Virus record (IMG/VR): IMGVR_UViG_3300028048_000136
Location: 5,410 to 69,409 of that record
From: a virus
Taxonomy: Duplodnaviria; Caudoviricetes
Reading direction: 5' to 3' (one strand)
DNA length: 64,000 nucleotides
The notes under the pieces: generated by a model
Database searches by the model: none
What the model was told of the DNA's origin: nothing
Seen by the model: only the letters and a program-made list of their open reading frames with translations
Translations under genes and position numbers: made by a program
Shown here: in pieces, positions 1-64,000 of the stretch
Layout: every line of letters begins with the position of its first letter
How positions within the stretch are numbered: position 1 is the stretch's first letter

Positions 1-83
1 GAATTTTTTCACCTACTTTCAATGCGGTACCTAGTTTTGATCTTTTTTCCATCTTTGTGACATTTGTAAGTCCTTTAGGAACT

Positions 84-791
84 TTAATTGCCATTTTGGT
101 CTCCTAGTTCTTTTTTCTTTGTTTCTTGGAAATACTTTATTTCAAGCATCCGTTGAACGGGTGTCATTTTTAAAACGTCATTTCTGGTTAAATGACCAAA
201 ATACACTAAAACGTGCAACCATTCTGTAAGGGTTTCATAGCTGTCTTCACTCATAAATTGCAAAACTTTTTTAAAACTCATAAGATTTGTAAAATGGTCT
301 TCATTACAGTAATAACAGTTAAAATGTATTTTTGTATTATAAACTATATAATAAGAATATAAATTTTTTGCGTAAAATTCAAAATCATCAATATCCATTT
401 CGTCATAAAATTCGTCTGATATTTCAATTGGTTCCGAAGAGTCAACAAATTTTGTTGGTACCTCGTCAGAGTCTATTTCTGGAAATCTCAATAAATTGGC
501 AAGACTAATTGTGGTATCCTGAACGTTACCACATTTTTTACATTTAAAATTAACCTCAATTTCATCACCTAAAGTCAAAATTCTAATGCACCATAAAAGG
601 ACAATCTTTTTTATTTTGTCCATTTCTGGGTCGTATTCCTCAACAAACTTCTGCAATAATTCATCTACAAATGGTTCCAAGTCGTCATCGTCAACCTCAT
701 TAAATGCTAAAAATTCTTTAATAGCTAACTCATCTTCCGTGAGGTAACTATGCACAATATATTCTTTGTCAAGTCTTATAGATCTTCTCAT
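84..791 (-). CDS. Baseplate hub assembly protein (T4 gp26/gp51-like)
   Basis: CKKC zinc ribbon and C-terminal 'VLKMTPVQRMLEI' motif; lies next to tail tube genes. Confidence 0.55.
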   Translation of the reverse strand: MRRSIRLDKEYIVHSYLTEDELAIKEFLAFNEVDDDDLEPFVDELLQKFVEEYDPEMDKIKKIVLLWCIRILTLGDEIEVNFKCKKCGNVQDTTISLANLLRFPEIDSDEVPTKFVDSSEPIEISDEFYDEMDIDDFEFYAKNLYSYYIVYNTKIHFNCYYCNEDHFTNLMSFKKVLQFMSEDSYETLTEWLHVLVYFGHLTRNDVLKMTPVQRMLEIKYFQETKKKELGDQNGN

Positions 792-811
792 TGGGCGACC
801 TACATAAGTGT

Positions 812-1465
812 TTAACTAATTTCCCAAGATGTAGGGAAAAACTCTGGCATATCTGAAAAATCAAAATCGCTTACTGCATTGCAACTTGGACATTTGGTTG
901 GGTGAATAACATTGCATTTGAAACGTCTAATGTCCCATTGAGCAAAAATATTTTCGTATTCGTCAACATCAAGATTTTCCAAAAAGTCAATAACATTTTC
1001 AATGGTTGTTATGTCGGATCCATTGATTGAATAAATGTGTAAAGCAAAATCTGTAATATATCTTTCCATTGGGGTCAAGCACTTTAAAATTTTTTCTTCA
1101 TAAATTTTTTGGTCCCTTACATTTCCAATGTCAATAGTGTTTGAATTTGTTACAATTGGGTCATAAACCGCTGGCATTGGTTGAACAACCTGTGCAGATG
1201 TTTTTCCAATCGTAAAAGAATGTCCACATTCAGGACAAGTAAGGGCATAATTCAAAGTGTTATGCAATGAATAATCACGAATTAACGCAAGGACATAATT
1301 ATATTCCTCTAAGTCAAGAGGTGTGTTTGGGTCTTCTAAGCAACCATAAACAAAAATTTTTCTACGCTCCAAATTGCTATCTGCGTTGTCTAGTGCTCGT
1401 TTATCTTTAACCTTCCATTTTCTGTATTTTATAGTTCTTCCATTTAACTCAATTTCTTTGTACAT
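812..1465 (-). CDS. Baseplate hub subunit (gp26-like)
   Basis: 'IKYRKWKVKD' start, CPECG and CPSC zinc ribbons. Confidence 0.55.
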   Translation of the reverse strand: MYKEIELNGRTIKYRKWKVKDKRALDNADSNLERRKIFVYGCLEDPNTPLDLEEYNYVLALIRDYSLHNTLNYALTCPECGHSFTIGKTSAQVVQPMPAVYDPIVTNSNTIDIGNVRDQKIYEEKILKCLTPMERYITDFALHIYSINGSDITTIENVIDFLENLDVDEYENIFAQWDIRRFKCNVIHPTKCPSCNAVSDFDFSDMPEFFPTSWEIS

Positions 1466-1468
1466 ATT

Positions 1469-2023
1469 TTAAACCTCTGGTATTTTGGAATCCTTTAATG
1501 TAATTGAAAATTCACAAATTTGTGCTTCGTTGTCATTACTCAATGTTAGTGTGGAAACGTTTGTAAGCATACATTTTTTTAGTTCCATAATTTTATAGGT
1601 CTTTTCGTTTACGTTGTCGCCACCTTTAAAAACTGTAATATTAAAAGAAATCTCATCAAAATATTTTTCTCTGGATCCCTTTAAATATTTTAAAAAACAT
1701 CTGTATAAACGATTTTGGTCAAAATCTTTAAATGTTAAGGTAATTGAAGCAACATCAAAATATGATTGGGCCATTCTAAAACGGTCATTGATAAAAGTTT
1801 CAATTGGATTTCCAGAACCGTATTGAGGAACCTGAAAATCTTTTAAGTACAGATTGAAATCACCTATTTCGGCTAACCCGCTTGAGCTCCATAAGGTATT
1901 TTTAGCCGGCAAAGCTGGTTCTATTTTTATGTAAAAATTTGATGTCAAAGACCATTTTGTTTCATAAATTTTTGAAATCGCTTCGTGTAAAGTTGGTGGT
2001 CCTTTTAAAAGTGTTTTGCTCAT
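1469..2023 (-). CDS. Tail tube initiator / gp19-gp54-like protein (start moved to ATG 2023)
   Basis: Tube-fold pattern 'ITLTFKDFD...LTNVSTLTLS...EFSITL'. Confidence 0.5.
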   Translation of the reverse strand: MSKTLLKGPPTLHEAISKIYETKWSLTSNFYIKIEPALPAKNTLWSSSGLAEIGDFNLYLKDFQVPQYGSGNPIETFINDRFRMAQSYFDVASITLTFKDFDQNRLYRCFLKYLKGSREKYFDEISFNITVFKGGDNVNEKTYKIMELKKCMLTNVSTLTLSNDNEAQICEFSITLKDSKIPEV

Positions 2024-2026
2024 AGT

Positions 2027-2059
2027 TATAAATAATATTTTAAAAACTAATGTATTTAT
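2027..2059. promoter_or_regulatory. Divergent T4-type late promoters (TATAAATA on +, GATAAATA on -)
   Basis: 39-bp gap between divergent late genes holds both motifs; GATAAATA also precedes the minus-strand portal gene. Confidence 0.55.
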
Positions 2060-2062
2060 CAA

Positions 2063-2662
2063 ATGAGTGCATATTCAAAATTGATAAGAGCAGCCATTGG
2101 TGATGGTGCTAGATCAAACAAATTCAATGTTATTTTTAGTTTCCAATCAAGTGGTGGTTTTGAAAAGGAATTAGCAATTTCCTGCAAGAGTTCATCTTAT
2201 CCAGACATTAAGGCAAAAACAGCAGACTTTAAATATAAAGGTCATATAATTCCAATTTACGTTTCATCAGTTTACGGAAATGACTGGGATGCTGAATTTT
2301 ATATGGATCCAACTCACAAACTTAAAAGATTTTTTGACAGCTGGGTTGAATTTTATGACGGTCGTGGCGAAGGTATCACAATGCGTGATGTTGGTGCAAG
2401 ACAAGGAACTATTTTTCTCCCAAATGGAGAGCCATTGTTTCCAAATCTTGATAACAAAGGCGACCTAACTGTAACTGCTAGAATTTATCAGTTTGATTTT
2501 GACGCCGAAATAACACCTGAAACAACTGACGGTGCCACAGCAAAATACGTTCTGTATAATGTGTTCCCGTCAGGCATTGATAAAATTTCAGTCGGCGAAA
2601 ATGACGATTTTTTAACCTTAAAAGTTAATTTTAAATATTCATATTTTGAGCGTGAAGACTAA
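2063..2662 (+). CDS. gp19: Tail tube protein gp19-like paralog 1
   Basis: 'GARSNKFNV...SYP...W..FY.D...LKRFFDSW...YNVFP..I...FKYSYFE'. Confidence 0.65.
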   Translation: MSAYSKLIRAAIGDGARSNKFNVIFSFQSSGGFEKELAISCKSSSYPDIKAKTADFKYKGHIIPIYVSSVYGNDWDAEFYMDPTHKLKRFFDSWVEFYDGRGEGITMRDVGARQGTIFLPNGEPLFPNLDNKGDLTVTARIYQFDFDAEITPETTDGATAKYVLYNVFPSGIDKISVGENDDFLTLKVNFKYSYFERED

Positions 2663-3189
2663 TGATTGACGGTAGAATTACAATTGCGGATATAGCTGCT
2701 CAATATAGAAAGGGTGGTATTTACAACAATAAATATCAGGTTCTTATTGATCCCCCAAAAAACATTTACACTTCAGAATTTACTAAAAAACTTTGGGTGC
2801 TTTCAAAGAGTGCAACTATCCCTAAGAAAAGCACAAAACCAAAGACTATAAATATTCACGGTGTTCCAGTAACATTTAAAGGGCAATTTGATTATGGTGA
2901 AAGTACCTCTATTGAAGTGTACGAGGACTCTGAATTAAATGTGCTCAAAACCTTAGAAAAATGGATAGAGATGTCAGATGGCCCAACTCATTCTTGGGAT
3001 AAAGAATACTATAACGGTTCCATTTCAGTTTTTCAATTAGATGGTGAAGGAAACCGTTTGTACGGTGTTAAATATCTTGATGTTTTCTTAACTGAAATTG
3101 GGGAGATTAAATATACTGGAGACTCTGGAAATCTTTTAACATATACATTAAATTTCAGTTATTCAACGTGGGAAGTCATTGACATATAA
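2662..3189 (+). CDS. gp19: Tail tube protein gp19-like paralog 2
   Basis: 'NKYQV...SATIP...LEKWIE...QLDGEG...FLTEIGEI...FSYSTW'. Confidence 0.65.
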   Translation: MIDGRITIADIAAQYRKGGIYNNKYQVLIDPPKNIYTSEFTKKLWVLSKSATIPKKSTKPKTINIHGVPVTFKGQFDYGESTSIEVYEDSELNVLKTLEKWIEMSDGPTHSWDKEYYNGSISVFQLDGEGNRLYGVKYLDVFLTEIGEIKYTGDSGNLLTYTLNFSYSTWEVIDI

Positions 3190-3230
3190 ATAAATAATAT
3201 GTTATAATAATAAAATTAGAGAGTTTAAAA

Positions 3231-3833
3231 ATGTCCAATGAAATTGCTAAATTAAAGAATTATCTTGGAATTGGTGCTAGAGCTAACAAATACAGAATCT
3301 ACATCAATTTCCCAAGTGGTGTTCCAAGCACATACGCAAATGGTGACGCCTTTGCTGTACTATGCAATAAGTGTGACGGTTTCCCTTCAAAAACCGTAGA
3401 TTCGGCCGAAGTTAAGTCACAAGGAAGAAGTTTTTTTGTACCAAAACAGCCATCTAATGGCGGTGATTTTGGTGCTACATTCTACAATGATGAAGGCCAT
3501 AGAATGAGAAATGATTTTATGGCTTGGGCAAAAGCAATAGATCACATTCCAGCAAATAGTAGTTCTGGAAACCTTGACGCTATTATGGCAGACATTAGAG
3601 TTGAGCAGTTAGATAGTGCAAATAATCCAACAAATGCTGTAACTTATCATCATTGTTTTGTTACCGAGGTTTCTGCAATTAGTTTTGACGGAAGTTCCGC
3701 AAGTGAAGTGGAAACCTTTGATGTGAAGTGGAAATATTCATACTACACTTATGGTATGGGCAATGACTCTGAAAATGATAGAGTTACTGAAAATAATGTA
3801 CCTACTGAAAACGCAGTAGCATACGATAACTAA
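3231..3833 (+). CDS. gp19: Tail tube protein gp19-like paralog 3
   Basis: 'GARANKY...FYNDEGHRMRNDF.AW...VEQLD...ETFDVKWKYSYY'; TATAAATA at 3185-3192. Confidence 0.75.
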   Translation: MSNEIAKLKNYLGIGARANKYRIYINFPSGVPSTYANGDAFAVLCNKCDGFPSKTVDSAEVKSQGRSFFVPKQPSNGGDFGATFYNDEGHRMRNDFMAWAKAIDHIPANSSSGNLDAIMADIRVEQLDSANNPTNAVTYHHCFVTEVSAISFDGSSASEVETFDVKWKYSYYTYGMGNDSENDRVTENNVPTENAVAYDN

Positions 3834-3843
3834 GGAATAAAAA

Positions 3844-4344
3844 ATGGGATTTCTTGATAACGCAAAATCCTTATTTTCACGTTTAAACCCTTTTAATAGA
3901 ATTAACGGAAAGAAGGTTGTTCAAGAACTTATCAAGCATCCCATTAAATTGCGTTCTGAAATAAATAATCATAGAGTTAAAGACGGAACGATATGTTATT
4001 TTGAGTACGACCCAAAAAATAAAAATGATATTTGCGATTATAAACCATTAATTATTATTTTAGGTCTTTCAAAAAATTATATGCTTGGTTGCAATTTCCA
4101 TTGGATCAATATGAATGAACGTTTAGAATTAATTAAATTTATAATTAAACTAAATACTGAAAATGGAAAAATCAATAAACCGTTACAATTTACGTATAAA
4201 GAATTGAAACAATTTTTAATGCAACCTCAATATAAGCAATGTTTGAGACTGTATATTATTAAGAGAATGTCTTTAAAGGGTGTTATTGTAGATCCAAAAT
4301 ATCTTTTGGATATAGCACGTTTAAAATTAGAGCATTTTTTGTAA
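3844..4344 (+). CDS. gp2: DNA end protector protein
   Basis: 'FEYDPKNK...DYKPLII...LGCNFHWI' matches the gp2 family pattern. Confidence 0.7.
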   Translation: MGFLDNAKSLFSRLNPFNRINGKKVVQELIKHPIKLRSEINNHRVKDGTICYFEYDPKNKNDICDYKPLIIILGLSKNYMLGCNFHWINMNERLELIKFIIKLNTENGKINKPLQFTYKELKQFLMQPQYKQCLRLYIIKRMSLKGVIVDPKYLLDIARLKLEHFL

Positions 4345-4401
4345 TCAAATTTTTTTATAAATAAAGTATAAATAAAATATATTTTTCATTAAGAGGAAAA
4401 T

Positions 4402-5196
4402 ATGAACCAGTTAAACAAAATTCTTTTGAGTGAAAATTATGCCGAATTTAAGAAATATTTTGGCAATCAACTTGAAAGAAAATTACAAGAATCTACCATA
4501 CTTAAAGGAGAAAAACAAATGGCAAAGCGTTATGCTAAGGTTAAGTCTTTATCAAAGACTATGAGAAATTGGTTAAACGAGGAAGAGGAAATCGAGGGTT
4601 CAACCGATGACGTTAAGGAGTCTTTACGTGCTGTAAAGCGTAAGCTCCGTGAGGCTGAGGACGAATTAGAGGTTGCCGAGGAAGAGGGTCAAGACGTTGC
4701 TGACGTTAAGGAAGCAATCGAAGATTGTAAGGACGAAGTAAAAGAGGCTGAGGAAGACATCGAAGAGGCAGATGATACTGAAGAGGTTGTTGAGGCTTTA
4801 AAGCGTGTTTACAAGAAGATCTGCGAGGCTGAGGAAGAATTAGGCGAAACTGATGTTGACGAAAATGACGAGGAAGTTGTTGAGTCATTAAAGAAGGTTT
4901 CACGTAAGTTTGCTAAGGCAAAGCGTATCGTTGAGGATGCTGAAGTTTCTGATGACGTTTCCGAAGACGATGACGATGACGAAGCAGTTGTTGAGTGCTT
5001 ACGCAAGGCCCGTCGTTTAATCAAAGAAGCAGAAGAAATCGCTGATAAAGATGACGAGGAAGTTGTTGAGGCATTAAAGAAGGCACGCCGTGCTTTAAAA
5101 GAGGCTGAAGACATTGCTGATGAGTGCGATGACGTTGAGGAAGATGACGAAGAAGTCAAAGAGTCATTAAATCGCCGTGCTCGCCGTTTCTGCTAA
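4402..5196 (+). CDS. Acidic repetitive prohead core protein (gp67/68-like position)
   Basis: Repeats of 'EEVVE(A/S)LKK...EAEE'; directly upstream of gp21; two TATAAATA at 4356 and 4367. Confidence 0.5.
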   Translation: MNQLNKILLSENYAEFKKYFGNQLERKLQESTILKGEKQMAKRYAKVKSLSKTMRNWLNEEEEIEGSTDDVKESLRAVKRKLREAEDELEVAEEEGQDVADVKEAIEDCKDEVKEAEEDIEEADDTEEVVEALKRVYKKICEAEEELGETDVDENDEEVVESLKKVSRKFAKAKRIVEDAEVSDDVSEDDDDDEAVVECLRKARRLIKEAEEIADKDDEEVVEALKKARRALKEAEDIADECDDVEEDDEEVKESLNRRARRFC

Positions 5197-5246
5197 TTGA
5201 AAAAATAGTGGGTACGATGTACCCACTTTAGTTTTTGAGGTACTAA

Positions 5247-5915
5247 ATGTCAAATCTTTTATTTGAAATTGATGGTCAAGAGTTAAATATCGAAACTAAA
5301 GAGGAATTAAACGAGTCCTCAGGCCAAAAAGAAAAAACTTACAAGATTAAAGGCATTTTCTCAACCATTGGCGAGAGAAATCGTAATGGTAGAGTTTATC
5401 CTAGAAACCTTTGGGAAGCAGAAGTTAAAGCATATCAAAACGAAATTAATGGTGGAACAATCAATACTCTTATGGAGTATGAACACCCACCACGTACTGA
5501 AGTTGATCCGATGAAGGCAGTTGCTAAAATTACTAAATTAGGTATCAAAGGCAACTATGTTATGGGCGAAGCAGTTTTATTAAACAATGCACAATCAAAT
5601 CAGTTAAAATCTTTAATTGACAACGGTGTTAAAATTTCTGTTTCATCACGCGGTGTTGGAACCGTAAATGACGGTGTTGTTGAGAATTTTAAATTAATTA
5701 CCTATGATATTGTTCCTAATCCAAGCGACTTTAACGCAACTATGAATGGTATGTGTGAAAGTTATCAGCTCAATGAAGGAATGCTTGTAGGCAAAGAATT
5801 TATAGAAGATAAATTCGGAAATATTGTCGAGGCAAATGTTTCTAAGGACGAAATGAAAAATGCTATTAAATCTGTTTTTAAAGAATATATAAATACTTTA
5901 AAAGGAGATATTTAA
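5247..5915 (+). CDS. gp21: Prohead protease
   Basis: 'NRNGRVYP...EHP...SSRGVG...ITYDIVPNPS'. Confidence 0.92.
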   Translation: MSNLLFEIDGQELNIETKEELNESSGQKEKTYKIKGIFSTIGERNRNGRVYPRNLWEAEVKAYQNEINGGTINTLMEYEHPPRTEVDPMKAVAKITKLGIKGNYVMGEAVLLNNAQSNQLKSLIDNGVKISVSSRGVGTVNDGVVENFKLITYDIVPNPSDFNATMNGMCESYQLNEGMLVGKEFIEDKFGNIVEANVSKDEMKNAIKSVFKEYINTLKGDI

Positions 5916-6973
5916 TGAATTTAGAAAATTTAAAGGAGTCCGTTCAAGACGCTCTTGATGACGCTGAAGTAAAACAGGCAATCAAGGAAGAAATTGATAA
6001 GGCTGCTGAAGAAAAAGCACAAATTCTTTTAGACAAAAAGATAGAGGAAGAGATTGAAAAGACTTCCGAAGAAATTGAAAAAGCTGCCGAAGAAAAAGCA
6101 CAAATTCTTTTTGACGAAAAGAAACAGGAATTAGAGGAAGAGTACAAACAGAAACTTGACGATTTGGAAGAGCATTGCAACAAATTTAAGAAGCACCTAA
6201 TTAGTGAAGCAGATAAACTTGTTAACGAAAAAGTTTCTAAGATGAAAAACGTACTTGAAAGATTTTCAACCCGTGTTGTGAATGAGTTTTTTATGGCTCA
6301 CGCTGAAGACTTTAAGATGTACGAGAATGTCCAGCAGACAGAGGCAATTCTTGAGTCATTACGTGCTGTAATTGCTATTGCAGGAGTTGATGTTCAAGAT
6401 ATTATTAAGGGTTCAAAAATCCGTGATAATAAACAAGCAACAATAAACAATGCAAGAATTATTGGCTTAAAAGAACAGGTTGAGAAATTACAAGCATTAA
6501 ACAAGGGTTTACAGGAAGAAAATTCACAATTACAAGATGAAAATGCTGACCTTAAGTTATCAATTGATGACATTAAGGAAGAGCACGAAGATAAGTCCGA
6601 GATAATTAAAGACCTTGAAGAGGAAATCTGTAACTTAAAGAGTTCAAATGATGATTTAAAGGATGCTGTTGAAAACGAAAAGAAAATCCAGGAAAGCATT
6701 AAAAAAGAAAAACGTATCCTCGAAAAGGAAAATAAAGACGTTGTAAGATTAGGTGTAATTCAGGAATTAAAGAGTGGTTTAACTCTTACCGAGTCCAAAA
6801 AGTTTGAAAAGTTAGCAAAAGACGTTCCTTTTACTGCTGATAAGAACTATATTAAAAAGTTAAAGAATTTAAAGGAGTCCGTTCAAGATTTGCCAGCTTT
6901 AAATGAGGTAACTTCCTCCCGTGAAATCAAACTTGAAGACAAAAAGACCCCTGATTATCACAAGTTTTTATAG
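5915..6973 (+). CDS. gp22: Prohead core scaffold protein
   Basis: Coiled-coil, acidic, between gp21 and gp23. Confidence 0.75.
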   Translation: MNLENLKESVQDALDDAEVKQAIKEEIDKAAEEKAQILLDKKIEEEIEKTSEEIEKAAEEKAQILFDEKKQELEEEYKQKLDDLEEHCNKFKKHLISEADKLVNEKVSKMKNVLERFSTRVVNEFFMAHAEDFKMYENVQQTEAILESLRAVIAIAGVDVQDIIKGSKIRDNKQATINNARIIGLKEQVEKLQALNKGLQEENSQLQDENADLKLSIDDIKEEHEDKSEIIKDLEEEICNLKSSNDDLKDAVENEKKIQESIKKEKRILEKENKDVVRLGVIQELKSGLTLTESKKFEKLAKDVPFTADKNYIKKLKNLKESVQDLPALNEVTSSREIKLEDKKTPDYHKFL

Positions 6974-7021
6974 TTAAAATATAAATAAATTAAATTATTA
7001 ATTAATAAAGGAGTTCCATTA

Positions 7022-8404
7022 ATGGAGATTTTAAACGAGGCTATGAAGATCGCTAACGATAGAAATTTCGCTAACGCTCTGATTGGTTCAAAAAAGTATT
7101 CTGCTTTAAGTCCTAAGTTAGCAGCAGATATGAGTGTGCTTTTAGAGAACACCCAGAGGGACATCAAAAATTCTCTTAACGAGAACACAATGACTGCTGA
7201 CATTGCTCAGTTTACTCCAATCTTAATGCCAATGGTTAGACGTATTTACCCTAACTTAATTGCAAATGTATTACTTGGTGTTCAACCAATGTCAATGCCT
7301 ACTGGCTACATCTATGCTTTAATCAATCAGTATTTAGGTGACGGTGTAAATAAGGTTGGTAATCGTGAACAGCCAGCTGGTGTTATCTACAAGTTAGATA
7401 AGGATGCTGTAACTGCAGGTATTAACATTGGCGATACTGCTGGTGACGGTGTTGTATTATACATTGAAGATAACAAGGTATTATGCTCATTCACTTCTAC
7501 AAAGTTAGCAGAAGGCGCTGCATTAGGTTCTGCAACTGTTAAGGCATTATACACAAATGAGGCTGCTTTCGGAAGAATTTTAAAGAGCTATACTGGTTCT
7601 TATAGAACATCAAATGCAGAAATTCTTTCAACTGATATGAAAGAAATCGGTTTCAGTATTGTTCGCAAGAATATTGAAGCTCAGTCACGTGCTCTGAAGG
7701 GCAGATATACTGTTGAAATGTATCAGGACTTAAAGTCACAGCACCAGTTAAATGCTGACGAGGAACTGATGTCATTAATGCAGTACGAAATCCAGGCAGA
7801 ACTTGACCGTGAAGTTGTTGACTTCGTAAACAAGAACGCAACTCAATTACCTGATACTAAGTTTGGTATTCCAGCAACTGCAGCTGACATCATTATTCCA
7901 GATGGTCGTTGGGAAATCGAACGTTATCGTGCTAACGCAGTTCGCATTGCTAAAGAGGCTGCTTTAATCGGTATCGAAACAAAACGTGGTCAGGGTAACA
8001 CTCTGTTAGTTTCTCCATTAGTTGCAACTATGTTAGAACAAGTTGGTTCATTCCAGCCAGCAACCGTTGCTAGTGGTATTGTTTCACCTGTTTCTGGTGG
8101 TGTTGCAGGTACATTTGATAATCGTTATAAGGTTATTGTTGACCAGTATGCTGAGACTGATTACTGTACTGTTCTTTATAAGGGTGATAACGCTCGTGAC
8201 GCTATGGGATTCTTTGCTCCATACGTTCCATTACAGTTCACCCGCGTAACCAACGCAGAGTCTGGTCAGCCAGCAATTATTGCTAAGACCCGTTATGCTC
8301 TTACAACTATTCCTGGTATTGAAGCTGCAACTTCAAACGATAGAGCTAAGGCATACGCAAGAAGTTTCGGTGTAGATTTCACCAACACTATCTTATCACA
8401 CTAA
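7022..8404 (+). CDS. gp23: Major capsid protein
   Basis: 'GVQPMSMPTG...SRALKGRYTVEMYQDLK...ELDREV...FFAPYVPL...KTRYA'; TATAAATA at 6980. Confidence 0.96.
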   Translation: MEILNEAMKIANDRNFANALIGSKKYSALSPKLAADMSVLLENTQRDIKNSLNENTMTADIAQFTPILMPMVRRIYPNLIANVLLGVQPMSMPTGYIYALINQYLGDGVNKVGNREQPAGVIYKLDKDAVTAGINIGDTAGDGVVLYIEDNKVLCSFTSTKLAEGAALGSATVKALYTNEAAFGRILKSYTGSYRTSNAEILSTDMKEIGFSIVRKNIEAQSRALKGRYTVEMYQDLKSQHQLNADEELMSLMQYEIQAELDREVVDFVNKNATQLPDTKFGIPATAADIIIPDGRWEIERYRANAVRIAKEAALIGIETKRGQGNTLLVSPLVATMLEQVGSFQPATVASGIVSPVSGGVAGTFDNRYKVIVDQYAETDYCTVLYKGDNARDAMGFFAPYVPLQFTRVTNAESGQPAIIAKTRYALTTIPGIEAATSNDRAKAYARSFGVDFTNTILSH

Positions 8405-8422
8405 TTTTTAAATTAGTAACAA

Positions 8423-8450
8423 CAAAGGGACTTTAAAAGTCCCTTTTTTA
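8423..8450 (+). terminator. Intrinsic terminator after gp23
   Basis: aaagggact-ttaaa-agtcccttttt hairpin with T tract. Confidence 0.75.
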
Positions 8451-8483
8451 TTTCACTTTCAAAGGACTTTTTAAAAGTCCCCT

Positions 8484-8577
8484 TTTTAAAATGTTTTAAT
8501 TATATATATAAAAATACTTCAATATTGCACTTTTAAAATGTTTTAATTATATATATAAAAACACTTCAATATTGCAC
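8484..8577. repeat. About 47-bp tandem duplication
   Basis: ttttaaaatgttttaattatatatataaaaa(t/c)acttcaatattgcac twice. Confidence 0.85.
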
Positions 8578-8693
8578 TCAAAAAATTGTTTAATATATTA
8601 TACAATAATTTGAATTATTGACAAAAATATGTTAGAATTAAATAAAATGTTAGAACACAATACCGCTGTATATGTTTGGAACAGGAGCCTAAA

Positions 8694-9095
8694 ATGAAGA
8701 AATTTAAAACATTAATTAGCGTTTTTGACAAAATGACAAAGTTGCTTAGTACCGAGGAAGATAAGATTTCAGTTGATGGAATTGAACTTGCATTTGAAGA
8801 AAGTGGAATAAATGGAGATTGCTATACAAACAGGTATCTAAGAGGAAAGAAGTTTGATATTTGGATAATTCAGACAAGTTACGGTTATTGTTTCAAGACA
8901 ATGAAGGAACCTACTATTGACGCTGAACTGCAATTGTTAATAACATATAACGATACCACAAGAAAGACCAATTGTTATGTTAGATACGAAAAAGAGCAAT
9001 ATCCTCTCAAATCCATCAAAGCAAGTGACAACTTAAAATATATTCTTGATACATTTGATAAATTAATAACACATTTTAATTCAAAAGTTCATTAA
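8694..9095 (+). CDS. Hypothetical protein
   Basis: ORF with GGAG RBS before ATG 8694. Confidence 0.6.
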   Translation: MKKFKTLISVFDKMTKLLSTEEDKISVDGIELAFEESGINGDCYTNRYLRGKKFDIWIIQTSYGYCFKTMKEPTIDAELQLLITYNDTTRKTNCYVRYEKEQYPLKSIKASDNLKYILDTFDKLITHFNSKVH

Positions 9096-9114
9096 TTTGT
9101 AGTATAATAAGAAT

Positions 9115-11733
9115 ATGAAAGTAACAGTATTCAATAGTAAACCTACAAATGGTAAATCACCAATATCTCCTTATGGTGATAATACCTTTGACTTCAGAAC
9201 AGTTGAAGTAGAAAAGTTATCGGATATGTTCCGTATGTTATCCAATAACTTTATTTTAAACTTACCTTTAACTCAAGATCTAAGAGCATACAGACGAAAG
9301 ACATCACTAGCAAAATATTATCCTGAAACATTTGAATATTTTATCTTAGATATAGACAAAGTAAAGACTGCTGAAAACAGAGGTGCCATTTTAAAATATT
9401 TCAAAAATTACAAGTGTATTTTAGGAGACTCAAGAAGTGCCAACGGAATTGATAACTTCAATCTTAAAGGCATTTTATGTGTGGAACCAATTAAAATTGA
9501 CAACCTAAAAATTCTTGTTGAGCAGATTTCGGAAGACCTAAAGGAATACGGAGAATTAGATACTGCTGTAACACGACTTCCTTCGTTAAATGCTCCAATG
9601 AATAAGTTTAACGTTTTGCTTGAAGGAAAAGGAAACCCTTATAAGTTTGTTTACAGACCTGCATATAAGTCAAAAGAACTCACGGAAATCATCAATGGAA
9701 ATTATAAAATTCCTGAGGATTTAAAGATTGAAAACGCCAGAACCATTGATCAATTATGTTTACAAGTTTTCACTCAAATGGGTTTTAAGGCAATCAAAAG
9801 CAATGGCGACTGTATTCTGTTTAAGCACCCTTCTGAAACAAAAACCCCTGGAGGTTATTTTTGGTTCCGTGATAGTCCATACACAATGCACCATTACAAT
9901 GAACAGAAATCACTAAACTTATTTAATGAAATCACAAAACTTCCTGAATATAAGGAATTGTTTAAGAAGGATATAAATTACACAGATAAGTTATTAAATT
10001 TCAATATTAATACTCAAGTTGTAAACGTTAATGAGCACTTTTTAAAAGTAACTCCTGAAATTAAAAATTCTATAACTTCCTTTTTAAATCAAAAGGATGG
10101 TTTATATGCTATTAAGTCACCAATGGGAACCGGAAAGTCCGAAATAATTTCAGAAATAATTAAGGACGCTCACGAACAGGATATGAGAGTGCTTATTTGC
10201 ACAAACAGAATTTCGGTTGCTGTTGATTTTGCAAACAAATATAACCTTAAATTATATAACAAAGACAAATACAAATTAAACGACAGCATTATTGTACAGT
10301 ATGACAGTTTGTGGAAATATCAAATTAAAAATTTTGATTTGGTAATTTTAGATGAGTTCATATCTCTGTTATTACATAGTAGAAATTCCATAAACAATTC
10401 TGCTACAAATCTTGCTAAATTTTTTGCGTGTTTTAACAAAAAACTTGTTATTGCTGACGCCTTTTTGACAGGTTATGAAAACAATTTTTTGACACAAAAA
10501 AATAATCTTTGGATGCTTGATAATTCTTTCAGAGATACCTGTAAATTATATTCTTACATTGATTATAATTGCTTTATTCAGAGTATTTTAATTCACACAA
10601 AGAAACACAAGGTGACAATTTCAAGCACCTCTTTAAGTGCTATTCACGCATTGAAAATGTTATTATCAAAGCACGGTTTAAACGTGATAACCTTAACTGC
10701 TGAAACTCCTCAAATGACAAAGAATGTCATTTATAAGATTTTTCAGAAACAGGAAGAACCGGAATATGATGTACTGATTTATTCACCTACATTAACCGTT
10801 GGTGTTTCAAATCTCAACGATATTGGAATCCATTTTCACTATGATGGAAGTTCTTCCTGTGATGTGGTTTCCTCATTGCAGATGATTAAACGTACTAGAA
10901 AAGCAAAAGAAATCCATTTATACGTAAAAAATAAAACACAATATTTAAAGACTACATATAAAGAAATTAAAGACGATTATTTACAAAATCTTGGTAAATT
11001 TGCCGAGCACAATTATATTTTTGAACTCAATGACTACGGGGAAGTTAAGTTATCAAAACTCGGAAAGAAAGCAATTGGTGTTGATGTGTTCCGAAATGTT
11101 CTTGAGACAAATCATAAGAACGCTTTTATGTTTTTGTTATCATATCAATTTGCTGAAATGCCAGAAATAATTTCTCAAAGTTATGGTGTGAATGTATTAT
11201 TACCTTATATTCACGCTTATAAAAATTCAGAGGACCGATTTAAGTTGGATTGCCTTGAGGAATATTTAAGTTTATCACATTTAGATAGGAACTGCATAAC
11301 AGATTTTAAAAAGCAAGGTCTTTTTGAAGCGCTCGCAGACTTAGAAACAAAACTTAAACCTGATGTTCCAAACGAGATTAAATCAAGAATTTTAAAAGTT
11401 GCAATAAACGACAACAATTTTTTTGATAAAATATATAAGTATAAAATTATTAAAAGTTTATATAATAAAGAATTATCAAAAATTGATATACAATCAATCA
11501 TTTCAAAAAATCTAAATGTAAGTTCTGAAGATTTGAAATTTTGGAATACAGTTTTAGATTTTGATAGTCCATTGCTAGAGAGTTATATTCCAAGTGCCGT
11601 CAATGACAATAAAAAATTAAAAATAATTTTATTGGGTTGTGGATATAAATTACAAACAGTTGGAATGTTAAAAAAATATACAATAGATGAAAATATTTTA
11701 GAGTTTTCGGATTATGTTTGTACAGAAAATTAA
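9115..11733 (+). CDS. SF2 helicase, herpes UL9 origin-binding-like, with possible primase-polymerase-like N-terminus
   Basis: Walker A 'KSPMGTGKS', 'ILDEF', 'SPTLTVGVS', 'QMIKRTR'. Confidence 0.65.
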   Translation: MKVTVFNSKPTNGKSPISPYGDNTFDFRTVEVEKLSDMFRMLSNNFILNLPLTQDLRAYRRKTSLAKYYPETFEYFILDIDKVKTAENRGAILKYFKNYKCILGDSRSANGIDNFNLKGILCVEPIKIDNLKILVEQISEDLKEYGELDTAVTRLPSLNAPMNKFNVLLEGKGNPYKFVYRPAYKSKELTEIINGNYKIPEDLKIENARTIDQLCLQVFTQMGFKAIKSNGDCILFKHPSETKTPGGYFWFRDSPYTMHHYNEQKSLNLFNEITKLPEYKELFKKDINYTDKLLNFNINTQVVNVNEHFLKVTPEIKNSITSFLNQKDGLYAIKSPMGTGKSEIISEIIKDAHEQDMRVLICTNRISVAVDFANKYNLKLYNKDKYKLNDSIIVQYDSLWKYQIKNFDLVILDEFISLLLHSRNSINNSATNLAKFFACFNKKLVIADAFLTGYENNFLTQKNNLWMLDNSFRDTCKLYSYIDYNCFIQSILIHTKKHKVTISSTSLSAIHALKMLLSKHGLNVITLTAETPQMTKNVIYKIFQKQEEPEYDVLIYSPTLTVGVSNLNDIGIHFHYDGSSSCDVVSSLQMIKRTRKAKEIHLYVKNKTQYLKTTYKEIKDDYLQNLGKFAEHNYIFELNDYGEVKLSKLGKKAIGVDVFRNVLETNHKNAFMFLLSYQFAEMPEIISQSYGVNVLLPYIHAYKNSEDRFKLDCLEEYLSLSHLDRNCITDFKKQGLFEALADLETKLKPDVPNEIKSRILKVAINDNNFFDKIYKYKIIKSLYNKELSKIDIQSIISKNLNVSSEDLKFWNTVLDFDSPLLESYIPSAVNDNKKLKIILLGCGYKLQTVGMLKKYTIDENILEFSDYVCTEN

Positions 11734-13186
11734 TGAAAGTTACTCACTCATAGAGGCACCAAAAGAAATACTTGAAAAAATTGCGATGTTCCTTAGGGTT
11801 GAAAAGGCAAACGCAAAGTATGACAGACTTATTAAGTTAGGTTTTAGGGATGCCTATACATATTTCACATCTTTGGTTGATGGCAAGTTACTGATTGAAA
11901 ATGGTCATAAGTTTTTGCTCAAAGGGTTTGGAATTGAGGAAGATAATGAACTATCAGGTGTTTCGGAAAATGAGGTTGATGATTTTTTGAAATCAGTTAA
12001 ATTGCCTTTTGAACCGTATGATTACCAAAAAAGAATGATTAAAATTGCTTTGATGAATAATAAAAAAGCATTTATTTCATCAACAAGCTCAGGAAAAAGT
12101 TTAAGCATTTCCTTAATTCTTGAATACTTTAGACGAGCAAAAAAGAGAGGTGTTTTAATCGTTCCAAATATCAATCTTTTAACACAGTTTAAATCGGATA
12201 TTGAAAGTTACGGTTTAGCTGAATTATTGAACGAAGTTCAGTTATTAGGAAACGGAAACAAATCAGATTTTAAGACCTGCTTGACAATCACAACCTGGCA
12301 ATCATTGATGAAGTTCAATGTAAAGGAGTTGGACTTTGATTTTATGCTCGTGGACGAATGTCAAAAACTTTCTGGATCCGTGTTAAATGATATAATGCTT
12401 AAATCCATTAACACTAAAATTAAACTTGGTTTTACTGGAACATTGCCAGAAGGCCAAGAAGAGAAAATGACTATCTTGGGACTTATAGGAAAACCCGAAA
12501 CAATCATAACTCCATCAGAACTTATTGAACGAGGTTTAGGAACCCCTATAAACATCAATGCCGTTGTTTTATGTTACACACAAGAGCACCGAAATTTGTT
12601 TATGGATATTCCAAGGGATGCTTACTTAAAACAGTTGCAATTTATTAAGGAAAATGAAAATAGAATGAATGTCATTACCAAAATTGCAAAATCCGAAATT
12701 TCAAAAAGTAAAAATGTCTTAGTGTTATATCAGCACACAGAACACGGTGAAAGCATTTTTGAGAGTCTTGGTTTAGACGTATCAAAAGCATACGACTGGG
12801 AATATCAAAAAGCCAATAAAGTGCTTTTTATGAACGGTTCCATAAGTGGAAAAATTCGTGAAGAACAGCGTCAATTTATGGAAGAAAACACAGGTGTCAT
12901 TATGGTTGCAAATTATTCCTGTATGTCCACTGGCGTAAGCATTAAAAATTTACATTCGTTAATTCTTGCAAGTCCGATGAAGTCATTTGTTACCATTTCA
13001 CAAAGTCTTGGCAGATTGATGAGAAAGCACAATTCCAAAGAAAGTGCTAATATCTTTGATATTGTTGATAGTTTTGGTGTAAGAAAACCATCAGGAATTT
13101 TCTATAATCAGTACAAACATCGGTTACAGAGTTCATATATTCCTGAGGATTATAAAATTAAAGAAATTTTTATAAATAATATATAA
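11714..13186 (+). CDS. uvsW: UvsW-like SF2 helicase
   Basis: 'PYDYQ...TSSGKS...VDECQ...GFTGT...STGVSIKNLH...QSLGR'. Confidence 0.85.
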   Translation: MFVQKINESYSLIEAPKEILEKIAMFLRVEKANAKYDRLIKLGFRDAYTYFTSLVDGKLLIENGHKFLLKGFGIEEDNELSGVSENEVDDFLKSVKLPFEPYDYQKRMIKIALMNNKKAFISSTSSGKSLSISLILEYFRRAKKRGVLIVPNINLLTQFKSDIESYGLAELLNEVQLLGNGNKSDFKTCLTITTWQSLMKFNVKELDFDFMLVDECQKLSGSVLNDIMLKSINTKIKLGFTGTLPEGQEEKMTILGLIGKPETIITPSELIERGLGTPININAVVLCYTQEHRNLFMDIPRDAYLKQLQFIKENENRMNVITKIAKSEISKSKNVLVLYQHTEHGESIFESLGLDVSKAYDWEYQKANKVLFMNGSISGKIREEQRQFMEENTGVIMVANYSCMSTGVSIKNLHSLILASPMKSFVTISQSLGRLMRKHNSKESANIFDIVDSFGVRKPSGIFYNQYKHRLQSSYIPEDYKIKEIFINNI

Positions 13187-13240
13187 TGGAGATTTAAAAA
13201 ATTTGGGATAACCAAAAGTGTTAAGTTCCCAGGAGTTTTA

Positions 13241-13522
13241 ATGAAGTTTAAATATTTAAAAGAATATGTACCGCCATTGTTAGGTGCAGAAACAGTTTAT
13301 AAAGGAAATGGTAGAGGTACCCATAGAATAATTTACAATAAATTTGCTAAAGAAATAAAACCATCAAAAGAAAACATTAGAAAACTTGCTACATTTTTTA
13401 GATATAATCAAAGTACCCACACAGCAATTTGTCCTATCTGCCATTTAGTTTTTAAAAGTGAAGATGTTCCTGAAAAATGTCCTAAAGGTCATACCATAGA
13501 TTTATCACGCTTTATTTTCTAA
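13241..13522 (+). CDS. Small zinc-ribbon protein with MKFKYLKE leader
   Basis: CPIC...CPKGH. Confidence 0.55.
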   Translation: MKFKYLKEYVPPLLGAETVYKGNGRGTHRIIYNKFAKEIKPSKENIRKLATFFRYNQSTHTAICPICHLVFKSEDVPEKCPKGHTIDLSRFIF

Positions 13523-13582
13523 TTTTTTATTAAAAACGTATAAATACATTATATTTTATATATAAAAAGGAGTTAAAAAATA

Positions 13583-15967
13583 ATGGCTATTCAAATGTCA
13601 TCTCCTGGTGTATATGTGACAGAAATTGACTCTTCGGAAATTGTTCCAAGTGTTTCTTCTTCTGTTACAGTATTCGGAGGAAACTTCTCAAAGGGTCCTG
13701 CCGGTGTTCACACCCAAATCACAAGTGTAGATGATTTGGTAGAGTTCTACGGTAAACCAACAAATGAGAACTATAATGATTGGTACCAATGTTATAATTT
13801 TTTACAGTACGGAAACAATCTTTTAATTTCACGTGCTGTAAACATTAACGGTTGTCCAACAAATCTTAAAACAACTTTTGTAAAATCAACCTCTTTAGGT
13901 TACGGCACACAAGCATACGGCGAGTCTGAATTTGGTGAAGGTGAAATTACAAAAGAAGCAATCATTGTTACAAAAACAAATCGTATTCACGCTGGCGATA
14001 TTATCGGTTTTTCTGATAATGCCATAAATGCTATTGACGAGTCAAAGACAGACAAGTATTATGTTACCAAGACTGAAGACTATCAGGAGACTGGTATCGA
14101 TTATACTGCTGTTTATATTGACAGAAAGTTAACATTACCACCACAAGCACAGGAAACCGAAAGTATTTCAACTTGGTTCTCTGGCAAAAATTGTTATCTT
14201 ATCGCAATTCATCACAATGGTTCAGCAGAAGCATTAGAAAAAGGAAACTCAACAAATTGCGTTGTAACTTGGAAAGTTGACTCAAAGAAGTATCAAGATT
14301 ATGAAGACGGTGTTTTAACAACAAAGCGCTATACAACTGCTTATAACATTCCGTTTAGTGTTCCATCACATCTTGACGGTTCACCAAGTGTTCAGCAATC
14401 ATCAAAGATTTTAGATGACGAAACAAGAACCGAGGTTAATTCTTTAATTAAGTTAAATCCAGAAATTTTAGATGGTGCTATTCTTTTTGGTACAAACAAA
14501 AAGATTTTAAATGCAAATGATTGGGACTACAAAAAGAATTCCGTAGCATTTGGTACAACAAAATCAAAGTTAAAGTTCATTTCAAAGACACCTGGTGTAT
14601 CAGATAGTTTATATACAATTTCTATTGCTGTTCCAAGTGATTTTGCTTCAAATGACAAACAGCACACAGGAAATCATTGTATAAAATTCGCTAACGAAGG
14701 TTTATCTGTTGATTCTTATTTTGAGTACGCACCTCAGGATAATAGTGCTCAAATTGCTGTGTTCATCTTTGACAACGTAGCAAAGGAAATGAAAGAAACT
14801 TATCTTTGCTCTTTGGATCCAGATGAAGTTGACAGTTTCAATAATTCTCTATTTATCGAAAACATTATTAATAGGCGCTCAAATTGTGTTTATGTTAAGT
14901 GCAACACCTCAACTCCTGCAACAAAGGAAGTAGATGTTGAAACCTATGATGACACAGGCGATATTATTGGTTCACAGCGTAAGGTTGTTCCAAATATTGA
15001 AAGTTATACCTTAGTTGCTGATGTTGATGGTAATTATCACGGAAAACTGATTAATTTTGTTTGTGCTTCAGACTCATTAGTTCAAGAAGACGACTTATTG
15101 GATGCTTATGAAATCTTTGATAACAAAGACCTCATTGATATTGACATCATTATCGCTAACGAGCTTGATAATGGTTTAAGTGCTAAGAAACTTGCTGAAA
15201 AGCGTGAAGACTGCATTGCCTTTATCGGTATTCCATACGAGTACAACGGAACCATTCTTGCAGTTTCAAAACGTACTGCTGATGCAACTGCAAACATTGT
15301 AAATTATAGAAATTCAATTAATTATAACACAATGTGGTGCTCTTTAGTTGCTAACTATAAGTATCAGTATGACCGTTATAAGGACACATACCGTTGGGTA
15401 AATGTTGCTGGTGACGTTGCTGGTTTACGTGCTCAATCAACTGAAAATTATGCTTCTTGGTGGGCAAGTGCAGGTTTAAATCGTGGACAAATCAAGAATG
15501 TTCAAAAACTTGCTTTCTCTCCAAATCGTGAGCAAATCGGAACCCTTTACAATTCTGGTATTAACAGTATTGTAAACTTCCCAGGACAAGGTACAGTTCT
15601 TTGGGGACAAAAGACAATGCTTGATAAGAGTTCAAGTTTTGACCGAGTTAATGTAAGAGGCCTGTTCAATACAATTGAAAGAGCACTTGCTAAAATGTCA
15701 AAATATCAGGTATTTGAGTTTAACGATGTATTCACACGAAATAAGGTCGTTTCAATTATGAACCCATACCTTGAAACTGTTAAATCAGATAGAGGTATTC
15801 AAGACTTTATGGTAGTTTGTAACGAAACCAACAATACTCCAGATATTGTTTCAAGAAACCAAATGGTTGTGGATATCTATATCAAACCTACCTATGTTGC
15901 AGAATTTATTAACCTTAGATTTACCAACTTGGGCGTTAATAATTTCAGTACAACTGTTTCAAATTAA
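13583..15967 (+). CDS. gp18: Tail sheath protein
   Basis: 'SPGVYVTEID...GP...WWASAGLNRG...FDRVNVRGLF...FEFND...IKPT..AEFI'; TATAAATA at 13539. Confidence 0.95.
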   Translation: MAIQMSSPGVYVTEIDSSEIVPSVSSSVTVFGGNFSKGPAGVHTQITSVDDLVEFYGKPTNENYNDWYQCYNFLQYGNNLLISRAVNINGCPTNLKTTFVKSTSLGYGTQAYGESEFGEGEITKEAIIVTKTNRIHAGDIIGFSDNAINAIDESKTDKYYVTKTEDYQETGIDYTAVYIDRKLTLPPQAQETESISTWFSGKNCYLIAIHHNGSAEALEKGNSTNCVVTWKVDSKKYQDYEDGVLTTKRYTTAYNIPFSVPSHLDGSPSVQQSSKILDDETRTEVNSLIKLNPEILDGAILFGTNKKILNANDWDYKKNSVAFGTTKSKLKFISKTPGVSDSLYTISIAVPSDFASNDKQHTGNHCIKFANEGLSVDSYFEYAPQDNSAQIAVFIFDNVAKEMKETYLCSLDPDEVDSFNNSLFIENIINRRSNCVYVKCNTSTPATKEVDVETYDDTGDIIGSQRKVVPNIESYTLVADVDGNYHGKLINFVCASDSLVQEDDLLDAYEIFDNKDLIDIDIIIANELDNGLSAKKLAEKREDCIAFIGIPYEYNGTILAVSKRTADATANIVNYRNSINYNTMWCSLVANYKYQYDRYKDTYRWVNVAGDVAGLRAQSTENYASWWASAGLNRGQIKNVQKLAFSPNREQIGTLYNSGINSIVNFPGQGTVLWGQKTMLDKSSSFDRVNVRGLFNTIERALAKMSKYQVFEFNDVFTRNKVVSIMNPYLETVKSDRGIQDFMVVCNETNNTPDIVSRNQMVVDIYIKPTYVAEFINLRFTNLGVNNFSTTVSN

Positions 15968-15971
15968 GATT

Positions 15972-15996
15972 AAACACTCCTTCGGGAGTGTTTTTA
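15972..15996 (+). terminator. UUCG-capped terminator (identical stem repeated near 16635-16658)
   Basis: aacactcc-ttcg-ggagtgttttt. Confidence 0.8.
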
Positions 15997-16036
15997 AGGC
16001 ATAAATAAATTTATTAAAATATTTATAGGAATAAAA

Positions 16037-16591
16037 ATGAAATTTAGCAAGTTTTTATATAAACCCAATGGATAAAAATATGCGTCTTTAGGCTCATATA
16101 TGCAGTCTAATAAATATATTATATAATATTTTAAAATTCGGTGAGACTGTTGTTTACAACAAATCTCACCAAACTCTTGGGAAGGACCTCTCGGAGTATA
16201 AAGCCTTCAAACATTTGTGTTACACACAGTTTGAACTAGAATTAGTTTCTAAATGGAACCATCTATCCTTCAGGGTTGATGTAGGTCACTAAATACAATT
16301 AATGAAAGATCATTAGATAAATATGATTTTGAAGACTCAATTTTAAAGCGTATGAAAAAGATGTTTCATAACGTTAAAACTGAAATCAAGGTTAGTGATA
16401 ATGGTACATATTTTAGTGTTAGATTTACTGTCTATGATGATTATGAAGCAAATGCTTATGGCGGTATGCCTTCATGGAAAAAATGGTTTAAAGAAGATTT
16501 AGGTATAGATCCTAAATCTGTTGAAGGTTCAAAAACACGTCATCTTGGCAGTGCTGGTGGATTTGATTATGAAATGCGTATTAATAAGTAA
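16037..16591 (+). pseudogene. 107-aa gene interrupted by a miniature tnpB-type element
   Basis: Removing 16059-16289 restores the frame MKFSKFLLNTINERSLDKYD...MRINK. Confidence 0.8.
16059..16289 (+). mobile_element. Non-autonomous IS200/IS605 derivative (left end + omegaRNA right end)
   Basis: Follows TTTAT, ends GGTCAC, near-identical to both ends of the 45404-46819 element. Confidence 0.9.
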
Positions 16592-16676
16592 ATTCATAAT
16601 AAATATGTATATAACAATTTAAATGAACTTTTTAAAACACTCCTTCGGGAGTGTTTTTTCGTTATCAACAGCACCT

Positions 16677-16892
16677 TCAATTTTTTTTAGCTGCTTCTTT
16701 TTGAGCATCAACCTCAGGCAAACCAGCAATACTTGTGAGAAGACTTGCAAGTCCTGAAAGGAGAGAGGTTGAAATCATAATTTTCCAATCAATATCAGTA
16801 AAAACAGTTCCTGCGGCCAAAATGCCGGCTGCGGTTTGGCAAACTGTTTTTAATGCCCTCACTAAGGATGCTTTTAACCAAAGTAAAAACAT
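16677..16892 (-). CDS. Holin, r1t-like
   Basis: 'RALKTVCQTAAG...DIDWK..ISTSLLSGLASLLTSIAGLPEV'. Confidence 0.8.
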   Translation of the reverse strand: MFLLWLKASLVRALKTVCQTAAGILAAGTVFTDIDWKIMISTSLLSGLASLLTSIAGLPEVDAQKEAAKKN

Positions 16893-16964
16893 TTTTATTA
16901 ACTCCTAATTATAAATATGTTATAATGTATATAGATCAAATATATTTATAACAGGAAAAACACA

Positions 16965-17717
16965 ATGAAATTCAAAAAAATTCTTGAAGCAAATACATCT
17001 AAAACAGTTCAACCTAGAACAAAGAAAGCAAGAGATCTATTCAAGAAACTATTAAATGGTGAAAAAGTACATTTAGACTCAACCGTTTTGTCTGATGGAG
17101 AACCTGTAAAAGATGTTACAATTAGATTCGGAAAAGATCCATTTCTGAAGTTCACAGACAAAAAAGGAAACAATTGTCTTATTGCAGATATAGACTTGGC
17201 AACAGCTTCACAACTTATTTCCCGCAGTTTAGAAAATACAGGACCTGTCGTAGTTGACAACTCTAAAAAGGGTTTTCTGAGGTCTTCTGATTTAAGCAGT
17301 TATAAACAACCTAATAGTGCAGAAAGAGCCGAAAAAATTGTTGAGCATGTTATACACGAATTAAATCAAACTAACAAGAAATATACATTCTTGGTTAAGA
17401 CAGAGACTAGCTTTTGGAATGGTGACGTTACAAAGCGTCATTGTGTTGCAGTAGTACCAAAAGCCAAATCAGTTGACGACATAGACCTTTCAAGCGTACA
17501 AAATAAATTTTATTGTAGGAGTTACACTTTTATAGATGGACAAGACTATAGTGAACAACTCACAAATACGCATGGTTTAATGTCTGAAAGAGAGTTTAAA
17601 CAACACCTAGTTGATAAGATAAACTCTTATGTGAAAAGAATGGAAGTTGGTAATGTTGAGACATTTAGTAAGAATGTCGATCGTGCTAAAGTATTTAGTG
17701 GATTCCAAAAACTCTAA
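16965..17717 (+). CDS. Hypothetical protein with MKFKKILEA leader
   Basis: ORF with RBS; shared leader. Confidence 0.65.
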   Translation: MKFKKILEANTSKTVQPRTKKARDLFKKLLNGEKVHLDSTVLSDGEPVKDVTIRFGKDPFLKFTDKKGNNCLIADIDLATASQLISRSLENTGPVVVDNSKKGFLRSSDLSSYKQPNSAERAEKIVEHVIHELNQTNKKYTFLVKTETSFWNGDVTKRHCVAVVPKAKSVDDIDLSSVQNKFYCRSYTFIDGQDYSEQLTNTHGLMSEREFKQHLVDKINSYVKRMEVGNVETFSKNVDRAKVFSGFQKL

Positions 17718-17770
17718 TCAGTATATCATACAGCCCTCTTCATTGAGGGCTTTTAATTAAAGGAACCAAA

Positions 17771-18721
17771 ATGAAATTTGCAAAAATTCTTGAAGACAGC
17801 AAAGAAAGACCTAAAAACAAAAAAGAACTTATAGAAATTATTAATAAAACAATTGTACAAAACGGCAATAATGGCGATTTTAATTTCATTGATACCTCTT
17901 TGATTACCGATATGTCTAAATTATTTGCTGGTTCCACATTTAATGGAGATATTTCAAAGTGGGACACCTCAAATGTTAAAAATATGGAACGTATGTTCTA
18001 TGGGTCTTCATTTAATGGAGATATTTCAAAATGGGACACCTCAAATGTAACCAATATGAGGTCTATGTTCTATGAAGCATTTCGTTTCAATCAGCCAATC
18101 GGTGACTGGGACGTCTCCAATGTGACCGATATGAATAGTATGTTTTCTGGAGCAAAGAAGTTCAACCAACCATTAAATAACTGGGACGTTTCAAATGTTA
18201 GAGATATGTCAAAAATGTTTGAGATGGCACATAGTTTCAACCAACCACTAAGTAAATGGAACGTTTCCAATGTTAGAGATATGACAAAAATGTTCAATGA
18301 AGCAAATAGTTTCAATCAGCCTCTAAACAATTGGGACGTTTCAAAGGTTGAAAATACATCAGATATGTTCTATTCTGCAAAGAACTTTAATCAGCCGTTG
18401 AATAAATGGAATGTTTCCAATGTTAAAAATATGTCACAAATGTTCCAGTTCGCGGTATCATTCAATCAGCCTATTGAAAAATGGAATGTTTCTAGTGTTA
18501 AATATATTTACGGAATGTTCTATCAAGCAAAGAGTTTCGACCAACCTCTTGAAAAGTGGGATATTTCAAATGTTGAAAATATGGACGGCATGTTCTTTGG
18601 TGCCTCTAACTTCAATCAGTCTCTTGAAAAATGGGACGTTTCCAACGTTAAAGATAAGCAGTATATGTTTATCGGCACTAAAATAGAAAAAATGAAAAAT
18701 CTTCCAAGTTGGTCTAAATAA
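17771..18721 (+). CDS. DUF285/BspA-like 25-aa repeat protein
   Basis: Tandem 'FNQPLxxWDVSNVxxMxxMF' repeats. Confidence 0.88.
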   Translation: MKFAKILEDSKERPKNKKELIEIINKTIVQNGNNGDFNFIDTSLITDMSKLFAGSTFNGDISKWDTSNVKNMERMFYGSSFNGDISKWDTSNVTNMRSMFYEAFRFNQPIGDWDVSNVTDMNSMFSGAKKFNQPLNNWDVSNVRDMSKMFEMAHSFNQPLSKWNVSNVRDMTKMFNEANSFNQPLNNWDVSKVENTSDMFYSAKNFNQPLNKWNVSNVKNMSQMFQFAVSFNQPIEKWNVSSVKYIYGMFYQAKSFDQPLEKWDISNVENMDGMFFGASNFNQSLEKWDVSNVKDKQYMFIGTKIEKMKNLPSWSK

Positions 18722-18738
18722 TTAAAGGAGACAAAAAA

Positions 18739-19392
18739 ATGAAATTCATAAAAATTCTTGAAGCAAAAACATCTAAACCTAGAACCAGAGAGGGATTTAT
18801 TAAAATTGTCAAAAAGACCATCAAAGAAAAAGGCAATAATTGCGATTTAAACTTCATTGATACCTCTTTGATTACAGATATGTCTTATTTATTTGCTAGT
18901 ACAAAATTCAATGGAGATATTTCGAAGTGGGACACCTCAAATGTTAAAACGATGAAAAATATGTTTAGTAGTTCTTCATTTAATGGAGATATATCAAATT
19001 GGAATGTATCAAAGGTCGAAGATATGAGTTGGATGTTCGATGAGGCAAAATCCTTCAACCAACCTATAGGCAACTGGGACGTTTCAAATGTTAAAAAAAT
19101 GTCCCACATGTTCTGGGGCGCAGAGAAGTTTAACCAGCCCCTTGACAATTGGGAGGTGTCAAAGGTTTGGGATATGGAACGTATGTTCTGTGGAGCCTCA
19201 AACTTCAACCAGCCGTTGAAAAACTGGAACGTATCTAATGTTTACACTATGGAAGGTATGTTCTGTAGAACCTCAAACTTCAACCAGTCTTTAGATAATT
19301 GGAATGTATCAAAGGTTGGAAATATGAGGAGTATGTTCATACATTCTAAATTAGAAAAAGAACATAATCTCCCAAAATGGTATAACGAATAA
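18739..19392 (+). CDS. DUF285/BspA-like repeat protein, paralog
   Basis: Same repeat, fewer units; shared 'NFIDTSLITDMS' cap. Confidence 0.88.
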   Translation: MKFIKILEAKTSKPRTREGFIKIVKKTIKEKGNNCDLNFIDTSLITDMSYLFASTKFNGDISKWDTSNVKTMKNMFSSSSFNGDISNWNVSKVEDMSWMFDEAKSFNQPIGNWDVSNVKKMSHMFWGAEKFNQPLDNWEVSKVWDMERMFCGASNFNQPLKNWNVSNVYTMEGMFCRTSNFNQSLDNWNVSKVGNMRSMFIHSKLEKEHNLPKWYNE

Positions 19393-19442
19393 ATAATTAA
19401 AAAGAGCACTCTTTTGAGTGCTTTTAATTAAAGGAAACCAAA

Positions 19443-19883
19443 ATGAAATTCATAAAAATTCTTGAAGCAAAAGAGGTCAAAAATCCATACACAGGAAAGA
19501 CTTTAGAAGTGTATAAAAATATGACATCTGTATTTCCAAATCCACATAATTTCGAAACTGTTTACAATCATAAAGATTTAAAGAAACCTTTAGGAACTCT
19601 TGTATTTGAGAAATCAAACGGATATATCGGTTGTGTAACTTTTGATAAAGGATATGACGGAAGTAACAAAACAGTCTTCGGTTTCTTCGTTTATCAACTA
19701 AAGAGCAACGGTAATCTTGACCTCAAAGGAAAAGTTTGGAGTTTAACACCTAATGAATTTAAGAATAAATTTCCAAAAGAAACGGATGCTGTTAAGTTCA
19801 TACAAGAGGTAAACCAAAAGTGCAATGGAAAGAAATTAGATGAATTAAATAGTATTATAGAAAAGATTTTTGAGAAATATTAA
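19443..19883 (+). CDS. Hypothetical protein with MKFIKILEA leader
   Basis: ORF with RBS; shared leader. Confidence 0.65.
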   Translation: MKFIKILEAKEVKNPYTGKTLEVYKNMTSVFPNPHNFETVYNHKDLKKPLGTLVFEKSNGYIGCVTFDKGYDGSNKTVFGFFVYQLKSNGNLDLKGKVWSLTPNEFKNKFPKETDAVKFIQEVNQKCNGKKLDELNSIIEKIFEKY

Positions 19884-19949
19884 AATAATTGAGGTATGGA
19901 GATTGATACCTCAATTTCATAAATTTTTAACTAAAAATCACTTATTTTT

Positions 19950-20022
19950 AAAAAGTTCTTATAAATCAAAGACTTAACTAAAATATTTGTTTCACTAAGT
20001 TATTGATTTATAAGAACTTTTT
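19950..20022. repeat. Long palindromic element, copy 1 (inverted relative to copies 2 and 3)
   Basis: aaaaagttcttataaatcaa...ttgatttataagaacttttt. Confidence 0.85.
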
Positions 20023-20059
20023 AAAAAACTGTATAATTATTCAAGAAAATGGTGCAAAA

Positions 20060-20305
20060 ATGTTAAAATTGATTTGTTGTTGGATTTACGCTTTTCTTAC
20101 CATAAGAAATGTAAGAGAATGTTCTTTAAGAATTGTTGGAGAAACTGCTTGTGATGAAAACGCCATTTTTATGATGTCGTTTCAGAGTTTTGGGTTTAAA
20201 AACTATGTCTATTTGAACTCTGCTCAAATGGAAAAGTTATTTGAACTATGGAAATCAAGAAAAAAATTGTATAAACAATGTGCAGTAAATCACAATTGTA
20301 ATTAA
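20060..20305 (+). CDS. Hypothetical protein
   Basis: ORF; start moved to ATG 20060. Confidence 0.4.
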   Translation: MLKLICCWIYAFLTIRNVRECSLRIVGETACDENAIFMMSFQSFGFKNYVYLNSAQMEKLFELWKSRKKLYKQCAVNHNCN

Positions 20306-20373
20306 AATTGTTGCTTTCTTTATATAAAGATTATATAATTAATTTGTAAGTTAAAAAAAGAGAGGAAAGAAAA

Positions 20374-20574
20374 ATGAAAAAAGTTTGTGAAAACATTGTT
20401 AATGCCTGTTCTGTTGTAATGCTCGCAGACCCAGGTGATAAGAAAATTTGTAGAGCAAATCTTAAAAGTGCTCGTGCTCTTTTAAAAATTCTTAATAAGG
20501 GTAAACCATTAAACGATAAGCAGTTTAATGAGCTAATGCGTTTATATTCCCACGTTAATACTTGGGGTTTTTAA
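20374..20574 (+). CDS. Hypothetical early protein
   Basis: TTGCTT...TATAAT promoter and GAGAGG RBS upstream, terminator downstream. Confidence 0.6.
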   Translation: MKKVCENIVNACSVVMLADPGDKKICRANLKSARALLKILNKGKPLNDKQFNELMRLYSHVNTWGF

Positions 20575-20625
20575 AGTCTTATAAAGTCCTCTGAACGAGG
20601 ACTTTTTTATGAGCCTAAAGGCCAT

Positions 20626-22380
20626 TTACAATTTTAAAAGTTTGTCAACAAGACTTCCTGACTCCTCGGAAGAGTGATCTGTAATATCAAAACCACCAGC
20701 GCCGGAAGTTTCATCATCAGAACTTTCCTCTTCAGGACTTTCTTCATCATAACCTTCCTCATCAGAGTCTCCATCGTTAAATTCGTCTTTGTCAATGAAT
20801 AGACCTGGTGCCAAATCGCTTGGTTTTGCTGGATTACCTTCAGCATCCATTTGACCAGTAAGACCGTATTCATTACCAACTTCAAGGTCTGCCATTTTAT
20901 AGAACAGGTCGAATTTATGGGATTTCTTTTCACTCTCAATACTTTCCATTTGTTCATCAATTTCGGCATCCGTTAAACCAAAACATCTTTTAATAAGCTC
21001 CCTAAATGAGAAAACTGTGCCACCAACACCTGCTGATTTAAAGGAGTCCCAGTTTTCAATTTTGTTCTTAAACAGTTCGGTTTTCATTTTTTCAATAAAT
21101 AAATTTTCGTTTGAGAAAACAACGTTGATATTATCTTGGTAGGTTTCCCATTCTGCTTCTTTCATTACACCTGTTGAGATAACTTGGCGCTTTAAAATAT
21201 CTTTGAAAAATGCTGAATAAACCTTTCTTATTCTTGAAATAAATGTTAAAAATCTAATGTCTTCCTGCGAAATTTCGGTTGTATCTATACTAAAAGTATG
21301 ATTGGCGTCAGGGTCAATATCAAGTCTTGAAGTAGGGATATTGAGAGCACGATAAAGTTTTTTGTTAAAGTACAGAATATCAGTTAATTCACCTAGGTTA
21401 CCAGTTTCATCGAGGGTGTTTACTTCTGTTCCTCTTGAACCTGATCTGTTAGCAAACCAATAATCTTCAACTAAAGAAGTGATGTGCTGTTGGTTTGAAA
21501 TCTCACCAGTTTCGTTGTTGTAAAACTTGCGGTACTTGAATTTATTCTGTATCTGTTCCATATATTCAGCACCACGTTTTGCTGGCAAGTCACCAATATC
21601 AACATTGAAAATACGCCTTGATATGGAACGAGAAAATCTTAAAGGCAATAATAAATCTTCTAAAGATTTAAGAATGTTAGCTGTTTTAATAGCGTACTCA
21701 AGATAAGATAAACATAACCAATCCTGATAAAGTCCGAAATCCATTCTTGCAATTTCTTCAGGTGCGTAAGTTTCATCAACCGAAGGATTGAAATACAGAG
21801 TGTTCATAGCATTCATTGAATACTTGTAAACTTTATCTTGGAAATCAAAGTACAATCCGCAAGGTTCAATAATTCTCAACTTTTGAATACCTTTCTTTAA
21901 ACCTTTAGGATCATACTCACAATGTACAATCATTTGACCATCAATATATGAGCGCTTAATAATATCAAAAAGATTTTTATCAATATTTCCTATTTTGATA
22001 ATGTCATCAAAACATTTATTGAGGGCTGCTGATAATTGGTCATTATCAAGATTGACATCAAGCTTTAACGAGGTATTTTCATAAGAAAAAATAACCTCAT
22101 TGGCAATAATGTCAAGAGCACCAGTAACTTCTGGTTGATTAGCAATGTTTCTATAAGTTCTTATTTTTTCCATTTGTTTTAGGCACATTTCTTCCTGTGT
22201 CATTTCTCCAAATGGCATAAAAAAGTTTTCTTCTTGGTAATCAAAGAAATCGGTAAGTCTTAAATAACCATTTTCATCGGAAAGGTTATTCATTACATTT
22301 TGAGGATTAACCCTTGAACTTACACGTGCCTTCTTATGAGGTTTGAAAAAACTTTTAACTTTTTCATTTAAAATTGGCAT
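20626..22380 (-). CDS. gp20: Portal protein
   Basis: 'LEDLLLPLRFSRSISRRIFNVDIGDLP...EDYWF.NRSG.RGTEV.TL'. Confidence 0.95.
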   Translation of the reverse strand: MPILNEKVKSFFKPHKKARVSSRVNPQNVMNNLSDENGYLRLTDFFDYQEENFFMPFGEMTQEEMCLKQMEKIRTYRNIANQPEVTGALDIIANEVIFSYENTSLKLDVNLDNDQLSAALNKCFDDIIKIGNIDKNLFDIIKRSYIDGQMIVHCEYDPKGLKKGIQKLRIIEPCGLYFDFQDKVYKYSMNAMNTLYFNPSVDETYAPEEIARMDFGLYQDWLCLSYLEYAIKTANILKSLEDLLLPLRFSRSISRRIFNVDIGDLPAKRGAEYMEQIQNKFKYRKFYNNETGEISNQQHITSLVEDYWFANRSGSRGTEVNTLDETGNLGELTDILYFNKKLYRALNIPTSRLDIDPDANHTFSIDTTEISQEDIRFLTFISRIRKVYSAFFKDILKRQVISTGVMKEAEWETYQDNINVVFSNENLFIEKMKTELFKNKIENWDSFKSAGVGGTVFSFRELIKRCFGLTDAEIDEQMESIESEKKSHKFDLFYKMADLEVGNEYGLTGQMDAEGNPAKPSDLAPGLFIDKDEFNDGDSDEEGYDEESPEEESSDDETSGAGGFDITDHSSEESGSLVDKLLKL

Positions 22381-22445
22381 TTTGTAATTTCCTATATTGA
22401 AATTCTTTTGTATTTATCATATAATTATAATGTAAGGAGAAATAA

Positions 22446-23423
22446 ATGTTAAATCCGATAGATGTAAGATATTTTAAATTAGCAGTTGGCGAAAGCAGAA
22501 TTAAACATATTGGTTCCGATGACATTACAGTTAGATGTCCGATATGCGGAGACTCTCAAAAGTCAAAGAATAAAGCACGTATGCACCTTTATAGACGAGG
22601 GGATAAAGCACTTGTAAACTGTTTTAATGAATGTTCCTGCGTTAATAAAAGTATGTATAGGTTCCTTAAAGATTATTATCCTAATCTTTTGGATGCCTAC
22701 AAACAGGAAACATTTGGAGAAAGACTTGAGCAAGCAAAAAGTCTTGACTTCTCTGGCTTTAGCTCATTTGACATTAAAACTGAAATTCAAGAGGGTCCTA
22801 AAGTATTGTTTGACTTGAGTCAATATTTTAAGAAATCCTCCTCGGTATTTGACTACATCGAAAAAAGAGGTCTTGAATGGCACCCTAACTTAGGTGATGT
22901 TTTTCTTGGATCAAAAATAACTATTGACGGAAAATTTTTTAATATTGATAATTATATTATTATTCCGTTGATGTTTAATGACAAATGGTATGGGTTTTAT
23001 TCACGTAGTTTGACTGAACATAAATTCCAAACATTTATTCCAGAGGCTAATAATGGTTGGAAACTCTGGAACTATTTTAACATTGATAAATCAAAACCTG
23101 TTTATGTGTTTGAGGGTATTTTTGACGCCTTAAGTGCTTACAATTCTGGTATTACTAATGTTGTTGCTTGTCTTGGTGCAACACCACCAAATGAAAGACT
23201 TGAAGGTCTTGATGTCGTATTCTGTTTAGACAACGATAGGACAGGTTATTTGAACTCTATAAAGTATCTAAAAATGGGTTATAAAGCATTGTGTTATCCT
23301 GACAGCATAAAAGAAAAAGATATGAATGATATTTTTAATTCAGGAGTTAATGTTAAGGACTTAATTTTAAATAATATTGTTAGTGGTATTTTAGGTGAAA
23401 TAAAAATAAAATCAAAATTATAA
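22446..23423 (+). CDS. gp61: DNA primase
   Basis: CPICGDS zinc finger, TOPRIM 'FEGIFDA', 'DND', 'KDMND'. Confidence 0.92.
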   Translation: MLNPIDVRYFKLAVGESRIKHIGSDDITVRCPICGDSQKSKNKARMHLYRRGDKALVNCFNECSCVNKSMYRFLKDYYPNLLDAYKQETFGERLEQAKSLDFSGFSSFDIKTEIQEGPKVLFDLSQYFKKSSSVFDYIEKRGLEWHPNLGDVFLGSKITIDGKFFNIDNYIIIPLMFNDKWYGFYSRSLTEHKFQTFIPEANNGWKLWNYFNIDKSKPVYVFEGIFDALSAYNSGITNVVACLGATPPNERLEGLDVVFCLDNDRTGYLNSIKYLKMGYKALCYPDSIKEKDMNDIFNSGVNVKDLILNNIVSGILGEIKIKSKL

Positions 23424-23429
23424 AAGTTG

Positions 23430-23458
23430 TTGACTTTATAATATTAATGATATATAAT
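23430..23458 (+). promoter_or_regulatory. Sigma70 early promoter
   Basis: TTGACT-17-TATAAT. Confidence 0.75.
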
Positions 23459-23515
23459 TAAGTATGTGATTTGAATAAAATCATTTTGTTTTAAATTTTT
23501 AAGAAGGAAAAAGAA

Positions 23516-23929
23516 ATGACATTAATTCGTTTTTCAAATGGTGTTTACGTTAATATCGAAAAGGTATCAAGTATTAAGATCTTAGAAAAGAGATTAATTC
23601 TTAATATGAATTATACTATTTTTAAGAATGGATCTTATATTCCAGATTATGTGTACGTTGATGACTACAACGAGGACGATGTAAAGGCAATCGAAACCAA
23701 CCCTTATGTTATTGGAAGATTTATTATTTCAGGTAACATTTTAATCAATTCTGATAGCATTTCAAATATTAAGGTAAATGGTGATCGCTCTATTATCAAT
23801 ATGACCAATGCTCATACATACAATTTAAATATTGGTAAGAATGATGAAGTTCGCACTAAGAAAGCTGTTATGGCAGAATATATTACAGTAGATACTTCAG
23901 TCATCGCTAAAATTTTACCTAAGGAGTAA
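23516..23929 (+). CDS. Hypothetical protein with internal duplication
   Basis: 'VNIEKVSSIKI' and 'INSDSISNIKV' halves. Confidence 0.55.
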   Translation: MTLIRFSNGVYVNIEKVSSIKILEKRLILNMNYTIFKNGSYIPDYVYVDDYNEDDVKAIETNPYVIGRFIISGNILINSDSISNIKVNGDRSIINMTNAHTYNLNIGKNDEVRTKKAVMAEYITVDTSVIAKILPKE

Positions 23930-23932
23930 TCA

Positions 23933-24229
23933 ATGGAAGCATTACAGACTATTGACAACGAAGGAGAAAAACTTGCCGTTGATTTTGGTAACCGTTATCT
24001 AAATTTAATGCTCCAGAGAAAACAACTATCAAAAGATGTAAGAGTATTACGAGCAGAATTTGAAGAACAGGGTTTGCCAACTGCCGATGTTATCAAGGCA
24101 TTAAACAAGATTAGAACTGATAAACGTGCAGGCGATGAAAAATTAGAACAGATTGAAAGATTTTCAGAATGGTTAAGAGGAAATCAGACAGTTGTTGACT
24201 CTTTAACTGAACTTGATGCAAAAAGTTAA
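23933..24229 (+). CDS. Small DNA-binding protein (DsbA/GapR-like)
   Basis: Helical pattern 'RKQLSKDVRVLRAEFEEQGL...KAL'; weak resemblance only. Confidence 0.4.
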   Translation: MEALQTIDNEGEKLAVDFGNRYLNLMLQRKQLSKDVRVLRAEFEEQGLPTADVIKALNKIRTDKRAGDEKLEQIERFSEWLRGNQTVVDSLTELDAKS

Positions 24230-24294
24230 TAAACTCCTAGTGTTAGTTGGGCGCTCTTTTGGGGCGCCCCTTTTTGATTATATACAGAGGAAAA

Positions 24295-25413
24295 ATGGAT
24301 TTATTAGAATATAAAAAAGAAGACTTAAACAAACTTTCAACGGAAGAACTTAAAAAACTTCTTGATGAGTGCAAAACTCAAGAAAATAAGTACCACGCTA
24401 TGGAGATGACAAAAAAGATTTTGATCAATTCTTTGTATGGTGCTCTTGCAAATAAAGGGTTCTCATTGTTTAATGAACTTATTGCCCAGTCTATTACTGG
24501 AAATGGAAGATTTTTCATTCAGTTAGGTGCTAAAAATATTGAAAACAAACTCCAGGAAATTTTAAAATCTGACAAACCTTATGTTACCTATGGCGATACC
24601 GACTCCGTTTATTACCAAATTGAACCAATTATGGAAAAAATTATTGAGAAAAATCCAAACAAAACAATAAATGAATACGTTGATTTGGCAGCCAAATTTG
24701 AGGAAAATGTTGTTGACCCAGTAATTCAAAATAGCATTTCTGAATTATCCGAAAAAATGAACTCTTATGATAAGTCATCTATAGGTGCTAAAAGAGAAAT
24801 TATTGCGGATAGTTGTATGTTTGTTGCAAAAAAGAAATACATTGCGAGAGTGAGAGACGCTGAAGGTGTAAGATACCCAGAAAATGATCCCCACATGAAG
24901 GTAATGGGTTTAGATCTTGCACGTTCGGCAACACCTAATTGGTGTAGAAAAAAACTTGAGGAATCCTTAAATGTTATTCTTGACAAATCAGAAGAAGAAT
25001 TGAAAGAATGGATCGGCAAAATCAAAAATGATTTTTTAAAGGCACCAATTTCTGACATTTGTATGTTTGGAAATGTTAGCCGTGTAGATTACTTTTTAGA
25101 GACCGACAAAGGTATACCTTGGATGTGCAAAGCAGGAATTATTTACAACCGTTATATTGAAAGAAATAAACTTGGCGGAAAGTACGTAAGTATAACTAAT
25201 AACACACCAGTAAAACTGTTATGTCTTTTAGAACCAAATCCATTTGGTTCCGATAGAATTGCCTATATTACTGATAACTTTGAAACCGAAGTTAAGGAAT
25301 ACATTGATTTTGACGAGCAGTTCAAGAAAGGATTTATGGATCCTTTAAACAATATGGTTAAAGCAATTAATTACAATATATACAACACTACCGCAGACCT
25401 CGAGGATTGGTAA
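24295..25413 (+). CDS. gp43: Family B DNA polymerase, C-terminal half only (gp43B-like)
   Basis: Motif B 'KKILINSLYGAL', motif C 'YGDTDS', 'KKKYIA'; no exonuclease or motif A. Confidence 0.9.
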   Translation: MDLLEYKKEDLNKLSTEELKKLLDECKTQENKYHAMEMTKKILINSLYGALANKGFSLFNELIAQSITGNGRFFIQLGAKNIENKLQEILKSDKPYVTYGDTDSVYYQIEPIMEKIIEKNPNKTINEYVDLAAKFEENVVDPVIQNSISELSEKMNSYDKSSIGAKREIIADSCMFVAKKKYIARVRDAEGVRYPENDPHMKVMGLDLARSATPNWCRKKLEESLNVILDKSEEELKEWIGKIKNDFLKAPISDICMFGNVSRVDYFLETDKGIPWMCKAGIIYNRYIERNKLGGKYVSITNNTPVKLLCLLEPNPFGSDRIAYITDNFETEVKEYIDFDEQFKKGFMDPLNNMVKAINYNIYNTTADLEDW

Positions 25414-26336
25414 TGAATTTAGAAGAGTTAATTTTAAGTGGAAATATTTCAAAAGCGTTGGAGTTGGTACATAACGACCAACTTCCTCCTGTGTTTGTTC
25501 CGAGCTACAAAAATAGAAAAGGAACATTTATTGATAAGATGGATCAAATTCCTAGTGAAGTCCATTTATTCATTTATGATGATGACAGAGACAATTATCC
25601 AGAGTCATTTCCTGAAAATGTCAATGTCCATATTATTCATAAAACCGAAAACTGGAAAGGGATACCATCAAAACGAAAGTATATGCTTGACTATGCTATA
25701 AAAACAAATATTCAAAAATACATTCAGCTTGATGACGACTACCTTTTTTATTGTAAATATCCTGTAAAAACAGAAAATGGAAATATTTTAGAAACCTGTT
25801 CCCTTTGGGATATGTTAAGGTTGCTAAACAGATTGACTGAAGGGTTCTCCAATGTTGCCATAGCAGGGTTTAGAAATGGTGCGAAAAAATATAAGTGGAA
25901 AAATATCTTCAAACCAAGATTAGTTCAATGTGCTTGCTGTGTATTAACTTTTACTGATGTAATTAAAAATGCGGGTGTTAATTACTGTGATGACACCTAT
26001 GGCGGTGAAGACACTCAATTTTCTTTAGACTGTTATTTAGCAGGATTAAAAGTATTAAATACTGATTTTGGTCCCGACTGTTATCCTGGTATTCCAGAGG
26101 GTGGCAAAAATAGTGTTGCCAGTGGAGTCGAAAAACAAAATGGTTTTGGAATGTACTTTTACGAGCGTTATAAGGGATTTGCAAAATTTGTAACCGATTT
26201 TAAGCACAATCGTTTTTGGGGTGCTATAAATTGGAACAATATAAAAAAGAATGATAACTCTTACAACGAGGAATTGTATAATGCTTGTGTAGAAAGAAAT
26301 GCAGAAAAAGTATTAAAAATATTAAAGAAAAATTGA
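25413..26336 (+). CDS. GT-A fold glycosyltransferase, probably DNA modifying
   Basis: 'FVPSYKNR...GIPSKR...QLDDD...EDTQFSL'; coupled to the polymerase gene. Confidence 0.6.
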   Translation: MNLEELILSGNISKALELVHNDQLPPVFVPSYKNRKGTFIDKMDQIPSEVHLFIYDDDRDNYPESFPENVNVHIIHKTENWKGIPSKRKYMLDYAIKTNIQKYIQLDDDYLFYCKYPVKTENGNILETCSLWDMLRLLNRLTEGFSNVAIAGFRNGAKKYKWKNIFKPRLVQCACCVLTFTDVIKNAGVNYCDDTYGGEDTQFSLDCYLAGLKVLNTDFGPDCYPGIPEGGKNSVASGVEKQNGFGMYFYERYKGFAKFVTDFKHNRFWGAINWNNIKKNDNSYNEELYNACVERNAEKVLKILKKN

Positions 26337-26393
26337 CATTTTAATAATATGTTATATAATAAAAATGTAAAGAATTTAAAATGAGGATTTGAA

Positions 26394-26684
26394 ATGTTTT
26401 GTGAAACATTGCCTAAAATTAATTTAATTGTTAGTAAAACTCCGATTGAGATAGGATTTAAATCATCAAAGATAAAAGAATTGGATATTATTGAAAAGCC
26501 AAAATTTATATTTTTTCAGTTAAAAGATTTAAAGAGAGGAAAGTTAAATTATAAGATGGATGTCCTTTGTACTACTGGAACCATTAAATTAGGGGATTTT
26601 GAAATGCAGGTTCCTAAATTTAGAGATGAGAAAAATTTAAAAATTTATGTTTATGATAATGCTTTGAGAATTGACTATGTTTAA
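26394..26684 (+). CDS. Hypothetical protein
   Basis: ORF after TTGACA-16-TATAAT promoter. Confidence 0.55.
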   Translation: MFCETLPKINLIVSKTPIEIGFKSSKIKELDIIEKPKFIFFQLKDLKRGKLNYKMDVLCTTGTIKLGDFEMQVPKFRDEKNLKIYVYDNALRIDYV

Positions 26685-27051
26685 TGTTTTTAAAAAATTA
26701 TTGGGTCGCTCAGAACTTACGGAAGAGGACATTTCTAAGGTTTCTGACTTTGTATTTTTGAGATGGTTAAGTGGAAATGCTGGACTTATTCAAGTTGCAA
26801 ACGTTTTTAATAAGTACCCAAAAATTCCACTTGAGTTGCAGTTAAAAATCGTTCAAAAAATCATTGCGGGAAGAATAAAATATATTCCATATCCTAAGTC
26901 CAGTAAAGAAGAACAGAATGACAAAGTAAATTATATTTCTGAATTTTTTGGAATTTCCCATTCTAAAGCATTGATGTATATGGAATTCATCTCAAAAGAA
27001 GATTTGGATTATATCGAAACAGCAATTAAATCAAAGGAAGGAAGATGTTAG
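26677..27051 (+). CDS. gp62: Clamp loader small subunit
   Basis: 'FVFLRWLSG...ANVFNKY...ISEFFGISHSKA'. Confidence 0.65.
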   Translation: MFNVFKKLLGRSELTEEDISKVSDFVFLRWLSGNAGLIQVANVFNKYPKIPLELQLKIVQKIIAGRIKYIPYPKSSKEEQNDKVNYISEFFGISHSKALMYMEFISKEDLDYIETAIKSKEGRC

Positions 27052-27938
27052 TTTTTTTACATAATGACCTTGATGCTATTGGTTGTGAAATGTGCATTGA
27101 TGAAATGCCATTTAAGGTTAATAAAAAATTTTATACAAATTATTCGGATTTTGAAGAAAAGGTCGATGAAATCATTAATTATTCGTTTGCCACAAGAGAT
27201 GATGAACTTTTAATTGCTGATTTGTCATTTGCTGAAAGACCAGACACATTGCAGAAACTCACAACTCATTTTAAATCGGTTTTACACATCGATCACCACC
27301 AATACCCTGATGATTTTTTTGAAAGAATTATTGGTAAAAACTACAAGCACAAAATAGATATAAACAGATGTGCCGCAAAAATATGTTATGATTTATTCGG
27401 TTTAAATAACGAAAATTTAAAAGTGTTATGTAGCATTATTGACTCTTACGACAGATGGGTTGTTAATTCTCCTTATTTTAAAAAAGGTCAGCAATTAAAC
27501 AAGTATTTTTGGAATGTTGAATGGGACCATTTTAAAGAGTTTAAAAACGGTGTACCTGAAGACTATACAAAGGTTGTTTCAGAAATTGAGGAAACCGAAA
27601 AGAGAGAAATTGCAGAGTTAAAAGAAAAAGGTTTTATTGTTAGAGCGAAATCTGGACCAAAAATTACATTTGTTTTTGGTTGGAAACATTTTAACCCTAT
27701 TTTGATTTCTGAAATGGAAGAGGGCCAAGATTTTGTCATAGGTGTTTATAAAAACATTTATAAAGTGCGTATTAAAGCAGGGGTGTTGAACCACGAGCAA
27801 TGCAGAGAATTGCAAATGCTTTTAACGGGAAATGTTACTGGTCACGATAATGCCTTTACTTTTGTAACGACAGAAAAATTGGAATTAGAATGTCAAATTA
27901 TTGCAGAAGCGATTAATACAGTCTCCGAAAAAATATAA
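27045..27938 (+). CDS. DHH-family phosphoesterase
   Basis: 'HNDLDAIG', 'IADLS', 'IDHH', 'GH..A'. Confidence 0.85.
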   Translation: MLVFLHNDLDAIGCEMCIDEMPFKVNKKFYTNYSDFEEKVDEIINYSFATRDDELLIADLSFAERPDTLQKLTTHFKSVLHIDHHQYPDDFFERIIGKNYKHKIDINRCAAKICYDLFGLNNENLKVLCSIIDSYDRWVVNSPYFKKGQQLNKYFWNVEWDHFKEFKNGVPEDYTKVVSEIEETEKREIAELKEKGFIVRAKSGPKITFVFGWKHFNPILISEMEEGQDFVIGVYKNIYKVRIKAGVLNHEQCRELQMLLTGNVTGHDNAFTFVTTEKLELECQIIAEAINTVSEKI

Positions 27939-27985
27939 ATATTTGAAAGAGTCTTTATGGCTCTTTTTGTAACCAAGGAGATAGT

Positions 27986-28534
27986 ATGGCTGATAATAAA
28001 TATAACAAAACGCAACAACTATCCGAAGGAGTTTATGTTTTAGAGGACGGAAATAAGTCTTGGGGTGGTGAAGTAAACCACAACTTTGAACTTTTAAATA
28101 CCGTTCTTGCAAAAAAGATCTTAACCGTAAAACAAGGTAAAAAAGTTTTAGGAACCTTTGACGGGAGATTAGACTCAACAATTGAAATTCCGGAACCAGA
28201 ATTTAAAAATTACAATATTAAATTCACTATGAACGGAGAAGAGATAGGGTCATTCAATAACTCCGAAGATGTTGTGGTTGATATTCCTTCGTCTCAACAA
28301 TTTTCTTTAACCCTCACACAGGATGGAGAAAATTTAGGAACTTTTGAAAATACTGTTGATACGGTCATTGATATTCCAAAACCAAACGCAGGCGAACTTA
28401 CTGTGAGTGTTGGAGGAGAGGTTTCGGGGTCTTTTAAATCAGACAAAAATTCAAACATTGATTTGAAATGCGCTGAAAAAGAAGATTTGGAAGGGTTATT
28501 TGTAGTACCTGAAACCGAGGATTCCGAAAACTAA
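27986..28534 (+). CDS. Virion fibre-like protein with four beta repeats
   Basis: Repeated 'LT..Q.G..LGTF......IDIP.P'; late-promoter motif upstream. Confidence 0.5.
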   Translation: MADNKYNKTQQLSEGVYVLEDGNKSWGGEVNHNFELLNTVLAKKILTVKQGKKVLGTFDGRLDSTIEIPEPEFKNYNIKFTMNGEEIGSFNNSEDVVVDIPSSQQFSLTLTQDGENLGTFENTVDTVIDIPKPNAGELTVSVGGEVSGSFKSDKNSNIDLKCAEKEDLEGLFVVPETEDSEN

Positions 28535-28683
28535 TTAAAAACTAGGAGCTCAATATGAATATTAATTCAAGAGAGCTCCTTAACTTAAAATCTTTTAGAA
28601 CCGAGTTTTCTGTGATAACTTCTTTACTGTCCAAAGATGGACAATTATTTTATATAAAAGGTTCTTTATTTAAAACTTCCAAA

Positions 28684-28824
28684 ATGTCTTTGCAAGAAAA
28701 GATTAATAATCTTAAGGATGCTTATAATCTTAAATTGTAAAATTTTGCTGACGCTCTTGGAATGTCTCCTCAGCAATTCTCCCCCCCCCCACATAAATTT
28801 TTATTTGTCACGATAATTATATAA
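28684..28824 (+). pseudogene. Xre/Cro-type HTH remnant with in-frame TAA and C10 tract
   Basis: MSLQEKINNLKDAYNLKL*NFADALGMSPQQFS. Confidence 0.5.
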
Positions 28825-28895
28825 TAATTGTGACAAACAGCAAAGAATAAATATTTCGATAAAAACAAATTATTTTTCGTAAATTTGTTTATAAA

Positions 28896-29732
28896 ATGAA
28901 TATAATATCTTTTAATAATAAAGCAACAAAAATTGCATTAGGGTCATTCTTTCAATGCAATTTCAAAAATTCTTATTCAGTAACTATTTTAGGTGATGAA
29001 GATGAAGATCTAAAAAAATTCTTATCTTTATATACTAAAAATATAAAATTTAAAAACATAGATTTACTTGAAGCATTGAGAATATCTGATGACGAGACAA
29101 ACATCTTTATACACCCAAACTCACTCACATTAAAACCGATTGAGGACGACTTTTCTTGGTTTTCGCAATTCCAAATGGTTGGGCAAACAAGATATTGGTT
29201 AGAGAATGAATTATGGGACGAGGGTTTGAAAATTCCATTTGTTTCGGGAATTTTTTCTGACGGTTTTGTTATGTTTAATAAATTATACAAACCTGATTTG
29301 GAGCAAGAATACATAAACCGTTTTTGCTCAACCTTTAAAATTGAAAGGAACCACAAAGATTTTGAGATGATTTTCCTTTCTTGGTTGTGCATTAAAAAAC
29401 TAGCTGTAACAGATATTTCAGCAGAAAGCAAGTTTTTTCATTCTACGACTGTTAAAGATTTAAGACATATATATTTTTCGGATAACCCAGATAATCTTTA
29501 TCCTTGGAGTGTGGACATTAATTTCAAACTTCCTTATATTTTTGAACATCTGAACACTTATTACCAATATGCTGATAAGTTTAAATGCAGTTTTGCACAG
29601 CTTGTTAAAAGGAATTCTAAAATGCCATTGATGTCTTTTGAACAGGATTTTAGAAGACGTTTTGAGTTCAGAAGTTGGAGAAACGTTTTTATACCACCTA
29701 ACGAAAGAAATTTTGAAGTTTCTTTATACTGA
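28896..29732 (+). CDS. Hypothetical protein, possibly degenerate GT8-like
   Basis: 'IFSDGFVMFNK' resembles the GT8 FNSG motif; weak. Confidence 0.35.
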   Translation: MNIISFNNKATKIALGSFFQCNFKNSYSVTILGDEDEDLKKFLSLYTKNIKFKNIDLLEALRISDDETNIFIHPNSLTLKPIEDDFSWFSQFQMVGQTRYWLENELWDEGLKIPFVSGIFSDGFVMFNKLYKPDLEQEYINRFCSTFKIERNHKDFEMIFLSWLCIKKLAVTDISAESKFFHSTTVKDLRHIYFSDNPDNLYPWSVDINFKLPYIFEHLNTYYQYADKFKCSFAQLVKRNSKMPLMSFEQDFRRRFEFRSWRNVFIPPNERNFEVSLY

Positions 29733-29849
29733 CCTACATCTACCCTTTGGAGAAGATGTTTCCATTCCTCTATTTAAAATTTGTTTTTATATAAATATTA
29801 TATAATTATTAGAGTCTAAAGGCTCATATTTTTTATCCATTGATCTTAT
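29729..29849 (-). mobile_element. 121-bp miniature tnpB-type element (left end + terminal right-end hairpin)
   Basis: Minus strand: TTTAT|ataagatcaatggataaaaaatatgagcc...catcttctccaaagggtagatgtaggtcag. Confidence 0.8.
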
Positions 29850-29866
29850 ATAAAAGAGATAACACT

Positions 29867-30829
29867 ATGGAACAATTTTATTATCCAAACGATATTAATA
29901 AACCAGAATTTGCTCATAGAAGAATATCATTCATTGCTTGTACGGGTGAATGTGTATTAGGGCGTCCTGATTTAGTTCACGACCTTACATCATCAGTAAT
30001 GTTTAATGCAGGTGTTACGGCCGCAGTTGGAGTAGCATCAGGCGGACTTGCGGCTGCGGGTACAGGTGTGGCAATCGCCGCATTAGGTGAAAACAGCACA
30101 GCAGAAGCAAGGTGTATGATTACACTTCCTTTGCCAGGATCTTTAAGTGATGACCAGTCCCATACTTGGCAATCAGAAAGTATTACTGACGCTGTTAAAC
30201 AAGGTTTTGGCGATATTTCTTCAGCCATAAGTATGGGTTCCAATTCTAAACTTACTAAACTTTTAAATGTGGCTAAAAAAGGTGTGGATTTTGCAAAAAA
30301 AATTGGACCCGCATTGGCAAATCAAACAAGGTCAAGAATGCCGTCATTGAACCCTGGATATTTTCAGAATTATGATAAATCATCATTGAGGATATTCTCA
30401 TTTTCGTTTAAATTTATTCCAGAAAATCGTGAAGAAGCAAAGACAATTGTTGATATTGTAAGTAGGTTTAAAGCGTATTCTTCACCTTCAAAATATTCAG
30501 GCGTTATGCTTTTATCACCTTTTACCTGGTTAATAGTCGTTTCAAATGATAAAATCAACGAACTAATGCAAATTTCCAATTGCGTTTGTATAAGTGTAAA
30601 AGTTACTTACGGAACCGATAAAATGGATTGTTTTGATGATGGTATGCCTAAAGAAATAGGTTTAGACCTTGGTTTTTCAGAGTGCTCTTTGCAGTATTCT
30701 GATAATTATGGTCTTGCTTATGACGGAACCGAAACATTAAGACCTGACACTCAAGAAGAAATGAGGAATATTGAAAACGCTTTTGAAAATATCGGCCAAT
30801 ATGAAGCAGCAAAAGGAACACCAGAATAA
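29867..30829 (+). CDS. gp48: Baseplate tail tube cap
   Basis: 'LPLPGSLSDDQSHTW...NP...LRIFSFSFKFIPENREEA..I..I...FK...SP'. Confidence 0.8.
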   Translation: MEQFYYPNDINKPEFAHRRISFIACTGECVLGRPDLVHDLTSSVMFNAGVTAAVGVASGGLAAAGTGVAIAALGENSTAEARCMITLPLPGSLSDDQSHTWQSESITDAVKQGFGDISSAISMGSNSKLTKLLNVAKKGVDFAKKIGPALANQTRSRMPSLNPGYFQNYDKSSLRIFSFSFKFIPENREEAKTIVDIVSRFKAYSSPSKYSGVMLLSPFTWLIVVSNDKINELMQISNCVCISVKVTYGTDKMDCFDDGMPKEIGLDLGFSECSLQYSDNYGLAYDGTETLRPDTQEEMRNIENAFENIGQYEAAKGTPE

Positions 30830-31347
30830 TGGATAAGTCAATATGCGATTTTGATGATTTTGAAATTGATGGTTCCAATTACAATTACAAAATCAAAAAT
30901 TTTAACTCAATAGATTTAACAGAAATTAAGGAATATCTTTTAGGTCTTCCTGAAATATATTTCACTTATCTTAAAGTTGTGGAGGGTACCAAAATTGAAA
31001 AGGTACTTTGGGATTATTATTTAGAGGAAGACCTTTATGATTTAATTCTACTTCTCAATAACAGAGAGATGATTTTTGATATGCCGTATTCCTACGATGT
31101 CGTAAGCAGTAAAGTTGATACCCAACTTCTTGATTACGAATTTAAGGTTTTTGGAAACACTATTGGTGAGTTATCACCACAGGCAAGAGAAAGATTAAGA
31201 AAAAAACTTGACGACCAGTATTCGGAAAACAATAACAAATTTGTTTATTTAAAGGCAATTAAACGAACATATATTAATACCGTTAGAAGAACCATAGCGG
31301 AAATCATTGAAACACAGAAAGAAATGTATTCCATCGTGGAGGAATAA
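30829..31347 (+). CDS. gp53: Baseplate wedge subunit
   Basis: LysM-like 'KIEKVLWDYY...YDLILLLN'; position after gp48. Confidence 0.6.
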   Translation: MDKSICDFDDFEIDGSNYNYKIKNFNSIDLTEIKEYLLGLPEIYFTYLKVVEGTKIEKVLWDYYLEEDLYDLILLLNNREMIFDMPYSYDVVSSKVDTQLLDYEFKVFGNTIGELSPQARERLRKKLDDQYSENNNKFVYLKAIKRTYINTVRRTIAEIIETQKEMYSIVEE

Positions 31348-33695
31348 TGGCAGTTGATGAATTAAAAGATCCTATTTGTCTTATAAAATCAAAAGAAATT
31401 TATATAGATGAAAAAAAGATTAATCTTTTAGCAATGAATGATTATGTGGAAGGAATTGAAATAGAGGTTAATTATTTTAGGCACTATATAAATGCAATTT
31501 TAATCTGTTTTGAAGACTTATTTACCCTTTCAAAGGCAAAACACCCAAGTGCTTTAAACAATTCAGATACAATCAGAATTATTTTTACAGATAGTGCCGG
31601 AAACACTTTTGATAGGCGTTTCACCGTTATTAAAGCAACCTCAACTGTAGATTACAATTCAAAGCGTTCACCACAATGGACCATTGAATTAAGGGATACA
31701 TACGGATATTTTTTAGACGATATTTCGGAAACCGCATTTTTGACTGAAGCAGGTTTTTCTGGAACACCTATTGAGATTGTGGAAAAGGCAATAAAAACTG
31801 TCACAAATGACATAAGCGACTGTTTTTCGGAAAGTCCTTATAATGATAGAAAACTAAAAATTGATGTTAAAAGGAATAATCTTGATTTTGTTTGTGATGA
31901 TAATCCAACGCTCGATCACAGATTTGTTAAGGACTTAACACCTTTTGAAAATATCAAAAAATTTGCGGACAAATACAATATCCACATTTACCAAGATTTT
32001 GACACTTTACATATTATTCAAAACCCAACTTTTGAAAATGTTGAGGTTTCAAAATGTTCAGACAATACAGCATTATTCAAAGAGGGTGCTGACGGAAGAC
32101 AATATCTTTTAAAAATTTGTGACAAAATCAAACAAGAATCAGCAATTAGAACTGATGACCGTGCTAATTATAAAGTTTCCTTAAATCTTGGTGGCAAAGA
32201 ACAGTCATTTAAAGAATTAGCATTTGACCAGGCAGTCAGGGTTATGGAATTAAATTCAAATTCAGACGAAGATTTCCATACCAAAAACACTATTGAAATT
32301 TCATCATCTGAAGCAAGGGTTTCAACACTAATGAATAATGCTTTTAACAAATATATGAAAGCAAATAATTTAGTGATTTATACAAGAACTTCATTACCTT
32401 ATTGTGTTCCTGGAACCTGTACAACTATTGATTTACAGGTAAATTCGGAATTTTTAAAAACGAGAGAAAAAGGCGATTACAGATATTCTGGAAATTGGTT
32501 GATTAGGTCAACAACTCTTAAAATTTTATACAATCAAAATTTAATTTCAAGAATGGTTTTATGTCGTTTTGATAATCCAAAAGACGTTACCAAGGAAGAA
32601 GTAGAAGACGTTATCACGGAATCCAATCCAGAAGATGTATTGACAAGTAAACCTGAAAAACCTTTGAATTATGAGGAAGAAAACTTTTTTGACAAAGGTG
32701 AGCAAAAACCTGTTTCAGGAAAGGAACTTGCGGAAACTCTTAACTCTTCAAAAGTTAGTCAAGTTCAACAAATGGCATCCATTGCGAGAATGATTGAAAG
32801 CGTTGGTTTAACTATTAACAGCACAAATTCAGCACTCAATTCATTTTTAAGCGATGTTGATGGTCTTAGCAAATATAAAAATGCCATTATGCTTGGAATT
32901 AAAGTTTTCTTAGATGAAATAAAGGACTCCACAGTTATGAGTGCCATTGACGAAACCTTTGAAAGTTTAAAGCAAACTATCAAACCATTGGCAGACGGAA
33001 TTAAAAAAGTTATTAACTCAATTGAGGAATCCTTTAACACGATTAAAAATTATATCCAAGAAGTCACGGGTTCAATCACTTCAGGTGGCTCTATAATTTC
33101 AGATGTTAAAGAGGTTGCTTCAAGAATATCAAATACTTTGAGTAAATATCTAAGCACTTTTAGAAGTGTTTTACAGACTTTAGAAAATACTATAATAAGT
33201 GAACTTGGTCATTACGTAAATATAATTAATTCAGAAATTGATGGTTTTATTAAAAAGTTGAGTAATAAATTATTAACAACAATTAATAATGATGTTAAGA
33301 AAGAGCATCCTGTTTTAGGTGGTGGTTTGATTGGTGCTGTTACTGTCGCAGTTGAAATGGGTATAAAACCATTTGCAGGTCAAATCAAAGATAAGATGTA
33401 TGAACCTCTAAGAGCGGTTTCCTCAAAAATCAGAGAAATAAGAAAGGCAATAGAAACGGCTGCTAAACCAATAACCGATGCTGTTGAAACGGTAAACAGC
33501 ACCATTAGAAACACTATGACAAGCGCTAATCAGATTGCACAAACACCTGAAAGGTTATTAAGACGAATTACAACTCAAGGTGTTAATATTCTTAGAGAGG
33601 ATCCAAAAGAAATTTTAAAACAGGATATAAAATCAACTGTCAATACTGTTAAAGCACGAGCAAAACGAGATAATATTCTAAAGGCAATGCGATGA
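31347..33695 (+). CDS. Baseplate hub (gp27-like) with long helical C-terminal extension
   Basis: Position before gp5; 'YSGNWLIRS' hub-type end near aa 380. Confidence 0.5.
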   Translation: MAVDELKDPICLIKSKEIYIDEKKINLLAMNDYVEGIEIEVNYFRHYINAILICFEDLFTLSKAKHPSALNNSDTIRIIFTDSAGNTFDRRFTVIKATSTVDYNSKRSPQWTIELRDTYGYFLDDISETAFLTEAGFSGTPIEIVEKAIKTVTNDISDCFSESPYNDRKLKIDVKRNNLDFVCDDNPTLDHRFVKDLTPFENIKKFADKYNIHIYQDFDTLHIIQNPTFENVEVSKCSDNTALFKEGADGRQYLLKICDKIKQESAIRTDDRANYKVSLNLGGKEQSFKELAFDQAVRVMELNSNSDEDFHTKNTIEISSSEARVSTLMNNAFNKYMKANNLVIYTRTSLPYCVPGTCTTIDLQVNSEFLKTREKGDYRYSGNWLIRSTTLKILYNQNLISRMVLCRFDNPKDVTKEEVEDVITESNPEDVLTSKPEKPLNYEEENFFDKGEQKPVSGKELAETLNSSKVSQVQQMASIARMIESVGLTINSTNSALNSFLSDVDGLSKYKNAIMLGIKVFLDEIKDSTVMSAIDETFESLKQTIKPLADGIKKVINSIEESFNTIKNYIQEVTGSITSGGSIISDVKEVASRISNTLSKYLSTFRSVLQTLENTIISELGHYVNIINSEIDGFIKKLSNKLLTTINNDVKKEHPVLGGGLIGAVTVAVEMGIKPFAGQIKDKMYEPLRAVSSKIREIRKAIETAAKPITDAVETVNSTIRNTMTSANQIAQTPERLLRRITTQGVNILREDPKEILKQDIKSTVNTVKARAKRDNILKAMR

Positions 33696-34756
33696 AATTT
33701 TATAGAGCAGTTGTCGTTGATAACAACGACCCTTCAAAAACTGGAAAAGTTAAAATTAAAATTTTCGGTGAGCACGAAAAAACAAATAACCAAAAAACGT
33801 TACCTTGGGCAGAAGTAATGTTGCCATCCCCTGGTCTTATTGGAGGTGTTGGTTTTTCATCAGTTATTAAAAATGGAACTTGGGTTTACTGTATCAAAGA
33901 AGATGATACTGAAGACCGATACGTTGTTTTGGGCGTTGCAACTGGTATTGTTGGAGACGAAAGCATTGACGGTTACAAAGACCCTAATGGCGAATTTCCG
34001 TTAAAGGGAACAGAAGGAGTTTCTGATTATGGACATTGCTCAATCACTAATGACATTTTAAATAATGAAGCAAAATCAGAAACAACAAAAACATCAGAAG
34101 GTGTTGGTTTCCAATACACTAACACAGTAAGTCCAACAAAATATCTCACAAGTTCAGTATTTAGAACTGCAACTGGTATTATGCTTGAATTTGATGATGG
34201 CGATAAAAAACTTAAAATAACCCACCCAAGTGGCACAACGATTGAACTATTATCGGATGGAAGAATTGTTACGGTTGCCCAAAATGATGTGACTTTAAAC
34301 TGTAAAAAATCAGTTAATTGGAACATTCTTAAAGATTGGAATATGTTTGTTGATGGCGATGTTAATTGGAAAATTCTTGGTCATTGGAAAACTTCAATCG
34401 AAAAAGAAACTGAATTTACCTGTAATTCTACCGTTGATTGGAAAGTGATAGATGACATTACTTGGCGCGCTCAGAAAAACGTTTATTGGAAAGTTTCATC
34501 AAACGTTGATTGGGAAGTTAAAAATGACGTTAAGTGGAATATTAAGAATTCCGTAACCTGGGACGTGAAAAATAATGTTAATTGGGATATTTCCAATAAT
34601 ATTGATTTCAATTCTAACGCAAGCATAACTTATAAATCAACGTCAGATTTTAAAATTTCAAGCAGTTCAACCTTTAAAGCAGACTCTATTTCTGGGTCAA
34701 CTGTTTCATCAATTGGACCTACTAACATTATTGGTAGTCCTGTAAATCTTAACTAA
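33692..34756 (+). CDS. gp5: Baseplate spike gp5 without a lysozyme domain
   Basis: OB fold 'AVVVDNNDP...G.VKI...LPWAEV'; 8-residue VxWxI beta-helix repeats. Confidence 0.85.
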   Translation: MKFYRAVVVDNNDPSKTGKVKIKIFGEHEKTNNQKTLPWAEVMLPSPGLIGGVGFSSVIKNGTWVYCIKEDDTEDRYVVLGVATGIVGDESIDGYKDPNGEFPLKGTEGVSDYGHCSITNDILNNEAKSETTKTSEGVGFQYTNTVSPTKYLTSSVFRTATGIMLEFDDGDKKLKITHPSGTTIELLSDGRIVTVAQNDVTLNCKKSVNWNILKDWNMFVDGDVNWKILGHWKTSIEKETEFTCNSTVDWKVIDDITWRAQKNVYWKVSSNVDWEVKNDVKWNIKNSVTWDVKNNVNWDISNNIDFNSNASITYKSTSDFKISSSSTFKADSISGSTVSSIGPTNIIGSPVNLN

Positions 34757-34765
34757 GGGGAAAAA

Positions 34766-35050
34766 ATGGGTGTTGCAAGAGTTGGTGATATGAGTTCAGG
34801 ACACGATGCGTGTTCTCCTGTACCTATAGTTAGTGGTGCGGGTACTGTTTTCGTAAACAAAATACCTGCGGCAAGATTGGGAGACCCTTTAAGTCCACAC
34901 GGTTGTTTTATTCACCCAGTACATTCTGGTGTGGTGGCAAGTGGTTCATCAACAGTTTTTGCAGAAGGTAAACCACTAGCGAGAAGTGGTGATACTGTTT
35001 CTTGTGGTGGTGTTATTATCAGCAGTTCAAATGATGTGAACGCAAATTAA
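34766..35050 (+). CDS. gp5.4: PAAR spike-tip protein
   Basis: 'ARVGD', 'PAARLGD', 'PLARSGD', His/Cys zinc ligands. Confidence 0.92.
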   Translation: MGVARVGDMSSGHDACSPVPIVSGAGTVFVNKIPAARLGDPLSPHGCFIHPVHSGVVASGSSTVFAEGKPLARSGDTVSCGGVIISSSNDVNAN

Positions 35051-35064
35051 TTTAAAAAAAAATA

Positions 35065-35092
35065 TTGACTTTTTATTAAAATGGTTTATACT
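35065..35092 (+). promoter_or_regulatory. Sigma70 promoter
   Basis: TTGACT-16-TATACT. Confidence 0.6.
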
Positions 35093-35102
35093 TTATATAT
35101 AA

Positions 35103-35330
35103 TCTTTTGAAAGAACTGCGTTTCATAAAGATTATTTAGGAAGTAGAATTAAACGAGGTTTGTTTTTATCTTCGTTAGGTAAAGCGTTAAACGCTGACAT
35201 TAACGGAGCTTTAAATATACCAAGAAAATGTAATCAATGAGTTTTCTGTTTTACAGAAAATAATTGATAGAGGTCTTTTGTATAGACCAAGTAGAATTGC
35301 AATCTACTAAACAAAATGTTACTTTTGAAT
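35103..35330 (+). pseudogene. tnpB: 3' remnant of a second, IS607/IS1341-type tnpB plus omegaRNA-like hairpins
   Basis: 35103-35240 reads '...YLGSRIKRGLFLSSLGKALNADINGALNIPRK'; hairpins at 35272-35288 and 35290-35308. Confidence 0.75.
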
Positions 35331-35341
35331 ACATAAGATAA

Positions 35342-35722
35342 ATGATTTTAAAAAACTCTATGAATAACATTAATCCTTTACATATTCCTACACTTCAGCA
35401 AACTGCTGAAATAAGTAGAAATAAAGTACAAAAAGTTGTAAATGAAAGTGCTAAGTCCGAAAAAATTGACGACTTCACAAAAAAGTATTTTACAGACTTA
35501 GCGAGAGATATAGCAATATTAGTAACAAAGGATTATAGTTGTTATAAGCTTGTAAATCAAAACGGAACTAAATATACCGTTACTATGATTGACGTTAATG
35601 GAATTCCAGGAAAAGTCATTCATACAGACACAATTTGGGAAATAGGAAGTGTCCCTATACCATTTAGGGATTTGTTTACACCTAACTGCATTATTGAAAA
35701 AGGGTTTAAAGTTAGTGTATGA
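35342..35722 (+). CDS. Hypothetical protein
   Basis: ORF only. Confidence 0.5.
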   Translation: MILKNSMNNINPLHIPTLQQTAEISRNKVQKVVNESAKSEKIDDFTKKYFTDLARDIAILVTKDYSCYKLVNQNGTKYTVTMIDVNGIPGKVIHTDTIWEIGSVPIPFRDLFTPNCIIEKGFKVSV

Positions 35723-35728
35723 TTTCAA

Positions 35729-35805
35729 GGCCCTTTAGCTCAGTCGGTAAGAGCAGCCGACTCATAATCGGTTGGTGAATGGTTCAAATCCATTAAGGGC
35801 CACCA
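35729..35805 (+). tRNA. tRNA CAU, Ile2-like
   Basis: Cloverleaf, CAT anticodon, ileX-like body, CCA. Confidence 0.85.
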
Positions 35806-35825
35806 GGAATTAGTGTTAAGAATTT

Positions 35826-35901
35826 GGGTCGTTAGCTCAGTTGGTAGAGCAGTGGACTTTTAATCCATTGGTCGAGAGTTCGAGTCTCTCACGACCCACC
35901 A
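35826..35901 (+). tRNA. tRNA-Lys(UUU)
   Basis: Cloverleaf, CCA. Confidence 0.95.
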
Positions 35902-35920
35902 AATTGAATGTTTAAAGAAT

Positions 35921-35995
35921 AGCGGGTTGGAGAAGTGGTATCTTATTAGGCTCATAACCTAAAGGTAGGTGGTTCGATTCCATCACCCGCAACCA
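35921..35995 (+). tRNA. tRNA-Met(CAU), initiator-like
   Basis: 1:72 mismatch, CAT anticodon, CCA. Confidence 0.85.
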
Positions 35996-35999
35996 TTTT

Positions 36000-36290
36000 A
36001 AGACGTTTTAGTAAAAACGCCGAAAAAGTTGAATAGGAGTAGTGACCTATTTGACTTGCCTCACAAATTGAGGTCGAAAGTTTTTGATTAAGTCAATTCA
36101 AAAGGTGTTCATACTGCCTTTAATGTGATTGCTAAGTGTTAATGTATCTAAATTGAACGGTAATGGTACATTGTTTAATTAAACGAGTAAGATAAGAATT
36201 TGTTTGGTCTAGATATTGACTAGGATAACAACCTTCTAAGAAACTTTACAAATCACTTGAAAAAGTAAAAAGACTTAGAAAACGTTTTTT
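36000..36290 (+). ncRNA. Candidate structured RNA of about 290 nt
   Basis: Several nested stems, no ORF, between two tRNAs. Confidence 0.5.
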
Positions 36291-36294
36291 GAGT

Positions 36295-36370
36295 TCCTCC
36301 TTAGTTCAGTCGGTAGAACGGCGGACTGTTAATCCGTATGTCGCAAGTTCAAGTCTTGCAGGAGGAGCCA
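36295..36370 (+). tRNA. tRNA-Asn(GUU)
   Basis: Cloverleaf, CCA. Confidence 0.95.
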
Positions 36371-36371
36371 C

Positions 36372-36445
36372 GCAAGTATAATTTAATGGTAAAATGCTGT
36401 CCTTCCAAGTCAGATTTGCGGGTTCGATTCTCACTACTTGCTCCA
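36372..36445 (+). tRNA. tRNA-Gly(UCC)
   Basis: Cloverleaf with some stem mismatches, CCA. Confidence 0.8.
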
Positions 36446-36487
36446 ATTACAAGGGAAAAAGTCTTGCATTAGCAAGAGGTAAAAAAA

Positions 36488-36670
36488 ATGAAAGTATTTG
36501 AAATGGGAATTCCAAATTATGCTTACGTTTGGATTTGGTTTTCTGATGATTTAGAAATTAGATGTTCATATTTTGATTTACCTGAAAATTATAAATATTC
36601 AAACGTTAAAAGATATTGGAAAAGAATGAATGAAGACGGAATTGAAATTTTTAATGTAGAAATTTGTTGA
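36488..36670 (+). CDS. Small hypothetical protein
   Basis: GAGG RBS, 60 aa. Confidence 0.5.
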   Translation: MKVFEMGIPNYAYVWIWFSDDLEIRCSYFDLPENYKYSNVKRYWKRMNEDGIEIFNVEIC

Positions 36671-37084
36671 CAACTTATAAATACTATATTATAATATAAT
36701 ATATAAAGACTTTTAAAAAGATCTTAACTGCAAATAACTAAAGAAGTTTGTTTTAACATCTATAGGATAGATCTTGTTTTTGTTGACAAATTATGAATAC
36801 TATATTATAATGTAAAATATAAAGTCTTATAAAGATCTTAACTGCAAATATCTAAAGAAGTTTGCCTAACTAAAGATCTTGTTGACAAATTATGAATACT
36901 ATATTATAATGTAAAATATAAAGTCTTATAAAGATCTTAACTGCAAAATATTAAGTTTATATATCAAAGCTGAATAGATCTTGACATTGTAAATATACAA
37001 GGTAATTAACTTACTTTGTGCTCTTTTTAAAAGATCTAAACTGCAAAATTTAAAGCATTTTATAGTACCACTGACTAGATCTTG
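36667..37084 (+). repeat. Four promoter + small hairpin RNA units
   Basis: TTGACA-17-TATAAT at 36667, 36783, 36882; four AAGATCT(T/A)AACTGCAAA...AGATCTTG units. Confidence 0.85.
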
Positions 37085-37107
37085 TTTTATGACTTTGTAG
37101 AAACAAT

Positions 37108-37180
37108 GTTCCCATCGTCTAATGGTTAGGACACCACCATTGAGAGGTGCTAATAAGATTCGACCATCGTTGGAACGCCA
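37108..37180 (+). pseudogene. Degenerate tRNA, Glu-like body
   Basis: Shares ends with the 38174 tRNA; broken T arm; loop ATTGAGA. Confidence 0.7.
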
Positions 37181-37224
37181 TTTAATAAAGTTTAAACACT
37201 TAGTGCAAAAAATAGGAATTCTTA

Positions 37225-38172
37225 ATGTTTTGCAAACAATGTGGTAAAGAACACAACGGAAGTTATGGTTCTGGTACATTCTGTTCACAGTTTTGTGCAA
37301 GACGATATTCTGCTTTAGTTAATAAAGAAGTTAAAAATAAAAAGATATCCGAAAGTCTTAAAGGTAAAAAACATTTAAAGACTGATGAAGAAAAAATAAA
37401 GCACGAAGAATACGAACAAAATCCTAATTATTGTAGCATTTGTGGTAAATTTTTAGAATTTAATAAACGATTTAACAAAACATGTGGATCTAAAGAATGT
37501 GCTTTTCGTAATTGTGGTGGTTCTAGGAAAAATTCAGGTAATTCTTTAGGCGGTTGGTACAAAGGAATATTTTGCCATTCTACTTATGAATTAGTATTTG
37601 TAATATATTGTTTAGACCACAATATAAATATTAAACCTTGTAAAACAACGTTTAAATATTTTGGTACAGATAACAAAGAACATACTTATTATCCTGATTT
37701 TATTGTAAATAATGAAATAATTGAAATAAAAGGATATTTTAGTGATTCTGTAAAGTTAAAAGAGGAAGCAGTTTTAAAAGCTGGCAAATCTTATAAAATT
37801 TTGTATAAAAAGGACTTGACAGAATGTTTTAATTATGTGTATAATAACTACACAAATAATTTAAAAACTTTATACGAAGATTATAAACCTAAATATAAAT
37901 ATGTGTGTTCACATTGCGGAAAAGAGTTTTATGTCGATAACAAAAGAACAACAGAAAAAATATATTGCTGTAGAAAATGTTCCTTGTTAGGTAATCGTTC
38001 TGTAACTAATAAAATATCCGAAGGTTTAAAACATTATTATGCTGAGCATAAAACTGATAGAAAACCTTATAAAAGAAAGTACAAACAACAATGGATAACA
38101 AACGGTACTATTAAAACAAGAATTCCTCTCGGTAATGAAATTCCTGAAGGATTTCATAGAGGTAGAAGATAA
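37225..38172 (+). CDS. Free-standing endonuclease, PD-(D/E)XK TnsA-like, with zinc fingers
   Basis: 'STYEL...YYPDFIV...EIKGY'; CxxC clusters; 'WITNG...GFHRGR' tail. Confidence 0.7.
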   Translation: MFCKQCGKEHNGSYGSGTFCSQFCARRYSALVNKEVKNKKISESLKGKKHLKTDEEKIKHEEYEQNPNYCSICGKFLEFNKRFNKTCGSKECAFRNCGGSRKNSGNSLGGWYKGIFCHSTYELVFVIYCLDHNINIKPCKTTFKYFGTDNKEHTYYPDFIVNNEIIEIKGYFSDSVKLKEEAVLKAGKSYKILYKKDLTECFNYVYNNYTNNLKTLYEDYKPKYKYVCSHCGKEFYVDNKRTTEKIYCCRKCSLLGNRSVTNKISEGLKHYYAEHKTDRKPYKRKYKQQWITNGTIKTRIPLGNEIPEGFHRGRR

Positions 38173-38173
38173 C

Positions 38174-38248
38174 GTTCCCATCGAATAAGGGTTAGTTCAC
38201 TTGGCCTTCAATCAAGTAATACGGGTTCGAATCCCGTTGGGAACGCCA
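38174..38248 (+). tRNA. tRNA-Glu(UUC)
   Basis: Cloverleaf, CCA; C at position 33. Confidence 0.85.
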
Positions 38249-38331
38249 CACTTTAGCGATTTACAATGGAATTAAAAAAATTGACAGAAGCGCCAGAAAA
38301 ATTAAATGGTCTCTGTTAATTCCTCACAAAA

Positions 38332-38407
38332 TGGGGTATAGCCAAGTGGTAAGGCAGCTGATTTTGATTCAGCCATTTCCTAGGTTCGAGTCCTAGTGCC
38401 CCAGCCA
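38332..38407 (+). tRNA. tRNA-Gln(UUG)
   Basis: Cloverleaf, CCA. Confidence 0.92.
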
Positions 38408-38413
38408 TATTAA

Positions 38414-38842
38414 ATGACAAATAAGGAATGCCCGATGAATGATATAATTTTTAATGAATCTTGTGTTTATCGTTTTAAACCAACTTCAAACCACAGACGC
38501 TGTGATAGATGTGTCTTTCAGATTGTCTTAAATAGTGAAGGAAAATGGTCTGTATATCACTTCAATCGTGCTAAGGGTGTAACACCACCAGAAAAATATA
38601 ATACCATGAATTTTGACGAACAGTTAGATAAACTAGAAAGCCAATTGACTGATCTTCCTTCTTCTGATAAAGTTATTGAGTTCATTGATGATACTTTGAA
38701 AAGATATAATGCCAAACCAAAGGTAGCAGCTGACTTTTTAGGTTCAATCAAAGATGTTCTATCTTGGTGTGAACCTTTGAATGAAAAAGAAATGTATGCG
38801 AGAGCTGAATTGGAACATTATGAAAAAGGTAATCCTTTGTAA
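38414..38842 (+). CDS. Hypothetical protein
   Basis: ORF. Confidence 0.55.
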   Translation: MTNKECPMNDIIFNESCVYRFKPTSNHRRCDRCVFQIVLNSEGKWSVYHFNRAKGVTPPEKYNTMNFDEQLDKLESQLTDLPSSDKVIEFIDDTLKRYNAKPKVAADFLGSIKDVLSWCEPLNEKEMYARAELEHYEKGNPL

Positions 38843-39377
38843 AGCATTCCTTAGTTCATTATTTTGTGGAATGCTCGGTGTTATTTTTATGATTTGGGTA
38901 ATTCCTAAACTTGGTCAAACAGGATTGGGAATTAAAAATGCAGGCGAATTAGGTGTTTCATTTTTAGCAACATCTATTGTTTCATTCAAGAAGATTATTT
39001 CTTTAATACATAATAATATAAGAAAAATGATAATTTTTGGATGGCTTATATCCTATGTTGACTCATTTTTGATTTTAACAGAAAATATATGGATTATTGT
39101 TGCTTCTTGTATGTTTGTAGGCTACTTTGTTCTTAATTTTTATTTTTGTGGTATGAATAATATCGTAAATGAAACATTCCACGAAAAAGAGTTGACTCAA
39201 TTACAAAATCAGAAAAATAGTTTTTGGACAGCAGGAGCTTCAATAGGTGCTGTTTTAGGAGCATTTATACCTAATACCTGCTTTTGTATGTTCTTAATCT
39301 GTTTTATTGAAACGACCATTTGTTTCTTTCTATCTTGGAAAATGGTGAATATATATGAAAAAAGAAATTTTGGATAA
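38820..39377 (+). CDS. Multi-pass membrane protein
   Basis: About six hydrophobic segments; start moved to ATG 38820. Confidence 0.6.
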   Translation: MKKVILCKAFLSSLFCGMLGVIFMIWVIPKLGQTGLGIKNAGELGVSFLATSIVSFKKIISLIHNNIRKMIIFGWLISYVDSFLILTENIWIIVASCMFVGYFVLNFYFCGMNNIVNETFHEKELTQLQNQKNSFWTAGASIGAVLGAFIPNTCFCMFLICFIETTICFFLSWKMVNIYEKRNFG

Positions 39378-39639
39378 TTTCGACTTTGAAAGTGTTCACC
39401 GTGTGATGGAATTTATTCACTTTGCTCAAAAAATTCCTTCAATCAAAGAAATGAAGAAACACACTAGCAAGCTCATTGACAATGCACTCAAAGGTCTTAA
39501 AAAATCTGGACTCAACGAATACATCGTTATATCGGGAGGGTTTGAGGCTTGTGCATTTTACGGAGAAGAAGGAGCTGAGGTTGCATTACGATTTATAGGA
39601 TTGCAACTCTTTTGGAGAAAAAAGACATTGACATTCTAA
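39355..39639 (+). CDS. Hypothetical protein
   Basis: ORF. Confidence 0.5.
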   Translation: MKKEILDNFDFESVHRVMEFIHFAQKIPSIKEMKKHTSKLIDNALKGLKKSGLNEYIVISGGFEACAFYGEEGAEVALRFIGLQLFWRKKTLTF

Positions 39640-39816
39640 TAATTATATTATATAATATTTTAAAATTCGGTGAGTCTGTTGTTTACAACAAATCTCACCA
39701 AACTCTTGGGAAGGACCTCTCGGAGTATAAAGCCTTCAAACATTTGTGTTACACACAGTTTGAACTGGAATTAGTTCTAAATGGAACCATCTACCCTTTA
39801 GGTAGATGTAGGTCAC
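39628..39816 (+). ncRNA. Stand-alone TnpB omegaRNA scaffold with perfect sigma70 promoter
   Basis: TTGACA-17-TATAAT (39628-39656), then the right-end sequence to GGTCAC; left-end hairpin absent. Confidence 0.8.
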
Positions 39817-39840
39817 AAGTTTAATAGATAACAGAACAGC

Positions 39841-39918
39841 GGAGCGGTAGTTCAGCTTGGTTAGAATGCCTGCCTGTCACGCAGGAGGTCGCGGGTTCGA
39901 GCCCCGTCCGTTCCGCCA
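39841..39918 (+). tRNA. tRNA-Asp(GUC)
   Basis: Cloverleaf, CCA. Confidence 0.96.
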
Positions 39919-39928
39919 AATTAAGTTC

Positions 39929-40017
39929 GGAGAGATGGGTGAGTGGCTGAAACCAACTGCCTACTAAGCAGTCAACCGTTTTTCGGTTCGTGGGTTCGAA
40001 TCCCACTCTCTCCGCCA
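39929..40017 (+). tRNA. tRNA-Ser with ACU anticodon
   Basis: Long variable arm; loop CT-ACT-AA; CCA. Confidence 0.88.
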
Positions 40018-40075
40018 CTTTATAAGTGTTTGTGAAAAGATTTTTTAATCATTAGTGAGCACATTTAATTTTTAT

Positions 40076-40293
40076 AAAAATCAATGAATAAAAATATGAG
40101 CCTTTAGACTCATATATACAGTCTAATAAATATATTATATAATATTTTAAAATTCTGTGAGTCTGTTGTTTACAACAAACTCTTGAGAAGGACCTCTCGG
40201 AGTATAAAGCCTTCAAACATTTGTGTTACACACAGTTTGAACTGGAATTAGTTCTAAATGGAAGTATCTACCTTTAGGGTAGATGTAGGTCAC
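40076..40293 (+). mobile_element. Non-autonomous tnpB-type derivative (left end + right end)
   Basis: Follows TTTAT, ends GGTCAC; short deletion inside the scaffold. Confidence 0.88.
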
Positions 40294-40352
40294 ATAATAT
40301 AAATAGAATGCACTTGCTTTAATTAAGCAAATAACGAGTTGGAGATTAATTA

Positions 40353-40730
40353 ATGAAAGAGTTTTTACCTATAAAAAGAGAAGAAGCAATTAAGAAAATT
40401 GCTGAATATTTCAGAACTACCAATTCCGAAACAGTAGGTATTGTCTTTGAAAAGCAAAGAGATGCTACAGCATTTTTAGATGAAGTTAAAAAGAACTTAG
40501 ATAAAGGAAGAGTTTGGAATAAGAAATCAATTGAGTCTAATACCAACACAAGAGTTGTGACTGATAATTGTAGAAACCCAATAAGAATTTTGTCAGGTTG
40601 GTCTTGTTCAAAACTCTTCATAGAGCAAAAATGCTTTGAAAAACATTCTGAAGATTTTTACAAAACTTGTATTTGTCCTCAATGTGCTTTAAACCCTGAT
40701 AATGTTGAAAACTACCTGATAATAGATTGA
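40353..40730 (+). CDS. Hypothetical protein
   Basis: ORF with GGAG RBS. Confidence 0.6.
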   Translation: MKEFLPIKREEAIKKIAEYFRTTNSETVGIVFEKQRDATAFLDEVKKNLDKGRVWNKKSIESNTNTRVVTDNCRNPIRILSGWSCSKLFIEQKCFEKHSEDFYKTCICPQCALNPDNVENYLIID

Positions 40731-40739
40731 GTTTTTGAA

Positions 40740-41012
40740 ATGAATGTACAAATACCTTTTGATTTACTTGGTGATTATGAATCAATGGTTCTCAATACCG
40801 ATGACTCTTTTTATCAATTAACGGTACGCTATCAGGGTGCTAATATAACAATAACTCTAAATAAACACGAAATAGAATCATACGATTTTAAAATTGCTGA
40901 ACCTGAAGGAAAAAGAAAAGTTAAAGAAGTTCTACCATCTTTAATTGGATATTTTGAAAAACTTGGTTATATAAATGTTTGCAGAATAAATGAAATTCAA
41001 GAATTACATTAA
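40740..41012 (+). CDS. Hypothetical protein
   Basis: ORF. Confidence 0.55.
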   Translation: MNVQIPFDLLGDYESMVLNTDDSFYQLTVRYQGANITITLNKHEIESYDFKIAEPEGKRKVKEVLPSLIGYFEKLGYINVCRINEIQELH

Positions 41013-41053
41013 AGTCTTATAAATGGTGAATTTGTGCTATTCGGTGTAGAAGA

Positions 41054-41458
41054 ATGAACGAAATAACAAAATTAAAAACTGATACCCTAAGTTTTACTAT
41101 TTATATGGTAGAAAATTATATTAGTGGTTTATACAAAGAACTTGAAATGTGTAAAGGTTCCATTCCAAAAGAAGAGGAACTTAAAATGCACATTAAAGAT
41201 TGTGAATTATGTCTTGAGGAATTAATAATATCTAATCTACCGAAAGATGAAAAAAGAAGGACAATCAAAGAATTATTAGATTTGCGGATGGTAAATTATC
41301 CAATAGAGGTAAATGGGGAACCATACGATGAGCATAAACATGGTAACCTAATACACATTGATACTGCTATAGAAACCCGCGAAGAATTTAGCTATATACT
41401 AAAATATAAAGCTGTTAAAAAAGATAAATTTTTGTCTCTATTAAAGGAATTAAAATAA
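41054..41458 (+). CDS. Hypothetical protein
   Basis: ORF. Confidence 0.55.
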   Translation: MNEITKLKTDTLSFTIYMVENYISGLYKELEMCKGSIPKEEELKMHIKDCELCLEELIISNLPKDEKRRTIKELLDLRMVNYPIEVNGEPYDEHKHGNLIHIDTAIETREEFSYILKYKAVKKDKFLSLLKELK

Positions 41459-41460
41459 CA

Positions 41461-41916
41461 ATGAAATTCAAGAATTGCATTAAAGAAGATTATCAAATAC
41501 AACATAGACCATCGGGACCAGATGACGAAACACCTAGTCTTGATAAAATCGAGGGTTCTGAAATAGCTCCTGATGATCTGTTTAGGCATCCAGAATATTA
41601 TTTGAATGCCTCGGAAGTAACCACTTCTGAATTGAAAAAGTTTATAGATCTTGTTAAGAAAGCACAGGGAAAACCTGACGCTAAGATCAAGATTTATAGA
41701 GGTGCTCCATCGGGTGGAAAACTCAATAATGGCGATTGGGTAACTCCATTCAAGAGTTATGCTATGGCTTATGCGTATGATAACGCTTACTCTGATAATG
41801 CAGAGTCAAAAGTTTATGAGTACACGGTTAAAGCATCGGAGCTGACTTGCGATTTGAACAGTCTTGCTGAATGGGGATATTTCGGAAAGACTATAATGGG
41901 CAAAGAAACAAAGTGA
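41461..41916 (+). CDS. Possible ADP-ribosyltransferase-fold protein with MKFKNCIKE leader
   Basis: 'IYRG...GDWVT...YA...EWGY' pattern. Confidence 0.4.
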   Translation: MKFKNCIKEDYQIQHRPSGPDDETPSLDKIEGSEIAPDDLFRHPEYYLNASEVTTSELKKFIDLVKKAQGKPDAKIKIYRGAPSGGKLNNGDWVTPFKSYAMAYAYDNAYSDNAESKVYEYTVKASELTCDLNSLAEWGYFGKTIMGKETK

Positions 41917-42090
41917 GTGCCCAACCAAATTCTGTGTAGGTAAAAGCTATCTAAAACCTACACGAAGGCAGCGAAATTTAAAATTTCGCAAAACGGTAAG
42001 TGTCTAAGATAGATAACGGCACTTAGTGCAATGGGTGAGATGAAAATCCACACGAACGTTTGTTGCCTGACGTCCATTTTGGTATTGCAC
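41917..42090 (+). ncRNA. Candidate structured RNA with loop-loop pairing
   Basis: Four hairpins, two long-range stems, CTATCT/AGATAG complementary loops. Confidence 0.6.
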
Positions 42091-42108
42091 ATTTTTAGTT
42101 CAAAATCA

Positions 42109-42184
42109 GCTGGATTAATTCAATTGGTAGAATGCCTGTTTTGTAAACAGGAGGTTAGGGGTTCGAGTCCTCTATCCAGCACCA
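42109..42184 (+). tRNA. tRNA-Thr(UGU)
   Basis: Cloverleaf, CCA. Confidence 0.93.
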
Positions 42185-42201
42185 CTTATGACTATTTCAA
42201 A

Positions 42202-42921
42202 ATGATAGATTTACAAACATTAAAAAAATATTTAAGCAAATCGAAACAAACCGTTGAGGAAGTTATTACCCCACCCAAAAAAGAAATGATTGACGGCCTG
42301 TTTTCTAAATTATTTAAAAATTTTACTGGAAATGGTTTACAGAAACGAGGATCTAGCATAAAAATTGATGAAAATGGCATTGTGTCAAATCTAAGTTCTG
42401 GTAATTATTTAATGACAGATGTTTCTTCTTCCGTTTTTACACAAGGAAACTTTGAAATTCAGGTAAAATTTTTTAAAACCAAATTAACCCCGTTAAATAA
42501 CTCATATTATACTTGGGATTGGGTAGGTAGTAGTAATGACCCACCATTATTTTGTGCATTTGGCACTAATACGAGTTCATCAAAATTAAATTGTCACACT
42601 TTTTATTATTTTAACCAAAGATATTATGTGATAGGATCCGTTTCACTTCCAAACAATTCCGAGGAAGAAGTCGTAAATAAATGGTTGTATTATAATTTTA
42701 AGTACAACAATGGGGTTTCAGAGTGCAGAATAATGGACGAAAATTATAAATTGCTTGCTGAAAACATTTTTGAACTCGGAATTAAGCCACAAAACATAAC
42801 TTCAAAAGTTGCGATTGGTAATTATTCAAATTATGTCGGACAACCTACGGCAATAAAGTATGACCTATCTGAAAGTTACATTAAAGTAAATGATGAAATC
42901 GTTTCAAGTTGGAATAAATAA
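42202..42921 (+). CDS. Hypothetical protein, beta-rich (lectin-like?)
   Basis: True start after the tRNA; the 42031 start in the ORF track overlaps RNA genes. Confidence 0.5.
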   Translation: MIDLQTLKKYLSKSKQTVEEVITPPKKEMIDGLFSKLFKNFTGNGLQKRGSSIKIDENGIVSNLSSGNYLMTDVSSSVFTQGNFEIQVKFFKTKLTPLNNSYYTWDWVGSSNDPPLFCAFGTNTSSSKLNCHTFYYFNQRYYVIGSVSLPNNSEEEVVNKWLYYNFKYNNGVSECRIMDENYKLLAENIFELGIKPQNITSKVAIGNYSNYVGQPTAIKYDLSESYIKVNDEIVSSWNK

Positions 42922-42941
42922 TTTTTCCAGAGGATATACTT

Positions 42942-43205
42942 ATGAATTTTGTTAACATTATAATTTGTGTTATTTTTGCTATTTTTTATACAGAAGCATT
43001 TATTGTTTATATTGGCATCCACATTTGTTTTCTTGCTTTATTTGCTTTAATGCTTGCTTTCATAAAATTATCACCTGAAAAGATTGATAGGATAGAAGCA
43101 AATCTCCGAGAAAAGCAGGAAAAGAGAAAGAAGTTAGATGACAAGTTAATTTCTTTGCTTAGAGCCTCAAGCATTGAGGAAAAATTTAAAATTTTTAAAA
43201 ACTGA
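42942..43205 (+). CDS. Small membrane protein
   Basis: Hydrophobic N-terminal half. Confidence 0.5.
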   Translation: MNFVNIIICVIFAIFYTEAFIVYIGIHICFLALFALMLAFIKLSPEKIDRIEANLREKQEKRKKLDDKLISLLRASSIEEKFKIFKN

Positions 43206-43284
43206 TTTACATTAAGGGAACTCTTTTGAGTTCCTTTTTCTTTATATAATAAAAGCACTTCAAAAAATGAAGTGCTTTTTAATT

Positions 43285-43495
43285 GAGTGAACACAAAAAT
43301 TTTAAATGGATCCAAAATTTTTTTTTTAATGTATGAACACAAAAAAATTTATATATTCTATATATAGAAAATTAAAAACACATTTTAAATGGATCCAAAA
43401 ATTTAATTGTGTCCTCACAAAGATGTGTTCATACAAAAATTGTGACCTCACAAAGATGTGTTCATACAAAAATTGTGACCTCACAAAGATGTTTA
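43285..43495. repeat. Iteron-like repeat region A
   Basis: GGATCC units at 43308 and 43391, TTCTATATATAGAA palindrome at 43356, 33-bp tandem repeats at 43405/43438/43471. Confidence 0.85.
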
Positions 43496-43590
43496 TTTTA
43501 CGCCTTTAAAAATCTGAATTACATAAAGGAACTCCTTTGGATTCCTTTTTTATTATGCACAATAATTATTCAGTATTTTTTACGTTTTTA

Positions 43591-43663
43591 AAAAAGTCTT
43601 TATAAATCAATAACTTAGTAAGAGATCTATTTTCGTTAAGTCTTTGATTTATAAAGACTTTTT
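43591..43663. repeat. Long palindromic element, copy 2
   Basis: 20-bp perfect arms. Confidence 0.9.
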
Positions 43664-43755
43664 TATTTTGTGTAAAATTTTTTAAAAAATATTTGCTTTT
43701 CTTAAATACATATATTATACTTAATATGTAAGAGAGAAAGAGAGAGAGAATTAAA

Positions 43756-44016
43756 ATGGAATCATCAATTTCTACCCCAGACTATGTTAAGGTTGAATTA
43801 GCCATCACTACTGATGACTATGTTGAAATGCTCAACGCCATCGTTGAGGCAAGACTTTTCAATGAAAACTTGAAAAAATCTTGTGAATCTTCACCAAAGC
43901 CAAATGAGATTACAAAGGAAATAATAGAGAAATGTGAAAGAAGGCTTGAAACCCTTGACACTCTTTTAAATACAATAAAGGAAAAATATTTAGAGTATTT
44001 TGCTTCTATTTATTAA
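43756..44016 (+). CDS. Hypothetical early protein
   Basis: TTGCTT...TATACT promoter upstream. Confidence 0.6.
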   Translation: MESSISTPDYVKVELAITTDDYVEMLNAIVEARLFNENLKKSCESSPKPNEITKEIIEKCERRLETLDTLLNTIKEKYLEYFASIY

Positions 44017-44032
44017 TCTAGGAGATAAGACT

Positions 44033-44527
44033 ATGCTAACTTGTGAGGATTTAAAGAGGTTCTTCAGCAAAGAACACTCTTTTGTACAGAACGGCAAGAC
44101 CATTTACTTAATTCCTTTAAAGGAGTTTATGAAGACTGAAGAATTTGCTAGATTATCCCCAGTTTCACGTCAGGATAAGAATGACATAACTGGTGAAACT
44201 TCAATTACAAAGTGCCAGTTTTTAAATTCCGTATGCTTTACAGACGTTCACCCACATTTAATCGTCAATAAAACTAAATCAGAAAAGACCGTTTGGTACG
44301 TAAATTTAGATGAACAGCCAGTTAAAGGTACTTGGCCTAATGTAGAATACGAACTTATGGTACGAGTAAATTCTGATGGAACCTTAAATAGAGATTTTGT
44401 TTACGAAATTCAAAAGGCCCGTAAGAAGGTACTTGGAAAATTCATCAATATGGTTTTCTACAAGAAAGGTTGTGAACGTTTTATTCCAACCGAATATCCA
44501 CGTTATTACGAGGACCCTTGTTTCTAA
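44033..44527 (+). CDS. Hypothetical protein
   Basis: GGAG RBS before ATG 44033. Confidence 0.6.
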   Translation: MLTCEDLKRFFSKEHSFVQNGKTIYLIPLKEFMKTEEFARLSPVSRQDKNDITGETSITKCQFLNSVCFTDVHPHLIVNKTKSEKTVWYVNLDEQPVKGTWPNVEYELMVRVNSDGTLNRDFVYEIQKARKKVLGKFINMVFYKKGCERFIPTEYPRYYEDPCF

Positions 44528-44698
44528 ACTTTTCCGTCCTTTAGTTAGACTTAGGATAAGTAAAATGAGAATTGCTAAAGGTCATTTAAGAAGTTCAAAA
44601 AAGATATTAAGAATTTTTAAGGGATTACGAAGAATGAATATTAAAGTTCTCGGTATTTCTGTATTATATTGTTTAATTCTGTTAAGTGTTTGTGCAAT

Positions 44699-44740
44699 TG
44701 TGATCTAGATCACACACTTATTTTAAAAATGTTCTATAAT
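44699..44740 (+). promoter_or_regulatory. CRP-consensus box with -10 element
   Basis: TGTGATCTAGATCACA-20 nt-TATAAT. Confidence 0.7.
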
Positions 44741-44771
44741 AGAAATGTAAGTTAAAGAGAGGATTAAAAAT

Positions 44772-44999
44772 ATGAACCACGTTATTAAATATAAGGATTC
44801 CGTAATCACTTTACGTTTTATAAGAAAATGTAAGTGGGGCAACCTCATTGAGGGTGAACTCACTCCTTCAAAAGAACAGAGAAGATATTTCAAGCTGGGT
44901 ATTCCTACATCAGGACTTAGAGTTAAACTCTCAACCTTAGAATGTGATTCAAGAAGAGTAAAGGAGCTTGTACAAACCCTTGCAGAGATAGACACATAA
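44772..44999 (+). CDS. Hypothetical protein
   Basis: Flanked by about 58-bp direct-repeat promoters. Confidence 0.6.
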   Translation: MNHVIKYKDSVITLRFIRKCKWGNLIEGELTPSKEQRRYFKLGIPTSGLRVKLSTLECDSRRVKELVQTLAEIDT

Positions 45000-45000
45000 T

Positions 45001-45042
45001 TGTGAACTAGATCACACACTTATTTTAAAAATGTTCTATAAT
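45001..45042 (+). promoter_or_regulatory. CRP-consensus box with -10 element (duplicate)
   Basis: TGTGAACTAGATCACA-20 nt-TATAAT. Confidence 0.7.
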
Positions 45043-45075
45043 AGAAATGTAAGTTAATTTTAGAGAGGAAGAAAA

Positions 45076-45303
45076 ATGAGATACTATGTAGAATTTGATA
45101 TTTTTAAGTTTGAGTTTTGGGGACCTGCAAAAAGAAGAATTGAAACCCTAAAGCGCTACAACAAGTATGACGCCATTAGTGAGATTGGAAACCTCATTGA
45201 AGAAATTTTTTCTTCAAATGACGCCGATGAAATGGAAATTAACGATTTCGTAAGCTACGATTCATTAGTCGATGAAGTTTACGATGAAGCATTAAAAGAC
45301 TAA
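45076..45303 (+). CDS. Hypothetical protein
   Basis: GAGG RBS. Confidence 0.6.
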   Translation: MRYYVEFDIFKFEFWGPAKRRIETLKRYNKYDAISEIGNLIEEIFSSNDADEMEINDFVSYDSLVDEVYDEALKD

Positions 45304-45403
45304 GAGGCATTTAAAGAATGAGGTACATTGTTACGGACCCTTGTTACATTATAAGAGATGACAAAGTTTGGAAAGAATTTTGCAAAAAATCAAACGAATT
45401 TAT

Positions 45404-46819
45404 ATAAACCCGATGGATAAAAATATGAGCCTTTAAGCTCATATACACTCTAATAAATATATTATATAATATTTATATAAAAATAGAGGAATTTGAATGA
45501 CTAAGATTATCAGAGGTTTAGTTCTTGAACTAAAGCCTGATAGTGCTCAAAAACTGCTTTTAGATAAGCATTTAAATGATTGTAGATTTATCTATAACAA
45601 ATATGTTGAAGAATATTTAAAAGCACTTAAAGAAAATAGAGCACCAAATTATAAGGATTATAAAGAATTGCGTACGGAGTACGAATTTCTTTTAGGTTCT
45701 TATTCATGGTCTATTCAACAAGTTCTTTATAAATTTAAACAGACCAATAAAATCAATAGATCAAAAAGAGCAAAAGGTCAAAAGGTTGGATTAGTTAGAT
45801 TCAAATCTAAAAAGGCCCATTCAGATTATTTTTATAGTAATAATTTAAACCTTTCGTATAATCCTGACTGTAAGTCAAAGTCATACGTAAAAATTCCAAA
45901 GGTAGGAAATGTTCATTTTAACTGTAAAAATATTAAACCTGAATTTTTAAACGGTAAAATTAAGTCAGGAACTATTAAAAGAACCAAAACCGGAGTTTAC
46001 AAAGTATCGTTACTTGTCGAGGTCGACAAGGTTTACGAAGACCGTGTGGATAATGGACATATTGGTTTAGATTTTTCCCTAAAAGATTTCTTCGTTGACA
46101 GTTTTGGTGCAAATGCACCAGAGTTCTCAACAAAGAGATCTAAGATGGAATTACTCCAAAATAAAATTAATTCTTTAAATACTGCTATTTCAAAGATGAT
46201 AAACAAATCCAAGAAAAAGCGTAAGGTCTCCGTTAAAGTCCATCGTATCACGATGAAGCGTAACAAATTATTTGAAAGAGTTCATAATATCCAAGTTGAT
46301 TATATCAACAAGTTATCAAGAAATTTGTGTAAACACAATGAGTTGATAGTTATTGAGAACTTAGACCTTAAAGAAATGGCTGAACATACTTCTTATAAGG
46401 ATTCCAAAATTTCCACTAAAGGTGGAAATCATGGAAAGTCTATAAGTTTGTTACAATGGAGTTATTTTCTCAAAAAGTTAGAAGAAAATGCTGAGAAGTT
46501 TGGAGACATAATTGTCTATACAGACAAATACTATCCAAGCTCTCAGGTCTGTTCTAAATGTGGAGAAAGGAATCCAGAAATGAAAGATGTTACCAACCGT
46601 ACACTAAAGTGTAAGTGCGGTAATATTATTGATAGAGATTATAATTCAGCAATTAATATTTTAAAATTCGGTGAGTCTGTTGTTCACAACAAATCTCACC
46701 AAACTCTTGGGAAGGACCTCTCGGAGTATAAAGCCTTCAAACATTTGTGTTACACACAGTTTGAACTAGAATTAGTTTCTAAATGGAAGCATCTACCCTT
46801 TAGGGTTGATGTAGGTCAC
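45404..46819 (+). mobile_element. IS200/IS605-family tnpB-only element (IS1341-like), TAM TTTAT
   Basis: Subterminal left- and right-end hairpins, no target duplication, ends TCAC, no tnpA. Confidence 0.92.
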
Positions 46820-46849
46820 AGGTCCTTATGTTACACCAGAGGCAGTTAA
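45497..46849 (+). CDS. tnpB: TnpB RNA-guided endonuclease
   Basis: RuvC 'IGLDF', 'VIENL', 'DRDYNSAINI'; zinc finger CSKC/CKC; catalytic D-E-D intact. Confidence 0.95.
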   Translation: MTKIIRGLVLELKPDSAQKLLLDKHLNDCRFIYNKYVEEYLKALKENRAPNYKDYKELRTEYEFLLGSYSWSIQQVLYKFKQTNKINRSKRAKGQKVGLVRFKSKKAHSDYFYSNNLNLSYNPDCKSKSYVKIPKVGNVHFNCKNIKPEFLNGKIKSGTIKRTKTGVYKVSLLVEVDKVYEDRVDNGHIGLDFSLKDFFVDSFGANAPEFSTKRSKMELLQNKINSLNTAISKMINKSKKKRKVSVKVHRITMKRNKLFERVHNIQVDYINKLSRNLCKHNELIVIENLDLKEMAEHTSYKDSKISTKGGNHGKSISLLQWSYFLKKLEENAEKFGDIIVYTDKYYPSSQVCSKCGERNPEMKDVTNRTLKCKCGNIIDRDYNSAINILKFGESVVHNKSHQTLGKDLSEYKAFKHLCYTQFELELVSKWKHLPFRVDVGHRSLCYTRGS

Positions 46850-47379
46850 GGTTTTAAGAGAATACATTGGACTTTCAACTGATGACCTCATAGAAGTTGA
46901 GGAAACAGGTTATGGTGATTGGTGCAATTCTATCAAATCGCTAAGTGATAAAGTTAATATCATAAGAAAAGGATTTTATGCTGACGCTGGTTTGGTTTGC
47001 GTTGTGCCTCTTACTGATGATTTAAAAGACGTTAATGGAGCAATTTTTGAAGTTCCTGATAATGCAAAGATTACAGTCGATTTAGACACCAAAAACAAAT
47101 ATTGGACTATGATATATGTTTATATGGATAACAATTTAGTTGTGGTGTCCGAACAAAATGAGGAAGAAGAAGTTTGATTTTTGGGATGGTTTTGATTTCC
47201 CACCAAAAAGAAGTCCTTTCTTGAAAAACTTTTAAATTTTTTTAAAAGGAAATAAAAATGCGTGTTTATGACATTCTCAATTTTAATAACGGCATTTCGG
47301 AAATAGCAATAAGAGTGGGAAAATAATTGTCGCTCAAATATTTTCAACGAAAATTTTAAGGAGCTTGAATTTTCTGAAA

Positions 47380-47422
47380 TGTGATCTAAATCACACAATT
47401 ATTTTTTAATCTGTTTTATACT
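47380..47422 (+). promoter_or_regulatory. CRP-consensus box with -10 element
   Basis: TGTGATCTAAATCACA-21 nt-TATACT. Confidence 0.7.
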
Positions 47423-47452
47423 ACATTTGAAAGATAGATGAGGGAACAGAAA

Positions 47453-47539
47453 ATGGGAATGATGTTAGTTTTTGCATTTTTAATTTTCTTTTTTGCTACC
47501 GTAAACAACATCTCAAATGCAGTATTAAAGAGAGGTTAA
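47453..47539 (+). CDS. 28-aa single-pass membrane peptide
   Basis: GAGGG RBS; MGMMLVFAFLIFFFATVNNISNAVLKRG. Confidence 0.45.
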   Translation: MGMMLVFAFLIFFFATVNNISNAVLKRG

Positions 47540-47541
47540 AA

Positions 47542-48240
47542 ATGTTTTCATATTCTAAGGTAACTTGTTTTGAACGTTGTCCGCTGGCATATAAGCTTGC
47601 GTACATTGACAAGGTAAAACAAACCGTTACATCTGCTTTGATTAGGGGTTCAAAAACTCACAAAGTTTTTGAAAACTTAGAAAACATCGAAGACTATTTT
47701 GGTACCGAAGGATATGAAATTGCTAAGAATTTTCTTGAAACCGAAGTTGGAAAATCTCACTTAAACGAGATTAAGAGCGCTTTAAAAGAACACAAATTTG
47801 GAATTAAAAAAGAAAACAACGTTTTGGTTCCATGTAAGTACAATGATGAAAATGCCCTCTTTCACGGCATTATTGACTTATTAAACGGAAACCACATTCT
47901 TGATTACAAAACTGGAAGTGCAAAATCTTTCGAAAATCAAGATTGGTCACAGTTAACTTGGTACGCAATTTGGTTATTTTTAAATTCTGATTTTGAAGAA
48001 ATTAAAATTACCTATATGTATGTTGAGCACAATGTCGAAAATTCAAAGATCTTAAAGCGTTCTGAATTACCAATGTATATGTTTGATATGCTTTCACGTA
48101 TCAAAGCAGTTAAAGATTTCGAAAACAACCCAACCGATGAGTTCAAAAAGTCTTGGTTATGTTCTTGGTGCACCTGCAAAGAGCATTGTTCACACTATTC
48201 AGACCCTGAAAAACTTACAAATTTTGAAGTAAAATTTTAA
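47542..48240 (+). CDS. Cas4/RecB-like PD-(D/E)XK exonuclease
   Basis: 'SYSK...CP', 'GIID', 'DYKTG', 'CSWC...C'. Confidence 0.85.
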   Translation: MFSYSKVTCFERCPLAYKLAYIDKVKQTVTSALIRGSKTHKVFENLENIEDYFGTEGYEIAKNFLETEVGKSHLNEIKSALKEHKFGIKKENNVLVPCKYNDENALFHGIIDLLNGNHILDYKTGSAKSFENQDWSQLTWYAIWLFLNSDFEEIKITYMYVEHNVENSKILKRSELPMYMFDMLSRIKAVKDFENNPTDEFKKSWLCSWCTCKEHCSHYSDPEKLTNFEVKF

Positions 48241-48254
48241 AACGCTTCTTGAAA

Positions 48255-48344
48255 ATCATTCAAATTCCTTAATATAAATATTAAATATAACTCCAATGCC
48301 TGTATATGAGCATAAAGTCTCATATTTTTTATCCATTGGTTTTT
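48255..48344 (-). mobile_element. Left-end remnant of the tnpB element
   Basis: Minus strand: ccaatggataaaaaatatgagactttatgctcatatac...aggaatttgaatga. Confidence 0.7.
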
Positions 48345-48375
48345 AAATACTTAAAATATTTTAAAGGAATTTTGT

Positions 48376-49260
48376 ATGTCTCAATGGTCACCAAATGTTG
48401 CCTGTACTGATGAAAATCTGTCGGTTAATGGCATTTACCAAGAATTAAAACTTCCTTCACTAGGAAGATGTATATTTACTGTAACACCTATTCACGGACC
48501 AACTGCGGCTATTTTCAACGTTACTTCAACCGATACTGGTGGCATTAAATTCGTTCGCTCCGAAGTTGAAGTGTACGATAGCAAACCAAAGAAGACCAAC
48601 ATCACTTCTGAAGCAGTTCACGATATTGATACCCAGTTTGGCGAAGACGGTTTAAAAAATATTGCTAAATTATTAAAGGGTTTAGCAAATGAAGATGAGA
48701 ACGAAAAAACAGTCAAGTTTCTCAAAGACAAAGCTGTTGATTTTGGTTCCGTAGAAATTTCAGAGCCAATGTCACCTGATTTTACTTGGCGTGAGATTTC
48801 CTGGAAAACACAGCAATGTATTCTTGAAATGAACTCAAAGAAAATCAGAACTTATAATGCTTTTGTTGTTTTACCTTATAAGTATGCAAGTGCCATTATG
48901 TCTGTTTTTGCTGATTTAAGAAATTCTGATTTAGCGGATTCCACATCTTTATATGTTGGTACATCAGGTTTAACTGATTGGTTTATAAATCCAGACAGCA
49001 CCGATGAAAACTGTTATGTGGGTTTACGTGACATCAAAGGTACTGGTAAAGGTTGTGCTGTTTTTTCACCTTACACAAATGAAATTACCAGCGCTTTAGA
49101 TCCAGAAACTGGTTCAACAACAATGTTTATTTGGAACCGTTTTGCGATTACAATTTCACCAATTCATACAACTGATAATCCTATGCTTGTTAAGTTTTCA
49201 GTCATGGAATCAAAAATATCAGCAATTTCAAACAAAGATATTGAAGAGGTTGTTGGTTAA
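48376..49260 (+). CDS. Capsid protein paralog (gp24 vertex-like)
   Basis: 'AVFSPYT...DPETGS....NRFAI' parallels the gp23 C-terminus. Confidence 0.65.
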   Translation: MSQWSPNVACTDENLSVNGIYQELKLPSLGRCIFTVTPIHGPTAAIFNVTSTDTGGIKFVRSEVEVYDSKPKKTNITSEAVHDIDTQFGEDGLKNIAKLLKGLANEDENEKTVKFLKDKAVDFGSVEISEPMSPDFTWREISWKTQQCILEMNSKKIRTYNAFVVLPYKYASAIMSVFADLRNSDLADSTSLYVGTSGLTDWFINPDSTDENCYVGLRDIKGTGKGCAVFSPYTNEITSALDPETGSTTMFIWNRFAITISPIHTTDNPMLVKFSVMESKISAISNKDIEEVVG

Positions 49261-49508
49261 TGTTTGTTGAATTGCTTACTGAAAACGTTAAACCTAAGAA
49301 GCGCTCAAAACAGGTCTTTAGAAAAATTACAGAAACTAAAGACCCTGCTGAAATTCTTAGAGCAAACGGTATTAAAATTAAAAAACAGGTACCTTATAAA
49401 AATTGTATTGAATTTTCATTTTTTGATAATATAAACAGTTTAAATTTTAAATGTTTAAATTCTTTTAATATTAAGATCAAAGATGGAAAATTATTTGTAT
49501 TTTTCTAG
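49260..49508 (+). CDS. Hypothetical protein
   Basis: ORF. Confidence 0.55.
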   Translation: MFVELLTENVKPKKRSKQVFRKITETKDPAEILRANGIKIKKQVPYKNCIEFSFFDNINSLNFKCLNSFNIKIKDGKLFVFF

Positions 49509-49514
49509 GAGTTT

Positions 49515-51083
49515 GTGATGTTTGTTTCGTTAGAAGATTTTTTCAATAATTATAGAATTAAAAACGGTCAAATTCCAAACGAAGTTACTCTTAACCGAGG
49601 CCTCTTCAGACTTAAAAGAGAAATCCGTGAATTAAAATCAATGGCAGATGTTGCTATTGGTAACGAGATTGAAACTTGGAATAGCAATAAATTTTACGAA
49701 AAGGACGAATACGTAGAATTTGGTGGAAAGATTTTCAAGTCAAATATTGACGGTAATTTTAATCTTGAACCAGGTGTATCACCAATGTGGGAAAGAAAAG
49801 ATGTTGTTACTTTCAAGGAAATGGTTAAGAAAATCAGGATGCTCAATTATCACGTTGAATTTGTTGATAGAAGAACCATAAAAACTTCAGAGATGGGTGG
49901 AAAGGACAACTCAATAATTACCTTTACATACCTGAACGGCAAGACGGTTTCACACGATTTACATCAAGTTAAACCTAATATTGCTTACAGAGCAGAAATG
50001 AACGCTAATAGTTTTGCACTCACCAACTCAATCATTGACAAAGCTAGTATTGACGTTTCAAAAGACACCATCAAATTCCACGATATTGATGGAACCGAAT
50101 ACAGTCTGAAGATTAGATCAAAAGGTGGTTATGAATTAACTGATACCATCGTAGATAACGTTAAAATTGCGGATAGCAAGGACACTCTCACATTCCACAA
50201 AATTGATGGAACATCGTATAATTTAAAGATTAAATCAAAAGGTGGTTATGAATTAACAGATACTATCTTGGATAGTGTAAACATTGCTAATAGCAAGGAC
50301 ACCCTTACTTTTCATAAAATTGATGGTTCCACCTATAATTTAAAGATTAAATCAAAAGGTGGTTATGAATTAACAGATACTATAATAGATAATGTCAGCG
50401 TTGCTGATAGCAAGGACACCCTTACATTCAGAAAAATTGATGGAACATCATACAGTCTGAAGATTAAATCAAAAGGTGGTTATGAATTAACTGATACTAT
50501 TTTAAATAATGTTAATGTTGAAAACGCTAAAATTACATTTAATAAAATTGATGGAAAAAACTATTCTTTTACTATCAATAATGTAAATCATTCAGCAACT
50601 GCCGATAAGTGGACAACACCAAGAACAATGACGGTTTCTGATGGTACCCACACAACAACCGTTTTAATTGATGGTAGTCAAGATTTTACAGCAAAACTTC
50701 CTTCAACCATAAACGCAGAATTAAACGGAAATGCAAAAACAGCAACAACTTTAAAAACTGCCAGAACCATCAATGGAACATCTTTTGATGGAAGTTCTAA
50801 CATTACAACAAATTCTTGGGGAACCTCAAGAAATATCAGTATAACTGACGGATCAAGCACAAGTACAGCAGTAAGTGTTAATGGTTCCAAAGACATAATT
50901 TTAAATCTTCCTTCAACTATAAATGCAAATAATGTAGTTTCATTTTCTGGTTCTGGAACAGATACAATTACCCCCGTTCTTGGAAGTAACGGAAATGGTA
51001 CATCATTTACTATTAACAATGTTAATAATGCAAAAAATGTAACTGGTTTAAATCTTAACGGACATACTTTAACAATAGAATGA
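49515..51083 (+). CDS. Tail fibre protein with four 39-aa repeats
   Basis: 117-bp repeats 'KSKGGYELTDTI.D...DSKDTLTF.KIDG'; 'ATTLKTARTING..FDGS.NI' fibre motif. Confidence 0.8.
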   Translation: MMFVSLEDFFNNYRIKNGQIPNEVTLNRGLFRLKREIRELKSMADVAIGNEIETWNSNKFYEKDEYVEFGGKIFKSNIDGNFNLEPGVSPMWERKDVVTFKEMVKKIRMLNYHVEFVDRRTIKTSEMGGKDNSIITFTYLNGKTVSHDLHQVKPNIAYRAEMNANSFALTNSIIDKASIDVSKDTIKFHDIDGTEYSLKIRSKGGYELTDTIVDNVKIADSKDTLTFHKIDGTSYNLKIKSKGGYELTDTILDSVNIANSKDTLTFHKIDGSTYNLKIKSKGGYELTDTIIDNVSVADSKDTLTFRKIDGTSYSLKIKSKGGYELTDTILNNVNVENAKITFNKIDGKNYSFTINNVNHSATADKWTTPRTMTVSDGTHTTTVLIDGSQDFTAKLPSTINAELNGNAKTATTLKTARTINGTSFDGSSNITTNSWGTSRNISITDGSSTSTAVSVNGSKDIILNLPSTINANNVVSFSGSGTDTITPVLGSNGNGTSFTINNVNNAKNVTGLNLNGHTLTIE

Positions 51084-52105
51084 TTTTTAATATTTCTAAC
51101 TCTAAAAAAAGTTATAGAGAATTTTCAGAAAAACCTTTAGATACCCGATATATCGTTATAGACGGGAAAACATATATTCCTTGTTTTCAAGGTTCTGCTG
51201 GAAGTGAATACCAAAGTGGAAATTGGTTTTATCGTTTAGGAAGTGGTCTACTTATTGACAACGCATATAGACCTACAGAACAACGATACTACTTAACAAC
51301 CAGAACGGGAACAATTTCCTGTACTATTTCTGGAACCGCAAAACACCAAGAGCATAAAGACATTTACGAGTCAAAATATATTAAGGTTGGAACAAAAACA
51401 GTAGATGATTACGATTGGAGAGATGTTAAGGTTGGAACAAGACAAGAAACCGTTACTGAAATGGTAACAGGAAGTCAATATCCTCAATATATGACAGTTA
51501 CCGGTACGGGTGAAGACCACCAAGTTGTTTGGTATCCAAATGGTGTAAGATTTACATCATTAGCAACATTTATTGTAAGTTCTCCTGATCCAGCAACGGA
51601 TACAAGAACTTATTATGCTTATACATATTTGGACGAACCTGTTGCTTATTCTGGCGCTTCTGCATTTTTTGGTTGGGGTGTTTTCGGTCTAGCAGATGGA
51701 ACATACACATATATGAAAATTCCAGCAGGAATGGTTATCAATCTTGCTATAATAGGTGATACTAAATTTGAATACACTCATACCAAAACAGTTGATGTTT
51801 ACGAACGACAGTACATTAAGGTTGGTTCCCATGTGGAAGATGTTTATGATTGGAGAGATGTTTATGTAAGAACTGATTATTGGTACGTTGGCGATACAGA
51901 GTACAACAAATCTGGAAGAGCATACGGAAGTGTAAGTTTTGACCTAACATATTTTAGTAACCCAACTATTTCAGCAAATGTAAATACGTATGATTTAACA
52001 ACTTCAAATGTTAATTTTTACAAAGATTTGACAGCGACCGTAACGTGGCCAGAAACAAAAACTGTTTATTACAATTACAATTTAAGTATTAAAGGAATTG
52101 CATAA
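51080..52105 (+). CDS. Tail fibre distal or receptor-binding protein
   Basis: Thr/Tyr-rich; duplicated 'YIKVG...YDWRDV'. Confidence 0.55.
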   Translation: MIFNISNSKKSYREFSEKPLDTRYIVIDGKTYIPCFQGSAGSEYQSGNWFYRLGSGLLIDNAYRPTEQRYYLTTRTGTISCTISGTAKHQEHKDIYESKYIKVGTKTVDDYDWRDVKVGTRQETVTEMVTGSQYPQYMTVTGTGEDHQVVWYPNGVRFTSLATFIVSSPDPATDTRTYYAYTYLDEPVAYSGASAFFGWGVFGLADGTYTYMKIPAGMVINLAIIGDTKFEYTHTKTVDVYERQYIKVGSHVEDVYDWRDVYVRTDYWYVGDTEYNKSGRAYGSVSFDLTYFSNPTISANVNTYDLTTSNVNFYKDLTATVTWPETKTVYYNYNLSIKGIA

Positions 52106-52695
52106 TGATTTATACATTTACAGAAAATTCAATTTATATTCCTTATTATAATGAGGAATACAGATTTGAATTTGAATTAACAGAAAATCTTAAAAAGCTT
52201 GTTTTGTTTAACTATGATGAAAGCACTCAAAGTATTGCAGAATATCCTAATGCTTCAACCGAGGATATTCAAAGCGTTAAAAATGCTATTAAAATGTGGC
52301 ACGATGGCTTTGACAAATACGCACTTGATAGAGCAAAAAAACGAGCAATCAATCTTTTAGATAGTATATCAAGGTTTGATGAATACAAAAATGATGATAT
52401 GTATTTAACCTCATCATTAGGTTTTAGAATAAATGCGGATGCTCGTTCACAGAACAACATCATTGGTCTTATTACCCTTAATCAAAAATCAGATAAAAAA
52501 ATTACATTCAAAGATTACGATAACAATTTCCAATTTGTTAGTGTTGATGACTTGAAAACATTGCTTTCGGAATGTTATCAAAATGGTAATAACCTTTATC
52601 AACAAAAGTGGGCATTTAAAGTACAAATTGAGCGTTGCACATCTGAAGAGGAACTAAAAAATTTAATTTTCAATTTTAAAATGATGGAGTTTTAA
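52105..52695 (+). CDS. Tail fibre-associated protein (DUF4376-like)
   Basis: 'INADARSQNNI.GL...FKDYDN...LK..'. Confidence 0.6.
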   Translation: MIYTFTENSIYIPYYNEEYRFEFELTENLKKLVLFNYDESTQSIAEYPNASTEDIQSVKNAIKMWHDGFDKYALDRAKKRAINLLDSISRFDEYKNDDMYLTSSLGFRINADARSQNNIIGLITLNQKSDKKITFKDYDNNFQFVSVDDLKTLLSECYQNGNNLYQQKWAFKVQIERCTSEEELKNLIFNFKMMEF

Positions 52696-52696
52696 A

Positions 52697-52999
52697 ATGA
52701 AATACAAAACACTTGAAAAATTTAAAAAATTGAATGAAGAACTTGAAAAAGGAATTTTCTTACAGTCTGAAGATGGTGAATTGGTTGCTGTTGTTGAAAT
52801 GGAACTTATGAATGGGTTTGTTGCTCAAAACATAATGCCTAATCCTGTAACTACCGATGACGCTGAACTTTTCTTTTACATAGACCTTGATTACAATGCC
52901 TACGTTTATGATAAGGTTATCAAAATGAAGGAAATTTCAGAAAAAGAAGCAATGAAACTTTTTGACAAACAAGGTGAATACGATCCAGAAGAGTTATGA
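52697..52999 (+). CDS. Hypothetical protein
   Basis: ORF. Confidence 0.55.
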   Translation: MKYKTLEKFKKLNEELEKGIFLQSEDGELVAVVEMELMNGFVAQNIMPNPVTTDDAELFFYIDLDYNAYVYDKVIKMKEISEKEAMKLFDKQGEYDPEEL

Positions 53000-53472
53000 C
53001 ATATCGCTCACATAAGGGTTGGTACAAACTTACCAACCCAAATAAATTTATAAGACCAATTGATGAGTATATGGAATCCACATTACAACGTGAAGATGGA
53101 ACCTATATCCAATACAAGTCAGGTCTTGAAAGAATAGCATTTTGTTATGCAGACTTGAACCCTAAAATCAAATTATTCAGTATAGAGCCTTTTAACATTC
53201 CTTATTTAAAACCAACTGATAATAAAATACATAGATATTATATAGATATGTACATAGAATTTAATACTGGTGACAAATTTATTGTTGAAATAAAAAGCTC
53301 CAATGAAACTGTTTTACCTCAAAAACCAAAATCAGTAAATGCTTTGATAAGATACAAAAATGCACTTGAAACTTTTTTAATCAATCAGTCAAAGTGGAAA
53401 TCGGCAAAAGAATTTGCTCAAAAACACGGAATGAAATTCATCATTTTGACAGAAAAGCAGTTAAGAACATAA
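52996..53472 (+). CDS. gp4: Head completion nuclease
   Basis: 'G.YK.TNP.K...YKSGLE...HRYYID...EIK...N..KW..A...G.KF.ILTE'. Confidence 0.9.
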   Translation: MTYRSHKGWYKLTNPNKFIRPIDEYMESTLQREDGTYIQYKSGLERIAFCYADLNPKIKLFSIEPFNIPYLKPTDNKIHRYYIDMYIEFNTGDKFIVEIKSSNETVLPQKPKSVNALIRYKNALETFLINQSKWKSAKEFAQKHGMKFIILTEKQLRT

Positions 53473-53680
53473 GGAAATAAAAATTATAAACAAGGGTATC
53501 AAGATATGGATCTTGTACCTCATCAATAGGTATTTGTTGGGACCTTAATTTTTCAATATACACCCAACCATTCCATTTTGGATATTCCTTTCTTTTTATT
53601 CCTAAATATGAATAATAAAACTTACCTTGTTTTTGTGTTTTTTCTTTTAGAAATTCGTTAAAGTTTTCTATCATTAACAT
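53441..53680 (-). CDS. Hypothetical protein
   Basis: ORF with 'FNEFLKE' leader. Confidence 0.45.
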   Translation of the reverse strand: MLMIENFNEFLKEKTQKQGKFYYSYLGIKRKEYPKWNGWVYIEKLRSQQIPIDEVQDPYLDTLVYNFYFLMFLTAFLSK

Positions 53681-54053
53681 GTCCTCTTAGAGCGGTAAGC
53701 ATTTGATATGTCTCCATATTTTTTCTGATATTTTCAATTTCCTTGATAATTAGTGCTAAATCAGCGTTTGCTTTAATATCCAATTTCTCTAAGTCTGAAA
53801 GTCTTTTTTCCAAATCGGAAATAACGCTTTGAAGTTTAAAAATTTCATTGTTGAGTGTTTTATTGGTATCTTCAGCTGCTTTAACCAACTGTTGGACTTC
53901 TTTAACGGCATTATAATTCCTTCCAATTCCTTCAGAAGTTTTGTTTATATAAGATTGGTATACCTTCCATAGGTATACTACAACCATACAAACGGCAACT
54001 AAAGCAAGTGAGGGTGTTAACCCATTGGTAGCAATTGTGTTAAGAATATCCAT
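53658..54053 (-). CDS. Membrane-anchored coiled-coil protein (holin-like?)
   Basis: One N-terminal TM segment then heptads. Confidence 0.45.
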   Translation of the reverse strand: MDILNTIATNGLTPSLALVAVCMVVVYLWKVYQSYINKTSEGIGRNYNAVKEVQQLVKAAEDTNKTLNNEIFKLQSVISDLEKRLSDLEKLDIKANADLALIIKEIENIRKNMETYQMLTALRGHVNDRKL

Positions 54054-54208
54054 AGTGTTTTTTAAAAAATTTTATTTTATTTATATTAATAATTATGATA
54101 TAATTATAAATAGATTTGTAAAATTCATTGCAAATTTTATACAACTTTTAATCGCCTGATTAAAGTTGTTTTTTATTAACAGTTGCCGAAAGGGACAAGG
54201 AAAATATT

Positions 54209-54700
54209 ATGTTTTATGTAAAAAATTATTCACCAGTAAGACGTTTTTGTATTGAGGATTTTATGAAGGATGCTGAGAAATTTCTTAATGATCCATTCTC
54301 AAAGGAACCAGCACCTAAATATCCTTTAACTAATATCGGCTATTCAGATGAGGTATTAGTGTTTGAGTTAGCACTTGCCGGATTTAAGAAAGAAAATATT
54401 AAGGTTTCTTACGTTGGTAATGTTATAAGTGTTAAAGCAACTTATAAGACTGATTCTGACGATTGCAAGTGTCCTGAAATTAAGTACACTCAGCAAAATA
54501 TTTCACACAAGGATGTAGCAAGATGTTTCTACCTTACAAACGAATATCTTGGTGCCAAGATCAAGTGGAAGTTTGTTGATGGTTTATTAACAATTGCAGT
54601 TTATCAGAATAACGAGGACAATCAGATTGAAGCATCCGATGACGATGAAACTCTTTATGGTTGTGCTTGCAAACCTTCTGAGGACTCTGACGAGATTTAA
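54209..54700 (+). CDS. Small heat shock protein Hsp20
   Basis: 'YP.TNI...ELALAGF.KENI.V...R.F.L...DGLLTI'. Confidence 0.88.
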   Translation: MFYVKNYSPVRRFCIEDFMKDAEKFLNDPFSKEPAPKYPLTNIGYSDEVLVFELALAGFKKENIKVSYVGNVISVKATYKTDSDDCKCPEIKYTQQNISHKDVARCFYLTNEYLGAKIKWKFVDGLLTIAVYQNNEDNQIEASDDDETLYGCACKPSEDSDEI

Positions 54701-54747
54701 TTTTTTAATGTCCCATAGCGATATGGGACTTTTTCAAAGGAAAAAAT

Positions 54748-55152
54748 ATGTTTATTGCATTTAAGAAAAAAGGAAATTCAAAGTTAGAAAAGGCCATTAG
54801 TTTCTTTACCCGTTCCGAATATGTGCATTGTGAATTAGTGACTGTTAAGCGAAAAGATAAGTTTTTTGGTTATTCATCAGAGCCTTATGTTGGCGTAAGA
54901 GGAATGTGGGTTTCATACAACCCTGATGAGTGGGACTTTGTAGAAATTCCAAAGGTAGAATTTAAAGAATTTTTTGATAAAACTATTGGAAAGAAATACG
55001 ATTACACAGGTGTTCTTGGATTTGTATTTTTACGTTTATCTGAAAATCCAAATCGTTGGTTCTGTTCAGAGTGGTGTGCAACCGTTTTAGGTTTTGATAA
55101 GCCACACCGTGTATCACCTGGCAAATTATACAATGCTTTAGTTTCAAGGTAA
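54748..55152 (+). CDS. Permuted papain-like NlpC/P60 amidase
   Basis: 'HCEL...KYDY.GVLG...WFCSEW'. Confidence 0.7.
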   Translation: MFIAFKKKGNSKLEKAISFFTRSEYVHCELVTVKRKDKFFGYSSEPYVGVRGMWVSYNPDEWDFVEIPKVEFKEFFDKTIGKKYDYTGVLGFVFLRLSENPNRWFCSEWCATVLGFDKPHRVSPGKLYNALVSR

Positions 55153-55156
55153 TTTT

Positions 55157-55732
55157 GTGATTTATCTAATTTCAGACCATCATTTTGGGCACACCAATAT
55201 TATAAAATATTGTGATAGACCATTTTCAAAAGATAATCAAGGAATGGTCAAAAATGCCGAATTTATGTACAATGCACATCAAGAAACAGTAACAGAAAAT
55301 GATTTTGTTATTTTTCTTGGTGATGTTGCTTTGTTTAGGTCTCACACAAAAGAAGACCTAAAAAGAATGTTAAAGGCATTAAAGGGGAAAAAGTTTTTAG
55401 TGCTTGGAAACCACGATACAATGTCTTTGAATTTTTATAAGGAGTGTGGTTTCATTGATGTTCAACCTTATTATATTATAGGTGACGTAATGCTTTGCCA
55501 TTATCCTTTATTGCCTGATACAGACCGACCTGAATTGAGAAAAATTATGCTTGATAATAAAATTAAAACACTTTATCACGGCCATATTCATAACAAGGTT
55601 TTGAACCAAAAAGATGGTATAGAACGTTTTAATTTTTCTGTTGAGAAAATCAATTACACTCCTAAATGTGTTGATAATTCGTTAATCCAGAAATATTTTG
55701 AAAATTTACATCTTTTGTTAAGGAAACCATAA
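55157..55732 (+). CDS. Calcineurin-like metallophosphoesterase
   Basis: 'SDHHFGH', 'LGD', 'GNHD', 'HGH.H'. Confidence 0.9.
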   Translation: MIYLISDHHFGHTNIIKYCDRPFSKDNQGMVKNAEFMYNAHQETVTENDFVIFLGDVALFRSHTKEDLKRMLKALKGKKFLVLGNHDTMSLNFYKECGFIDVQPYYIIGDVMLCHYPLLPDTDRPELRKIMLDNKIKTLYHGHIHNKVLNQKDGIERFNFSVEKINYTPKCVDNSLIQKYFENLHLLLRKP

Positions 55733-57013
55733 ATGCTTTTTAAAAATATTCTAAATGAGAAAATATCCTTAGTTGGAGAACTTAAAAAAATTGCTAACAA
55801 ACTAAAAATAAGTTCTTCGTCATCAAGATATGAAGCACATTTAAGACTTAAATGCCCAAACGGAAATTATGAAAATACTTTAAAACAGATCTTAGATGTT
55901 CCGTTTGAAATTAACAGTTCATTAAAACAATTTTCGCACGTTTATCCAACTTTTGAAGTTACTTTAAAAGATGACTTTTTAGGTTATTCTGCCGGCTCTT
56001 CATTTTATTATGTTCCAACCAGCAGAAAGATTTTGAACGGTAATGCTTTAATTTCAGACAAACAATTAACACCAAAAAATGTCATAGATTTAACATTAGA
56101 TTACACTCAAGATTCCTTGTATAAAACAATATTAAAAAATATTGAAATACTTTTCCAAAATGAAGATTATTATTATGTTAAGGAATTTCTTAAAGGAATG
56201 TGTGACGAAGCGATAGGTTTAAAAAGCAATTTAGATATAAAAACCATTGACAAAACAGATTTAACAAGAATATTAAAGGATTTTGGTGAACTTGTAAGCG
56301 CTTTAAATGCTTTTTCAACGGACCCAAAAATAAAGTATATAAGATTTCCTTCCAATTCCAATGAAAAGATGGTAGATTTTTATGGTGTAAATTCAAAACA
56401 TAAAATAATTAAAAACTTTTCTGTAAAATCAGGAACATCTTCAAATATTGGAGCTGCACCTTCAATGAAAAACATTGCTCAATTTTTGGATAACTATGAT
56501 GACCCTAAAACCGAAGTCTTTAAAATTATGGTTGATAAAAGTCCTGTTGTCCAGAAAATTATAGATATTGCAAAAATTGTTGACCCCAAAGCAATTGAAA
56601 TTCTTAAAAGAATAATTAAACAAGAAGTTACCGAAACCAATTTATCCATTTTTTGTAAGGAAAATATCGAAAACTTAAAAGAAATTTTTTCTGATTTTTA
56701 TTCTTATATTAAAAGAACTTTTGATGATAAAAGCATTTCAAAATTGTATTCAAAATCTTTAAGAACCTTTTCAGGTTTTGTTTTGAGTCCTTTGGGATAT
56801 AGAATTGCTGATATTTTAAATAGTGATATTGAATATAAAAATCTTATAAATGATATAATAACAAATTTGGAAGTAATTCAAGCAAATATTGTTTGGAGAA
56901 ATGGTTTAATTTTTTCATACAAAGAATTAAAATATTCTAATTTTAAATTTGATTTTCATAATAATGTATTTTTGCCAGGAAATAATAATTTTGGATTTAA
57001 AGTCATTCATTAG
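55733..57013 (+). CDS. Hypothetical protein, possible nuclease
   Basis: 'FPSNSNEKMVD...SVKSG' resembles a D...(E/S)xK core. Confidence 0.4.
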   Translation: MLFKNILNEKISLVGELKKIANKLKISSSSSRYEAHLRLKCPNGNYENTLKQILDVPFEINSSLKQFSHVYPTFEVTLKDDFLGYSAGSSFYYVPTSRKILNGNALISDKQLTPKNVIDLTLDYTQDSLYKTILKNIEILFQNEDYYYVKEFLKGMCDEAIGLKSNLDIKTIDKTDLTRILKDFGELVSALNAFSTDPKIKYIRFPSNSNEKMVDFYGVNSKHKIIKNFSVKSGTSSNIGAAPSMKNIAQFLDNYDDPKTEVFKIMVDKSPVVQKIIDIAKIVDPKAIEILKRIIKQEVTETNLSIFCKENIENLKEIFSDFYSYIKRTFDDKSISKLYSKSLRTFSGFVLSPLGYRIADILNSDIEYKNLINDIITNLEVIQANIVWRNGLIFSYKELKYSNFKFDFHNNVFLPGNNNFGFKVIH

Positions 57014-57048
57014 TATATATATTTTAATAATACATAATAAATTGTGAA

Positions 57049-57753
57049 ATGGATGCTATTGTGAAATACGAAAATAAAGATTGCTTTGATTTTTTAAAAA
57101 CAGTTGAAAAAGAAACAGTGGATTTAGTCTTGATAGATCCCCCATACGACATATCAAAAACATCTGGTTTTTCATCAGGTAAATTGAAGAAATTTAATGT
57201 CTATAAAACCGAATTTGGAGAATGGGATTACGGGTCTGTCGATATGGAGAAAGTTGTTAAGGAATGTTTCAGAGTTCTTAAAAAATCAGGAACCTTTATT
57301 TGTTTCTATGATATTTGGAAAATTACCGAATTAAAAAACTATTTGGATAGTTGTAAGTTTTCTCAAATAAGATTTTTAGAATGGATTAAAACAAACCCTG
57401 TTCCTGTAAACAGTAAAGTGAATTATCTCACAAATTCAAGAGAAATCGCTTTGCTTGGGGTTAAAGGTTCAAAACCTACTTTTAATTCTGAATATGACAA
57501 CGGAATTTACAAATATCCTATATGTAGGGATAAAGGTAGATTTCATCCGACACAAAAACCGCTAGAGTTAATAAAAGAACTCATCAAAAAGCACTCAAAC
57601 AAAGGTGATTTAGTTCTTGATTGTTTTTGTGGAAGTGGAACAACAGCAGTTGCTTCATTAGAACTTGAAAGAGATTTTTATGGTTGTGAGCTATCTGAGG
57701 AATATTTCAAAAAATCACAGGAAAGAATTAATGGCGAAAAAATTATTTTTTAA
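57049..57753 (+). CDS. N6A/N4C DNA methyltransferase, beta class
   Basis: 'DPPY', 'HPTQKP', 'DCFCGSGTT'. Confidence 0.93.
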   Translation: MDAIVKYENKDCFDFLKTVEKETVDLVLIDPPYDISKTSGFSSGKLKKFNVYKTEFGEWDYGSVDMEKVVKECFRVLKKSGTFICFYDIWKITELKNYLDSCKFSQIRFLEWIKTNPVPVNSKVNYLTNSREIALLGVKGSKPTFNSEYDNGIYKYPICRDKGRFHPTQKPLELIKELIKKHSNKGDLVLDCFCGSGTTAVASLELERDFYGCELSEEYFKKSQERINGEKIIF

Positions 57754-57795
57754 AACATATAAATATACTAAAAATTATTTTAAACGAGGTTAAAA

Positions 57796-59052
57796 ATGGG
57801 TGGAAATGTTACAGGTGTAACAAAAAGCGGCAAAGAAACAAGAGCAGCTAAGATACCGTTAAAACAAATAGGCAGAAAAGTTTTTATAGATAAAATAACA
57901 AAATTTTTAAAATTTATTAATAAAGATTTTGAAAAAAAATTTAAAGAAAAACTTTGGAAAGACGAAACACAAATAGCAAATGGATTTATTTTTAATGGTT
58001 CCACTTCTTTCATTATGAACCAAAAATATTCCGATGAAGAGATTGTAAGATATAAACCTTCTGCTGGTGATCTTGACATTGCTGTTCCTGAATATCTTGG
58101 CCCAAACCTTTGGAGACTTCTTGACAGTTATGACGAAAAAGAGGTTGTTCCTGGTGTTACCTATATGGGTTCAAACAAACCAACAATTCAAAGTATCGGA
58201 GATCAAATTAATTGCGTTTTCTTAATTGAATTTGAAATTGATGGTGAAATTGAAAAATGCCCTTGCCAAATTGATTGGGAATTATTACCATTTACCGAAA
58301 CAGGTATTCCAACTCAATGGGCTAAATTTTCTCACTCATCAAGTTTTGATGATTGCAAGTTAGGTATTAAGGCAGTTCATCATAAATACTTACTTAGAGC
58401 ATTTGCTGGTGGTGCTTCATTAAGAACAGATGTAATTGTAGCAACACAGGCATCAACTTGGGAAAATATAAAAATTTCAAAAGCAGCTTCACAAATAAAC
58501 CCAAGATTGTTAAAATTCTCTGTCGGAAGAGGTTTAAGAATTGCGTATGAACCATTGTTGGATCCAGATGGTAAATCTGTATTTATGGATGGCAAACAGG
58601 TTTTCAAGGAAATACCAACTAGCAAGAGTGAATTTGTTACAGATGTTTGGCAAATTTTCTTATTAACTATGAAACCACAAGATATTGAAAAGGCAAAAAA
58701 AGATGGTGACGAGAGCAGAATGTGGTCATTCATTGGTGTGCTTGAATTGATGAAAAAATACTGTGATGAAAAGCAGATTAAAGAAACATATAACAGATAT
58801 ATTGAATTACTTTGGGGAATAAAACCTTGTCGAGGACAGGAACTTGAAATTGGTAACTCCGAAGGCGACTACAAGGTTAAGATTGGTGGTTATTTGAAGT
58901 TTATTGAAACCTTTGGTCTTAAAGACGAAAGCAACGACCTTTGCCCTCCATATTATGCAGATTATGGAACAAGAGGAAAAGTTTCTGAAAGTCTTTTTGA
59001 GTCTTTTAAATCATACGTTGCTAAAAAAACATACGTACAGGAGTTTTATTAA
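57796..59052 (+). CDS. Pol-beta-type nucleotidyltransferase-like protein
   Basis: 'GS...GDLDIAV...QID'. Confidence 0.6.
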   Translation: MGGNVTGVTKSGKETRAAKIPLKQIGRKVFIDKITKFLKFINKDFEKKFKEKLWKDETQIANGFIFNGSTSFIMNQKYSDEEIVRYKPSAGDLDIAVPEYLGPNLWRLLDSYDEKEVVPGVTYMGSNKPTIQSIGDQINCVFLIEFEIDGEIEKCPCQIDWELLPFTETGIPTQWAKFSHSSSFDDCKLGIKAVHHKYLLRAFAGGASLRTDVIVATQASTWENIKISKAASQINPRLLKFSVGRGLRIAYEPLLDPDGKSVFMDGKQVFKEIPTSKSEFVTDVWQIFLLTMKPQDIEKAKKDGDESRMWSFIGVLELMKKYCDEKQIKETYNRYIELLWGIKPCRGQELEIGNSEGDYKVKIGGYLKFIETFGLKDESNDLCPPYYADYGTRGKVSESLFESFKSYVAKKTYVQEFY

Positions 59053-60534
59053 ATGCTTTTAGAAACAAGAGACCAGTTAGACATTTCGATTTTATCCGCG
59101 GAAAAATGGATAAAATCTAAAAATGATATTGATACTCTTTTAAATACTCATCTATCAATTGAACATAAGACAGATGGAACCAAATTAACCGTTGTCCATG
59201 TTGCAAATAATGGAACAATAGACGATTGGATTATTGCTTATAAAAACAGTATTTTTTATGCAAATGAATTTAAATACCAAGATATGAAAGATATTAAAGC
59301 AAAATCTATTGGTGTTTCACAATATAAAATTGTTTTAGAGCATTTTGCAAATTTAGGAAAATGTAATATTCCTGTTGGATATGAATATTCAATTGAATTT
59401 TTACAGCGTAAACCAACGTTATCATCAAATTATACAGACCCTCATCACTTGGTGCTGATTGGTTATTGTCCTTGTTCATATAAGGTTGAGTTTGGAACAT
59501 TACGAACAAACTCAAAGGTAATGATGACTGAATTTAGAGATAGCTATGCAAAGGAAATGAGCATAGATAGTCCTAACAAATTATTTAACGGTGTTTTAGG
59601 AACAAAAGAAAGTTTTGAAGCTGGAATTATCAATGATAATCTAAGAAAAGAATTTAAAAAATCTGATATTTCTTGGTCGGATCCTGAAGAAATTTGGAGT
59701 GGAATTTGTAAATTACTTTTATCCATTGAGTCCAAATATGGTGGCAAAGAAGAAGGTGTTGTTATCAAGTTTGGAAACACCATTCTAAAAGTGCAACAGG
59801 AATATCAGTTAGATAAAACCGCAAGAGCAAGAATAAAAGCAAAGACTCAAATGTCAGTTGAAGACGAAAACAAATATTGGAGTGATGTGCATAAACTTGC
59901 TAAAAAATTTACACAGGAGTGTAATACAGGCAACTTTGAAATGCGACTTGAAAAACTTTCAAAACTTGTTGCTAATGAAAACCTTAAAATTTTCCATTCA
60001 AAGAAAAATGAAATTCAAATTAAGGACGATATTCAACTTAGTGCCAAGTTACTGATTAGAAAAGCATTAGAAGGAAATAACGGTTGTCTTGTTATTGGAA
60101 AATTTAGAATTTTAACAACTGCTCACGTTGCTGTAATTAATGAAGCATTAAAGAATTTTGATAGGGTGCTTGTGTGTTTAGTAACATCAAAAGAAACAAA
60201 AGCAACTTTACCATTAAGAAGAAAAATGCTTGAGATGACATTTGGAAATAATATTTCAATTATTGAAACAAGTTCTGGTTTTATAGGTAGAATTATACAA
60301 ATGTCTCCATTTGATATTAATGCTGTTTATTGTGGTTCCGACAGACTTGAAGATTACGTTTCACAATGCAAGAAACTTTTAGGGGTTAATGTGCTTGAAT
60401 ACGAAAGAAATGAAAACGCAATTAGTGCTTCTAAAGTTATTGCTAATTTGGACGATAAAAAATATTTTAGAGAGAACACCCCTAAGCAAATTCACAAATT
60501 ATACGACACATTGGTGGACACTTATGAAGTTTAA
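59053..60534 (+). CDS. Ligase-like N-terminal domain fused to a HIGH-type nucleotidyltransferase domain
   Basis: 'EHKTDG', 'EEGVVIK', then 'GKFRILTTAH' and 'CGSDR'. Confidence 0.6.
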   Translation: MLLETRDQLDISILSAEKWIKSKNDIDTLLNTHLSIEHKTDGTKLTVVHVANNGTIDDWIIAYKNSIFYANEFKYQDMKDIKAKSIGVSQYKIVLEHFANLGKCNIPVGYEYSIEFLQRKPTLSSNYTDPHHLVLIGYCPCSYKVEFGTLRTNSKVMMTEFRDSYAKEMSIDSPNKLFNGVLGTKESFEAGIINDNLRKEFKKSDISWSDPEEIWSGICKLLLSIESKYGGKEEGVVIKFGNTILKVQQEYQLDKTARARIKAKTQMSVEDENKYWSDVHKLAKKFTQECNTGNFEMRLEKLSKLVANENLKIFHSKKNEIQIKDDIQLSAKLLIRKALEGNNGCLVIGKFRILTTAHVAVINEALKNFDRVLVCLVTSKETKATLPLRRKMLEMTFGNNISIIETSSGFIGRIIQMSPFDINAVYCGSDRLEDYVSQCKKLLGVNVLEYERNENAISASKVIANLDDKKYFRENTPKQIHKLYDTLVDTYEV

Positions 60535-61117
60535 AATTTTTGAAGACGGTGCTGTTGCAAGCGCCCCAGCAGTTGCGGATGCTCCTGCTGTTGCGGACTC
60601 ACCTGCTGATACTGGTACTGAATGGGGAACCACAAGTGCTAATATAGCACCCGTTGAATTAAAATTAGGTCAAGTTATTAAACGTAAAAAGGTAAATGAA
60701 AAAATGAGAAAACAATTAAAAGAGGGTTTTGTACACCCAGACTATATCCAAGAGCACATTTCAATTTCATTCTATAATGATCACAAGTCAAATGAAACCT
60801 TTGAAAGATGTTTTGATGTTGGTGCTTTACAGACTGCTGTAGTTAATGCGTATTCAAAGCGCGCTCAGTTTTCACAGTCAATGAGTGGTCTTGAAATTTT
60901 TGATATGAACATCACTCAAGAGGACGCAACCACAGACGAAATTGCTTTTTGGTTAAATATTCATTGTAAGCACAAACATATTTGGGTTTTCAAGGGATTT
61001 GCCCAGCACGACACCCAAGTTATTTTCGGTACAAAAACTGGAAAGAGAACTGTGGTTATTCACCAGCATTTCCCACGAACTCTAAGAGATAAGGCTGCTG
61101 AAGAATTAGAAAATTAA
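60524..61117 (+). CDS. Hypothetical protein with MKFKIFED leader
   Basis: ATG 60524 in the frame of the tracked ORF. Confidence 0.55.
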   Translation: MKFKIFEDGAVASAPAVADAPAVADSPADTGTEWGTTSANIAPVELKLGQVIKRKKVNEKMRKQLKEGFVHPDYIQEHISISFYNDHKSNETFERCFDVGALQTAVVNAYSKRAQFSQSMSGLEIFDMNITQEDATTDEIAFWLNIHCKHKHIWVFKGFAQHDTQVIFGTKTGKRTVVIHQHFPRTLRDKAAEELEN

Positions 61118-61163
61118 ATTCTAAACAGAGCACTCAATAATGAGTGCTTTTTTATTTCATTTA

Positions 61164-61494
61164 AAATTTTTTTGGATCCATTTAAAAATTTTTTTGGATC
61201 CATTTAAAATTTTTTGTGTTCACACAAATGTATTACAATGTTTTTTATTTTAAATTTCTATATATAGAATATATAAATTTTTTGTTTTCACACTTAAAAT
61301 TTTTTTGGATCCATTTAAAATTTTTTGTGTTCACACAAATGTATTACAATGTTTTTTATTTTAAATTTCTATATATAGAATATATAAATTTTTTGTTTTC
61401 ACACTTAAAATTTTTTTTTGGATCCATTTAAAATTTTTTGTGTTCACACTTAAAATTTTTTTTTGGATCCATTTAAAATTTTTGTGTTCACACA
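61164..61494. repeat. Iteron-like repeat region B (inverted relative to A)
   Basis: GGATCC at 61174, 61196, 61307, 61420, 61465; 111-bp tandem unit; palindrome at 61256 and 61367. Confidence 0.9.
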
Positions 61495-61516
61495 ATATAA
61501 TTATTCAGTCTTTTTG

Positions 61517-61587
61517 AAAAGTCTTTATAAATCAATAACTTAGTAAGAGATCTATTTTTATTAAGTCTTTGATTTATAAAGACTTTT
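61517..61587. repeat. Long palindromic element, copy 3
   Basis: Nearly identical to 43591-43663. Confidence 0.9.
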
Positions 61588-61698
61588 TATTTAAGGGTTT
61601 AAAAAATGTGTTTTTCATCACAAAATACAATTAAAATTGTTGTTTTTCTTATAATAAAGATCTATAATTAAAATGTGATTTGAAGAGAGAATATAAAA

Positions 61699-61932
61699 AT
61701 GATGAGTCTTTCCGCTGAAATTAAAATTTTTTCTGCATTTCCAGAGATTAAGCGAATTGAAGTATTTAAAAACTCTGACACCCCTTGGTCATACGAGGTT
61801 AGAGAAACACTTAACAAGAGAATATGTACTCCAGAGGAATTTCTGCTTATTAAATACGTATTACAAGATTTATCTTGGAAGGAGAATTTTGTTTATAAAA
61901 TCTATGATGGATATGGAAATTTAGAAGGTTAA
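61699..61932 (+). CDS. Hypothetical early protein
   Basis: Promoter-like motif upstream. Confidence 0.55.
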   Translation: MMSLSAEIKIFSAFPEIKRIEVFKNSDTPWSYEVRETLNKRICTPEEFLLIKYVLQDLSWKENFVYKIYDGYGNLEG

Positions 61933-61933
61933 A

Positions 61934-62200
61934 ATGTCTGATAATGATCCAATAATTTTTGAAGCAAAAGTAATCCACATTGGCGAGTTTAGAGTTTACC
62001 TAGAGTTCATAGACGATTTTGTTATTGGATCCGTCTATGATGACGAAGACAATTTTATTAAGGGTTTTGAATTACCAAATCCAAGACCCGAAGATGATGA
62101 GGTAGAAGAACTTATCGCCAATGCTGTTATAGAAAGATTTAATGATTTGGTACCTCAAAAATACAACGACCACGTCAATATCTTTGAAGTCCAGCAATAA
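61934..62200 (+). CDS. Hypothetical acidic protein
   Basis: ORF. Confidence 0.55.
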   Translation: MSDNDPIIFEAKVIHIGEFRVYLEFIDDFVIGSVYDDEDNFIKGFELPNPRPEDDEVEELIANAVIERFNDLVPQKYNDHVNIFEVQQ

Positions 62201-62986
62201 TTAAATCTTTGTAATTCCTTTTTTTAGGTCTGAAAATAATTCTGGGTCGTGACCTGTTTGTGGCATATCACCACGTTTTGGTGCACCTAGAATTGGAGTA
62301 TTATTAATCTTTAATTCTAAACAGTTACCTACAATGGAATTGACTGGGTCATCATAATACTTCCTTAAAAAGTCGTAAGTTTCTTGACTCATTCCTTTTT
62401 CAATGTATTTTCTTAAATAATCAGCTTTTTGGTCAAAAAGATTTTTTCCTTGAACATCTTTTGTTTCAAGGTCTCCAACGTTTGAACCAATTGTTGCTTG
62501 AACTGCCTTTAACATTGCAATTGGACTTAAATTGCCACTTATGTCAATGCACAAAAGATTTGCTTTTGGATTTGTAGCATAGATTTCAGACCATCTATGA
62601 TGACCATCAACAATGAAGGTTCCCTGAAAAGTTACAATTGGTTTCTTAATGACTGCTGGGTCCCTAAAACACTTCTCAAGATTTTTGCCACTTAGAACAT
62701 ATTTCAATGTTTCATCTAAACCAATTTCTCTTTGAGTTGGTATTAATTTAATACAAGGTATTACTTTTTCTGTAAGTTTGAGTTTAAGGTTTGCAAATTT
62801 ACCACCAAAACCTAAACTTAAAATAAATCTTAATTTTGGATCATCAACAAGGTCGTCAATAAAATCAACGGTGTCCTCGTAATTTTTTGACCTAAGCATT
62901 TTGATTAATGTATTATACAATTCTTCCTGGTCGGTTATCTTTTTTAGTGTATCAATTTCACTTGTTTCTAATAATTTGAATTTCAT
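62201..62986 (-). CDS. ParB/sulfiredoxin-like domain protein with MKFKLLE leader
   Basis: 'LIPTQREI...IVDGHHRW'. Confidence 0.7.
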   Translation of the reverse strand: MKFKLLETSEIDTLKKITDQEELYNTLIKMLRSKNYEDTVDFIDDLVDDPKLRFILSLGFGGKFANLKLKLTEKVIPCIKLIPTQREIGLDETLKYVLSGKNLEKCFRDPAVIKKPIVTFQGTFIVDGHHRWSEIYATNPKANLLCIDISGNLSPIAMLKAVQATIGSNVGDLETKDVQGKNLFDQKADYLRKYIEKGMSQETYDFLRKYYDDPVNSIVGNCLELKINNTPILGAPKRGDMPQTGHDPELFSDLKKGITKI

Positions 62987-62995
62987 TTTTTTTAT

Positions 62996-64000
62996 ATAAA
63001 CCCAATGGATAAAAATATGAGCCTTATACTCATATTTACACTCTAATAAATATATTATATAATATTTATATAAAAATAGAGGAATTTGAATGACTAAGAT
63101 TATCAGAGGTTTAGTTCTTGAACTAAAGCCTGATAGTGCTCAAAAACTGCTTTAAGATAAACATTTAAATGATTGTAGATTTATCTATAACAAATATGTA
63201 GAAGAATATTTAAAAGCACTTAAAGAAAAAAGAGCACCAAATTATAAGGATTATAAAGAATTGCGTACGGAGTACGAATTTCTTTTAGGTTCTTATTCTT
63301 GGACTATTCAGCAAGTTCTTTATAAATTTAAACAGACCAATAAAATCAATAGGTCAAAAAGAGCAAAAGGCAAAAAAGTTGGATTAGTTCATTTTAGATC
63401 TAAAAAGCCCATTCAGATTATTTTTATAGTAATAATTTAAAACTTTCGTATAATCCTGACTGTAAGTCAAAGTCATACGTAAAAATTCCAAAGGTAGGAA
63501 ATGTTCATTTCAACTGTAAAAATATTAAACCTGATTTTTTAAACGGCAAAATTAAGTCAGGAACTATTAAAAGAACCAAAACTGGTGTTTACAAAGTATC
63601 GTTACTTGTCGAGGTCGACAAGGTTTACGAAGACCGTGTAGATAATGGTCATATTGGTTTAGATTTTTCCCTAAAAGATTTCTTCGTTGACAGTTTTGGT
63701 GCAAATGCACCAGAGTTTTCAACAAAGAGATCTAAGATGGAATTACTCCAAAATAAAATTGATTCTTTAAATACAGCAATTTCAAAGATGAGAAACAAAT
63801 CTAAGAAAAAGCGTAAGGTCTCCGTTAAAGTCCATCGTATCACGATGAAGCGTAACAAATTATTTGAAAGAGTTCATAATATCCAAGTTGATTATATCAA
63901 CAAGTTATCAAGAAATTTGTGTAAACACAATGAGCTGATAGTTATTGAGAACTTAGACCTTAAAGAAATGGCTGAACATACTTCTTATAAGGATTCCAAA
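62996..64000 (+). mobile_element. tnpB: Second copy of the tnpB element, ORF inactivated, runs off the window
   Basis: Follows TTTAT; ATG 63090; TTA>TAA at 63153; 1-bp deletion near 63407. Confidence 0.92.

Follow-up and report, generated by a model that had tools for sequence, protein, structure and literature searches.

TnpB biology is known from bacteria, and the role of TnpB in virulent phages is essentially untested. PATEs, elements that have no tnpB, often encode an omegaRNA for which TnpB must be supplied in trans (Meers et al. 2023, PMC10055086). The RNA of ISDra2 consists of a 116-nt scaffold and a 16-nt guide (PMC10097598). Here we describe an omegaRNA locus at 39.6 kb of a 64,000-nt stretch of phage DNA (the window, meaning the whole stretch analysed). 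The greater part of a 69.4-kb IMG/VR virus fragment, about 38% complete, falls within the window. Its G+C content is 31.8%, its baseplate and tail genes are T4-like, and its ten tRNA genes lie between 35.7 and 42.2 kb.

Like the PATE-like elements, the 39.6-kb copy has no protein gene, keeps its right end (RE) and omegaRNA, derives from a tnpB element that the genome also carries, and depends on TnpB supplied in trans. It differs from them in lacking the left-end (LE) hairpin, and thus transposition competence, and in the direct fusion of the LE promoter to the scaffold. It also belongs to a T4-like phage and continues directly into a tRNA. With ISDra2 (PDB 8H1J/8EXA; PMC10097598) the resemblance is seen in both partners. 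The phage TnpB aligns over residues 7-390 and keeps the RuvC D/E/D residues, and the layout of the phage RNA matches that of ISDra2, with a multi-stem scaffold of ~117 nt and a guide formed by the 3′ flank of the RE; for the close copies a candidate long-range pairing next to the 5′ side of the guide is predicted. However, the phage TAM is TTTAT while that of ISDra2 is TTGAT, the scaffold sequences are unrelated, and a tRNA would fix the 3′ end of the phage guide.

In being immobile and having a fixed guide, the omegaRNA locus also recalls TldR-type domesticated TnpB (PMC10705468), but the phage TnpB keeps its catalytic residues, no conserved guide-target pair is known, and the cassette is not conserved. 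T4 SegB and other free-standing phage homing endonucleases (Brok-Volchanskaya 2008, as cited in PMC13565253) offer a further likeness: a nuclease system in a T4-like tRNA region that could bias inheritance in co-infection. In contrast to SegB, recognition at the phage locus would be RNA-guided and supplied in trans, its cleavage and homing being putative.

On balance we favour the view that the 39.6-kb cassette is a tnpB-less, PATE-like and 5′-damaged derivative of an IS200/IS605 TnpB-only element of this T4-like phage clade, and that it still makes an omegaRNA usable in trans against element-free alleles. The features of the locus and of the related copies are collected in Table 1.

Table 1. 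Coordinates of the 39.6-kb cassette, its surroundings and the related element copies in the window.
Feature	Position	Strand	Basis or remarks
Mini-element interrupting a gene, with LE hairpin and the same deletion junction as the 39.6-kb copy	16059..16289	+	alignment, excision
94-aa phage ORF, C-terminus rewritten by the element remnant	39355..39639	+	homolog comparison P0002-P0006
TTTAT, candidate original TAM	39592..39596	+	exact break in homology to related ORFs (L027/L028 nucleotides)
31 nt, possibly the decayed or rearranged 5′ part of LE, without canonical LE hairpin	39597..39627	+	
LE-derived sigma-70 promoter TTGACA-17-TATAAT, 12/12	39628..39656	+	block identical in L009, L010
omegaRNA scaffold, 154 nt, RE boundary GGTCAC at its end	39663..39816	+	copy alignment, covariation
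24-nt guide region = 5′ leader of tRNA-Asp	39817..39840	+	read from sequence
tRNA-Asp (GTC)	39841..39918	+	ARAGORN; Rfam RF00005, 63.4 bits
tRNA-Ser (anticodon ACT), co-transcription with tRNA-Asp probable	39929..40017	+	ARAGORN, Rfam; no terminator 39628-40017
Second mini-element, scaffold stem 1 half deleted	40076..40293	+	TAM TTTAT 40071-40075, intact LE hairpin, common junction
Full-length parent element	45404..46819	+	tnpB ORF 45497-46849; omegaRNA 46654-46819
Second full-length copy, LE and 5′ part of tnpB, runs off contig end	62996..64000	+	

The element family and its deletion forms

The tnpB ORF of the full-length parent codes for 450 aa with the Pfam domains HTH_OrfB_IS605, OrfB_IS605 and Cas12f-like TNB. 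This protein matches the ISDra2 TnpB structures at E 4e-33, and in the alignment to 8H1J the motifs GLD, IEN and DRD stand at the D/E/D positions. The TnpB at 45497 that the first-pass annotation called intact is ISDra2-like and keeps its RuvC triad in this alignment. Protein homology stops at about residue 390, exactly at the scaffold start. The TnpB family comprises more than 120 clusters at 76-89% identity, all in T4-like contexts.

In-silico excision of 16059-16289 restored a 107-aa ORF, and that of 45404-46819 restored a 147-aa ORF; these ORF-restoring excisions identify TTTAT as the TAM and GGTCAC as the right end. The guides of both copies read as the continuation of the interrupted gene. 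The interrupted phage ORFs occupy 45315-47200 (full-length element) and 16037-16591 (16-kb mini-element), which indicates that the phage tolerates recent gene-disrupting insertions.

The mini-elements at 16, 39.6 and 40 kb have no tnpB and share a common junction, TATAATATTT/TAAAATTCGG, the product of a microhomology deletion (TAATATTT). This deletion would have taken out tnpB and joined the LE promoter directly to the scaffold. In the 40-kb copy (40076-40293) half of scaffold stem 1 is also deleted. The phage has at least eight copies in at least five deletion forms. Among related records, another junction class, ATTTTAAA, is found in L010 and L014, and in L008 and L011 the LE hairpin is fused to the 117-nt core. 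In a fifth class a single step joined the scaffold to roughly the first 30 codons of tnpB (L048:4520-4781, L054:1400-1664; IMGVR_UViG_3300045988_180922).

Two further copies lie on the minus strand of the window. The one at 29729-29867 has TTTAT, an LE with the 3′ half of the hairpin deleted, the LE promoter/RBS region and, of the RE, the last stem-loop only, which ends in GTAGGTCA; it has no omegaRNA core and represents a fourth mini type. The other, at 48255-48345, is a solo LE that keeps its hairpin intact and leads into a 14-codon ORF where tnpB would stand. The two were considered as reciprocal products of the truncation at 39.6 kb and rejected, the former being a mini-element with its own RE hairpin and the latter a solo LE. 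Upstream of the tRNA-Met cluster and ORF 35342, part of the C-terminus of a different TnpB survives at 35179-35241 (...NADINGALNI...), with hairpins behind it; this may mark another omegaRNA stump of unrelated origin.

Promoter, left end and scaffold of the 39.6-kb copy

The promoter consists of a -35 box TTGACA (39628-39633), a 17-nt spacer and a -10 box TATAAT (39651-39656), and ends about 7 nt ahead of the scaffold. The first-pass annotation had read it as a perfect TTGACA-17-TATAAT against TATACA-17-TATAAT in the parental copies, and this is correct. The exact consensus occurs four times in the window, while 0.03 occurrences are expected from shuffled sequence. The other three lie within 36667-36910, in a tandem array of short units right after tRNA-Gly.

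If the -35 box of the 39.6-kb copy is perfect, then we can ask: was it improved there, as the idea of domestication implied? The identical 33-nt promoter block stands ahead of the tnpB ATG in L009 and in an intact-LE mini-element in L010, from a related phage, so that the perfect box is not peculiar to this copy. By this comparison it is an inherited feature and no adaptation of the 39.6-kb copy.

The canonical LE hairpin, ATATGAG...CTCATAT, is present in the copies at 16077, 40093 and 45422 and, in agreement with the earlier reading, absent from the 39.6-kb copy. As single-stranded DNA, 39597-39627 folds into a weak, non-homologous A/T stem only (z -1.5), and in local alignment it resembles the LE only marginally (score 9; shuffled sequence gives 6.2 ± 1.3, and 102 of 2000 shuffles reach 9, p ~0.05). 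The 16-kb and 40-kb mini-elements have both LE and RE hairpins with the TAM at the LE, and the 39.6-kb copy has the RE hairpin only. A lesion later than the tnpB deletion would have removed the LE hairpin, and because this hairpin is missing, TnpA could not move the copy. The immobility proposed at first therefore stands.

As a mark of domestication, the same loss carries little weight. LE loss is common in the family: full-length tnpB copies of two related phages (L039:9830-10000 and L040:9830-10000) have no recognisable LE hairpin, and it is damaged in the 29.7-kb copy and in L009. The hairpin-less full-length copies suggest persistence or spread of the family without TnpA. No match to TnpA (PF01797) was found in G000, G001 and G002, three phage fragments 4-48% complete.

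A candidate for the original insertion site is marked by a TTTAT 31 nt ahead of the first base that can be recognised as LE. Homologs of the upstream ORF (P0002-P0006) have the C-terminus ...LRFIVEE followed by F or W and the stop. The window protein departs from them right after ...LRFI, whose codons contain this TTTAT, and continues with 13 foreign codons to a TAA at 39637. At a density of 3.8 TTTAT per kb, its presence at the homology break may be a coincidence. When TTTAT (39596) was joined in silico to 39817, the ORF ended in ...RFISLIDNRTAER and a stop, unlike the ...RFIVEE(F/W) of the homologs. The arrangement fits a canonical TAM insertion followed by LE decay. No relatives of the 94-aa ORF were found in IMG/VR, and nucleotide relatives in INPHARED did not extend beyond one 64-nt tRNA match.

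Scaffold copies are found in the window at 16124-16289, 39653-39818, 40130-40295 and 46654-46819, with one more at the start of the record. The 39.6-kb scaffold is 96% identical to that at 46654-46819, which overlaps the 3′ end of tnpB. It comprises stem 1 (39669-39699) and the 117-nt core (39700-39816), its start being placed from the -10 position. Among 11 and among 17 aligned copies (six phage records) the similarity ends at the RE boundary, GGTCAC or GTTCAC across the 17 copies, and the flanks all differ. Compensatory double changes occur in 12 of the 40 consensus pairs, in an alignment across diverged subfamilies. RNAalifold on the close copies gave a GCCU-AGGU pairing 3 nt before the guide, in columns that are invariant; this pairing was not recovered in the wider alignment. 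No Rfam family was assigned to the scaffold even at E ≤1. Together with the excisions and the tnpB overlap, the covariation and copy alignments establish the scaffold as a true omegaRNA, and its element as a TnpB-only member of the IS200/IS605 family.

In the 39.6-kb copy one consensus pair of 40 is broken, as against 0-1 in the tnpB-linked copies and 8/40, 5/40 and 3/40 in the decaying orphans at 40 kb, in L010 and in L054. Its minimum free energy is -47.5 kcal/mol (z -2.8). This scaffold is thus structurally intact. Given its consensus promoter, the lack of a terminator and the cognate nuclease encoded 5.7 kb away, the copy likely produces a loadable omegaRNA.

The same facts can be read in other ways. 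The remnant may have been co-opted as the only strong nearby promoter for tRNA-Asp and tRNA-Ser, its omegaRNA being a long 5′ leader that RNase P discards; we consider this rather unlikely. It is indeed the only 12/12 promoter on the plus strand of 38300-40800, there is no terminator ahead of the tRNAs, the three remaining perfect promoters of the window drive small RNAs, and other mini-elements, such as that of L010, lie directly upstream of genes in the same orientation. However, the upstream genes are co-directional and their read-through could serve the tRNAs, and a comparable orphan copy in L040, described below, has just a weak promoter-like sequence. A leader role alone would not preserve 39 of 40 pairs either, unless the copy is very recent.

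Recent origin is the core of a second alternative, in which the cassette is a functionless deletion product, intact through youth, whose transcription or TnpB loading is irrelevant to the phage. The 96% identity to the parental scaffold, the many other decaying copies in the genome and the four identical assemblies, which give no evolutionary depth, agree with such an inert scar. But a consensus promoter without a terminator makes transcription hard to avoid, and the cognate TnpB is close by. This seems to us improbable, and we return to the favoured reading, a damaged PATE-like derivative whose RNA may still be used.

The guide, the tRNA leader and possible targets

The succession of GGTCAC ending at 39816, 24 nt and tRNA-Asp is exactly as first annotated. 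Under the favoured reading, host RNA polymerase would start at about 39663 and make a transcript of scaffold, 24-nt flank, tRNA-Asp and tRNA-Ser. No plus-strand terminator was found between 39628 and 40017, that is, from the promoter through tRNA-Ser. With none before tRNA-Asp, RNase P cleavage at the tRNA 5′ end would free an omegaRNA with a guide tail of up to 24 nt. In engineered tRNA-gRNA arrays, RNase P cleavage at the tRNA 5′ end frees the upstream guide RNA. Unlike these, the phage arrangement is natural and probably accidental, and other orphan copies have no downstream tRNA. The TnpB of the full-length copies would then load the 39.6-kb omegaRNA in trans. We infer expression, RNase P processing and loading from the layout of the locus.

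The origin of the guide can be judged by an independent case. In L040:12752-13014 (ena:ERZ27232929:k141_78130), from a diverged T4-like phage, an orphan scaffold with 0/40 pairs broken and no LE hairpin stands 23 nt upstream of tRNA-Met, and the stop of the upstream ORF abuts the scaffold. The element-free L041 has a tRNA leader (minus strand, ~20460-20482) in which 22 of these 23 “guide” nucleotides are found again, with an exact match over the last 20. This comparison shows directly that the L040 “guide” is the native tRNA leader. The L041 leader is preceded by AAAAC, not TTTAT, so the L041 allele would be uncleavable if the TAM is strict. The 39.6-kb guide, too, is most likely an old tRNA leader rather than a purpose-built guide gene, that is, a sequence present before the element and not an acquired spacer.

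LE-less orphans with an intact scaffold 23-24 nt from a tRNA make up two of about 10 independent orphans, which exceeds the expectation for uniform insertion. tRNA islands are known sinks for mobile DNA. No element copies next to a tRNA were found in G001 and G002. A TAM at a fixed distance upstream of tRNAs was considered as the cause of the 23/24-nt spacing and rejected, TTTAT about 24 nt upstream being unseen in 20 tRNA leaders. The adjacency most likely reflects pile-up of elements in tolerant tRNA islands, with no designed processing signal.

If the guide is an old tRNA leader, its only predictable target would be the same locus in related phages, in an element-free allele flanked by TTTAT. 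Cutting such alleles would amount to homing or marker exclusion in co-infection, the target itself being hypothetical. It would belong to a category already recognised, non-restorative homing into phages that co-infect (PMC13565253). An element-free allele of the tRNA-Asp leader was not found in IMG/VR, the genomes or the relatives searched.

By eye, the first-pass annotation had seen no TTTAT-adjacent match to the guide in the window, and our search of the 69-kb record, which allowed up to 4 mismatches, agrees in giving none at ≤3 mismatches. The 18-mer of the guide, the RE-guide junction and the leader-tRNA junction each had 0 matches in IMG/VR, and the guide had 0 in the related phage records G001 and G002. 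TAM plus 16-nt matches, three in 185,579 genomes and two in metagenomes, were rejected as chance, since all end at nt 16 and belong to unrelated taxa. Among catalogued phages and plasmids the best E value was at least 2. Thus TTTAT plus guide had no credible non-trivial target in the record, IMG/VR, the 185k genomes, metagenomes, catalogued phages or plasmids.

The cassette is 100% identical in four independent assemblies, so it is real, yet it represents a single genotype. In relatives with an ORF at 56-66% identity, the corresponding position lacks both the element and a tRNA, and tRNA-Asp is absent from the relatives G001 and G003-G005; the conservation expected of a guide gene is not seen. 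One contig segment, L036:4760-4934 (jgi:3300026525), equals the window up to the middle of tRNA-Asp and then passes into unrelated sequence of higher GC. Its divergent tail was rejected as a real variant and probably arose by chimeric assembly across a shared tRNA segment.

The domestication proposal, in which the phage keeps an immobilised, strongly expressed omegaRNA whose RNase P-trimmed 24-nt guide sends TnpB to a non-self target (host, defence element or rival phage), is the least probable reading. It could draw on the 12/12 promoter, the intact scaffold, the nuclease intact by sequence and the second independent LE-less orphan 23 nt before a tRNA in L040, but the promoter is inherited (L009, L010), LE loss is common, the 16-nt matches are spurious with none in related records, the single genotype is missing from diverged relatives, and the guide of the L040 analogue is a native leader, so that there is support neither for promoter improvement nor for guide conservation nor for a non-self target. 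The refuting outcome named in the first-pass annotation, with the trivial empty site as sole target and a cassette that is not conserved, agrees with these results and weakens the proposal.

Decay or possible homing in the phage clade

The phage clade shows the full life cycle of the IS605 family, from full copies through promoter-omegaRNA mini-elements to immobile stumps. TnpA was not seen with most of the sampled copies, and the LE hairpin is missing from several, which fits TnpB-driven homing over transposition. One may go further and propose that the orphan omegaRNAs of phage tRNA islands serve as cassettes for RNA-guided homing. Such cassettes would be co-transcribed with tRNAs, have their guides cut by RNase P and direct TnpB in trans against the element-free alleles of co-infecting relatives, and element and tRNA genes would spread together without TnpA. 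As a general statement this is speculative, and we think it unlikely. PATE-like omegaRNA elements are already known, and there is a modest chance that the 39.6-kb locus has the more interesting homing role.

Should TnpB take up the orphan RNAs and cut element-free alleles with them, the result would be a simple natural multi-guide system and a model for RNA-guided marker exclusion between phages. Such homing, if real, would parallel that of T4 SegB in the tRNA region, with an RNA as the guide. Otherwise the locus is a well-resolved case of transposon decay in which a strong promoter was donated to two tRNA genes.

The second of these tRNA genes has a peculiarity of its own. Its anticodon ACT (A34) is unusual for a bacterial-type tRNA-Ser, and it occurs in two different phages of the clade (window 39929-40017; L041 19388-19479, minus strand).

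Follow-up and report, generated by a model that had tools for sequence, protein, structure and literature searches.

About 75% of tnpB loci are without tnpA (PMC10055086), and what sustains the majority of tnpB genes, which have no tnpA nearby, is still debated. PATEs (mini IS200/IS605 elements without a gene) frequently code for omegaRNAs that depend on TnpB supplied in trans (PMC10055086; 2023), and a 'transposon non-restorative homing' into co-infected phages, which dispenses with TnpA, has been proposed (PMC13565253). TnpB-only IS200/IS605 copies were described in T4-like phages in 2010, namely ISCaje1-4 of the Campylobacter phages CP220/CPt10 (PMC2853527); there, as in the family analysed here, multiple TnpB-only copies are present, their sites differ between sister phages and the target is AT-rich (ATTTT in ISCaje1-4), whereas minis and guide RNAs were left undescribed and one ISCaje element has tnpA. 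The family analysed here is a phage-resident, non-autonomous IS200/IS605 family, and we regard it as the probable account, with some reserve, that its TnpB uses the guides of gene-less mini-elements in trans and homes into co-infecting relatives. What the parts are is almost beyond doubt; that mini RNAs are used in trans and that homing takes place are inferences. Multi-guide homing restates published ideas (PMC10055086, PMC13565253), and host and phage are both uncultivated; what is new is a better-documented phage example, by virtue of an exact natural empty allele, convergent deletion junctions and a complete relative that is free of TnpA.

The stretch of DNA that was analysed (the window, 64,000 nt, to which all positions refer unless otherwise stated) comprised bases 5410-69409 of a 69,409-bp IMG/VR virus contig (G000; completeness estimate 38%), with a G+C content of about 31% and 10 tRNA genes. 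T4-like markers in the window were a Gp23-like capsid gene (Pfam) and a T4-type tail sheath, the latter about 41-42% identical to the sheaths of Vibrio and Campylobacter T4-like phages (including CP220/CPt10), and near-identical DNA was held by bovine-gut runs from 13 studies. The virus carrying the elements, which is uncultivated, belongs to the T4-like phages of the cattle gut. Both ends of the 69-kb contig fell inside additional tnpB copies (positions 1-287 of the genome record and 62996-64000 of the window), so the assembly broke in repeats. A related record of 87.7 kb (G002) likewise started in a tnpB right end and stopped in a tnpB left end, and the gene sets of G000 and G002 were complementary when matched to a complete 158-kb relative (G005). 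On the strength of these tnpB-ended contigs and complementary gene sets, G000 and G002 are probably the two halves of one genome of about 157 kb, split by assembly at near-identical tnpB copies.

The only intact tnpB copy lay in element A (45404-46819, + strand), a TnpB-only IS200/IS605 element of 1,416 bp situated directly 3' of its target and TAM, TTTAT (45399-45403, +). From the left end, A comprised a subterminal hairpin (45423-45444, +; ATATGAGCC-TTTA-..CTCATAT), which is presumed to be the TnpA binding site and whose stem covaries among the copies, a promoter (45442-45470, +; TATACA-17-TATAAT), the RBS AGAGGAA at 45485-45491 and an ATG at 45497, with which a tnpB ORF of 450 aa begins (45497-46849, +). 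Pfam PF12323 (HTH_OrfB_IS605), PF01385 (OrfB_IS605) and PF07282 (Cas12f1-like_TNB) were all matched above cut-off; in phmmer, the core aligned with ISDra2 TnpB (8exa/8h1j) over residues 7-390 with E of about 4e-33, and the RuvC residues D192/E287/D381 and the zinc residues C352/C355/C372/C374 were kept. Since the relatives of this TnpB stop at about residue 421-441, the last 50 or so codons of the 450-aa frame are read-through of the RNA-coding region and 30 nt of flank. Subterminal hairpins with CC-TTTA-GG tops and covarying stems were present at both ends of A, which thus combined TnpB, scarless insertion 3' of a motif, terminal hairpins and a conserved RNA fold, the attributes of TnpB-only (non-autonomous) members of IS200/IS605.

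With ISDra2-type TnpB-only elements (Karvelis 2021, Meers 2023, PMC10055086), A shares the protein domains, the RuvC and zinc residues, the overlap between tnpB and omegaRNA, the duplication-free insertion 3' of a 5-nt motif that equals the TAM, the hairpins at both ends and the absence of tnpA. It differs from them in residing in a lytic-type T4-like phage and not in a bacterial chromosome, in having TTTAT as TAM, and in that its empty alleles would come from co-infecting relatives instead of TnpA excision. Hundreds of close metagenomic relatives were found in this TnpB clade, and no DNA match to the element was found in the phage database.

Element A splits a phage gene (45318-47177, +, in the pieces 45318-45403 and 46820-47177), the N-terminal piece of which matches phrog_20074. 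Excising 45404-46819 restored a 147-aa ORF, and in a contig of 4,921 bp, which belongs to a bovine-gut run from another study, window position 45403 was joined straight to 46820; this contig is thus the empty A allele. An intact 154-aa allele of the split gene (...KKSNEF/IGPYVTPEA...) was found on this contig and on one from another sample, both with the gene order of the window minus the element; filled and empty A had identical protein across the site, and their DNA differed at 5 positions within the 354 nt that follow the joint. Similarly, excising the mini-element m1 (16059-16289) restored a 107-aa ORF, and at the protein level intact 107-aa alleles (start MKFSKFL/LNTINERS) were found between sheath and holin genes on syntenic related contigs. 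A and m1 both had exact ends, and target duplication was absent. Filled and empty alleles therefore coexist, as is characteristic of homing elements, and the empty alleles that the guides had been proposed to match do exist in nature, at the DNA level for A and at the protein level for m1. In view of the restored ORFs, the empty-allele contig and the uninterrupted 154-aa protein, at least A was inserted or lost recently and without a scar, in line with the behaviour of peel-and-paste IS200/IS605 elements.

Across the six records, nearly all left ends were preceded by TTTAT or ATTAT (WTTAT), the latter being the main variant in related records; a given pentamer is expected at only about 0.5% of positions at a G+C content of about 31%, so the association of TTTAT with left ends is not due to chance. 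An exact-pattern scan of IMG/VR did not find the empty A site, and when codon-degenerate patterns were used, neither the empty m1 site nor the empty A site was matched in IMG/VR or JGI metagenomes. Virtual empty sites were constructed for 13 elements and compared by blast with all records searched; a junction-spanning match was absent, the backbones being too divergent. No meaningful 16-nt guide match preceded by TTTAT (off-target) was found in the records searched. Downstream of the split gene, a 191-bp stretch (47174-47364) was absent from contigs of the X4 and X10 runs, and in these strains the split gene encodes 154 aa with a different C-terminus.

The predicted omegaRNA scaffold of A (46670-46819, +) was composed of the hairpins P1 (46670-46700), P2 (46703-46727), P3 (46735-46765), P4 (46768-46780) and P5 (46790-46811), the last of which is the right-end hairpin, followed by TAGGTCAC. 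The candidate guide flank of A (46820-46839, +; AGGTCCTTATGTTACACCAG) was unique among all records searched. When 19 right ends from five records were aligned, they fell into the same five hairpins, with 94.4% of cells paired (28-48% when slid by 1-3 columns) and 17 pairs changed on both sides (0-4 in slid controls), values reached by none of 500 shuffles. For 21 minis alone, taken from six records, 95.2% of cells were paired (35-42% when slid by 1-3 columns) and 21 pairs were changed on both sides (1-4 in slid controls), again with 0/500 shuffles reaching the observed values. P3 and P4 varied in length or were substituted by an unrelated hairpin, with the bases still paired; P1 was missing from one full-length variant and one mini class and broken in the mini m3, and is dispensable. 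No Rfam family was found for the right-end RNA. The alignments point to a conserved omegaRNA, one that would take its guide from the flank and whose sequence is partly shared with the 3' end of tnpB and with the right end. The mini scaffolds of the window were 89-97% identical to that of A; because these minis are young, their intact folds alone carry little weight, and the covariation among minis may have been inherited from full-length parents.

The original prediction had placed seven related copies in the window, five of them after TTTAT, with tnpB intact in only one. All seven were found by blastn self-search with a 1.6-kb stretch, the ends being read individually, and TTTAT preceded m1, m3, A, B and the relic at 29.7 kb. 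Copy B (62996-64000, +), which follows TTTAT, is cut by the contig end and has the promoter TTTACA-17-TATAAT, is 96% identical to A; its tnpB is a pseudogene, interrupted by a stop at codon 22 and frameshifted near codon 105. Mini m1 (16059-16289, +; 231 bp) interrupts a 107-aa gene (16037-16591) after TTTAT and consists of the left-end hairpin, TATAAT, an TAATATTT junction at 16124-16131 and the full scaffold. Mini m2 (39628-39816, +; 189 bp) is without the left-end hairpin and has TTGACA-17-TATAAT (39628-39656) and the full scaffold, and mini m3 (40076-40293, +; 218 bp), directly after tRNA-Ser, has the left end, TATACA-17-TATAAT (40115-40143) and a scaffold shortened by 10 nt. The 24-nt flank of m2 (39817-39840) adjoins tRNA-Asp (39841-39918), and m2 and m3 bracket the tRNA-Asp/tRNA-Ser pair; RNase P cleavage at tRNA-Asp could set a defined guide 3' end for m2. 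In relic r2 (29730-29854, -), TTTAT, left end, promoter and RBS are fused to the last 35 or so nt of the right end without a scaffold (a hairpin-only PATE), and relic r1 (48256-48350, -) has only a left end with a degenerate target motif and fills the gap from a PD-(D/E)XK gene to a Gp23-like gene. Flanks beyond the right end differed at every copy.

Minis m1 and m3 are gene-less, have both ends and carry a scaffold, and thus have the make-up of omegaRNA-bearing PATEs; m2 departs from these in its missing left-end hairpin and r2 in its missing scaffold. The PATEs of Geobacillus stearothermophilus are likewise gene-less and multicopy, with ends, scaffold, varied flanks and a TnpB presumed to be elsewhere (PMC10055086). 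The minis here differ from those PATEs in that only a few bases lie between the element's left-end promoter and the scaffold to which it is fused, in that several independent junctions converge, and in that m2 has lost the mobility hairpin. The minis were also likened to the stand-alone omegaRNAs that Altae-Tran reportedly described in 2021.

In m1, m2 and m3, the left-end TAATATTT (45467-45474 in A) is joined to the right-end TAATATTT (46654-46661 in A), with 1,187 bp deleted. Read from the sequence, the deletion in each of the three has the predicted effect, namely removal of tnpB and joining of the left-end promoter to a complete, structurally conserved scaffold with a different flank. That the three share one junction held in so far as all use TAATATTT, but a single event was not proven, and one ancestral deletion behind the shared junction was rejected on that account. 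The right end of m1 groups with those of A/C0 and that of m2 with that of m3, and the promoter of m2 is the type from the genome's other half; given two right-end subtypes, two promoter subtypes and the microhomology in every parent, a shared junction need not mean one event. At least six distinct deletion junctions were present in the six records, with the right breakpoint always at element position 1255-1303, just 5' of the scaffold. Junctions in related phages ran from left positions of about 85-90 to right position 1260 via ATTTTAAA, from about 59 to 1263, from about 72 to 1258, from about 85 to 1283 and from about 49 to 1303, and a further class, in the record G006, had its right breakpoint at 1255. 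P2-P5 were retained by all scaffold-mini junction types in the related phages, and a second class of minis had the terminal hairpin only. The clustering of the junctions suggests selection for the scaffold; alternatively, AT-rich microhomology acting as a deletion hotspot could explain it without selection.

In the minis, the -10 element TATAAT ends 4 nt ahead of the junction, and a start predicted about 7 nt downstream of the -10 would lie 5-6 nt before P1. As sigma70-type promoters, those of m3 and A scored 10/12, the -35 of m1 was weak, and that of m2 was a perfect TTGACA-17-TATAAT, of which the window contains just four. The other three perfect sites stand in tandem at 36667-36910. A high-depth contig of an RNA run starts at 36918, 8 nt past the last -10 of these tandem promoters, so the consensus is probably in use in this phage. 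Depth in RNA run X2 was very uneven (2-5 in 29-35 kb and about 550 in 37-39.6 kb), and its contigs break 30 nt into each repeat, which makes the run uninformative on mini transcripts and on the level of tnpB.

These junctions and promoters bear on the strongest rival explanation, according to which the minis are inert deletion products, MITE-like PATEs that are moved by TnpA in trans and have no working guides, the scaffold being kept only because a favoured microhomology happens to sit just upstream. An TAATATTT or ATTTTAAA microhomology is indeed present at both breakpoints in every parent, yet at least six independent junction types all leave P2-P5 intact. Scaffold-less, hairpin-only derivatives exist (r2, G002:31408, G005:12449), and the broken P1 of m3 and the weak -35 of m1 would also fit inert copies, but m2, which has lost the transposition hairpin, has kept a perfect promoter and an intact scaffold. 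The window minis are too young for decay to show; against this, the 21 minis from six records have 95% pairing with compensatory changes. Inert minis are on this evidence unlikely, if deserving of serious weight.

Counted as a single genome, G000 and G002 would have 1 intact tnpB (A), 3-4 broken or cut copies, 6 scaffold minis and several relics, and the complete G005 has 1 intact tnpB, 1 frameshifted copy and at least 3 scaffold minis. The genome-wide census thus gave one intact tnpB with several scaffold minis both in G000 plus G002 and in G005, and the single intact TnpB proposed for the window holds, as far as visible, for the putative whole genome too; on these counts, 'one nuclease, many guides' is a fair description. 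A 52-kb ENA contig from another sample (L107) was 100% identical to window 35464-43459 and, beyond 43459, had the A-locus tnpB joined to the right end and genes from the very start of the G000 contig; this join reflects a genuine rearrangement between tnpB copies or else a chimeric assembly.

Y1 (PF01797) and serine (PF00239) TnpA were not found in G000, G001, G002, G003 or the complete G005, with positive controls, so that the predicted lack of tnpA in the window extends to the 69-kb contig and four related records, including the complete 158-kb genome. Neither the element nor these genomes contain the Y1 or serine TnpA of an autonomous IS605/IS608. A 1.7-Mb 'Bacilli' MAG (G006) contained many short contigs of 26-28% G+C with genes of these phages and with dozens of TnpB elements and minis, and gave more than 60 element matches; its phage-like contigs may be phage DNA that was binned in error, or they may hint at the host lineage. 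On one of these contigs lies a tnpA relic (C25:25923-26081), in which a promoter resembling that of the left end is found together with the C-terminal 53 aa of a Y1 TnpA (33 bits) and a hairpin of the element's type, CC-TAAA-GG. No close relative of the TnpA relic was found in IMG/VR, element DNA was not found in 105 genomes from the order of the 'Bacilli' MAG, and no source of TnpA was identified. Element DNA was 79-83% identical between phages whose proteins were only 30-55% identical. This distribution would imply that true transposition, by TnpA supplied in trans, spread the family: homing requires homologous flanks and the elements span divergent phages, so TnpA-driven transposition would be needed. 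Homing does not account for the arrival of the family at new loci or in phages whose backbones cannot be aligned.

In the account that we favour, the full element runs from a left-end hairpin through a sigma70-type promoter and tnpB to an omegaRNA scaffold, with which the 3' end of tnpB and the right-end hairpin overlap, and inserts directly after TTTAT without target duplication, so that the 16-20 nt past the right end become the guide; TTTAT plus the guide sequence is then present only in genomes without the insertion. Deletions between AT-rich microhomologies gave rise to gene-less, PATE-like minis in which left end, promoter and the entire scaffold are retained. The TnpB made by the one intact copy would bind the near-identical omegaRNAs encoded by the minis as well as its own and would cut empty alleles in co-infecting relatives, into which T4-type recombinational repair would copy the insertion, that is, homing. 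Moves to new loci or distant phages would depend on a Y1 TnpA that the host or a different element provides in trans. The outcome would be that of SegB and SegF, the free-standing homing endonucleases of T-even phages, and of non-restorative homing (PMC13565253), in which the co-infecting allele is cut and converted; m2 and m3 flank tRNA genes, the region on which SegB acts in T4. Recognition here, in contrast to SegB and SegF, would be by RNA guide and TAM and not by protein.

Co-infection brings in empty alleles without excision, so that TnpB, if served by many guides, could promote its own spread and that of the minis in the manner of several homing endonucleases. The multi-guide homing originally predicted is a plausible reading, to which the promoter-scaffold fusions, the one intact tnpB and the empty alleles lend support; taken as the route to new loci, homing would be overstated. 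A bolder version, possible rather than probable and put forward tentatively, is that the TnpB system has shifted from transposon maintenance to phage-level multi-guide homing or exclusion, in which about 10 promoter-driven guide cassettes would serve one nuclease, some of them (m2) being non-transposable and processed by tRNA maturation, with no phage TnpA. Such a shift, if true, would mean biased inheritance at many loci, or killing of relatives, during co-infection. Several candidate guide cassettes and a single intact nuclease are available at this locus, together with exact ends, a TAM and a filled/empty polymorphism that occurs in nature.

A second rival, partial domestication, would make the left-end relics outward late promoters and m2 a fixed guide gene, its 3' end set by RNase P at tRNA-Asp, with a use in competition or regulation and not in element spread. 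On its reverse strand, the left end carries TATAAATA, a T4 late-promoter box, which occurs 20 times on the gene-rich + strand and 6 times on the - strand, mostly 35-100 nt before the starts of structural genes. AT-rich sequence easily yields such boxes, but those in r2, r1 and B, at 29790-29797 (+), 48273-48280 (+) and 63063-63070 (-), aim at the gene starts 29867, 48376 and 62986, with the relic taking up all of the intergenic gap in each case; a strain without A has r1 and r2 as well. While the best promoter belongs to m2, which is immobile, the flank of m2 had no other match in the records searched, and the original TTTAT side of m2 is lost. Taken together, these points leave partial domestication improbable. 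An IStron (IS605/IS607 plus group I intron; PMC10690162), likewise a TnpB element in a coding gene, was rejected, because Rfam at gathering thresholds found only the 10 tRNAs and no group I intron in the window, and the left end, from the TAM to the start of tnpB, is just 93 bp.

Two further variable segments were noted in the window. A 302-bp cassette (44705-45006), with a small gene at 44772-44999, lies between direct repeats of about 51 bp with TGTGA-N6-TCACA palindromes, and one contig of run X1 was without it. At 35094-35328, a remnant of a second, unrelated tnpB family consists of the last 30 or so codons (...ADINGALNI..., a weak PF07282 match), with hairpins downstream and a promoter-like site in front. 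A contig of the X4 strain lacked exactly these 235 bp and had 2 other letters instead, so this remnant is also polymorphic.
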